A stretch of DNA of 61,667 bases, the filler included, from Basidiobolus ranarum (Eukaryota): assembly GCA_040143965.1 (NCBI GenBank). It is 23 parts of 23 records of this genome, joined end to end, with 100 filler letters (N's around TTAATTAATTAA, not from the genome) between each part and the next. Parts side by side here need not be neighbours in the genome. Positions count along the whole stretch, not along the records: positions 8,082 to 10,672 come from JASJQH010003167.1; 22 more parts are not named here. The stretch is one strand, 5' to 3'. The notes beneath the pieces were generated by a model that was not told the DNA's origin, did not search any database, and saw only the letters and a list, made by a program, of their open reading frames with translations. Every line of letters starts with the position of its first letter. The first letter of the stretch is position 1. Below are positions 1 to 61,667 of this stretch, piece by piece. Both the position numbers and the translations under genes were made by a program.

Positions 1-250
1 GACACGAGGAATACGCGATCGATTTGGATTCACGTGATCTTGTTACATTTAGAAGCAAAAACATCGAACTATTTGGAAATACAAATGTGTGATTGTGCGG
101 GGTATGAGATAATATAAAGAATAATGACTTTTGTTAAGTTAATTTATGTAATTTAAGGCCTAGACCTGTGTCTTGCGAAGACCATTGATACAATAGTAAT
201 GATAGGGTGTGTGTCGAGGATTTAGTACTTTACTCTGGTATATTAAACGA

Positions 251-1561
251 CTAAAATTTAAGGGTCTTTGGTTTTTCCCAGGAAAATTCCTCACGGCCAA
301 AATGGCCATAACAGGCAGTTTTACGATAAATGGGTTTCCAAAGATCAAGCTCCTTAACGATGACTCCTGGTCTTAGGTCAAAATTGTCTTTGATAATTTT
401 TAGAAGGTCTTCGTTGGACTTGGTTGAAGTTCCATAAGTGTCTACAAATACTGAAAGGGGTTCAGCGACACCGATAGCATAGGAAAGCTGGACAAGGCAA
501 CGACGAGCTAATTTCGCTGCGACTAAAGACTTTGCAATCCAACGTGCAGTATATGCGGCAGATCGATCTACCTTCGACCAATCTTTTCCGGAAAAAGCAC
601 CTCCACCATGAGCACCCCAGCCGCCGTATGTGTCCACAATGATTTTCCGTCCCGTTAGACCAGCATCACCTTGAGGACCTCCGATAATAAATTTACCCGA
701 AGGATTCAAATGATAGACAGTTTTTTCGTCCATGAATTTCGCAGGTATTACCTCTTGAATAACACATTCTTGTAATTTTTTTCTAATAGTCTCGTTATCT
801 ACATCAGGTGAATGTTGAGTAGAAATAACAACGGTGTCAACACGAAGAGGAATCATGGCGCCATTATCATTCTTGTATTCAACCGTTACTTGTGTCTTGG
901 TATCTGGACGTAACCATGGTAAAGTTCCATTCCTACGTAATTCACTTAATTTCATGTTAAGTTGATGAGATAACATGATTGTAAGTGGCATTAGTTCCTT
1001 GGTTTCGTCAGTTGCGTAACCGAACATAATTCCTTGATCACCAGCGCCAATATCTTCTATGTTCTCACTAATTTGAACTAATCCTTGAGCAATATCAGGG
1101 GATTGTTGTTCCACTGCAACTAGAACGTTGCAAGTCTTATAGTCAAATCCTAGGGTCATCATATTTCAGTGAGGTGCTTTGGCAAATATATTTCTACAGT
1201 TAGGAATAGAATGAAAAATACCTAGTTCAGAGTTGGTGTAGCCGATATCATGTACCGTCTCTCGAATGATAGCTTGAAAATCCAAGTTGGCTTTGGTAGT
1301 GATCTCTCCCAGTACCATAATCATACCAGTCTTGCTGGCGGTCTCACAAGCAACTTTAGCAAATGGTTCCTGTGCAAGACAGGCATCAAGAATTGCGTCA
1401 GAAATCTGGTCACATATTTTATCTAAATTGAGAAAAGTTCGTTGAACAGGTCATTATGTCAGACAATGAAGATGGAAGGTTTGCTTTGAAAAAGTTTACA
1501 TACCTGGATGGCCTTCACCGACAGATTCCGAAGTGAAAAGAAAAGTATCTTGAGTTGACAT
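251..1561 (-). CDS. SAM2: S-adenosylmethionine synthetase, complete, 3 exons (1561-1504, 1422-1222, 1149-251), 385 aa
   Basis: Spliced translation begins [35 protein letters not shown] and contains [40 protein letters not shown] and YGHFGR. Two GT-AG introns (1503-1423, 1221-1150) keep frame (58+201+899=1158 nt). TAG stop. The ORF-track start at 1162 is intronic. Confidence 0.98.
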
Positions 1562-2595
1562 AGTATAAACTTCTTTGAGAACTGAAATCTTTGACTTTGG
1601 CCCGGAACTCGCTGAGAATTACTTGAAGAAATAGACGTAGTGCTTTGGTTTTAACTCCTTTGTGAAGTCAAACCAATAAGAGGTCACGATCATCCAACCA
1701 GTTGATTGATAAGTAAGGGTTAGGGGAGCAAGCTAGTCACACAATAGTGCATCGGATGCTTGACCAATTATCTTGAGAGGTTATCAGGTGATATCCGACA
1801 CCCCTATTAAACAAAATTCGTTTGTACCACTTTGGTTAATGTTAGGTAAGGGGCTGAGTTTTGAATTTACTAAAAGTACCACACGTGCCAGCTCTAAGCC
1901 TCCAAAAAAAGGTGCTAATAGGACTTCGATTAAGGGGTGCCATAGATACCAAGGGTAACAGACTGACGAACGTGAGCCAGAATATGAGTACACAGTGACA
2001 ATTCCATCGAATAAAATAAAAGTATTCAAAATCATAGCGAAGTTAAAGAAATAGGGGGCTCGAATTGTATTAGTCACATCTTGTGATAGATGACAGGTTC
2101 TAAATTAAATCAACGACAAGCAACATACATCCCAAATCCATCAGAAATCTTTCTGACGCTGAAACCAATGCCAGAGTTGCTAGGAAATATTTGAGTCAGA
2201 GCCAGACTAAAGTAGCTTAGCCACTATAGTATGCTTGTAAATGTTCCATGTTCATATGTAAGTTGGCTAGACTTTTTACCATTCCGAGCTCCATTCTGAA
2301 CTGAATCATACATTGTTTCTGCAGAACTGTGGTTTGACTATATCACTTTAGGGACACCTGGATTTACTCTAACGCCTTTATATGGCCGCCATGCTCTTAC
2401 TCCCCCGGCCGCGCATCTGTGACATATTCTCTTTCTCGAACTAACTTCATCTGCAAGCAAAATGACTGCTCGAGGGGTGAGTAGCAACTTGATTCTTGGC
2501 TCTCTTACAAAGTCTAAATTTCGAAGTTGTAGAGCTTGACACCAAGTCAAATGGAATAGGGAGCTGCCGTGTTGATGTCCAGGATAGAGTTTGAT

Positions 2596-2695
2596 NNNNN
2601 NNNNNNNNNNNNNNNNNNNNNNNNNNNNNNNNNNNNNNNTTAATTAATTAANNNNNNNNNNNNNNNNNNNNNNNNNNNNNNNNNNNNNNNNNNNN
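2596..2695. other. Artificial contig spacer N44-TTAATTAATTAA-N44 (first of 22)
   Basis: Identical 100-nt spacer with six-frame stops every ~2.68 kb. Contigs: 1-2595, 2696-5289, 5390-7981, 8082-10672, 10773-13362, 13463-16051, 16152-18740, 18841-21428, 21529-24116, 24217-26804, 26905-29490, 29591-32176, 32277-34862, 34963-37547, 37648-40230, 40331-42912, 43013-45594, 45695-48274, 48375-50954, 51055-53634, 53735-56312, 56413-58990, 59091-61667. Confidence 0.99.
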
Positions 2696-4020
2696 TCAAA
2701 GCAGCCTTTCTGAATTGAAATCTAGCAGACTAGATCTATATGGAGAAACCCAATGAATTTGTTAACTCAAAACACCCTGATATGGTCTGTAAACTGCAAA
2801 TATTGCCAAATGGACTCAAACAAGCACCCAGGGCTTGGAATAACAAAACAAATACTTAATTGAATCACTAGAATTCCAAAGATTCAAAGAAGATCACTGT
2901 ATTTACATCAGAACAGCTAGAAATAGGATGCTGATGTTGCAACTATATGACAATGACTTGATCATAGCCACAAATGATCTAGAAGAACTTAATCAGACAC
3001 AAGCAGCTTATCAAGTCAATTTAGCTGACGAAATTTTGAAGGCTATAGTGATGCAGACTGGGGAAGAACCCTTGATGATAGAAGATCTGCAACTCACAAA
3101 ACTGAAGTAAAAAATTTTCTGGTAATTGAGAGAAACTCTAGATCAAGTTCTGCAATACTCTTGCACTGCTGATGCCCAAAAATTTGAAGGCTTCAGTGAT
3201 GCAGACTGGGAGGAAACTTTGATGATAGAAGATTAACAACTGCATACACTATTCTCTAAGGTGATGGCGACATCCCTTGGAATAGTAAGAATCAACCAGC
3301 CTTAGCACTTTCCACTATGGAAGCAGAGCATATGGCTGCCTCTGCTGCTACAGAAGAAACTATGTGGCTCAGGGATTTATTTACAGCCTTAGCATACATG
3401 CAAAAAATGTGTATCACTTTATTCAATGATAATCAAAGTTGTACTACATTAGCCAAAAATTCTGCATTTTGTGCTATGACAAAACATATAGTTATTAGGC
3501 ATCATTTTAGTATAGAAGCAATAGAGAATGATATAATTGAATTTGTCTATTGCCCTACTGAAGAAATGATTGCTGACATCTTGACAAAACCCTTAGGTAT
3601 AGCACAATTTGAATTATTAAGAAATAAGTTAGATTTATAAGAAATACAAAATAATTAGTTGAATAGGGATGTTGAAATTAGGAAAATAGCCACTCATTAT
3701 GTTGTGATTAGTTTATTCATATTTTGATTATTTAGTACTCAATTTGGTCATTCAAAAATGTGTGATTATTGCTCTAATTAATACAAATATCAATCAGACC
3801 CCTTTTACCAATTTTCACTATTTTCTTGAATCTTCTGCAAATCATCTCAAATTTTCACTTATGCTTAACAAGCATGTTTGTGGTGATCAAAGTATTCCAA
3901 TAGTCCAGTTTCATAGTAAACTCTAAATAGGACATATTCAATTTGATAAAACCTAAGTGTCTAATTTACAAATCCAAATCTCGTCCAAAACATTTACAAA
4001 TCCCCTATACACTTTTATCA
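2696..4020 (+). mobile_element. Decayed Ty1/copia element: RT-RNase H, PPT and 3' LTR (family A, 3670-4020)
   Basis: AFLN, GLKQAPRAWN, degenerate YVDD (LYDNDLII), GFSDADW, DNQSC, TKHI, MIADILTKPL; purine tract before an LTR starting TGTTGAAATTAG and ending CA; many stops and frameshifts. Confidence 0.93.
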
Positions 4021-4039
4021 GATTTCTTGATAATAAAGA

Positions 4040-5105
4040 TGAACATTTTGCTACACTTTTCTCTTGGGTAAACAAACCATAATTTGGTATTGTAAGAAGC
4101 AATCACCATCACACTTTCCACTATAGAAGTGAGTATATGGCTGCATCTACTACTACACAAGAAGCTATATGCTTAAGGAAGCTGTTTATCAACTTGGGAT
4201 ACATGGAAATATGGGCTTTTCTGTAGTTGAAGATAATGAAAGTTATATTTCATTTGTTAAAAACCCTACATTTCACACTAGAGCAAAACATGTAGATATT
4301 TAGCATCATTTTGTTATAAAATCAAAAAAGAATGATATTATTGAACTTGCCAATTCCCCTCCTAAGAAAAAATTGCTGATATCTTGATCAAGCCTTTAGC
4401 TCAAGCAAAATTTAAACTATCAAGATATATGTTAGGCTTGAGAGCAATACAAAATAATTAGTTCAGTGGGAAAATTGAAATCAGCTAATTAGCAACTCTC
4501 AATTTAGTAGCTAGTTTGTTCATGTTATGTTTATTTAGCACTTAATTCTGCTTTTCAAAAACATGTGTTTGTTTATCTAATTGATAGAAACATCTATTTG
4601 ATCACTTTCACCAATTTTGACTATTTTGTCAAAATTTCTCCAAATCACCTCAATTTTTCACCCATGCATTACAGGCATGTTTTTTATGATCCAAGCACTT
4701 CTGATAGTCCAGTTTCACAGTATACTATGCAAAGGGCAAGTTCATTTCCATAAAACCTGAGTGTCTAACTCACAAATCTGAATCTTGTCCAAAACCATAT
4801 CAAGTCCCCTGAGCACTTTTGTCAATATTGAGCTGAATATGTCTGCGCTGCTGTCTATACCAAAACCAGATGCCCTGCAAGTTTGTTACAATATTCTATT
4901 CCATTAGAAGCCCTATCTGAATCAACACCACGTGTTAATTTTCTCAGAATCTTTGGTTGCATAGCATATTGTCTGATTCTGGCTCTGCTGAAATTAGGTA
5001 AATAGCAACTCCTTTTGTAGTAGTTAGTTTATTCATATTCTGATTATTTAGCACCCAATTCTATTACTCAAAAATGTGTGTTTATTGCTCTAATTGATAG
5101 AAATA
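4040..5105 (+). mobile_element. Second copia RNase H relic, family A LTR (~4473-4824), integrase scrap and partial third LTR
   Basis: KHVDI*HHF and IADILIKPL motifs; LTR aligns by eye to 3670-4020; LRIFGCIAY motif near 4945. Confidence 0.85.
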
Positions 5106-5389
5106 ATAGACTTGTTCCATTTTATTGAGCCAGATCAGGCCAGCTAAAAAGTGTGCCAGCACAAATTGGCATGATTGGGCACTATCTGGCACAATGTTAT
5201 TTACCATTTTGGAAACAGTTTATTTTACTTATGTGGTATGTTTAAGAAAAGTACTATTAGACATTATTGCCCATTCAAAAGATAATGAANNNNNNNNNNN
5301 NNNNNNNNNNNNNNNNNNNNNNNNNNNNNNNNNTTAATTAATTAANNNNNNNNNNNNNNNNNNNNNNNNNNNNNNNNNNNNNNNNNNNN

Positions 5390-6740
5390 TAAATGAAGCA
5401 CAACTGTGCCCTTACCAACTGCATCTAGTGCATAGTCATCACCCAAGTAGACTCTCCTTGTTTGGATTGGTTTTAAGCTGGAAAACCAATATTTTTTGTT
5501 TGACATATGCTGGGAAGTTCCAGAATCAATGTACCACATTTCTGAGTCTTCTTTAGTGATTACTGATAGGGCAGACACAAATAGATGATTCCTATCAGTG
5601 CTGACTTGATTTGCTTGTTCCAATTTTAGCATTATGGAAAAAATCCTTTTTCTGCCATCCATGATTAAATGGCCTGGTTTCTTGCAATACTTGCAGAAGA
5701 TTCATTTCCTATCAGAGGTACCATTATTGAAGCCTGTTGGATTTTTTTCAGCTCAAAAAAATGCCTGTTCTGCATCATTCTACTAAATTTTAATGTTCTT
5801 AATTCCTCCTCCAAAAGTTTATAACCAGTATATTCAGTTGTTAATGACTCTGAATTTGATTCTGGAGAAATTATGAGGTTCCCAAACTTGTCTAGCAGGC
5901 TCCAAAGTAGTGTCATGACTAAGTCTTCATTTAGAGGTGCTCCAATGGATGAGAGCTGATCTGCCAAAGTATTTATCCAAATTATATGATTAAGCATTGA
6001 ATCATCAGATTTCATCTGAATTGAGAATAATATTCACCTAGGATATAGCCTATTAGCCAGACTTTTGGTCTTATATAGTCATGTGTTTCCCAAGCATTTT
6101 GGACATTTTTGGCTGATTGCATGTGCCACAAATGAGAGTCTTGGAGATGTAGACAAACTGAAGAGGGTGCTTTATTCTGCTTCTTGTGAAATGCAGGGAA
6201 AGCTTCTGGTAGTCCGGTTGGCTCTACTTCTTCTCCTGTAACATATCCCCAAAGGTCCTTGTCTTCTAGCACCATTTACATCTTCAACTTTCAAAGGTGA
6301 AAGTCTTCACAATCAAACTTCTCTGTGGATGCAAAAACATTGGTAATAGTACTGGAAGACATTCCTTTTGCAGCTAGCTTGGGGCTCATAACCCAATATA
6401 ATAATAATAAGTGTTGAGGGGATCCGGAAGTATGTTGGACAAGATTTAGAGTTGTGAATTAGACACTTAAGTTTTATTGAATTGAATATGTCCCATTTAT
6501 AGTATACTATGAAATAGGACTATTGGACAAGCTCAGATCACAACAAACATGCTTGTTAAGCATGGCTGAATATTTTAGCTGATTTGAAGAAGATTTGAGA
6601 AAATAGTGAAAATTGGTATAGGTGATCTAATTGATATTTCAATCAATTAGAGCAATAAACACATGATTTTGAATGACAGAATTAAGCACTGAACAATCAG
6701 AAGCTAAATAAACTAACTAATAAATAATGAGTTGCTACAT
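5390..6740 (-). mobile_element. Copia family A 5' end: LTR, PBS (6382-6393), gag, aspartic protease
   Basis: MVLEDKDLWGYV, LLWSLLDKF (copia gag LLxSLP), WYIDSGTSQHM protease motif; PBS GGTTATGAGCCC; paralogous to 33930-34862. Confidence 0.93.
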
Positions 6741-6759
6741 ATATGTATTCCAGCTATAA

Positions 6760-7981
6760 TTAACAGCAAACAATACAAGAATCTTGTTGCATTTAGTCTC
6801 TAAATATGAACATACTTGATTATGCAGATATAACTCAATAATATCAATTTGCTTTACTAGCAAACTAGTGGTAGAAAAATTTCTAAATGTTTGAAATTTT
6901 TAATAGCACTAACACTTTGCAAATAAGTGACTCTTGTTACCATTCACAATGAGAATAGTCAATTGGTTTTTGCCAACTTTCCATACAGAACTCAGCCACA
7001 ATCTCCTTAAGTTCAAGTCAACAAAAAACCTGCCACAAGTAGATGTGTCATTGCTTGAATAGATTACCCCATGGCTAAAGCAATAATACTGTGTATCATG
7101 ATCTATCACACCAAGAAGTATGTCTTGCAGCTTTCATGGAAATACTGTCAGATAGTCACACAAACAAATCAGTCTGATTATAGAGGTACTTACCCATAAT
7201 CCATGGATTGGGTTTTGTTGCTGTCATTGTGCTCAAAGAATGCAAAAACCTGTTAGCACTTTGAAAAAGCCCTTTGTTGGAAGGTTAATATATACTGAAG
7301 TTTTCTTCACTTGTGGCATGACATCCATTGATGATTTTGCTGACAAATTGCTAATCAGATTAGCATATGGTACTACTAACAACTTCACACAGAGCATCAT
7401 TTCATCACTGGTGTGTTTTGTTGGGAAATCCCAAAATGTATAGCAAAGGACTACAATCTTAAAGAATTGTGAAAGATGCAGCAGGGAATGTATTGAATAC
7501 TGGCATAGATTGACACTGAATCTTTAAACCTGTGACAAAGTTTTTCATATCCAATTACAAAATCTATGCACAGTTGCTGTACATGCCTGCAATTTGCCAA
7601 TGTGAGTTGATGCCATTAGAAAATATTAATACTATCCACAAGCAACTGCCAATGCTGTCAATACTTATCAGGCAGAAATCTTTTGCAGATTCCACTTGAA
7701 TATATTTAATACCAATACTTCCCATGTTAGCATTCGAATAAATGCCTAGTTGAGTTGCTATTGATGGTAGTCCTGTAAAATATGTTGGAATCTTGATATC
7801 TTGTAGCATTTTGCCAATTGATTCAAACTCTGATCCTATCTAGTAAGGCTCAATCAGATGGAGTTTTTCACTATACAGCTGAGAAAGTAGTTTTGGAATG
7901 ATGTTAAATAGTAAGTGCATAGTGCCTAATGGGAAGCTCTGTCTCAGGCTGATCCTCTTGAGTGATATAATCTCAGGCTTA
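6760..7981 (-). mobile_element. CMC/EnSpm (CACTA-like) transposase relic, C-terminal part
   Basis: Aligns with copies at 10773-12190, 16152-17644 and 30697-32176; degenerate LLHL..GP..TFWxFPxEH motif. Confidence 0.8.
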
Positions 7982-8081
7982 NNNNNNNNNNNNNNNNNNN
8001 NNNNNNNNNNNNNNNNNNNNNNNNNTTAATTAATTAANNNNNNNNNNNNNNNNNNNNNNNNNNNNNNNNNNNNNNNNNNNN

Positions 8082-9295
8082 AAATCAATCTAAATATATT
8101 GCAGACTTTGTCAGACATTACAGGATGGAGAATTGCAAGCCAGTAGCAACTCCCATGGATCCAGGTGTGAAACTAGTCCAAAAATCCCATCAAAAAAGAT
8201 GAAAATCAGCTAAATATGGCTCAAAATATATCTTTTGAAAGCCCTGAGTTTCCATATCAATCTATGGTAGGTAGTTTGATCTATACTATGACTGGAACCT
8301 GACCAGATATCTCTCTTGCTGTAGGAGTAGTCAGCCAACAAGTGAAAAATCCAGGATCTGAGCATTATGATGCAGTTAAGCAGATGTTCAGATATTTGAA
8401 GGGGACAATTAATCTGGGATTAAAATGCACATATTCTTATGAGAATAAGTATCTAATTGGGTTTAGTGATGCAGATTGGGGACATGATATTGAGGGCAGA
8501 AGATCTATCACTGGATATACCTTTCTATATAGTGAAGAAGTCATATCTTGGAATAGCAAGAAACAACCCACCTTATCACTTTAAACAACTGAAGCAGAGT
8601 ACAAAAGAGCATCACATACAACAAAGGAGGCTATGTGGCTAAGAAAACTGCTCAAAGACTTGGGCATGTTTTGAACTTCAACCACCATAATCTTCAAGGA
8701 TAATCAAAGTTGTATATCTTTGGTTAAAAATCCCAAATTTCATACTAGAAGTAGGCACATTGACATTCAACATCACTTTCTTATGGAAGCTATTGATAAT
8801 AAGCACATCCAACTATAGTACCATCCAACTGCGGACATGATTGCAAACATCCTTACCAAACCATTACCCAAGCCAAAATTTGAAAAATGAAGATTACAGT
8901 TAGGATCAAGATATATGAATATTTAGTTGAGTGGGAGTGTTGAAGTTTATTGTCTTTAAACATATTTGTTATCTCTATCTGTATACACCTAACTATTTCA
9001 TATATTACATAAGAGTTAGTCAACACTACCTAGTCAAATATCACTTAGCTAAAAATCAGAACATAAATTATATATATATGTGAATAGTGTGAGAATGAGC
9101 AATTCCATATTGGATATTTCAAACTTATCCAAATTGCAACAGAAATAGCTCATTTTACTCCCACAGTGTTAGTTTCTAGTATTTCCACCAAAATATACAA
9201 ATGCTTGATTTCTGGACAATAAACAATTATCTCACAAAGCTAAATGCAACTCCACTTTTCTAAAGTTCCTCCAAACAGCCCATATTTTCCCAATA
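8082..9295 (+). mobile_element. Copia RT C-terminus and RNase H, PPT (8924-8937), family B LTR (8938-9295), then PBS
   Basis: CKPVATPM, YQSMVGSLIY, GT*PDI, GFSDADWG, ISWNSKKQ, HIDIQHHF, ILTKPLP; PPT TAGTTGAGTGGGAG; LTR matches 42265-42641. Confidence 0.93.
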
Positions 9296-9627
9296 GATTA
9301 TGAGCCCAGTCAGTGCTAAATCCAGAAATCCTGCTTGAGGGGGAATGTTGAAAGTCTGGTGACTTGTCGTACAGGCAATAATTCCCAAAGAGGAGAATAT
9401 GGAGTATGGTGACTGCATCTGAACACAAATTTGAAGGCAAATCAGTTGCTTGTAAATCCAAAATGCCAAAGTACCATACATTGACAGACTAGGTTAAGGT
9501 TCCCTAGCAATATAGGCATAGCATATAAGGACTGGTAGCTCAGTGGTTAGAGCACCTTACTAGAGTGAAGGAGGTCTCAGGTTCAAATCCTGGCCAGACC
9601 ATTAATTCTCCCTAAATAATTTCAACA
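9296..9627 (+). mobile_element. TRIM-like unit: PBS, tiny internal region, PPT, and a 282-bp LTR (9346-9627) containing a tRNA-like sequence
   Basis: PBS GATTATGAGCCC (9296-9307); PPT TTGAGGGGGAA directly before TGTTGAAA (9346); ends TTTCAACA (9627), a perfect 8-bp terminal inverted repeat; 3' junction interrupts a repeat also seen, reversed, at ~24029-24081. Confidence 0.7.
9529..9601 (+). tRNA. tRNA-like sequence (pseudo-tRNA or Pol III cassette); nominal anticodon AGA, identity indeterminate
   Basis: 73 nt; acceptor GGACTGG/CCAGACC (one mismatch), D stem GCTC/GAGC, anticodon stem CCTT/AAGG plus A.G mismatch, 5-nt variable loop, T stem TCAGG/CCTGG with TTCAAAT loop. A box TAGCTCAGTGG 9536-9546; B box GGTTCAAATCC 9580-9590. 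The short variable loop is incompatible with a true tRNA-Ser. Confidence 0.75.
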
Positions 9628-9749
9628 TAGCCTCTATATTTAGTACAGGAATATCCCTATATCTATATAACAAGTATGTCACAGTAACATCACATATCCA
9701 ATACATCCCATTACTCAAACTCCTGAATAACTCAAACATTTGATTTAAT

Positions 9750-10672
9750 TATCTACTATATAAGGCACCATATACTGTTAAGAATAGAGTAGCTAAAACA
9801 TGCTATCATAAGTTGCTTCCAATATTCAAAGTTCACCCCCCCCCATTGCAGCATCCTCCAACAGTGGCACAGCCATGAAATGTTTTATTGCTGGATTTTC
9901 CTGATATTCTTTTACTAAGCTTACAGCTGTAGCAACAGCAGGCCTATATGTACATTCAGACATACTAAATATTTTTAAAGCAACTCTATATATCTCTCTT
10001 GTTTAATACAAAATGTTCTAGTATTGATATCTTGCCATATGTTCATTTCAAGACAATATGATAGTGATCAAAGATCTTCTATTTCAAATTTGTTCCAGGT
10101 GTATATCTTCATCAATTTCCCACTCAGAAATTATGCTTACTATTAATTTGTTCAATCAGCATACCTTGGTGAGTAATAGAAGCCAAGATTACTTTTATTT
10201 AGTTAAATATAGCACCAGGAGAAAATGTTCCAACATAGTCAAGGCCATGTTTCTGAGCATAGCCATTGACTACTAATCAGGCTTTATGCTGGTTGCTAGA
10301 TCTATCAGAGTTAACTTTCAATTTTAGCACCCTTCTGTTACAAATGGGTTTTCTTCTAATAGGCATGTCCACAAGGATCCATTTGTTCTTCTTGATTAGG
10401 GAGTGATTTCAATCATCAGTGGCTATTCTTCATTCTGTCACTTCATCATATTTCCAAGCATGTCTCAAATTTTCTGGTTCAGCAAAGGCTATATATGCAA
10501 ATGTATTCCATCCTTTTTCTAAGTCAAGTTTATAGATTTTATGCTCTGATTTGAGTTCTCCATAGTCCTAGGTAGAAAGATCAGGTGTTATACTTATAAA
10601 ACAATTTTTATATTTTTCATTGGCAGAGATAGCATGCTGATTTGCAGAAGCTGATCCTAAGTTACCAATTTC
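9750..10672 (-). mobile_element. Heavily decayed copia fragments (RT N-terminus; gag scrap)
   Basis: Minus strand reads AYIAFAEPENLRHA..WILVDMPIRRKPI, typical of the start of copia RT; many stops. Confidence 0.65.
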
Positions 10673-10772
10673 NNNNNNNNNNNNNNNNNNNNNNNNNNNN
10701 NNNNNNNNNNNNNNNNTTAATTAATTAANNNNNNNNNNNNNNNNNNNNNNNNNNNNNNNNNNNNNNNNNNNN

Positions 10773-12190
10773 CAAAAAACCCATGAGCTCATTGAAAAGA
10801 GCCCTTTGTTGGAAGGTTAATATACTCTGAAGTCTCCTTGACCCATTGTATTACAACCAGCACTAATTTTGCTGATGCATTGTTAATCAGATTGTCATGT
10901 TGTAATACTGACAACTTCACTTGGAACATCATTTCACCACAGATGTGCTCTATGGGGAACTCCCAGAATGTATAGGAAAGGCCTTTAATCTCTAAGCTTT
11001 GTGAAAGATGCAGCAAGGAATGTATTGAATACTAGCATAGAGTCCGTCAATCTTCTTTAAACCTGAAATAAAGTTTTTCATATCCAATTATAAAATCTTT
11101 GCACAGTTGCTGTATCTGCCCATGATATGCCAATGTGAGTTGATGCCATAAGAATATATTAACAATATGCACAAGCAACTCCCAATGCTGCCAATACTTA
11201 TCAGGTGGGAATATTTCCAAGTTCCACTTGATTATATACATTTCCAATACTTCCAGTCTTTGCATTTGAATAAATGCCTAGATGAGTAGATATTGATTGG
11301 AGTCCTGGTAAATTGTGATGGTATCTTGATGTTTTCAAACATTTTCCCAATCATTTTGAACTTTGATCCCATCTCAAATGGTTTATTTTATTGAATTTTC
11401 TACTATATATCTGATTAAGTAGTTTTGAAATGTTTTTGAATGGTAAGTGCATGATGCCTAATAGGAAGCTCTGGCCCCAGCTGATTCTGTTTAGCAACAT
11501 AATCTTAGACTTACAGCTAATCCCAAGTTTGATGTTAGAATGATTGATTGCTGTATTGATATCAGTGAACATGTTGAAATCTGACCGGTCACTTGATGGT
11601 AAAATAATGTATCTTTGTCTTGTATTTGGACAGTACTAATGCCTCTGCCTGGTAGAGCAAACCTTGTTGATTGGACAAAATTTACAACAAGATAGTGCAT
11701 TGTGCCCACAAAAGCCTCAAAGTTTACTGATAACAGGAGTGTAACCAATACATACAACAATATTAGCTCAGAAACATTTTCACCCATCTGAACCCCATTA
11801 GATAACCATTTAAATTCCTCAATCAAAGGCTCCAAGAAGCTATCAATAAGCACTGGTGATCTAGGTCCAGATATGATGGATAGTATCAAATATTATGATA
11901 CAAATACCATTCAGAAGGAGGAAGATTTAAATTAATTAAAATTATAGCCTGGCAAGCCTTTCCAATGGTATATTGGTTTGATGAGAAACCATCCAGATCC
12001 AATGCAAATGCATGATCATATGTGTTCTCAAACAAACCTTGACTTTTTGGATTCTCATAGTGATATGAGTATATTGGTAACACCATCAGCCTAGTGGTGA
12101 GTACTTTGGTAATGGATCAATGATATGTATTTAGGTGATTTCATTAAAACTTCAAGATGGGAATCAATGGTATGTGAGCCAAATATGAAA
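10773..12190 (-). mobile_element. CMC/EnSpm transposase (Transposase_21/Tnp2-like core plus C-terminal region), disrupted
   Basis: FALDLDGF, IILINLNLPPSEWY, ISGPRSPVLIDSFLEPLIEEF, GFCGHNAL..CxxC, IMHL, YWQHWELLV, LHL..TFWEFPIEHICG. Confidence 0.88.
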
Positions 12191-12218
12191 ACCTTTTACC
12201 TGATTCAGTGATTGCCAA

Positions 12219-12573
12219 CTGTTATCTCTATCTTTATACACCTAACTACTTCATATATCACATATAAGTTAGTTAACATTACTTAATCAAATATCACCTA
12301 ACCACAAATTAGAACATATATTATATGTATATATATGTGAATAATGTGAAAATTAGCAATTCCATATTGGAAATTTCAAACTTGCCCAAATTGCCCCAAC
12401 AATAGCTCATTTTACTCCCACAGGTATTCTGAACACTACCCCAGTATTAGTTTTCAGTATTTCCACCAAAATGTATAAATGCTTCACTTCTGGACAATAA
12501 ATAATTATTTCACAAAGCTATTCACAATTGCACTTTTCTAAAGTTCCTCCAAACAGCCCATATTATCTCAACA
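12219..12573 (+). mobile_element. 5'-truncated solo family B copia LTR inside the EnSpm element
   Basis: Matches 8938-9295 and 42265-42641; ends CAACA; EnSpm-associated sequence resumes at AGGGTGGTATTTTA as at ~35241. Confidence 0.85.
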
Positions 12574-13362
12574 AGGGTGGTATTTTATGTAGAGCCCATC
12601 AATATCATCAGCTGATTCTGAGACAGTGTCACAGACAAGTCATCAGGGGATTTACAAAATATTTCTGGTAATGGATGGTAATTGTGGCTTATTGTAAGCT
12701 GCTTCTAAGCAATTGCACTATACCAAGTTTACCATCTGAAAATTTCAATGCCATTCAAAAAGCATTCAAAATCAAAATCAAAACTAGCTTCCAAGCAAAA
12801 GCCTACTGGCACAACTGGAAAAAACCAGCAAGAACAGAGGACTTCATTGATGAGCAGTCTACCAATCCACTATCCATTATGGGAGGTGTGGACTTGTGGG
12901 AAACCAACTGAAGTAATGAAAAGTGTTGAGCAATATACCAGATTTGTTCCTTTCTAGCAATAGTGCAAGTGAAGAAATTGTAGTTCCCCACTTACATAGT
13001 AAACTAATAGTTGAGCAAAGTTCAACAGAAACACCATCAAGACCATCAACTTCCAAAGTGGCTTCTTTGCCCACTATTGAACAACCCTCCATAGAAAATT
13101 TGGATAGAATTATTACAACAAGGGAATCACAGGCAGAACACTGTAATGATTTGTATGCAATCATAAGTAAAAACTACAAAGTTGCTATACAGGCCATGAC
13201 AAGCAATAATGCCGCAATATTGCAATTAATGCAGCATTTGGAAGCAACTAATCAACAGTTAGAGAGTCACTCAACAATGATACAAGACCTTCAGAATGCT
13301 GTACTTGAGCTACAGCAACATGCTGCTCCCTCTGTCCATTCTCATATGAGATTTCAATCAAT
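12574..13362 (+). mobile_element. Second ORF (ORF2, unknown function) associated with the EnSpm family, divergent from the transposase
   Basis: 12923-13362 is a close paralog of 35546-36175; later parts of this ORF recur at 17645, 32505, 48375 and 56413. Confidence 0.65.
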
Positions 13363-13462
13363 NNNNNNNNNNNNNNNNNNNNNNNNNNNNNNNNNNNNNN
13401 NNNNNNTTAATTAATTAANNNNNNNNNNNNNNNNNNNNNNNNNNNNNNNNNNNNNNNNNNNN

Positions 13463-16051
13463 TTTCAAGCTTTTCTCCCTTTATCAGTACGTAAAGTGTT
13501 TTGGGTGACCACTCTAATGCTTTTAAAATTCCCAGCAATTCGTATCCAGGGGTGATGTCGATTGCTAATAAAATATTCGTAAAATATTCGATATCTGTAG
13601 CCAGTTGCTTGGAGCCAAATAAAGTGACTTTTTCTAAGCCAAGGATAAAGTCACATAACTTGGCTTGTGTGGCTTGTGCTACTGATGCAATCCATCGATG
13701 CGTGATTTCTATACGTCGATTGGTTTCAAATACTTGGTCAGAGGAGTTCATGGAAGTCAGTCGTGGACGAGCTCCAGATACAGAGGAGCTGCGACGGGTT
13801 CGTGTAGTATTCGAAGGATTTGATTGATCAGAGGACATAGTGGAATACGAACGTGCACGGTTTAATCCTGGAGGGGTAGGTCGTCCTCCAACAGTGGAAT
13901 AGCTACGATGCCGAGATTGGGGGCTTTCAGAGGAGGGCTTAGGTGAAGATACTGTGGTAGTTGGCTCTGGTGATGTTGGCAATTCCTCATTGATGAGGAA
14001 TTGACTATAGGGTAGGGTATCGAGCGAAAAGCCAAAGGATTCATGTCCAGTATACGTTTCCAGTTGTTGCGGCAAAGTGAGTAAATATTCGCCAACACGC
14101 GTGATGTATGTGGATGGAGAGAGACTGAACTTTGGAATTTGTAATTTAAGTGGTGAAGTAGTTCCAGCTTCGTTAGAGATCCAAGCTGGATTCTTATCAA
14201 AGTCAATTAACTGCTTCTTAATGGTAGCGAAAAGCATATTGAACAAATATTTTTGGCACTGTCTGGTGAAGCTTTTAGATGCCAAGCGAGGGTTTTCAGC
14301 CAAAGTAAACGCACCATTTTGAAGCTTAATTAGCAAACTACGCAACTCCAAGCTATTGAGTGTGGACTCCTTAAGTAGTGACAGTGATGCAACCGTAATA
14401 TCTTGAGCCGGGATAGAGAAGCTAGTTGGACTATCCTCATCATACATAGTAATATCCACACTCACCTTTCCGAACTCAAGTTCCTTGCTCAAAAAATTAT
14501 CAGTATAAAGTATTGCTGTTTTGGCGCTCTTCTCATATTCTTCAATTTGAATACTAATCCTTTTACAGGCGCTAAGCAATTCCAGTCCAAGTTGAAACAG
14601 TTGCCAGTTTACTTGTTGATATTCATCTACTTCCGCCTCTTCTTCCTCGGATATTTGAGATAACATTACTGCATTTCCATCGCTGAACATTGACGAAAGC
14701 TGGTCACAATGTGTCTCTAATTCGCCTATTAACTTGCAAATATATTGGGAGACTGACTTAGCCATCCCAACACTAGCGAATCCATGAGTAAAGTAAAGAC
14801 ACCGAGAGAGAGCAGCGTCAATAACATTGAAGGTCTTAGGAATTACATCCAACATGTAGCGTACAATCTTATCTCCAGTTTCCTTAGTCGAGTCTACCTT
14901 GAGAATTTTTTCAAGGGTCGCGTCAAGATAGGCACTCTCATACTCTGGATACTTGCACTGATGGCTTAAAAATCCTTCAAATATAGGGTCTCCCCAATGA
15001 TTAAAGTCGATTACTTTATCAGTTTGGTTCTTTTCATATAATTGGTAAAGTAAATTCTCGACAGTACTACCAAATTTCTCGGATGCCTTAAAGGCTCTTA
15101 TGAGCTCGGGTAATGACTCGACTATTGGCTGCTGCTCGGCCAACAAATCAATTTGTGATGATAATGAAGGTGTTAAGGAGTTGAAAACCTTTCGAATGAG
15201 AGAATATATAACAGATCCGGGATTAGGAAAGATCTCCACACACCAGGTCTTTTCCTGATTTATCATGATAAAAGCTTCTTCGTAAAACTTTTGAAGGAAA
15301 TCGCTGAAATTCGAAGTAGAGATTTTCCCAGGTTGCCCTCCATCGCGTACATTGCTGCCATCGGTTTTCTCAGAGAAGGACCCCTCCCACAAGGTGATCA
15401 GGGAAGTCTGCCGACTACAGAAGTACATTTCCATGAAGACGTCTTCTTTATGAATCCTATTGAAGATATTGTATAAACTCTTGCAGTTTTCAACATCTCT
15501 GCCATTAACTGCCGTATTCAGCAAAGGAATCAACGCATGCTCTAGCTGATTTCTCAGATTGTCTAGGAGGGTTAGCCTTCCTTCATATTCTGGAGAATTT
15601 TGGAACATGGCCAAACTTTTCTGAGCCTCTTCTAATCGAGTTGTGACATCAAGGTATGCTTTCTTGGCCATTAAGGAGCTTACTTCAGCACCAAGATTGT
15701 TCCAAGTCTCGGCTTCACGTAAGACATTTTTGGAGGCCTCCATTCGTGATTTGATCAACTCAAGTTGCACTAAATCATACAAAGCACTGTCTTCTTTCTC
15801 AACGATGTTAACGACTCCTTTTTTTATCTCGGTGATTTTCCCCTTGGCCAAAAGTGCTTCTTGTTTTATAGTTTCCAAATCATACACAATTCTAGGCAAG
15901 CTTTTGGTAACGTTTTCGCAGGTGGCTTCAAGTCGCGTGGTGTATTAATTACATAGCAGGTGGAGCGTAGTAACTGGGCTTAATACGTTAGTCGGCGGAT
16001 CGTTTTCGTGCGGGGCTCCGCCGCGGCGTTTTTTGGAAATTAGGTCTGAAC
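13463..16051 (-). CDS. COG7: Conserved oligomeric Golgi complex subunit 7, long animal/plant type, partial at both ends
   Basis: PRIVYDLETIKQEA..IKSRME..LREAETW..SPEY..LRNQLE and PKFSLSPSTYITRVGEYLLTLPQQLE, QLATDIEYFTNIL match COG7 as I recall it; >800 codons without an intron; one in-frame TAA at 15945-15947. Confidence 0.9.
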
Positions 16052-16151
16052 NNNNNNNNNNNNNNNNNNNNNNNNNNNNNNNNNNNNNNNNNNNNTTAAT
16101 TAATTAANNNNNNNNNNNNNNNNNNNNNNNNNNNNNNNNNNNNNNNNNNNN

Positions 16152-18620
16152 TAAATCTTCCTTCTTCTGAATGGTATGAGAGTCATAATATTTTGATACT
16201 ATCCATCATATCTGGACCTAAATCACCAGTGCTTATAGATAGCTTCTTGGAGCCTTTGATTGTTGCATTGGAACAATTACCTAATGTGGTCAGATGGTTT
16301 AATATTTTATTAAGGCTAATATTGTTGTATTTATTGGTGATACTCCTGCCATCAGTAAACTTGGAGATTTTTGTGGGCACAATGCACTATCTTGCTGTCG
16401 ATTTTGTCAAATCAATGGAGTTTACTCTAATAGGCATATGCTTGACTACTATTGAAATACAACACTAAACTTCATGATTTTACCATTGAGAGCCTGATCA
16501 CATTTCAATATGATCACTGATATCAGTTCACCAAATAGCAAGTCTAACATCAAATTTGGTATTAGACATAAGCCTAAGATTATATTGCTAAAGGGGATCA
16601 GCTGGAGCCAGAGCTTCCCATTGGCACACAATGCTCATACTATTCAACAACATTCTAATACTACTTACTCAGGTATATAGTGGAAAATTCAATATGAATG
16701 AGCCATTCAAGATAGGATCAAAGTTTGAATAGATGGGGAAAATGCTTGAAAACATCAAGATATCATCATATTGTAACAGAACTTGTATCAATATCCACTC
16801 ATCTATGCGTTTATTGAAATACAAAGACTTGAAGTATTGGATTGGCATATATTCAAGTTGAATTTCAAAAAGATTTCTGCCTGATAAGTATTGGCAACAT
16901 TGGGAGTTGTTTGTGGATATTGTTAATATGTTCTTACATCATCAACTCACATTAGCAGATCACAGGCAGATACAGCGACTCTGCAAAGATTTTGTAATTA
17001 GATATGAATAACTATATTTCAGGTTTCAAGAAGATAGACTGAATCTATGCTGTATTCAATATGTTCCCTGCTGCATCTTTCACAATGCTTAAAGATTATA
17101 GGCCTTTGCTATACATTCTGGGGGTTCCTAATGGAGCACACCTGTGGTGAAATGATGCTCTGTGTGGAATTGTCAGTATTCAAAATATCAGATGTTAAGC
17201 AATTTTTCCACAGTTAGTTTGCTGGTAAAGCATATTGATGTTGTTGAGTTATGTCTAATCAGTCAAGTATGCGCATATGTAGAGACTAAACACTACAAGA
17301 TTTGTGTAATTTTTGATTCTCATTATGGCTGGAATACAAAGCCTAAAATATATAAATAAAGAACACATCTTAATTCAAATTCCTACAGCAGTAAACCCAG
17401 TAATTTGCCATTCAAAAATTTTTTTTTTGCAAAAATTGTTGGATATTGAGTAATGCATGCCAAATTTGAGGAATACTATTTTAACATGCACAAATACCAT
17501 CAAAATACAGTCAAGAAACCACTGTTACACCATCAAAATCCCTAGCAGAATGCAAGCCATTGATATTGTGATGGTTCTCTGACAGCTTTGCTATTTTGGA
17601 AGATGGATCCAATCAGGATCAAATCAATTTTATTTTTGTTAGGGACACCATCAGCAGTTTCACACTACAACAAGGTATAAGAATGGTAAAAGTGCTTGTG
17701 GAGGATTTTTAAATGTTTGAAGGGAAAAATGCAGTGCAAGTATGCAGAGAGTGGCTTCAGACAAAGAATATTCTACTTGACATTCAGTCTGGTGTTGACA
17801 ATGTAGAAATCTGGGAAGAGCTTAATACAGAGTGGCACAATATTGCAGGATATCTGCCAGGTAGCTTAGAGAATATTGATTTGGTCATATTGATACAAAG
17901 GTGGGATTTGATGATGATATTGATATAAACTTGTGTTGGATATAAGTTAAACCTTGGATATGAAGAACTCTATAAAAATATTCAGCAGAATATATCAATT
18001 AAACCAGGCACTTTGAAGGTGACAAATTAGCATTCAAGTGATATAGGTGTAAAATTTGAGTCAAGTTTTTTGCACTTGTGTTGATCCATAGTTCTGTGAT
18101 ATTGTGGAAAATCCTGTGCAGCTATTTTTTGAGATCTCAAAATTTCACTCCTGAAGCTGAAAAAATTGATAAAAATCAAATATAACTTGATGATTTTATG
18201 ATGGTAAGTAAATGGTCAATCCAAAATGGATTAAATCGTGATGGTTTTCCTACAATTACAATCCACAAATTTCTGTTAGAGGCCAATAATCTCAGCTAGT
18301 TAAATTGTCCACCCTCTGAATGGTTTAAGAGTCATAATAATTTGATAATATCCATCATATATGGATCTAAATCACCAGTGCTTATAGATAGCTTCTTGGA
18401 GCCTTTGATGATGGAATTTGAATGGTCATTTAATGGGGTTCAGATGGGCGCATAATTTTTAAAGATGATATCTTTGTATGCATTGGTGACACTCCTGACA
18501 TCAGTAAACTTGGAGGTTTTTGTGAGCACAATGCAATATCTTGCTGTGGACTTTGTCAAATCAATGGAGCTTACTTTACTAAGGATACACACTACTACTA
18601 CGCATATGTAACACTAAACG
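16152..18620 (+). mobile_element. Nested EnSpm copies: transposase to terminus (17644), ORF2 tail to opposite terminus (18281), then a second transposase fragment
   Basis: ISGPKSPVLIDSFLEPL at 16193 and again near 18360; termini TGTTAGGG (17637-17644) and TGTTAGAG (18274-18281). Confidence 0.85.
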
Positions 18621-21209
18621 CTGTAGTGAGGTAGCATTGCTACCCACTGGCAGGTTGACTTATTTCCACTCCAAGCTCATATCATTACTATTGCACAATT
18701 TTTATTTTATTATCCTTATTTGACTTACCCATATTTTCTANNNNNNNNNNNNNNNNNNNNNNNNNNNNNNNNNNNNNNNNNNNNTTAATTAATTAANNNN
18801 NNNNNNNNNNNNNNNNNNNNNNNNNNNNNNNNNNNNNNNNCCCTTGAAATATGATTGTACAATAAGCCACATAGCTGAACTCCAGGCGCCACATGCTTAT
18901 ATTGTACACAATGGCCAAACGAAAATTCACCTTCTGTGACAAACCTTGCCAATCAAAAGCCCCGGCTCCTTATTTAGATAAAAGAAAAATGACTAGTAGA
19001 TTCGCTCAGTTAAAAACCTGGTAAGTTCTCATTGGTCTCATCACATGAGACCCATTGGAGTAGACAATCGTGCAGTTAGTGACTGTTCTTTGTCTCTGAT
19101 TTCGCACTTCATTACTGATTCTGATACAGCCAAGTTCATCAATACAGCGTACGTGTCAGGCGGGGGCCCATTGCATTGTGATTAAAGCATCCACTCTTCA
19201 TCTCTTCAATTACATTATGTGCGTGAATCCAACTGGGGTTTCCGTCGGCCAATTAATGTGAGCTCACTTTATATTTAATATACTCAATATCTTAAACCAC
19301 CAGTACTCCTCCAGAACAGCACTGTTGATAGATGTGGACTTGGGGTGGGATGATCATCTTGGCGAATGTATTGAGGAGCAGAAGCACATACACAAAGCCA
19401 GAGTAACAGGGGTCCAGAATGCCGAGTGAGCTGAGATAAGCGACGGTATTCTTGCGGGAAATACCTGGGAACCTACCAAGCAGCATAGTTTATTTGAGTC
19501 TTCCACAATATTTTGTTTACATTCTGCGGCAGTTGAGGGCCAGAGATGCGACTACTTGCTGTCTATTTCGATGTAGCAAGCATCCACATGACATTGCATG
19601 TAGTTATGGGGCGAGCATTGGTAGGATATGGAATAATCTTCATGGGAGCTGAGATCATCAATGGAGTAAATTCCCAAGTAATTTAGAGAGATCGGGTGAT
19701 ATCGAAAGTTCTAGAACTAAAAACAGTACAGGACTTGTTCACTCCTCTGCAACTCCATCAAATACCATATTTAAAGCGGAGAAATATACGCGTTTTGAAA
19801 TCAGATTGCACCTTGTCACACGTGCTAATGTTCTATGGAAACACTGGCATTTCTAGATTGCGCAGTAAAATAATATCAACATGCGCTGTGCTATATAAGA
19901 TAGAAAACTGAATGGATTCCATGCGATTAAGGCTATATTCTGTTTTTCTACATCACTCATTCCTAAAAGAAGTCGTTAACAGGTGTCACAAGAGTGAAAT
20001 GTACGCTTAGATATGGCGATTCTTCGGAATCTTGCAATACAATAAGCATTCGTGAGCTTTCAGTAGTCTTCAAATACCAACCAACTAGTCATCGTATTGA
20101 TTGCAACAGGCCGTTTGGTTAAAGTACGGACAATCGATACAGACTCAATAGCAAAGTTTGATCTGCTTACTCAAAGAGCTATGTAGCAAACTCTCAATGT
20201 CATCTATTAAAACAGGTGCTATACCTTATTCACTAGAAATCAATTCCAGTGAGGTAGTGATTTAATCCCATGATGAACTTTAAATTCAAGTTTGGTGTAA
20301 CACTACATTCACACTTGTTTTTGCATTCTATTTATACATACCATCTGCCGCTAATGGTGGTAAGGGTCACTCCACTTTTGGTATATCAAGCAAAGAGAAA
20401 TGTATCATCTTTGTCCTAAACTCCCTGGAGCATCATGTCACATACTCTAATATACAGGTTCTCATATCCTAAACCCAAGTCTACCCCTACTTAAAATATC
20501 CCAAGTCTTTCCAAGTACTTTGGATGAGTTCAGCTGCAGATGACCCACAAAATACAATATGCTTGCATTATAGAGTGGTAAGAAGGATTCATTTCTAAGT
20601 TGTTTTCAACAATCATTTGCACGGGAATATTTTAATCAAGCACCTAAATACTCATGGCTTAGAGTATTCGTGTAAATGAGACATGTACTTCGGATACAGA
20701 AAAGATGGTATTTTCATACTTTCCAACCATACCTGGGGTTTCCTCAGCTTGGAACAGAATAGTAATGCACCATAGTACACATGAGTGCAACTCGATTGTC
20801 AAGTTTACGTTGAATATCCAATCATGTTAGGAAGTGTCAAAGAGTTGAATCACGCTCAATATGTATAACTTCAGGATGGAATATTAATAAAGTCAGATGC
20901 CAAGATGGTGGAAATAATGGCATCCGGAAACTAGTGTGTATAATTTCGTAAACATATACAATTTCCATCCACTCATTATATACAAATACTACAACTCATA
21001 ATTGGTTCACTTTGGTTGCAAGTATTTTCCCCAGGATTTTGTCATATCAGCCCAAGTTGCAGTGTCTGAAATAATGTAGAGGAAGCAATTACTCTTTGTG
21101 ATATTACCTGCATTTGTATTCAGTGTTGCCTGTAAATCAGCTTTGAGTTTCAGTTTTTAAAACTATTGTTTTGTTACCACCTACATCTCCTTTATATGAT
21201 ACAAGAATT

Positions 21210-21428
21210 TGTTAAAGTATTTGGGAGCCTGTTGGAAGTGGTTTGGAGAATTAGAGAAATAGATGGTTTTCACTTGCTCATGTATTGAGTAGACAGTTGA
21301 AATTTATACTTTTATCACAATAGATGTTAAAGTATTTGGGTGCCTGTTGGAAGTGGTTTGGAGAATTAGAGGAATTGGTGGCTTTTCACTTATTGATTTA
21401 TTGAGTAGAAAGTTGACATTTATAGTTT
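21210..21428 (-). mobile_element. Two tandem partial family C LTR ends
   Basis: TGTTAAAGTATTTGGG..GTTGGAAGTGGTTTGGAGAATTAG at ~21210 and ~21325; matches 39221 and 49399. Confidence 0.75.
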
Positions 21429-21673
21429 NNNNNNNNNNNNNNNNNNNNNNNNNNNNNNNNNNNNNNNNNNNNTTAATTAATTAANNNNNNNNNNNNNNNN
21501 NNNNNNNNNNNNNNNNNNNNNNNNNNNNGTAATAAAGCTTTTCATTTCCAATTACAAAATCTTTGCACAGTTGCTGTGTCTGCCTGAGATCTGCCAATGT
21601 GAGTTGATACCTTAAGAATATATTAACAATGTGCAAGGTTTGGGGCTTCTAGCACATGTTTGAAGAATATTTA

Positions 21674-23846
21674 TGTTGAAATTAGCATTGCCCAAACATC
21701 TATAAAGTCATATATAGCTTAATATTAAGATATCTTATATCTCACTAAGATATTACCCATTATTCTCATGAGGATTTCACTTTGAAGATTTCTACCAAAT
21801 TAGAAGTTCTCAGATATATTGATTTTTTCAAACCTGTGCTAGAAGCTGCCAACCTTGCACACATACTCCTGGGACCTTCCTTAACATGTTCTACATGTTA
21901 GTTTGATTACATCTTGACAAAAGCACAAATGTCAATGTTCCACTCAATAAATCAAAAAGCAAAATCAATCTACTTCTCTGTTTCTTGAAACCACTTCCAA
22001 CAGGCTCCCAGATACCTTAACAGGTTGTGAGCCCCAAGCTTGCACTCACTGTAATGTCTACTTCTCAAATTTCTGGAATCTTTCCCTCTTCTGAAAAATT
22101 GGATGAAACCAATTATCAAGTTGGGAAAACAAAAATAAAAATGCTGCTGCAAGACAATGGACTTTGCAATACTGTTCTAGGAGAAGAAAACAATGCAAAA
22201 CTCTCTGAAACCAAAGCTTTACTCCAGGTTAAAGAAGAATAAATTGCCTTTAACACAACTTGTCTAAATGCTGAAGACAAATTGCTAATTCAAAGCTCAA
22301 GAGCCAAAACTGGCTAGAAGGTATGGAAAGCCTTGGAAGACACCTACCAAGTATGTCCAGCTTCCAACAAGATGCTTCTAAGATGACAATTCTTCAAGTT
22401 AAAGATGAAGCCAGGAGAAGACATTAAATCACTAATTAATAGTTTCACTAATTTAGTGGATGAAATGGAATGCATTGGAGTACCCACTACTGATTAGGAT
22501 ATCATAGTTACAGTACTGAATAGCCTGCCACACTAGTTTCAGAGCCTATTAATGGCCCAAGAATCAAGAACCGAAAATTTGACCTTAAGTTATATATTTG
22601 GCAAACTCTTGGATAAAGATATATACCAAGCAGGATCCAACCAAAATAATGAAGAAAATGCTTTAATAGGCTGTAGGAAACCTTCCTATAATGGTCATAA
22701 GCACTCTAAGAAGAAAAGTAACATATTCTGTGATTACTGCAAAAGAACTGACCATTCAAACAAAGATTACTTGAAAAGAATTTGCAAAAGAAGAGATACA
22801 TACTGAATCTGGAAATGTGTTTACAACAGATGATCACTTATTCATATCTGCTCTATCTATGACTACCAGCAAGGCTATTCAGATGTGGTATATTGATTTT
22901 GGAGCCTATAAAAATTTCACAAATGAAAGTATTGGCTTGTGGATTATGAAGAAATCCCAGTTAGAAAGGTTTTGTTCAGAGATGACTCTAAATTAAATTA
23001 GGTGCCATTGGAATGGGAACAGTTCAAGGCAATTTAACTGGTGCTTCTGAAGAGAAAGTATATACTTTGCAGGATATAATATATGTTTTAGATATTGTCT
23101 AGAATTTAAAATCTCTATGCAAGGTCACCTCAGAAGGGCTAAAAATCAATTTTGATATGTCCAGATGCATCATCACTGGTCACAATGGGAATTATTTAGC
23201 TTTAGGTGAAAAGGATCAGAACTTATACAACCTTACATATAATCCAAGAGGTTAATGTATAGATATAAGTTATTCCAATCAAGAAACTATTCACACATGG
23301 CATAAGAGATTTGACCATATTAGATTTGATTATTTGAGCAAAATGATCAAAAATCACATAATAGACTTATTCCATTGTGCCAGGATTTATTGGACCTTGG
23401 ATCAATGTATTGGAGTAAATGTGATTGAAATTGATCATGCCAGAGGGTGATGGCTATTGCCAAATTGTGCCGCATAAATTTTAGAATACTTTATCCAATA
23501 TGATATATACAGCACAATCTGGCACTATCACAGAGAACAAGTCCAATTTCTACAATATAAAATAACCCTGCAATCAAAATGGATATTTGTCAGGGTTGTA
23601 TAAATGGAGAACAGGCCAGGTAACCATTTAAAAGCTCTGGTTTCATCAAATCTGTCAAAATATAGGATCTAATTCATTTGAATTTGTGTGGACTTATCCA
23701 AATGTATCTATAGGTAGAAAAGGATATTTGAACACCCTTACTGACAATTATACAAGACAAACTTAAGTCTGCTTTATGGAAAGAAAAGAAGCTCTCTCCC
23801 TATCTTCATAGATTTTAAAACTCTTGAGGATACTGGATCTAAAACT
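21674..23846 (+). mobile_element. Copia family C 5' half: LTR (21674-22022), PBS (22023-22034), gag, zinc knuckle, protease, integrase
   Basis: EKLDETNY, VLNSLP, CDYCKRTDH knuckle, WYIDFG, WHKRFDH GAG-pre-integrase, LIHLNLCG integrase; stops throughout. Confidence 0.9.
23364..23543. mobile_element. Putative ~180-bp MITE-like insertion in the copia coding region
   Basis: Ends GACTTATTC / GAACAAGTC (inverted, one mismatch); internal GTGCC/GGCAC motifs; a related end GACTTGTTCC interrupts LTR A at 5109. No clear target-site duplication. Confidence 0.45.
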
Positions 23847-24116
23847 GTTGGAGGATCTTGACATAATGGGGGTAGACTTTGAGTATTAGAAGCAACTTAT
23901 GATAGTGTGTTTTAGTTAGTTTATTCTTGAGAGTATATGGTGGCTTATATAGTAGAAAAGTAAATCAATTGTTTGAGATATTCAGGACTTTGTGTAATAA
24001 GATATAATAGTTAAGTGGGGGTAATAAGACATACTTGTTATATAGATATAGAGATATTCCTATTTAGAATATAGGGGCTATAGATACATTGCTTTCTGTT
24101 TCTGATATATGTATCA
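23847..24116. repeat. Additional LTR-like repeat (family D), partial
   Basis: Starts TGTTGG, interrupts integrase; reverse complement of ~24029-24081 recurs at 9627-9680. Confidence 0.55.
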
Positions 24117-24216
24117 NNNNNNNNNNNNNNNNNNNNNNNNNNNNNNNNNNNNNNNNNNNNTTAATTAATTAANNNNNNNNNNNNNNNNNNNNNNNNNNNN
24201 NNNNNNNNNNNNNNNN

Positions 24217-24990
24217 TGGGGACTACAAGGACCAATACAAAGAGGGATGATGTAAGGAAAATGTTAAGATGATGAGGTGACCTTCCATGGAAGGTCTTGG
24301 TGGAAATACACTATGTGTGAGATGACATGATTGGTTAGGTTTCATGGAATATTTCAAAGAACATGACTTCCATATAAGATAACCTGGATCAACTAAAACA
24401 AGATTGCCATGAAGGGATGGCACAGCAGATATGATGTCATAATCTAATAATAGAAGAGTTCTATTTGCAGTGGATGAGTATGCTGAGATCAGAATCATGG
24501 CATATCAAAGTGGAATCTTGAAAGGATTTCTGCCTTATATGTATAGGCAACACTGGGAGTTGTTTGTTGATATTGTTAATATATTCTTATGGCATCAACT
24601 CACATTGGATTTGAAAAACTTTATTTCAGGTTTACAGAAGATAGACTTAATATATGCCAGTATTCCATACTTTCCCTGCTGCATCTTCCAAAATGCTTAG
24701 AGATTACAGGCCCTTGCCATACATTCAGGGAGTTCCCAATGGAGTACACATATAGTGAAAGATGCTCTGTGTGAAATTTTCAGATTTACCATATACTAAT
24801 CTGATTAATTATGTATCAGCAAAATCAGTGATAGATATAATGCAATAGGTTAAGGAGACTCCAGAGTATATTAACTTTCCAACAAAGGGATCTTTTTAAT
24901 GTGTTCATGGGTTTTTGCATTGTTTGAGCTCAATTACAGCAACAAAGCCCAATGCAGAAGCTGATTGTCTTGTCCACAAAATCTGAAATA
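24217..24990. mobile_element. Partial gypsy LTR (24217-~24502) joined to an EnSpm transposase fragment (+)
   Basis: Matches 30310-30598; followed by YRQHWELFVDIV and TFREFPME. Confidence 0.75.
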
Positions 24991-26904
24991 GTGAGCTAGC
25001 TGTATTTCTAACTTTTTTCAATCCAATTTCCTAGAATCTTTTATAAGTTATTTGTGTGTAAGAACTTTACCTATTTGCCCCATTTACTGAGCCTTGTTAT
25101 GAGACCAGTACATTAAGGCTATCAATAATTATGTTTAATCAATCTTTGGCAAACAGAACTGGCCAGTTTTTGCAATTGTGTGCTTCTAACCTATGTAGAA
25201 CTTACCTAATATATCTGATCAAAAGTCTGGGCTAATATATTTATGGATTTGAAAATTAAATAAAATGAGCTACGTATAAGTTTGTAAAACCATGTCTTCC
25301 ATGAATCAGATTCTAATTGTGAGTGTTGAGACAGTGTCCATATTTTATTGCATGCTGTAGTTAATGATGAGGAAAATTGGCTATATGTTCAGCCTAAAGG
25401 GGAAGATAAGTTCATCACAAAGACTTTTCAATATGTTAATCTCCTGGGTACTTATAATGAAACTATCAACCATCACTATGTTTATTAGATTCAGAACTAG
25501 CCCTTGACTTATTAAAGCTTTGGTTTTGCTTGTTAAAGTCACTACCTTAACTCAAATTGTTGCAGAGGTGGAATGCAACCAGAATAATCAACTGATTACA
25601 AAGAAAACAAACCTCTGCTGTTAGGCAGCCAACAAGCAAAGAAGCTCAAACCGAGTCAGTTCCTCTGTTCAAGAAAGTGTTTACTATGATTACCAGAAAG
25701 AATGTTATCTTGGACAATGTGAATATGAATTGGCAAGACAATTTTGACCTCAAGTACCAATTGAGACCTAGCTTTGAAGTGGAAGCCAGCGGTATAAAAT
25801 CTGACTAGGGAGAGGTTGTCGATTCTGGATCAAATGAAAATAGTAATATTACACCAGGAGTGTACAAAATGAGCGTATGAGATGAGTGTATAAAATGCCA
25901 CAAGATACTGAAAGTGGGATGGAAATGGCTCCAACACCACCAGCGGATGATTCTGACTCCGAAGATGCCTTACCGCCTCAAGCATCAGATTTAGGGTTCA
26001 ACCACGAGAGTACAGGAAATAGATGACACAGGTTCAGCGAACACTATACCCTTCGATCTACCCTTGCGGTTAGTGAACACCTCCTGGCAAGTCTTTACCT
26101 CAACAGGCGTTGGTGTCTTGGGTGTAATTTCGAATATGATTCGTGATTTACTAAAAATTTTCCCTCATCAAATAATTACCTTGTATTCATTAATATCAAG
26201 CATAAAGCAATAGACCATCTAAAGCTCTAAATCATAAACAATCCCTTCAATTTCTTCTACATGGGCCCTACCAAATTTTAAAAGTAATGAGATTCATACT
26301 CGTCTTGTCCCAACCATGTTATCTATATATTCAAAGGATAGAGAGCCTCTCCTAGTGCGACAGTATAACCCTCCAATCAGGCAAAGTAAGAGGGCATTCA
26401 ATAAATGCTACAGTAAGTAATAATAATCAAGTATTTCTTTTACTTATCATCCGGAATATATAAAACGACTTAACCTAGTCTGCAGCCAGATCTCTCACAT
26501 AGTCATCAAGCAGCTTCACTATCTTTTCATATTCGGATATGCATTTACTACCAACAATGAAGATAGTATCTACGTGAAGGTGTGACATTCTTGTGTGCAT
26601 TCTTTGAGTAATATACTTGGGTGAGCGTAACACGAGTCATTCTGTCAATGCTACCATCCGTACTACCGTCAATCTCGTACTGATATTTATGAAAACCAAG
26701 TACTTGGTAGATTAGTGTAAGATCAAACTATATGCTAGTAAATTAATAGATTATATCACATTAATCAATAACTCAATGTTATAAGTTTGATATAACCGTC
26801 TTTGNNNNNNNNNNNNNNNNNNNNNNNNNNNNNNNNNNNNNNNNNNNNTTAATTAATTAANNNNNNNNNNNNNNNNNNNNNNNNNNNNNNNNNNNNNNNN
26901 NNNN

Positions 26905-29150
26905 TTGTGGTTTGTCAGTAGTCTTTAGCACTTCGTAAACTCAACCTTAAACATTTTTCATAGCCATTGTTTCTTGGCACCGTACCCTTTCTCTCTTGTC
27001 AGTAGTCTTTAGCGCCTTGTAGATTACCCCTTTAGTGTTTCCCGTCATTATATTCTTTGTCATTTATCAGCAGACCTTAGCACTTAATAAACTCACTTTA
27101 ATTGTTTCTTATACCTGCTATTTCTTGACACCGTACCCTTTACCACTTGTCAGTTGTATTTGGCACTTGATAAAATGTGCTCTAAGTGTTTTCCATACCG
27201 GTCATTTCTTGGCACCATAACCTTCATCGCTTGTCAGTAGTATCTAGCACTGCTTGGACTTTCTTGCAAATGTTTCCCATACCCCTTGTTTATTATCACC
27301 ATACCTTTCGTCTTTTTTCAGTAGTCTTGAGGACTTCGTAAACTCTACATTAAGTGTTTCTCATACCCTTTGTCATTTCTCAGTAGTCTCTAGCACTGCG
27401 TGCATTTTCTTTTTAGTGTGTCCCATACCGCTCGTTAATTGGCAGAGTAATAATTTTGCGGTACTATTGTTTCCTCTACCCGTTGTTTCTTGACACCATA
27501 CCCTTTGACATTTAACAGTAGTCTTACGCACTTTGTAGACTGCTTGAAGTACACTCTTCTTTAAGTTTTTCTCACACCTGTCGTTGGTCATCACCGTACT
27601 CTTTGTCAGTAGTCTTTAGCGATTCTTTACAACTTCGTAGACTCATTCTCCTTTTAGTGTCCTCCCAAACGCAACGTTTTGTATGCCCATACAGTTTGTC
27701 ACATATCATCAGTGTATACCTTTTCGTAGACTTTGCTATCAGTGTTTCCCATAGTCTCTAGCACTTTATAAACTACCGGGTGTTTGTTATCACCGTACCC
27801 TTTGTCTTTTGTCAGCAGGCTTTAGGTCTTAGTAGACTTCGCTATCAGTGTTTCCCGTACCCGATATTTGCTATCACCATACCCTTCATCATTTGTCTTT
27901 ATAATTTAGCGCTTTGTAGACTTTTCTTAAAGTATTGCTCATACCCGTCGTTTGTCATAACCGTACGCTTTGTCATTTGTCAGCAGTCCTTAAGGCTCGT
28001 AAACTCTTTCACAAGCGTTTCCATTACCTGCCGTTGGTTTTCACCATACCCTTTGTCACTTGTCAGCAGTCTTTACACTTCGTAGAATCTTCTTTAAGTG
28101 TTTCCCATACCCTTCGTTTGTTGTCACCATACTCTTTGTCACTTATCGGTGGTTTTTAGCATTACATAAACTCTTTTTAAAGTGTTTTTCATACTCATTG
28201 TTTAATGTCAACAAACCCTTTGTCATTTGTCAGTGGTCTTTAGCTCTTCGTAGACTGTTCTTCAAATGTTTCACATCCCGCTCATTCCTCGTCACCATAC
28301 CCTTCATCATTTGTCAGTGGTCGTTAGCACTGTATAAACTTTTGTTTAAGTGTTTCCCATACCAGTGGTTTCTTGGTACCATATGCTTCGTCATCTGTCA
28401 GTAGTCTTTATCTACATACCTGATGTTTCTTGGCACCATTCTCTTTGGCAATTATCAGTGGTCTTTAGCTGCTCGTAGACTCGGCTTTAAGTGTTATCCA
28501 TACTTGTCATTTCTTGGCACCATACCCTTCATCGTTTGTCAGTAGCCTTCAGCACTGCCTAGACTCTCGTTTAAATGTTTTCCATACCAGTTGTTTGTTA
28601 TCACCATACCCTTCGTCATTTTCAGTACTCTTTAGCACTTCTTTACCACTTTATTTGCTTTCCTTTAAGTGTTTCCCATTACCATCGTTTGTGGCACTAT
28701 GCTCTTCATCATTTGTCAGTGGTCATTAGCACTTCATAAATTTTCGTTTCAGTGTTTCACATACCGCTCATTCCTTGGCACCATGCCTTTACCATAACTT
28801 TCATCGTTTCCAGGCAGTCTTTACCACTTCGAAGCCTCTCCTTTTAGTGTTTCCCATACCCGTCGTTTTTGGCACCCTACTCTTCATCATTTGTTAAGGG
28901 TCATTAGCACTTCGTAAACTCTCTATCAGTCTTTCACATACCCGCTGTTTGTTATCACCATACCCTTTGTCACTTGTCAACAGTCTTTCGACTTCGTAGA
29001 CTTTCCTTTAAGTGTTTCCTACACTCGACGTTTACGATCACCCCACTGTTCGTCACTCGTCAGTCACCTTTAGCACTTCATAGACCCTCCTCTACGTGTT
29101 TCCCATACCCGTGGTTTGTGGTCACGTTACTCTTTGTCTTTGTTTCAATA
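26905..29150. repeat. Diverged 84-bp tandem satellite array
   Basis: Approximate consensus TTAAGTGTTTCCCATACCCGTCGTTTGTTATCACCATACCCTTTGTCATTTGTCAGTAGTCTTTAGCACTTCGTAGACTCTCCT; many internal deletions. Confidence 0.95.
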
Positions 29151-29246
29151 TTAGCCCTATTATTAGTCTAATCTTCCAACCATATATAATATTCTAATAG
29201 CTTCTAACCTTCACTAGCGCCAGTGGTCTTGTTGTTTTAAATGCCG

Positions 29247-29490
29247 AAGTTTGTATATATTATTAGCCCAATATATGACCTAATAGGCTATTCTTTGATC
29301 TGTTATAAACATGAATACCAAAACATCCGACTGAAAAGGAATTTATCCAAAAGTGGCTTAAAACAAAGCTAAGACTAGGCCACCTGAGCATGATGAACAG
29401 AATAATTCAAGGTGTCAACAAAGTATCGTGCCGTGTTTTAATGTTTTGCATAACATCGAGACAGAGTTGGCCGATAACATTCCTGTTACA
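29247..29490. repeat. Conserved non-satellite block associated with the 84-bp array (second copy 51055-51297)
   Basis: Direct alignment; 7 substitutions over the core from AAGTGGCTT to CCTGTTACA. Confidence 0.9.
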
Positions 29491-29590
29491 NNNNNNNNNN
29501 NNNNNNNNNNNNNNNNNNNNNNNNNNNNNNNNNNTTAATTAATTAANNNNNNNNNNNNNNNNNNNNNNNNNNNNNNNNNNNNNNNNNNNN

Positions 29591-30598
29591 TGACAATAGA
29601 AGTACAAAGTTCTTGATTTTCTTGCTGGAGCTGAGTAAGAGCTTGCATAATATCTTCCATTGTGGGTGCTGGTGTTGACATAATACTTACTGTGTTGGGA
29701 GGGGGAAGTATTGAAACCACAAGTTTCTTCAGGAATGATAATCATAATGCAATGTTAACTTTCTGTTGAAGAAATGATTGGCACCTTGACAATAGAATAT
29801 GCTAGTATCAATATCCTTTGATTTTGATCCAGTACTAAAGCTTCTTTGATCAAAAACAACTGTAAACTCAACCAGTAATGTCTTGACAAGGATGCACTTA
29901 GAGCAATTATCCAAAGGTGGAAGGTACCTTTGCCTTAACAGGGGAGCTTAGGAAAGATGGGGAATAAGAGGGAAGCCAACCTTAGGGGGTTTCAAGTTTG
30001 GAGAACAGGGATGGAGGGAAGTCTACAGGCAAGTATAAGTAGTCTGATCAAACTGTCACAATAAGGAACTGGAAAAGGACTGGGAACAACAATAAGAGGC
30101 TAGAAGGCAGGAGAGCATTTGGGTGTAGACCACAAGAGAAGACAAGACAAGACTGGACAAGGAAGATACTTTGGCAAGAATCTTTATTGATAACTGGCAT
30201 TGATCAGACTGAGGTCTGATCAAGGAATACATGGGGCTTATATGAATATTGCAAGGTGAAACATAATATAACAAATAGGGAATATACTGTGGCAAGTTTT
30301 AGAGTTGGGGTGTTAGGGACCACAAGAACCAATACAAAGAGGGATGATGTAAGGAAGATGCAAGGATGATTGGATTACCTTCCATGGAAGGTATTGGCAG
30401 AAATACACAATGCGTGGGATGAAATGATTAGTTAGGTTTCATGGAATGTTCCAAAGAGCATTATTCCATATAAGGTAATCTGGATGAACTAACACAAGAT
30501 TGCCAAGAAGGGATGGCACAGCAGATATGATGTCATAATCTAAAAATAGAAGAGTCCTATTTGTAGTGGATCAATATGCTGAGATCAGAATCATGACA
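29591..30598 (-). mobile_element. Ty3/gypsy-type 5' end: 545-bp LTR (30598-30054), self-priming PBS (30051-30041), leader, gag start
   Basis: LTR bounded by TGTCA..TGACA; TATAA and AATAAA on the minus strand; MSTPAPTMEDIMQALTQLQQENQEL gag-like start; partial LTR copies at 24217-24502 and ~49040-49376. Confidence 0.78.
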
Positions 30599-30696
30599 GT
30601 GGGCTTTATATGGAGATATGGATACAAGCTTGTGTTGGTAATGAGATAAACCTTGGGTATGAAGAACTTTATAATAATGTTCAGGAGAGTATATTG

Positions 30697-32176
30697 CCCT
30701 AACAAAAATAAAATCAATTAGATCCAGATCAGATCAACCCTACAAAATAGCAAAGCCATCAGAGAACTGTTGCAATATTGGTGGCTTGCATTGTGCCAGG
30801 GATTTTTATGGTGTGATGATGGTTTCTTGATGTTAGTTTGATGGTATTCATATATGTTGAAATATTGCTCCTCAAATTTGGTATGCATTATCCAATATCC
30901 TGCAATTTTTGCAAAAATATATTTTTTGAATGCCAAGTTACTGGGTTTACTGCTATAGGAATTTGAATTAATATGCGTGCCTTTATTTAGATATTTTAGG
31001 CTTTGTATTCCAGTCATAATGAAAATCAAAAAATACAAGAATTTTGTGGTGTTTAATCCCTGCATATACACATATGTGACTGATTAGACATAACTCAACA
31101 ACATCAATATGCTTTACTAGCAAACTAATGGTTGAAAAATTGCTAAACATCTGAAGTTTTGACTAGCAATGACACTTGGCTAATAGCTGACTCTTGTTAC
31201 TGTTCACAATGAGAATAAGCTCTTGGATTTTGGCAAATTTCCATGAAGAGTTCAGCCAATATATCCCCAACTTGCAGTCAAATAATATCCTGCCACAAGT
31301 AAATGTGTCATTGCTTGCATGGATCACCCCATGGCTAAAACAATAATACTACATATTTCCATCTATCTCACCAGGAAGTCTGTCTTGCAGCTTTCCTAAA
31401 AAGATCATCAGACAATCATACAAGCCAATTAGACCAATTATAGAGGTACTTACTCTGTGTCCATGGATTGGCCTTTGTTGCTATTATAGTGCTCAAACAA
31501 TGCTAAAACCTGTGAGCACATTGAAAAGAACCCTTTGTTGGCAGGTTAATATACTATGGAGTGTCCATAACCCATTGCATTACACCCATCACTGCTTTTG
31601 CTGATACATTGTTAATCAGATTAGTATATGGTAATACTGACAATTTCACATGGAGCATCATCTCACCTCAGGTGCACTCCATTGGGAACTCCCAGAATGT
31701 ATGGCAAGGGCCTATAATCTCAAACCATTGTGAAAGATGCAGCAGGGAATGAATTGAATACTGGCATATATTTAGTCCATCTTCTTTATACCTGTTATAA
31801 AGTTTTTCATATCAAATTACAAAATCTTCACACAGTCACTGTATCTGCCTGAGATCTGCCAATGTGAGTTGACACCATAACAATATGTTAACAATATCCA
31901 CAAACAACTCCCAATGTTGCCAATACTTATTGGGCAGAAATCTTTTCAAAATTTTACTTGAATATATATAAATCCATTACTTCCAGTCTTTGCAGTGGTA
32001 TAAACACCTAGATGAGTGGATATTGATGGGAGTCCTGGTAAAATATAATGGTATCTTGATGTTTTCAAGCATTTTCCCAGTTGATTCAAACTTTGATCCT
32101 ATCTTGAATAGGCCATTCATATTGAATCTTCCACTATATAGCTGAGTAAGTAGTATTGGAATGTTGTTGAATAGTA
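30697..32176 (-). mobile_element. EnSpm transposase C-terminal half through terminus CCCTAACAAAAAT (30697)
   Basis: Reverse-complement paralog of 16640-17644, including the same end. Confidence 0.85.
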
Positions 32177-32276
32177 NNNNNNNNNNNNNNNNNNNNNNNN
32201 NNNNNNNNNNNNNNNNNNNNTTAATTAATTAANNNNNNNNNNNNNNNNNNNNNNNNNNNNNNNNNNNNNNNNNNNN

Positions 32277-32935
32277 ATCAATTAGATCACTTTTACAAAT
32301 TTTCACTATTTTCTCAACACTTCTCCAAATCATCTAAAATTTGCACCAAAGCTTAACAAGTATGTTTGTTATGATCTATGCACATCAGATAGTCCTGTTT
32401 CATAGTAAACTATAAACAAGATATATTCAACTCAATAAATTTTATGTGTCTAATTCACAATTCCAAATCTTGTCTAAAATACTTCCAAATCCCCTTAGCA
32501 TTCTCATAAAAGATGCAGTTCAAGTATGCAGAAAGTGGCTTCAGACAAAGAACATTTTACTTGATATTCAGTCTGGTGTTGTCCATGCAGATATCTAGGA
32601 AGAATTTAACACACAGTAGCCCAATATTGCAAGGTATATGCCAAATAGCTGGAAGAATGTTGAGTCAGCAAGGTTAATACAATGGTGGGCTTTGATGGAG
32701 ATATTGATACAAACTTGTGTTTGATATAAGCCCAATCTTGGGTATAAAGAACTCTATTTAAAATATTGAGGAGAATATATCAAAGAAATTAGGGATTTTT
32801 AAGGTGACACGTTGGCATTCCGGTGCTAAATGTGTAGATCCATAGTACCCCAAGATTGTAGCCAATCACGTGCAACTATTTTGCAGGATCTTGAAATTTT
32901 GCTGCTGAAACCGGAAAACTTGATCAAAATCAACT
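32277..32935 (+). mobile_element. Partial family A LTR (32277-~32500) followed by EnSpm ORF2 tail
   Basis: LTR matches 34050-34272; AVQVCRKWLQTKNILLDIQSGV matches 17713-17928. Confidence 0.75.
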
Positions 32936-33929
32936 CTAACTTGAGAGTTCACCATTCAAAAAAGCAGTTTTAACATCCATTTGATGCACAATAAGCTGAT
33001 ATTTAGGTGAAATTGCTAAAATCAATCCAATTGATTTTAACTTGGTGACAGGAGCAAAAGTTTCTGTATAATGTCTTCCTTGTGTTTGGGAATAGCCTTG
33101 TGCTACTAGTCTAGCCTTGAACCTTTCTATATTGCCATCTGGTGTATATTTAACTTTAAACACCAATCAGCAGCCAATTGATATTATGCCATCAAGTAAG
33201 TTTATCAAAATCAAGTTTGTTTAGCAATCAAAGCCTGCAACTTGTCTGCCATTGCAAATATCCAAGATTTTGTGGGAGAGCTATTCAGGGCAGCTTTTAG
33301 AGTCTGGGGTTCAGGTATTTAAGCTGAGCAGGCATAGGCCTGATTTTGGGCCTCACTGATGTACTGATCAGGGCTATTTCTGATCCAATTTGATCACCTT
33401 ATTTTGATAATGGCACTACACCTTCAAGCATTGTATTGAGCACTTCTGTAGGCAACATTTTGGTGGAAGAGTCTACAGGAATGCTATTGTCTTCATTTTC
33501 TTGGCAGAGTCAATTTAAATGATTGGATCAGGATAAAATTGATTTTTGTTGTCAATAGAGGTCATTTGGGGTGAACATTTTTCATTACAATTAAACAAAA
33601 CATCCCTGGACTTGATTAACTTGGACACTTTAATATCATAGAGCCTGAAGGCCTCAGTTTGAGTACAATAACCCAGAAATATGCATATCTTACTTATTGG
33701 CTCAAATTTACACCAGTTTTGCTCATAATTTCAACATAAGCATTGCATCCAAATATCCTAAAATGTTTTACATCAGGTTTAACTCCAAACCAAGCTTGAT
33801 ATGGTGTAGAGTTAGACAGACTACTAATTAAACTCCCATTCTTCAGATATACAGCAGTAGCAACCAAATCCACGCAAAAGTAATCAAAGAAATTTTGTAC
33901 ATTCATCATAGATCTTGCCATGTCTATTA
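32936..33929 (-). mobile_element. Copia integrase C-terminus and RT N-terminus
   Basis: DMARSMM..TAVYLKN..TPYQAWFGVKPDVKHFRIFGCNAY; VFKVKY..RFKARLVAQGYSQ..YTETFAPV..HQMDVKTAFLNG. Confidence 0.95.
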
Positions 33930-34862
33930 TGTTGAAATTATGTAAATAGCAACTCATTATTAAGTAGTTAGTTCATTCATATTCTGATTATTTAGTACTC
34001 TAATCTGCCGTTCAAAAATGTGTGTTTATTGCTCTAATTGATAGAAATATCAATCAGATCACTTTTACCCATTTTCACCATTTTCTCAAATCTTCTCTAA
34101 ATCACCGCAAATTTTCACCCATGCTTAACAAGCATTTTGTAATATTCTAAGCACATCCAACAGTCCTATTTTATAGGAAACTATAAATAGGATATATTCA
34201 ATCCAATAAAACTTAAGTGTCTATATCACAAATCCAAATCTTTTCTAAAACACTTTCAAATCCCCTAAGCACTGTTATCAGGTTATGAGCCCCAAGCTAG
34301 CTGTTAAAGGAATGTCTACCAGTACTATTACCAATGTTTTTGCATCTACAGAGAAGTTTGATGGTGAAGACTTTCACCTTTGGAAGTTCAAGATGCAAAT
34401 GGTGCTAGAAAACAAGGACCTTTGGGGATTTGTTACAGGAGAAGAAATAGAGCCAGAGGGACCACCAGAAGCTATCCTTGCCAATCACAAGAAGCAGAGC
34501 AAAGCACTCTCTACACTTTGCCTACATCTCAGAGATTCTCAATTGAGGCACATACAATCAGCCAAAAATGTCCAAAATGCTTGGGAAATACTTAAGGGAC
34601 CATATGAGACTAAAAGTCTGGCTAATAGGCTATATCTTTGGCGAAAATTGTTTTCAATTCACATGAATCCTGATGATTCTATGCTTAATCATATAAATTA
34701 GATAAAAACTATGGCAGATCAGCTCTCATCCATTGGAGCACCTCTTAATGAAGATGACTTAGTCATGACACTACTTGGGAGCCTGCCAGACAAGTTTGGG
34801 AACCTCAAAATTGCCCTAGAATCAAGATCAGAGCCATTAACAATGGAATATGTTGGTGCTAG
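33930..34862 (+). mobile_element. Copia family A 5' LTR (33930-34280), PBS (34281-34292), gag with one stop
   Basis: EKFDGEDFHLWKFKMQMVLENKDLW..LLGSLPDKF; LTR TG..CA, 351 bp. Confidence 0.95.
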
Positions 34863-34962
34863 NNNNNNNNNNNNNNNNNNNNNNNNNNNNNNNNNNNNNN
34901 NNNNNNTTAATTAATTAANNNNNNNNNNNNNNNNNNNNNNNNNNNNNNNNNNNNNNNNNNNN

Positions 34963-37547
34963 CTTGACTTTTGGCAGTGTTACCAAAACTTTGAGGCAAA
35001 CTACAGTCAGTGGACTCAATAGGCAAAACTAAAGTCAATTTAGTGCACTTATTACTGTTGTTATACACCAGGCTTTGTGCAGCTGGTGGCTTTGTACAGT
35101 GACCATGCTTGTGATTATTTTTTCTATGAAGCCTCCGGCTTTCATAGCACAAGAATTTGCGATAATAATAGTAGGGCTTCTTTAAATATTTGTGTTGCGG
35201 CATGAGAAGGATATTGTAGAAAAAGAACACCTCCCATGTAAGGGTGGTATTTTAGGTATAGCCCATCAATATCATCAGCTGATTCTGAGATGGTGTCACA
35301 GATGAGTCATCAGGGGATTTACAAGATATTTCCAGTAATGGATGGCAATTTTGGCTTATTATAAGCTGTTTCTAAGCAATTTCATTACACCAAGTTTACC
35401 ATCTGAAAATTTAAATGCCATTCCAAAAGCGTGCAAAATCTAAGTCAAAATTGGCTTTCAAGCCAAAGCCTGCAGGCACAAAAGAAAAAAACCAGCAAGA
35501 ACAGAGGACTTAACTGATAAGCAGTCTAGCAATCCACTATCCACTTTGGAAGCCATTAACATGCCGGAAACTAACTCAAGTAATGATGAAGCATTAATCA
35601 ATTTACCAGATGTGTTCCTTTCCCACAATAGTGCAAGTGAAGAGATTGTAATCCCCCAATTACATAGTAAATCAATAGTTGAGCAAAGTTCAACCAAAAC
35701 ACCATCAAGACCATCAACTTCCAAAATGGCTACTTTGCCCACTATTGAACAACCCTCCATAGAAAATTTTGATACAATTATAGCAATAAGGGAATTGCAG
35801 GGACAACACTGTAATGATTTGTACACAATCATAAGTAAAAACTATGAAGTTGCTATACAGGCCATGACCGGTAATAATGCTGCAATATTGCAATTAATGC
35901 TGCATTCAGAAGCAACTAGTCAACAGTTAGAGAGTCACTCCACAATGATACCAGACCTTCAGAATGCTGTACTTGAGCTACAGCTACATGCTGCTCCCTC
36001 CATCCATTCTCATATGGGATTTCAATCAATTGCACACCATACATATGAGCATTACCATGACAATCTAGCAGAGCAGAATATGTGTTGGACTATTAAGCCT
36101 ATACATCATCCCAAAGTTGCTAGGGTACATGAAAGTAGAAATCTCATAGAACACTGGCAAACCAAAAGACTCTGAATATCAGAGCTGCCATGACTTGCTC
36201 CGATGATGAGTGGTTTGACATTTTGGAAACTGTGCCAAATCATGCCTGAAATCACCTGGATTTAAGCTTATTGTGGAAAAACCAAATACCAGGCATTGCT
36301 CTGAAGGTTCTTGACTTATTTCATGTGACTAATCCTGGGTTTTTGCAAGCAAATGGCAATTTGGCTAGTGTAGGCCTATTCATGAAACATCTCAAAAATG
36401 TACACAATTATTTTACTTAGAAAAGAAAGAAAAGTGGCTAAAGAAGTACTCAAGGAGCAGGAAGTTAGTAAACCCAAGGGGAAAGCAAAGGAGCTAGTGA
36501 GTTTAGGCTCTACTGTCCCATATACCAAATACTTCACACCATTACAAAGATCTGCATTTCCAGAGTCAGATATACTGGCATAAAGCTTAATTTCACCATG
36601 GAACAGGGTACACCTGTTGGAAGAGTTCTAAATCTGCAAGTTTATCCAGCACCTGGCACCTCTCAACAAGCCAAAACACCAGCAAATAAAACTCACAGCT
36701 CTCCAACCTCAACTAGTACCTTTCAAAGTGTTGAAATCAGCCCCAAACTCAAAGGCAAGCAAAAAGCTGCACAAACATTGCAAAGTATCCTCAGTAGTGT
36801 CACACTACAAGGACACACAAAAATAGTCAAAGTGCTTGAGGAGTATTTTCAAAAGTATGGGGGGAAAGTTGCAGTGCAAGTATGCCAAAAGTGGCTTTAG
36901 AAGAGGAACATTCAACTTGACATTCAGTCTGGTGTTGACTGTGCCAATATCTAGGAAATAATTAACCTAACAGAAATTTGAGGATTGTTATTGTAGGAAA
37001 ACCATCACAATTTTAATCCATTTGGGATTGACCGTTTACTTACCATCATATAATTGTCAAGTTAGATTTGATTTTAATCAACTTTTGTAGTTTCAGGAGT
37101 TAAATTTCAAGATCTCACAATATAGTTGCAAATGATTGGCTAAAATCTCAGAGAACTATGGATCAACACATGTGCAAAAAACATAACTCAAATTTTACAC
37201 AATTACCACTTGAAAGCTAATTTGTCACCATTGAAATCCCTGGTCTCTTTGATATATTCTCCTGAATACTTTTATAGAGTTCTTCATACGCAAGGTTTAG
37301 CTCATACCCAACACAAGTTTGTGTCAATATCTCCATCAAAGCCGACTATTGTCTTAACATTGCTGAATCAACATTCTTCCAGCCATCTGCCAGATACCCT
37401 GCAATTTTGTGCCACTCTGTATTAAGTTCTTCCCAGATATCTGCACGGTCAACACCAGACTGTATGTCAAGTTGAATGTTCTTCTTCTGAAGCCACTTTC
37501 TGCATACTTGCACTGTGTTTTTCCCTTCATACTTTTGAAAATACTTC
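34963..37547. mobile_element. EnSpm ORF2 relic (+, to ~36964) interrupted by an inverted terminal fragment of the same family (36965-37547, -)
   Basis: ORFs 35546-36900 are paralogous to 12923 and 48375-49010; terminus CCTAACAGAAAT at 36966. Confidence 0.75.
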
Positions 37548-37647
37548 NNNNNNNNNNNNNNNNNNNNNNNNNNNNNNNNNNNNNNNNNNNNTTAATTAAT
37601 TAANNNNNNNNNNNNNNNNNNNNNNNNNNNNNNNNNNNNNNNNNNNN

Positions 37648-39985
37648 ATATTCGTGTGAATCTCATGGAAACAAACAATTTAATTTCTTTAGATCATTCC
37701 ATTCCCATTCTGTAAGTAAGCCAAGTTGAACGAATATAAACACAAGTTAAAGTGACAGATAATTAAAATGGTAAAATCCATGATATATCCACAAAATATT
37801 CTTCTTAATTTTTGGGGAGAATCTGTGTGTACAGCTATATATCTGAAGAATAGGATTTTTACTTGTAGTCTGTCTAACTGTACATCATATTAAGCTTGGT
37901 TTGGAATTACATGTGATGTAAAATATTTGAGGATCCTTAAATGCATTGCTTATGTCACAGTTATGACCAAAAGTTGGTCTTAATTGGATCCAAAAAGTCT
38001 GAAATGTATATTTCTGGGTTATTGTACTCAAATTAAGGCCTACAGACTCTATGGATTAATTTTCTCCTGATTGAATCATTGAGGATGTTTCTAACCAATA
38101 TATGAAACAAATAGAATTCCTGTAGCCCCTTCAACCAAATTGCAGGCCACTGATGTGCTCAGTGCAAAGCAAAGTTGTAGAACCTTTGTCCCAGACCAAG
38201 ATATTAAATCAGATCAGAAATAACCCTGATTACTACCTCAATGAGTCCCAAAGCTGAGACAATTTTTGCAAAATTCAAGTACACTAACTCCAGACTGTAG
38301 ACAAGGCTCTGAATGGCCCTCACACAAAATTTTGGAGATCTGCATTGGTCAAACAGTACCAGGCTTTAACCAATAATCAAACTTGAATTTTAACAAACTT
38401 ACTTGATGATAGAAAAGCAACTGGCTGCCAATGCATGTTGAGAGTTAAATACAGCTCTGATGGCAATGTAGAAAGATACATGGATAGACTGATAGTCAAG
38501 GCTATTGTCAAGCACCAGGAGTAGACTATACAGAAACTTTTGATTTTGTAGAAAACCTCAATTCAATTGGCTTGATTTTTGCAATATCTGCTAAATATCA
38601 GTTCATTACATATGCATTGGATGTTGAAGCAGCTTTGATTAATGGTGAGGTTGCTCAGTATATCTACATGGATCAGCAACATGGATTGGTGGTCCCTGAA
38701 ACCCTAAAAAAGTTTACAGACTCTGGAAATTATTCTATGGCTGAGAGCAATCTCTGTGAGCTTTAAATAGCAATGAAGTGGCTTTTTTCAAAACATGCAA
38801 ATTCTAAAAGAGTAATGTTGACTATAGCACCAACTTCAGGCCAGATAGGATAAACTAAGTTTTTTGGCCTTATAAGGAGATGACCTTATTATAACAGCCA
38901 ATAACCTAAAGACTATGCAGAAAATCAAATCCTGCTTATATGCAAACTCAAAAGATCTTAGTGATTGGTAGTATTACATATATCATTGTTGCAATATGAC
39001 TAAACATTGCATATTCTGTGGGAGTTATGAACAAATGTCTTCAAAATTGTGAATCTGATCAAATCATAGCAGTTAAGTGAATTTTATGATAGTCAAAAGT
39101 TGCTTTGATCTGTGCTCAAATATGCATATTCTGGGTCAAACCTTATACTGATGGCACATTCAGATGCAATTTGGGGAAGAGGTATTGAAAACAAGAGAAC
39201 TGTAACAGGATGTTTATAACTGTTAAAGTATTTGGGAGCCTGTTAGAAGTGGTTTGGAGATTTACAGAAATTGGTGGTTTACATTTGGTGATTTAATGAG
39301 TGGAAAGTTGATATTTATAGTTCTGTCAAGATGTAAACAAACTAATGTGTAGAATGTGCTAGGGAATATCCCAGGAACATGTGTACAAAGTATGGGTCTT
39401 ATAGTGCAGGTTTGAATAATTGTGAAGTCTGAGAATTTCTAGGGTGGCAAGAATTCCTGAAGTGAATTCCAATTGAGAATAATGATTAATATCATTGTGA
39501 AGTATAAGATTGGGGCTTCTAGCACAAGTTTGAAAATCTATATATCTGAGAACTTCTAAGTTGGTAAAAATATTTTAAGTAAATTCCGATTGAGAATAAT
39601 TGATAATATCTTAGTGAATTATAAGATAACTAAATACTAAGCTATATATGACCATATAGGTGGTTAGGCAATGCTAATTTCAACAATTTCTTTGGCATAA
39701 TGGTGCTACATCTTGGAATTTAAAGCAACCACCCACTGTAGTAATTTCAACAACCAAAGCTCTATACATGGCTGGTTGTGAAGCAACAAAAGAAGCAATA
39801 TGGTTAAGAGTACTCCTACCAAATACGGGCTATTCTGAGAATTTGTTAACTTCAATATTTCAAGATAATCAAAGTTGTATCACATTGGCTAGATATTCCT
39901 TGTTTCATACTATAAGCAAACATATAAATAACAGACATCACTTGGTTAGAGAGTCTATAGAGAATAAGCTTATTAACTAACCTTA
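37648..39985 (+). mobile_element. Decayed copia integrase-RT-RNase H interrupted by an inverted family C LTR (39221-39685)
   Basis: FWGESVCTAIYLKNR, LDPKSLKCIFLGY, ALDVEAALING, HSDAIWG, EAIWLR..FQDNQSCI. Confidence 0.9.
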
Positions 39986-40330
39986 TTATTCTATAGAAGA
40001 CATGATTGTTAAAGTTAGCATTGCCTAAACATTGATATAATCATATATAGCTTAATATTTTGTTATGGTATAATTCACTATGATATCATCAGTTATTCTT
40101 AATGGGAATTTACTTGGAATATTTTCATCAGCCAAGACCTTCTCAGATATGTACATTTTTCAAACTTGTACTAGAAGGCCTGATGGGGAAAATATGGGCT
40201 GTGTGGAGGAACTTTAGAAAAGTGGAGTTGNNNNNNNNNNNNNNNNNNNNNNNNNNNNNNNNNNNNNNNNNNNNTTAATTAATTAANNNNNNNNNNNNNN
40301 NNNNNNNNNNNNNNNNNNNNNNNNNNNNNN

Positions 40331-42200
40331 GATATTTGACTAAATAATGTTGACTAACTAATATGTGATATATGAAATAGTTAGGTGTATAAAGATAGGG
40401 ATAACATATATGATAAAGACAATAAACTTCAACAAAAAATACTTTAACATGAGTTTTGGCTGTTTTTACACAGATTACCCTATAGCATTCTTACAGGATT
40501 CCTGCAATATTCTTTCTAGAAAATTTATTATCACCAAAGTAATTCCACCTCCAGAATCCTCTTCTTCGATACTGTGTGCCCCCAATGAGAAATGCAAGCA
40601 TAAGTACCAGAGAAAATTCGCAATTACTTCACTCAATCTAATGTTACTACCTCAATTCTATCATAATATGGTAGGAAAATCCATTTACAGCTCACTCCAT
40701 TTATCACATAGCCAGAATAAAATGTCTTATCAGTTAAAAATCTTTGAAAAATCTTCTCACAAATTTCACAATCACCATTGAGCATGCAGTAAATTTCTTT
40801 GGTTTTGTTTCTCATGTTTAGACAAAGCTCAGCTACTCTTTTATGGAACATTGTGCCACTTTATCAAGAGATATGTCTTCCTTGTTAAAATGTATTTGTA
40901 GCTTGTACAGAGTCCACCATTCAATCAGCATACTTCTGCTGAGGCTCTTTAGAAAAGAAGACACAATCAAACATCCATATGCCATTGGGGATTTAATTTG
41001 CACTGCAAGTACTCCTCATTTGCTGTGCTGGGTACATATTTCTCAAGTTTTGGCAAAAAAGCAGAACAGGCTTGTTCTGCATGCTGACTTATTTGGAAGT
41101 GAAATATGTTATAGTAGAGGGCTGGATTGAAGTGTTTGTTAAATTAGAGAAATGGATATGTTTACTAAATGAATTAGTGAGTTGATGGTTAACAACTATA
41201 CTCTTGTAGGGAGCAAACAAACTAGGGTGTGGAATATGGCTGGAAGGTTCCAGGAACATGCATGCAAAGCTTACTGCTTCAAGCTGAAGTTTGAAAAATT
41301 TATACATTGAAAAACTTCCAAATCTGCAAGAATATCATCTGCATATTCTAATTGAGAGTAGTGGGTAATATCCTAGTGAAATATAGGATGACTAAGTACT
41401 AGACTATATATGAATATATAGGTGTTTAGGCAATGCTAATTATCATACTCTCCCTCAACTAAATAGTCCTATGAACTAATCCTAAGGAAGGTTGGAATCT
41501 CTAAAATATCTGCCCAACTAATGTTTAGTCAACATATCAGCAATCATGTTTTTGGTACCATAATAAGTTCATTCAATAAAATTATTCTGTTTAGTTTCCC
41601 TAATAAAATAACGCCAAACAACTATATGGTTTCTTCCAGTATCAGAGGTGGAATTTAGAGCTAAGTTGATGCAACATTGACTGTCTTGAAAAATTGTAGT
41701 AAGTGAATTTTGAAGATAGCCTAAAGCTGTTAAGAGCTTTCTCACTGTATTGCTTGTTTTCTTGCTTCACAAGGAGCCATCTATACTACATCTGTTCTTG
41801 ACAGTGCAACATTGGGCTGTTTTTTCAAGTTCCAAGAAATAGCTCCATTACTGCAAAGAAATAAGTATCCTGCTATAGATCTCCTGCCTTCAAAATCTCC
41901 TACCCAATTGGCATCTGAGTAACCTATCATAATAAAGTTTGATCCAGAATACATGCTTTTTAGTCACAGATTAACAGCACCTTTAAAATATCTCAAAATC
42001 TGCTTAACTGCTATGATTTGATTTTTTCCTTAATTTTGAAGATGCTAGCATATAACTCCAACAGAATATGGAGTATTTGGCAATGTCCAGATCATGATAT
42101 GCATAATACTAGCAGCTATAGATTAATAAGGAAACATCTGTTTCTCATTTGAATCAACAAAGTCTGAGTTGAACTATTTGTTTAAGTTTATCATCTTTAT
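40331..42200 (-). mobile_element. Nested copia relics: RT/RNase H, PPT (41448-41461), family C LTR (~41107-41447), integrase region, partial family B LTR
   Basis: Minus strand GYSDANWVG, FQDSQCCI, MIADMLTK; DSGGGI integrase-like motif near 40550. Confidence 0.82.
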
Positions 42201-42250
42201 CATATCTTTTATCTCTAAGATTGAAGTTAGGATTGAGATATATGACTATG

Positions 42251-42912
42251 TAGTTGAGTAGGAGTGTTGAAGTTTATTGTGTTTATCATATTTGTTATCT
42301 GTATCTTTATACATCTAACTATTTCATATATCACATATGAGTTTGTTAACATCACTTAGTCAAATATCACTTGACTGAAAATTGTAACATATATTATATA
42401 TATATGTGAATAATGTGAGAATTAGTAATTCCATATTGAAAATTTCAAACTCATCCAAATTGCCCCAAAGATAGCTCATTTTACTCCCATAGATGTTCTG
42501 AATGCAATCCCTGTGTAAGTTTTCAGTATTTCTACCAAAATGTATAAATGCTTTATTTTGGACAATAAATAATTATCTCACAAAGCTATTCACAACTCCA
42601 CTTTTCTAAAGTTTCTCCAAACAGCCCATATTTTACCAATAGGTTATGAGCCCCATGTTCTAACCTTTACAGCATGACAGAAGCTACTACTACCACTTTT
42701 ATTAACTCAAGTGTTGAAAAGCTTGATGGAGAAAATTACAATTTCTGGAAGTTTAAGATGCAAATCATGCTGTAAGACAGGGAGCTTTGGGATGTAGTCT
42801 ATGGAGATGAAAAGGAACCTGCTTACCCTTTTTTATTGGAAGCTTACAAGAAAAGAGACAAGAAGGCCTTTAATGTCATTTATCAAAGTTTGAAAGATTC
42901 ACAACATGTGAA
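42251..42912 (+). mobile_element. PPT, family B LTR (42265-42641), PBS (42642-42653), gag start
   Basis: TAGTTGAGTAGGAG before TGTTGAAG; GGTTATGAGCCC after the LTR; VEKLDGENYNFWKFKMQ gag. Confidence 0.92.
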
Positions 42913-43012
42913 NNNNNNNNNNNNNNNNNNNNNNNNNNNNNNNNNNNNNNNNNNNNTTAATTAATTAANNNNNNNNNNNNNNNNNNNNNNNNNNNNNNNN
43001 NNNNNNNNNNNN

Positions 43013-43112
43013 TGGACTTGTCATGGACACCAGCATAGCCAGCAAACTGAGCACCAAGCACAGCTTGAGCTGAGAACAGGCAGAGAGTGATGGTAAAAAT
43101 TGATTTGGACAT
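43013..43112 (-). CDS. 5' end of secreted protein, left copy: MSKSIFTITLCLFSAQAVLGAQFAGYAGVHDKS (truncated by contig end)
   Basis: Signal-peptide pattern (basic N-region, hydrophobic core, V-L-G/A cleavage site); TATAA about 75 nt upstream; too short for the ORF track. Confidence 0.7.
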
Positions 43113-44885
43113 GGTATTTGAATGTACTGGGAATATCCGGATTCCGTTGGTGATGAATATTCCTTATGAGCTGATTACGGGTACTTATATCTTTTGACCG
43201 TGGTCCTCATTCTATACTGAAGTATCAAGCTTCAAACATTTTTAGCCTAATTTAGCAGTGATACCACTCTTATCATCATCGTGTATCCCGGTCAAATGTT
43301 CTTGAATTTGGTAATGTCGTCTATAAACAGCTTTTGTGTTTGTGCTATTCAAGTGCATTCACTTGGCCCTTTTTCTTGGTGTACTGTCAAGTTAACGTAT
43401 CTCATTTACTCCATCCTCTGGCTATCTTTGACTGCATTGACTATGCACCCAGCCCCTTGGTGCAACCGCCAATGATACCTTGAATCAATATATTTTCGCG
43501 CTCAATTCTTTCTATCGTTACACTAGAGTAATCGTTATCGACTAAGATGTTTAATACACAACATCATTTCCAAGACTGCTCAATTATATCTCAGTCTGTG
43601 GCTGTTGTTTCAATGATCCTGCCTGCGTCTGAATAACTGTAGGACAAGCTGAATTATGGATCCCTTCCAGCATCTTCAAAATGATCTCGTTGCCTATTTA
43701 GCAAACTCATAATGTTTTCCATCTGTGATTGAGCTGTTGACCATGAAATCCATCATGTTGATAGCTCCCTCACGGTCTATATTCATACGGTATTCCCGAA
43801 TCCTCCCGCGGTGAATTCTATAAGTTAGTTAAAATGTGAACATACATATTTACTTGCATAACCCTTCTTGTAAATGAGAACTAACAAACCATAGTCTTCA
43901 TTGTCCAGGCAATGCTCACGACACTACGTATTAGGAAATACAGGTAACGGTGTTTCTCACGGTAGATATACTTCACTTTCCTCCTAGTACATGGATCACA
44001 CAATTCAAGTAGGGGCCGGGTTGGTTAAATAGAATAGTAATTAACACAGGCTCGGCTCCTATAGTGTAAATATACTATTCAATAAATATACTTAAAATAT
44101 CTTTTATACTCCGATGTTGTCCATGCTATTGCCACTTTGGTTCCCATGCATATATTAATCATTGTTTGTCTGCTAGTTGGTTACATAGGTATACTCCAGG
44201 ATTCAAACGAAGGATCTCTTGGTGCTATCCTGAGTACTCTGTATTTATTCAATAGGGACTCCATTTTCATTGTTTCACTTTCATCTACCAAAGTCGAGTG
44301 TCAGTTATGAGACCAGTTGAGAAGTCGGGATCCTCTTTCTTTTGGGTTTGTACCTTTATTCCTTCAAAACGACAAGGCTGTCTAGAAATCATGGATATAG
44401 CTTAGACATAGATTACCAGAATAAGCTCGTGCTATTTCGAATGCCATGTAAAATAAAGGTTGAAATAGGCTAGAGAATGGAACACCTTTGATCATGAGTG
44501 ATCATATATATAGCTAAAACGATTTCATAGAATTACCGATCCAGTATTATCCTCAAATGAATCCATCAAATGCTGGGTTTGGGCATTTACGATTAGCGCT
44601 TAATTTACGGCTCAAAGGTGAGGCGTGCCATGGTACAGGTTCGTTAAGTCAACTTTAGTATCAAGGAGTTGTGCGAAGTTAATCCGATACGTTAAAGGCT
44701 ATATTTGACCCTTACCTTGGTTTTCTCTAAGCATATGATTACCAACTGACTACTTATTGTGTATGTGGGTGTTTACATTCCGATCGTTATCAGCTTCCCA
44801 TCGATCTTTGAATATCTTTAAGCCATCAGTAACTATTATCGATATAAATCCCCAGCTATGAAATTCCAGCCCTTTTTTACAGCAA

Positions 44886-45425
44886 ATGGTGTTTCACTTC
44901 ATGAGGAATTTATGGATATGGTGTGAACAAGACGACATGTCTAGATCATCAAATATAGCCCGCGAAGTATTGAATGGAATAACAAAACCAACTTTGAAAA
45001 TAACTGACCAGTATTTAGGATTAAAGTATATTGAATTCAGTTGGCCACTCAGGTGTTACGGAGATCTGAATAAAAAGAGGTACGCACCATCGTTCAACCC
45101 AAAATTGGTGTACTTCCTAATCGAGCAGCCGGAATGTGACACCAATGATCTTGGAATAGTGGAGTATTGGATCTTGCGTGATGTCTCTACTCTCTCCCCT
45201 GGCCATATTGAGATGAGTACCCGATTTTTCAGTAAGATAAGGGTGCGTTGGTTTTACAAGAACAGGTTCTACCCGAAAACGAGTACCAGAACCTTCATGA
45301 TGGATGGGCTATGGCTGTATCACATCTGTGACTTCTTGCTTGCGGCGACTGATAGAGCGGGCAGGGATGTCATGTTCGGATGGAAGTGGAAGGGAGATGG
45401 AGAGGGGAACCGCTTGAATGTATAA
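44886..45425 (+). CDS. Hypothetical 179-aa ORF between the divergent genes
   Basis: Long ATG-initiated ORF in AT-rich DNA with TATAAA about 40 nt upstream; no recognised motif. Confidence 0.3.
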   Translation: MVFHFMRNLWIWCEQDDMSRSSNIAREVLNGITKPTLKITDQYLGLKYIEFSWPLRCYGDLNKKRYAPSFNPKLVYFLIEQPECDTNDLGIVEYWILRDVSTLSPGHIEMSTRFFSKIRVRWFYKNRFYPKTSTRTFMMDGLWLYHICDFLLAATDRAGRDVMFGWKWKGDGEGNRLNV

Positions 45426-45494
45426 AATGGAGCGAGGTCAAAGGCAACACTCATTACCAACGGAATCCGGATATTCCCAGTACATTCAAATACC

Positions 45495-45594
45495 ATGTTC
45501 AAATCAATTTTTACCATCACTCTCTGCCTGTTCTCAGCTCAAGCTGTGCTTGGTGCTCAGTTTGCTGGCTATGCTGGTGTCCATGACAAGTCCG
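45495..45594 (+). CDS. 5' end of secreted protein, right copy: MFKSIFTITLCLFSAQAVLGAQFAGYAGVHDKS (truncated by contig end)
   Basis: TATAAAA at 45421; ACCATG start context; inverted near-identical copy of 43013-43112. Confidence 0.72.
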
Positions 45595-47504
45595 NNNNNN
45601 NNNNNNNNNNNNNNNNNNNNNNNNNNNNNNNNNNNNNNTTAATTAATTAANNNNNNNNNNNNNNNNNNNNNNNNNNNNNNNNNNNNNNNNNNNNTGATAA
45701 ATATACAATTCAAGTTGCGGATAATTGGATCCCTATAGAAATGACAAGTATATAGCGGTATTGAATGGTCGATGAGTGTTTGCTTTCTCGATTAGCGCAG
45801 AGCATTCCAATATGAGAGAACCTATTTATGTGTAGTATACTCAGAGTTTGGTTAGTTCACTTAGTATAGTGATATTACGACTGATGTAGGTTCTTTTTTA
45901 TTATTACTGAAGTTTAGTCTCGGATTTCTGTTTCTTACTTAGAATTCCAACTGTAGCGGAACAATGTTCACCGATAAGAGTGTAAACCAGGCACTTGGAA
46001 GCTTCTCTACGCCAATGGCGCCATCTTTTCCTTTTATATTCGTGCATAATTTAGTAGTCAATTATAAGAGAGATCCTCGCACTCGGATGACGTAAGAGTT
46101 CCTACTTTTCGGAACGATTTAATCCTGACTTGATGAATCGGAATTGTAACAACTCTTTACTGATCAAAAGGCCATCTACTCTTAACTAGAGGTAGCACAT
46201 AGTGAGTATATGAGATAGCATTCCTATTTCTGATTAAAACTTTTATAACTATAACCAGAACACTAAAAATATAGAATCAGTTGTGAGCTCAACATGTTTT
46301 TTGCACTAAAATCATGCTTTATTGGCTATATTTCTAAATGCTACGTTATAAATGATCCAAAATTTTAACGTTATGATTTTAATTTTGGCCATTATCGCTA
46401 GATGTTTAATATAAATCTTCATTGCTAGCGCCTTACTAGCACACATGAGGTCAACTTTGCCGTCATTCATTACGATCTATGCAATGTGGTTTCTATCAGA
46501 TTTACTGAAAGTATAAGGTGGAGAATTGCGCATGCCATTGAGTTCTGCTCTATTCCACGGCAATATATGCATATATGGCATTAAATAAATTCCGTGGCAT
46601 GTTCAACAAATGATGATGAGCCTTATCCTTGCCGAAGGGCGAGAATTCTTTGTGCCATAATATGGTTCATGTTTCAGAGTGATCGGATTCATATTTAAGG
46701 CCATCAATGTCCTAGATTCTGTGCCTAGGGCGTTTAATTTAGTTCCGAAGACTTATTTGAGTGCTAGTACAAAATTTTGGAATTACAAGTCAACGGTCAC
46801 TATATAGTGTTCACTTTCGGCCAGACCAAAAATTAATGTTGTCTATCACTTAATTGTTTGCCATACAGAAATCACATGTTGCTTCGCTTTTCATTGATTT
46901 CCAGGAATTCACGCTATCGATTATGAAATATCAGATTTCTAAATGGATTGATATTTTTGAACGTCCGAATATAGTAATGCTGGTTTAGGAAATTTATTCA
47001 TACCAATGCCAATGCTATAAAATAATCATAAAATTAGCTTCCTTGTACAACATGTGGGTTACAGTTGAGCATGGATGTCGTGATCTAACTAGGCTAATTA
47101 TGATTAACTTCCCTGTCAACCAAAAAAGAAAGATGAGCATCGTATCAAATTATGTAAGAGGTAACAAGGTTGGATGCCATCACAATTCTTAGCAGTGATC
47201 AGTAACTCGTAAATTGTATCTAATCAGTCAATTTATTTGTCCTATGTAGTCATTCTTCTCTTAACGATAGTTAGCGTGAGACAATTCATAAGAGAATCCA
47301 ATACTAGAGAAATTATAACCCATTAATATGTTATTTAAGTATTGCCTAATTCGTAAAGAATTAATGTGAGAAAAACTATTCAATCATTTATTTACTTCTC
47401 TCGAAATAACTGAAAACTTAAATATACACGAAATCGTATTGAAACAATATTCACAATTAATTACATCTGCTGTACAATGATACAGTATTTGAAATTTAGA
47501 GAAT

Positions 47505-48274
47505 TTATGCCCAATCACAGATGATTGATTGACCAAAAGTTCTGCATACAGTACCTGGTGCACAGGCTTGATGCACTAATTTACCATTAGAGCAGATAGT
47601 GAACTTGTTGGATTTACCGGGATCAGCACATTGGTAAGCACCATCTTGGCATGCAACTGGTGTAGGTTTAACATCAGAAGCAGGTACAGTCTTGGTGACG
47701 GTAACAGTCACAGGTGCGCATGGGTTAGTGGGTTTGTGAGTGTGAGCGTGAGTAGGCTTAATAGGCTTGTGGGTTATAGTGTGTTTGTGGATCTCAGTAG
47801 ATCTATCGGTTATGGTAGCAACGTGAGTCATGGTAGATTTGTCAGTGACGGTGACTTGAATGGTGACGGTAACCTTGTCACTAACGGAAGGCTTATGAGT
47901 AGTAGTAAGCTTGTTAATCACGGTAGACTGATCAGTTACAGTAGCAATGAGGGTAACAGTAGACTTGTCTGTGATGGTAACTTTAGTAGTTTCAGCGGGC
48001 TTGTGAGTCTTAGTAGAGTGGTGATGGTGGGTCTTGCTTGATTTGGCAGATTCAGTAGATTTGTCGCTTGAAGTAGACTTACGGGCCTCAGTAGATTTAT
48101 CGCTTACAGTGTGCTTAGCAGTCTCGGAAGATTTGTCATAGGTGGTAGACTTGTTGCTTACGGTTGACTTAACAATCTCACTAGATTTTTCAGTAGCGGT
48201 AGACTTATAAACCTCGCTAGATTTGTCAGTAGCAGTGGACTTATGAGCCTCAGTAGATTTGTCAGTAGCAGTAG
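47505..48274 (-). CDS. 3' part of a Ser/Thr/Lys-rich repeat protein with a C-terminal CBM19-type chitin-binding module
   Basis: Frame is open from the contig end; 12-aa repeats (TATDKSTEAHKS); ends CQDGAYQCADPGKSNKFTICSNGKLVHQACAPGTVC..IICDWA, TAA. Confidence 0.85.
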
Positions 48275-48374
48275 NNNNNNNNNNNNNNNNNNNNNNNNNN
48301 NNNNNNNNNNNNNNNNNNTTAATTAATTAANNNNNNNNNNNNNNNNNNNNNNNNNNNNNNNNNNNNNNNNNNNN

Positions 48375-49376
48375 TAAAATGTACACAATTATCAACTTGG
48401 GAACAAAAGAAAAGCAGCTAAAGAAGTACTCAAGGATCAGGAAGTTAGTAAACCCAAGGGAAAAGCAAAGGAGCCAGTGAGTTTAGGCTCTACTGTCCCA
48501 CTTACCAAAATCTTCACACCATTTCAAAGATCTGCATTTCCAGAGTCAGATATACTGGCAAAAAAGCTAAATTTCACCATAGAACTGGATACACCAGTTG
48601 GAAGAGGGCTAAATTTGGAAGTTTATAAAACACCTGGCATCTCTCAACCCGCTAATACATCAGCAAATAAAACCCACAGCTCTCCATCCTCAATTGGTAC
48701 TTTTCAAAATGTTGAAATAGGCCCAAAGGTAAAGGCAAGCAAAAAGCTGCATAAACACTGTAAAGCACCCTCAGTAGTGTCACACTACAAGGACATACAA
48801 TAATAGTCAAAGTGCTTAAGGAGTATTTTCAAAAGTATGAAGGAAAAGCACAGTGCAAGTATGCAGAAAATGGCTTCAGAAGAAGAACATTCAACTTGAC
48901 ATTCAGTCTAGTGTTGACCATGCAGATATATGTGAAGAACATAATACAGAGTGGCACCATATTGCAGGGTATCTGCCAGATAGCTGGAAGAATGTTGATT
49001 GAGCAACATTAATAAATGATCTGATTGAGGAAAGCAGGGAGCTTACATAAATACTGCAGGGTGAAACATAATATACTGTGGCAAGTTCAGTGTTTGGGTG
49101 TTGGAGACTACCAGGACCAATACAAAGAGGGATGACGTAAGGATAATCAGGTGACCTTCCATGGAAGGTGTTGGCAGAAATTTACTATACATGGGATGAT
49201 ATGATTGGTTGGGTTTCATGGAATGTTCAAAAGAATGTACCTTCCATATGAGGAAAGCTAGATATGCTAGCACAAGATGGCCCAGAAAGGATGCCATAGC
49301 AGATACAATATCATAATCTAATAATGGAGTAGTTCCATTTGCAATGGATAAATATGCCAAGATCTGAATCATGACA
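48375..49376. mobile_element. EnSpm ORF2 relic (+, 48375-~49010) and partial gypsy LTR (~49040-49376)
   Basis: Paralog of 36395-36960; LTR ends ATCATGACA as at 30598. Confidence 0.75.
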
Positions 49377-49398
49377 GTTGCTTTTGTTGAAATTGCCT

Positions 49399-50601
49399 TG
49401 TTAAAGTATTCAGGAGTCTGTTGGAAGTGGTTTGGGGAATTAGTGTAATTGGTGGTTTTCAATTGGTGTTTCTTTCAGTAGAAAGTTAACATGTATAGTT
49501 TTATCAAGATGAAAACAAACTAACATGTAGAATGTGTTAAGGATGGTCTCAGCAGTATGTGTGCCAAGTTTGGAGCTTCTAACAAAAGTTTGAAATATAT
49601 ATATATCTGAGAACTTCTGAGTTGGTAAAGCTATTCTAAGAAAATCCAATTCAGAATGATGGATAATATCTTAGTGAAAAATAAGATAATAAAGTACTAA
49701 GCTGTTTATGATTATATAAATGCTTAGGCAAAGCTAATTTCAACACTCTCCCTTAACTAAACAGTAAAATAAACTCATCCTAAGGAAGGTTTAAATTTCT
49801 CAAATTTATGTCTAGCTAATGGTATGGTTAATATATCAGCAATCATATCTTCTGTACAACAATAAGTTAAGTCAATAAGCACATTCTTGATAGTCTCTCT
49901 AATGTGGTGATGTCTAATTTCAATATGTTTGCTTCCAATATAGAGTGTGGATTTTTAGCTAATTTGATTCAAGTCAGATTATCCTGAAATGTTGCAGTTA
50001 GTGTATTTTGAGAATATCCTATACCAGTTAAGACTTTTCTCCACCATATTGCTTCTTTGGTTGCTTTACAGGCAGCCATGCATTCTGCTTCTGTTGCTGA
50101 AAGTGCTAGGATAGGTTGTTTCTTTGAATTCCAAGAAATAGCTCAATTACAGCAAAGAAATAAGTATCCTGTTGTAGAACTCCTGCCTACAATATCTCAT
50201 GCCCAATTTGCATCAGAACATCCCATCAGATCAAAGTTTGATCTTGAATATACGTATTTTAATCACAAATCCACAGTACCTTTCAAATATCTGAAAATCT
50301 GCTTAACTGCTATGATCAGATTAAATCAATAATTTTGAAAATATTGGCACATAACTCCCTAAGTTAATTCAATACCTGGCTATGGTCCAACCATGATGTA
50401 CATCAAACTACCAACCATATATTGATTAGGAGATTTTCTGATTTCTTTTGAATCCAGGAATATTGGATTCAAGCCATTTTTGGTCAAGTTAAGATTTGTC
50501 TCCATTGGGGTAGATGCTGCATTACATTCTTCCTTTTTAAACTTCTTCAGTATATGCAGGATATATTTAGACTGGTTTAAAGTTATTGTTTGAGTAGTTC
50601 T
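49399..50601 (-). mobile_element. Copia RT/RNase H, PPT (49746-49759), family C 3' LTR (49399-49745)
   Basis: Minus strand GCSDANWA, ISWNSKKQPILALSATEAECMA, MIADILTIPL. Confidence 0.9.
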
Positions 50602-50954
50602 TGTTAAAATTAGGTAAACAGCAACTCATTATTTATTAGTTAGTTTGTTTATATTTTGATTATTTAGCACCCAATTCTGCCATTCAAAAACATGTGTTTA
50701 TTTTTCTTAGCCTAACCCTAACCCTAATATCAATTAGATCACCTTTACCAATTTTCACTATTTTTTCAAAACTTCTCCAGGTCACTTCAAATTTTCACCC
50801 CTGCTTAACAGGCATATTTGTTACAATCTGAGCATGTCCAATAGTCCTATTTCATATTAAACTATAAATAGGACATTTTCAATTCAATAAAACTTTAGTG
50901 TCTAATTCACAAATCCAAATCATGTCCAAAACACTTCAAGGTCCCCTAAACACT
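50602..50954 (+). mobile_element. Family A LTR with internal (CCCTAA)n tract at 50711-50727
   Basis: Aligns with 33930-34272 except at the telomere-like tract. Confidence 0.88.

Positions 50955-61667: not shown

What the first reader, a model, noticed from the sequence alone, without database searches (positions are those of the whole stretch)
9296..9627. LTR carrying a tRNA-like Pol III cassette: candidate tRNA analogue of Cassandra TRIMs
Seen: a PBS (9296), about 30 nt, a PPT (TTGAGGGGGAA), then a 282-bp segment with perfect TGTTGAAA/TTTCAACA ends. A 73-nt cloverleaf with intact A and B boxes but a damaged anticodon arm lies inside it, 26 nt from the 3' end. No oligo-T terminator follows the cloverleaf, and there is no TTTT anywhere in 9296-9627 on this strand, although neighbouring LTRs have several. 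Known: plant Cassandra TRIMs carry 5S-derived Pol III promoters in their LTRs, and Pol III terminates at T runs. Inference: a non-autonomous miniature LTR element transcribed by Pol III from a captured tRNA and mobilised by the copia families sharing its PBS. Only one copy is visible and its upstream LTR is family B, so it would be a chimera formed at the shared PBS.
Basis: partly seen in the sequence, partly recalled or inferred. Interest (0 to 1): 0.85.

Follow-up and report, generated by a model that had tools for sequence, protein, structure and literature searches.

The report
tRNA-like sequence inside a fungal LTR
A real tRNA-derived sequence sits near the end of a small copia-type terminal repeat in what looks like a Basidiobolus (fungal) contig; it resembles the published "Helenus" elements, but a single rearranged copy cannot prove it belongs to them.

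Summary
A 73-nt tRNA-like cloverleaf lies at 9529-9601 (Rfam tRNA 55.2 bits). A PBS lies at 9296-9308, a PPT at 9335-9345, and a 282-bp TGTTGAAA...TTTCAACA unit at 9346-9627.

- The window is 23 unrelated contigs of about 2.6 kb joined by N44-TTAATTAATTAA-N44 linkers. The "neighbouring LTRs" are therefore other loci.
- The organism looks like a fungus, not a plant. A sister contig encodes a protein 100% identical to one named Basidiobolus ranarum.
- The "tRNA analogue of Cassandra" is already published as Helenus/TRIMp3 (Kojima 2024). It occurs in fungi, depends on copia, and mostly uses this kind of PBS.

Best reading (about 0.45): this is a partial, rearranged copy of a Helenus-type TRIM. 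Its right LTR ends at 9627, exactly where an unrelated LTR fragment (9628-9865) begins.

Main rival (about 0.25): an ordinary LTR spans 9346-9865 and took a one-off 103-bp tRNA-like insertion flanked by the 6-bp repeat CATAGC.

The left LTR belongs to another family. Only one copy is visible and no terminator follows the tRNA. The lack of TTTT is not significant, and Pol III use is untested. No genome or reads were available.

Verdict: at most a new member of a known kind; modest interest.

The parts
8083..8937 (+). 3' end of a copia pol (RNase H C-terminus) followed by the family-B PPT TTGAGTGGGAG (8927-8937)
   Evidence: tblastn with copia polyprotein P0012: 8083-8184 and 8237-8941 match aa 1048-1329 of 1331. 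PPT read.
8938..9295 (+). Family-B copia LTR (TGTTGAAG...CCAATA), flanked by a PPT on its left and a PBS on its right
   Evidence: 83% identical to 42257-42646 and 81% to 12220-12571. Partial reverse copies lie at 40434-40331 and 40230-40183. No similarity to the 282-bp unit (z about 0).
9296..9308 (+). Primer-binding site GATTATGAGCCCA. Family consensus is GGTTATGAGCCCC, which is complementary to the anticodon stem-loop of initiator tRNA-Met (tRNA sequence recalled)
   Evidence: 5 of 5 occurrences of the motif (2 or fewer mismatches) directly follow an LTR end. Anticodon-loop iMet priming is the dominant type in fungal Helenus and occurs in fungal copia (PMC10886601).
9309..9334 (+). 26-nt spacer, loosely like the copia leader that follows the PBS in other families
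   Evidence: Read by eye against leaders printed. Not statistically tested.
9335..9345 (+). Polypurine tract TTGAGGGGGAA abutting the LTR start
   Evidence: The motif GGGNNTGTTGAA (1 or fewer mismatches) gives 9 hits. Those at 3665, 8933, 9341, 42260 and 49739(-) sit at PPT/LTR-start junctions.
9346..9627 (+). 282-bp candidate LTR with 8-bp inverted ends TGTTGAAA/TTTCAACA. Alternatively, the 5' part of a 518-520-bp LTR running to 9863-9865
   Evidence: Single copy in the window. Its 3' end coincides with the start of the X repeat. TTTCAACA occurs at 1.5e-4 per position per strand (18 occurrences).
9529..9601 (+). tRNA-derived cloverleaf: anticodon AGA, short variable loop, A and B boxes intact, two mismatched stem pairs, no terminator
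   Evidence: ARAGORN. Rfam RF00005 at 55.2 bits. First run of 4 or more T downstream is at 9883.
9517..9631 (+). Direct repeat CATAGC (9517-9522 and 9626-9631) bracketing a 103-bp piece (9523-9625) that contains the tRNA-like sequence. This is the possible insertion of the rival model
   Evidence: Sequence. The 17 nt ending at 9522 match the sequence upstream of the second X copy at 13 of 17 positions. Expected chance hits are 0.012-0.05 per 282 anchors ungapped. The match is not significant when gaps are allowed or in a free local search.
9628..9865 (+). 'X': the 3' part of another copia-type LTR, with TATA-like CTATATAAGG and end ...CCTCCAACA at 9863
   Evidence: 81% identical to rc 24081-23844. 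The outer flanks differ between the two copies: antisense copia pol at about aa 1140 here, copia integrase at about aa 500 in contig 21529-24116. The outer end is therefore a true element terminus.
9866..10672 (-). Older antisense copia pol (start of RT through the pre-RNase H region, with a deletion), interrupted at 9865/9866
   Evidence: tblastn: 10402-10115 matches aa 824-919 and 10091-9984 matches aa 1019-1054 of P0012. Weak co-linear RVT_2 hits, E 0.0061 and 0.089. 9942-9859 resembles 8303-8386 (E 0.095).

Best explanation
The 282-bp unit 9346-9627 is the right-hand LTR of a small non-autonomous copia-type element (a TRIM). Its whole internal domain is PBS + 26 nt + PPT, and its LTR carries a tRNA-derived sequence 26 nt from its end. 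That makes it a partial copy of a Helenus-type (TRIMp3) element in a fungal genome, apparently Basidiobolus.

This copy landed in the LTR of another copia (X, 9628-9865). That LTR in turn sits inside a third, antisense copia.

The copy is not a clean transposition unit. Its left LTR is family B and is itself preceded by family-B pol and a PPT. The most economical origin (inferred) is a join at the shared PBS. This could be reverse-transcriptase template switching between co-packaged TRIM and family-B RNAs, which would give a copia-LTR_B-TRIM concatemer, or later recombination.

Shown: the tRNA-like sequence, PBS, PPT, LTR start, the coincidence of the LTR end with a repeat boundary, and the nesting.

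Inferred: that the family is multi-copy, that both LTRs of a proper copy carry the tRNA, and that the A/B boxes drive Pol III transcription. A TATA-like ATATAAGG lies just upstream of the tRNA and an AAATAAT lies near the LTR end, so Pol II use is equally possible.
For: - tRNA-like sequence.
- PBS: 5 of 5 motif hits follow LTR ends.
- The PPT/LTR-start junction is like those of the other families.
- The TRIM-like 50-nt internal domain keeps exactly the two cis elements.
- The 8-bp inverted repeat ends at 9627, and the independent X1/X2 homology starts at 9627/9628. TTTCAACA occurs at only 1.5e-4 per position per strand, so a chance coincidence within 1 nt is about 5e-4.
- By eye, both ends of the 282-bp unit resemble the family-B LTR ends (TGTTGAA-GT and TTTC..AACA, printout), as expected for a partner integrase.
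- The fungal setting fits the published family. Fungal Helenus elements are copia-dependent and mostly primed at the iMet anticodon loop. Their tRNA-like parts are often called Thr-AGT or Ser-AGA by tRNAscan (PMC10886601: Results, Discussion and Table 2 read).
Against: - Only one copy is seen in 59 kb.
- No DNA match in 5 scans of public collections that hold little or no fungal DNA: 2 viral, 2 metagenome and 1 prokaryote-genome scan with tRNA-part or X-part patterns.
- The left LTR is a different family (z about 0), so the defining pair of like LTRs is absent and no TSD can be read.
- No T run follows the tRNA before 9883, unlike Cassandra's terminator.
- A 6-bp direct repeat CATAGC brackets a 103-bp tRNA-containing piece. 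The 17 nt before it match the sequence upstream of the tRNA-less second X copy at 13 of 17 positions. That is what a one-off insertion into a 411-bp LTR would leave.
- The PPT-adjacent start at 9346 and the proven element terminus at 9863-9865 would also make a tidy single LTR.
- The contig is 2.6 kb from a fragmented assembly, so mis-joins cannot be excluded.
Confidence: 0.45

Rival explanations
1. One-off insertion. The real LTR runs from 9346 to 9863-9865 (about 411 bp before the event). It is PPT-adjacent on the left and abuts the antisense host copia on the right. A 103-bp tRNA-derived retrocopy (a SINE-like unit or Pol III transcript copy, 9523-9625) inserted into it with a 6-bp target duplication CATAGC. 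The TTTCAACA at 9620-9627 is chance. The tRNA piece has nothing to do with the LTR's mobility.
For: - A PPT|TG start and a proven element terminus lie 518-520 bp apart with no leftover pieces.
- The second X copy lacks the tRNA. Its 17 upstream nt match 9506-9522 at 13 of 17 positions, right before the repeat. Expected chance hits are 0.05 per 282 anchors, or 0.005 for the 30 anchors nearest the tRNA.
- The piece starts 6 nt upstream of the cloverleaf, where Pol III transcripts usually start (established knowledge).
Against: - It needs TTTCAACA, the exact inverse of the LTR start, to end within 1 nt of the homology break by chance, about 5e-4.
- The upstream match is not significant with gapped or free local alignment.
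- Only 35 nt of the second copy exist before its contig ends.
- The piece has no A- or T-rich tail.
- A 6-bp flanking repeat is common by chance (my estimate, about 0.3).
- No other copy of the piece is found in the window.
Confidence: 0.25
2. Captured fragment of a Helenus-type element. The piece 9523-9627 runs from a Pol III-like start to an LTR-type ...CA end. That is the R-U5 (strong-stop) part of a tRNA-bearing LTR. It was captured into an ordinary LTR (9346-9865), for example during break repair. A tRNA-bearing LTR family would then exist in the genome, but this locus would only be a scrap of it.
For: It is the only model that makes both coincidences real: the LTR-type terminus at the homology break and the flanking repeat with upstream match to the second X copy. 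Capture of retrotransposon cDNA at chromosome breaks is known from yeast (recalled, not looked up here).
Against: It is a rare type of event and there is no direct evidence for it. It rests on two soft statistics from one locus.
Confidence: 0.08
3. Assembly artefact or chance mosaic. The 2.6-kb contig is a mis-join of collapsed repeats. PPT-LTR-PBS paths are typical of collapsed LTR elements. The apparent TRIM would then be repeat debris with a decayed tRNA pseudogene.
For: - The window is made of 23 short unplaced contigs sorted by length.
- Two contig ends fall inside family-B LTRs.
- Both complete family-B LTRs are flanked by a PPT and a PBS at once.
- Many truncated copia pieces are present.
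Against: - No long shared sequence is seen at the joins that an assembler could have used.
- Keeping exactly PBS + 26 nt + PPT is very unlikely for a random join (inference).
- Family copies are only 75-88% alike, so collapse between copies is not expected.
Confidence: 0.12
4. A working tRNA gene that happens to lie in repeat debris.
For: High tRNA score and intact A and B boxes.
Against: - A Ser anticodon (AGA) sits on a body with a 5-nt variable loop.
- Two stem pairs are mismatched.
- There is no run of 4 or more T for 281 nt downstream.
Confidence: 0.01

Closest known systems
Helenus (TRIMp3), Kojima 2024, Biology 13:119 (PMC10886601)
   Same: - A tRNA-derived sequence with conserved A and B boxes inside a short LTR.
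- A tiny internal part made of a PBS and a PPT.
- A fungal host and a copia-type partner.
- A PBS of the initiator-tRNA anticodon-loop type.
- The tRNA part is not a credible working tRNA. Many fungal Helenus are called Ser-AGA or Thr-AGT.
   Different: - Only one LTR with the tRNA is seen, and the other LTR is a different family.
- No TSD or copy number is available.
- The host would be Basidiobolus. The paper lists fungal Helenus only from Pucciniales and a few Agaricomycetes (Table 1 and Results 3.2). A text search for Zoopagomycota and Mucoromycota gave 0 occurrences.
- The Helenus sequences themselves are in supplements and Repbase, which I could not see, so no sequence comparison was made.
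Cassandra TRIMs of plants (5S-derived Pol III cassette in the LTR)
   Same: The idea is the same: a small-RNA gene promoter inside the LTRs of a miniature non-autonomous LTR element.
   Different: - Cassandra carries 5S, has a conserved Pol III terminator giving a short terminal redundancy (PMC10886601 introduction), and is a plant element.
- Here the sequence is tRNA-like, has no terminator, and the host is fungal.
- No 5S match was found in the window.
tRNA-derived SINEs (SINE2)
   Same: A tRNA-like head with A and B boxes. A possible short flanking duplication (CATAGC). The piece starts a few nt upstream of the cloverleaf.
   Different: No A- or T-rich or simple-repeat tail, only 103 bp, no second copy in the window, and the 3' end looks like an LTR terminus.
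Ordinary TRIMs and internally deleted copia elements
   Same: An LTR-PBS-short spacer-PPT-LTR layout, with copia-like termini, PBS and PPT.
   Different: The two LTRs are unrelated, and the left one is also the 3' LTR of a coding copia. The right one carries a tRNA-like sequence.

Membership tests
Helenus / TRIMp3 | tRNA-derived sequence with A and B boxes inside the LTR | tested here: met
   Rfam tRNA 55.2 bits at 9529-9601, inside the PPT-adjacent LTR. Boxes read from the sequence.
Helenus / TRIMp3 | Two like LTRs flanking a short non-coding internal part (whole element under about 1-1.3 kb) | tested here: not met
   The left LTR (8938-9295) is family B and shows no similarity to 9346-9627 (z about 0). 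It is preceded by family-B pol. This copy is therefore not an intact member; a proper copy may exist elsewhere.
Helenus / TRIMp3 | PBS after the 5' LTR and PPT before the 3' LTR | tested here: met
   PBS 9296-9308 and PPT 9335-9345.
Helenus / TRIMp3 | 5-bp target-site duplications (fungal families) | not testable with these tools
   The left end of the element is not in the 2591-bp contig. The right flank would be TAGCC (9628-9632).
Helenus / TRIMp3 | Multi-copy family with the tRNA part at the same place in all LTRs | tested here: inconclusive
   One copy in 59 kb of the assembly. There were 0 hits in viral, metagenome and prokaryote-genome scans, which are poor proxies. No genome or reads are held.
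Cassandra | 5S rRNA-derived sequence with a Pol III terminator in the LTR | tested here: not met
   No 5S match in the window at E up to 5. No TTTT between 9288 and 9882.
tRNA-derived SINE | tRNA-like head, then a body and an A/T-rich or simple-repeat tail, with flanking TSDs and dispersed copies | tested here: inconclusive
   Head present. No tail (sequence). A 6-bp flanking repeat CATAGC is of weak significance. No other copy in the window.
Functional tRNA gene | Consistent isotype, intact stems, downstream oligo-T terminator | tested here: not met
   AGA anticodon with a short variable loop and two mismatched pairs. First run of 4 or more T is at 9883.

The most novel reading that the evidence does not exclude
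Basidiobolus, an early-diverging fungus far from the rusts and mushrooms where Helenus is known, harbours its own tRNA-bearing TRIM family. This locus would preserve a hybrid concatemer (copia pol - LTR_B - PBS - 26 nt - PPT - tRNA-LTR) made by template switching at the shared PBS. That would be a physical trace of the TRIM RNA being co-packaged and reverse-transcribed together with its autonomous copia partner.
Probability: 0.25. Interest if true: 0.5.

Novelty: new member of a known kind. Interest (0 to 1): 0.3.

Why it matters
If confirmed genome-wide, it would extend Helenus/TRIMp3 elements to a new fungal phylum. It could also name the autonomous partner of such an element (family-B copia), which is unknown for Cassandra and only inferred for Helenus. 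It would also warn annotators that tRNA predictions in this fungus may be inflated by LTR-borne pseudo-tRNAs, as in rust fungi. As it stands, it is a single damaged copy of a type already in print.

Tried and rejected
- Whole genome: none is held. Earlier findings of the scan were empty or irrelevant.
- Exact-pattern scans with two tRNA-part patterns and one conserved X-LTR pattern gave 0 hits each: viral contigs, metagenome contigs, prokaryote genome contigs.
- Full-text search for a 21-nt stretch of the tRNA-like sequence gave 0 papers.
- Idea that TGTTGAAA at 9346 is the start of gag, as in the family-B copy at 42712: rejected. The PPT/LTR junction match is much better, and no gag-like frame follows.
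- Idea that X and the 282-bp unit are antisense RNase H coding sequence: rejected. Translated comparison of all six frames of 9296-10010 against the window gave only the X2 copy and the expected pol motif at 9859-9942. Nothing matched over 9296-9858, and tblastn with full copia proteins found nothing there.
- Reverse orientation of the LTR: rejected, because no PBS follows on the minus strand (sequence).
- Family-B LTR as a diverged partner of the 282-bp unit: rejected (z about 0).
- LTR_B or family A against the 9346-9865 LTR: no significant similarity.
- X2 as a complete 238-bp insertion with the host integrase resuming after it: no TSD, and only 3 of 11 residues fit. No other copy was available to test it.
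I used stop-free fragments instead.
- The search on Basidiobolus transposons returned only general papers (listing only).

Full report
**What the window is.** The 61,667-base window is not one locus. It holds 22 identical linkers (44 N, TTAATTAATTAA, 44 N) that separate 23 pieces of 2595 down to 2577 bp, sorted by falling length. It is therefore a chain of short unplaced contigs. The finding lies in one 2591-bp contig, 8082-10672, and everything else in the window is another locus.

One sister contig carries an intronless COG7 reading frame (Pfam). Its product is 100% identical to an NCBI protein named from Basidiobolus ranarum, on a contig of 2589 bp. The last contig holds a fungal C/D-box snoRNA. 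The assembly is therefore most likely fungal, not plant.

**The observation.** It is confirmed.
- ARAGORN finds one tRNA in the window, at 9529-9601 with anticodon AGA.
- Rfam's tRNA model scores 55.2 bits against a gathering score of 29, over the full model, with two non-standard stem pairs.
- The A and B boxes read TAGCTCAGTGG and GGTTCAAATCC.
- The variable loop is short, so a Ser anticodon does not fit the body. The sequence is tRNA-derived, not a credible tRNA gene.
- The first run of four or more T downstream is at 9883.
- The PBS at 9296-9308 matches GGTTATGAGCCCC at 11 of 13 positions. That motif occurs 5 times in the window at 2 or fewer mismatches, and 5 of 5 come directly after an LTR end. 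From recall, it is complementary to the anticodon stem-loop of initiator tRNA-Met.
- The PPT/LTR-start junction TTGAGGGGGAA|TGTTGAAA closely resembles those of the other copia families.
- The 282-bp unit has perfect 8-bp inverted ends and no second copy in the window.
- The absence of TTTT is real but unremarkable: 36% of shuffles and 710 of 5192 equal-sized windows share it. 11% of positions lie in TTTT-free stretches at least 590 nt long.

**Anatomy of the contig.** From left to right:
- 8083-8937 (+): the end of a copia pol, aa 1048-1329 of reference P0012, with its PPT.
- 8938-9295: a complete family-B LTR.
- 9296-9345: PBS, 26 nt, PPT.
- 9346-9627: the 282-bp unit with the tRNA-like sequence.
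- 9628-9865: a piece 'X' that is 81% identical to rc 24081-23844 in another contig. X ends ...CCTCCAACA.
- 9866-10672 (-): an antisense, older copia pol.

The two X copies abut copia pol at quite different places: about aa 1140 here and about aa 500 in the other contig. The outer end of X is therefore a true element terminus. No coding similarity exists over 9296-9858 on either strand.

**Two readings of the right-hand LTR.**

(a) The LTR is the 282-bp unit. It ended up inside another LTR (X).
- For this: its inverted-repeat end at 9627 coincides to the base with the independent X1/X2 homology break. TTTCAACA occurs at only 1.5e-4 per position per strand (18 occurrences), so a chance coincidence within one base is about 5e-4.
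- Its two ends also resemble the family-B LTR ends (printout, by eye).

(b) The LTR runs from 9346 to 9863-9865. A 103-bp tRNA-containing piece (9523-9625) is a later insertion with a 6-bp duplication, CATAGC.
- For this: the PPT-adjacent start and the proven terminus make a tidy single LTR.
- The other X copy lacks the tRNA.
- Its 17 nt before X match 9506-9522 at 13 of 17 positions, right before the repeat.
- That match is expected 0.012-0.05 times by chance among 282 ungapped anchors. It is not significant with gaps or in a free local search. Only 35 nt of the second copy exist before its contig ends.

I weigh (a) above (b) because its coincidence is the rarer one. The question is open.

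A third model makes both signals real: an R-U5 fragment of a tRNA-bearing LTR was captured into an ordinary LTR. It is possible but exotic.

**The left side.** The family-B LTR is flanked by its own PPT on the left and a PBS on the right. The same holds for the other complete family-B LTR at 42257-42640, which continues into gag. It is unrelated to the 282-bp unit. The two LTRs therefore cannot come from one round of reverse transcription, and this copy is not an intact TRIM.

Keeping exactly PBS + 26 nt + PPT between them is very unlikely for a random deletion. That points to a TRIM-type internal domain (inference). A join at the shared PBS would give this order of parts. It could arise by template switching between co-packaged RNAs or by recombination. 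A mis-assembly of repeats cannot be excluded in contigs of this kind.

**Comparison with what is known.** A full-text search led to Kojima 2024 (PMC10886601). I read the abstract, Methods 2.1, all Results, the Discussion, and the figure legends and tables. That paper defines Helenus as TRIMs with a tRNA-derived sequence in their LTRs. They are found in fungi (Pucciniales and a few Agaricomycetes), animals and Selaginella. Together with Cassandra and Ajax they are termed TRIMp3.

Fungal Helenus elements make 5-bp TSDs and are thought to be copia-mobilised. They mostly have a PBS complementary to the iMet anticodon loop. Their tRNA-like parts are often called Thr-AGT or Ser-AGA by tRNAscan. They are proposed to arise by SINE insertion into a TRIM LTR.

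A 2026 sugar-beet paper cites the same concept (passages only).

Membership cannot be granted. The pair of like LTRs is not met at this copy, and TSDs and copy number are untestable here. The Helenus sequences are in supplements I could not see.

**Mechanism.** If it is a Helenus-type LTR, the A and B boxes could start Pol III transcripts a few nt upstream of 9529. No terminator lies in the LTR, so a Cassandra-like short terminal redundancy is not evident. A TATA-like ATATAAGG sits directly upstream of the cloverleaf and an AAATAAT near the LTR end, so Pol II use is equally possible. Nothing here shows transcription.

**Verdict.** At best this is a new member of a known kind in a new fungal lineage. 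At worst it is a one-off tRNA-like insertion in LTR debris. Interest 0.3.

Noticed in passing
whole window; linkers at 2596-2695, 5290-5389, ... 58991-59090: The window is 23 contigs of 2595-2577 bp in falling order of length, joined by N44-TTAATTAATTAA-N44 linkers. Any inference from 'neighbours' across a linker is invalid.
   Followed up: yes
13410-15944 (-): An uninterrupted 845-codon frame encodes a COG7 (Golgi complex subunit 7) homologue (Pfam). It is 100% identical over 83% of its length to a 718-aa protein named from Basidiobolus ranarum. A 67-69% identical paralogue or orthologue exists in B. ranarum and B. meristosporus. The open frame is longer than the deposited protein.
   Followed up: partly
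254-1165 (-): S-adenosylmethionine synthetase, central and C-terminal domains (Pfam E 4e-49 and 3e-70).
   Followed up: no
61558-61665 (+): Match to the fungal C/D-box snoRNA 107 family at 44.3 bits, just above its gathering score of 44.
   Followed up: no
26905-29141 and 51593-53485: Two separate contigs carry long arrays of an 84-bp repeat (28 codons) with copies 60-80% alike and strong strand asymmetry. This may be a repeat-rich coding gene on the minus strand.
   Followed up: no
42217-42912: A second family-B LTR is also flanked by a PPT with 49 nt of pol end on its left, and by a PBS and gag on its right. An antisense copia pol lies just upstream (41524-42155). Middle-LTR or concatemer arrangements, or collapsed assembly paths, seem common for this family.
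   Followed up: partly
40331-40434 and 40183-40230: Two contig ends fall inside family-B LTR copies, as expected if the assembly broke at repeats.
   Followed up: no
6381(-), 22023, 34281, 42642: All copia families in the window share the PBS GGTTATGAGCCCC. From recall this is complementary to the initiator tRNA anticodon stem-loop, that is, Ty5/Drosophila-copia-style internal priming.
   Followed up: partly
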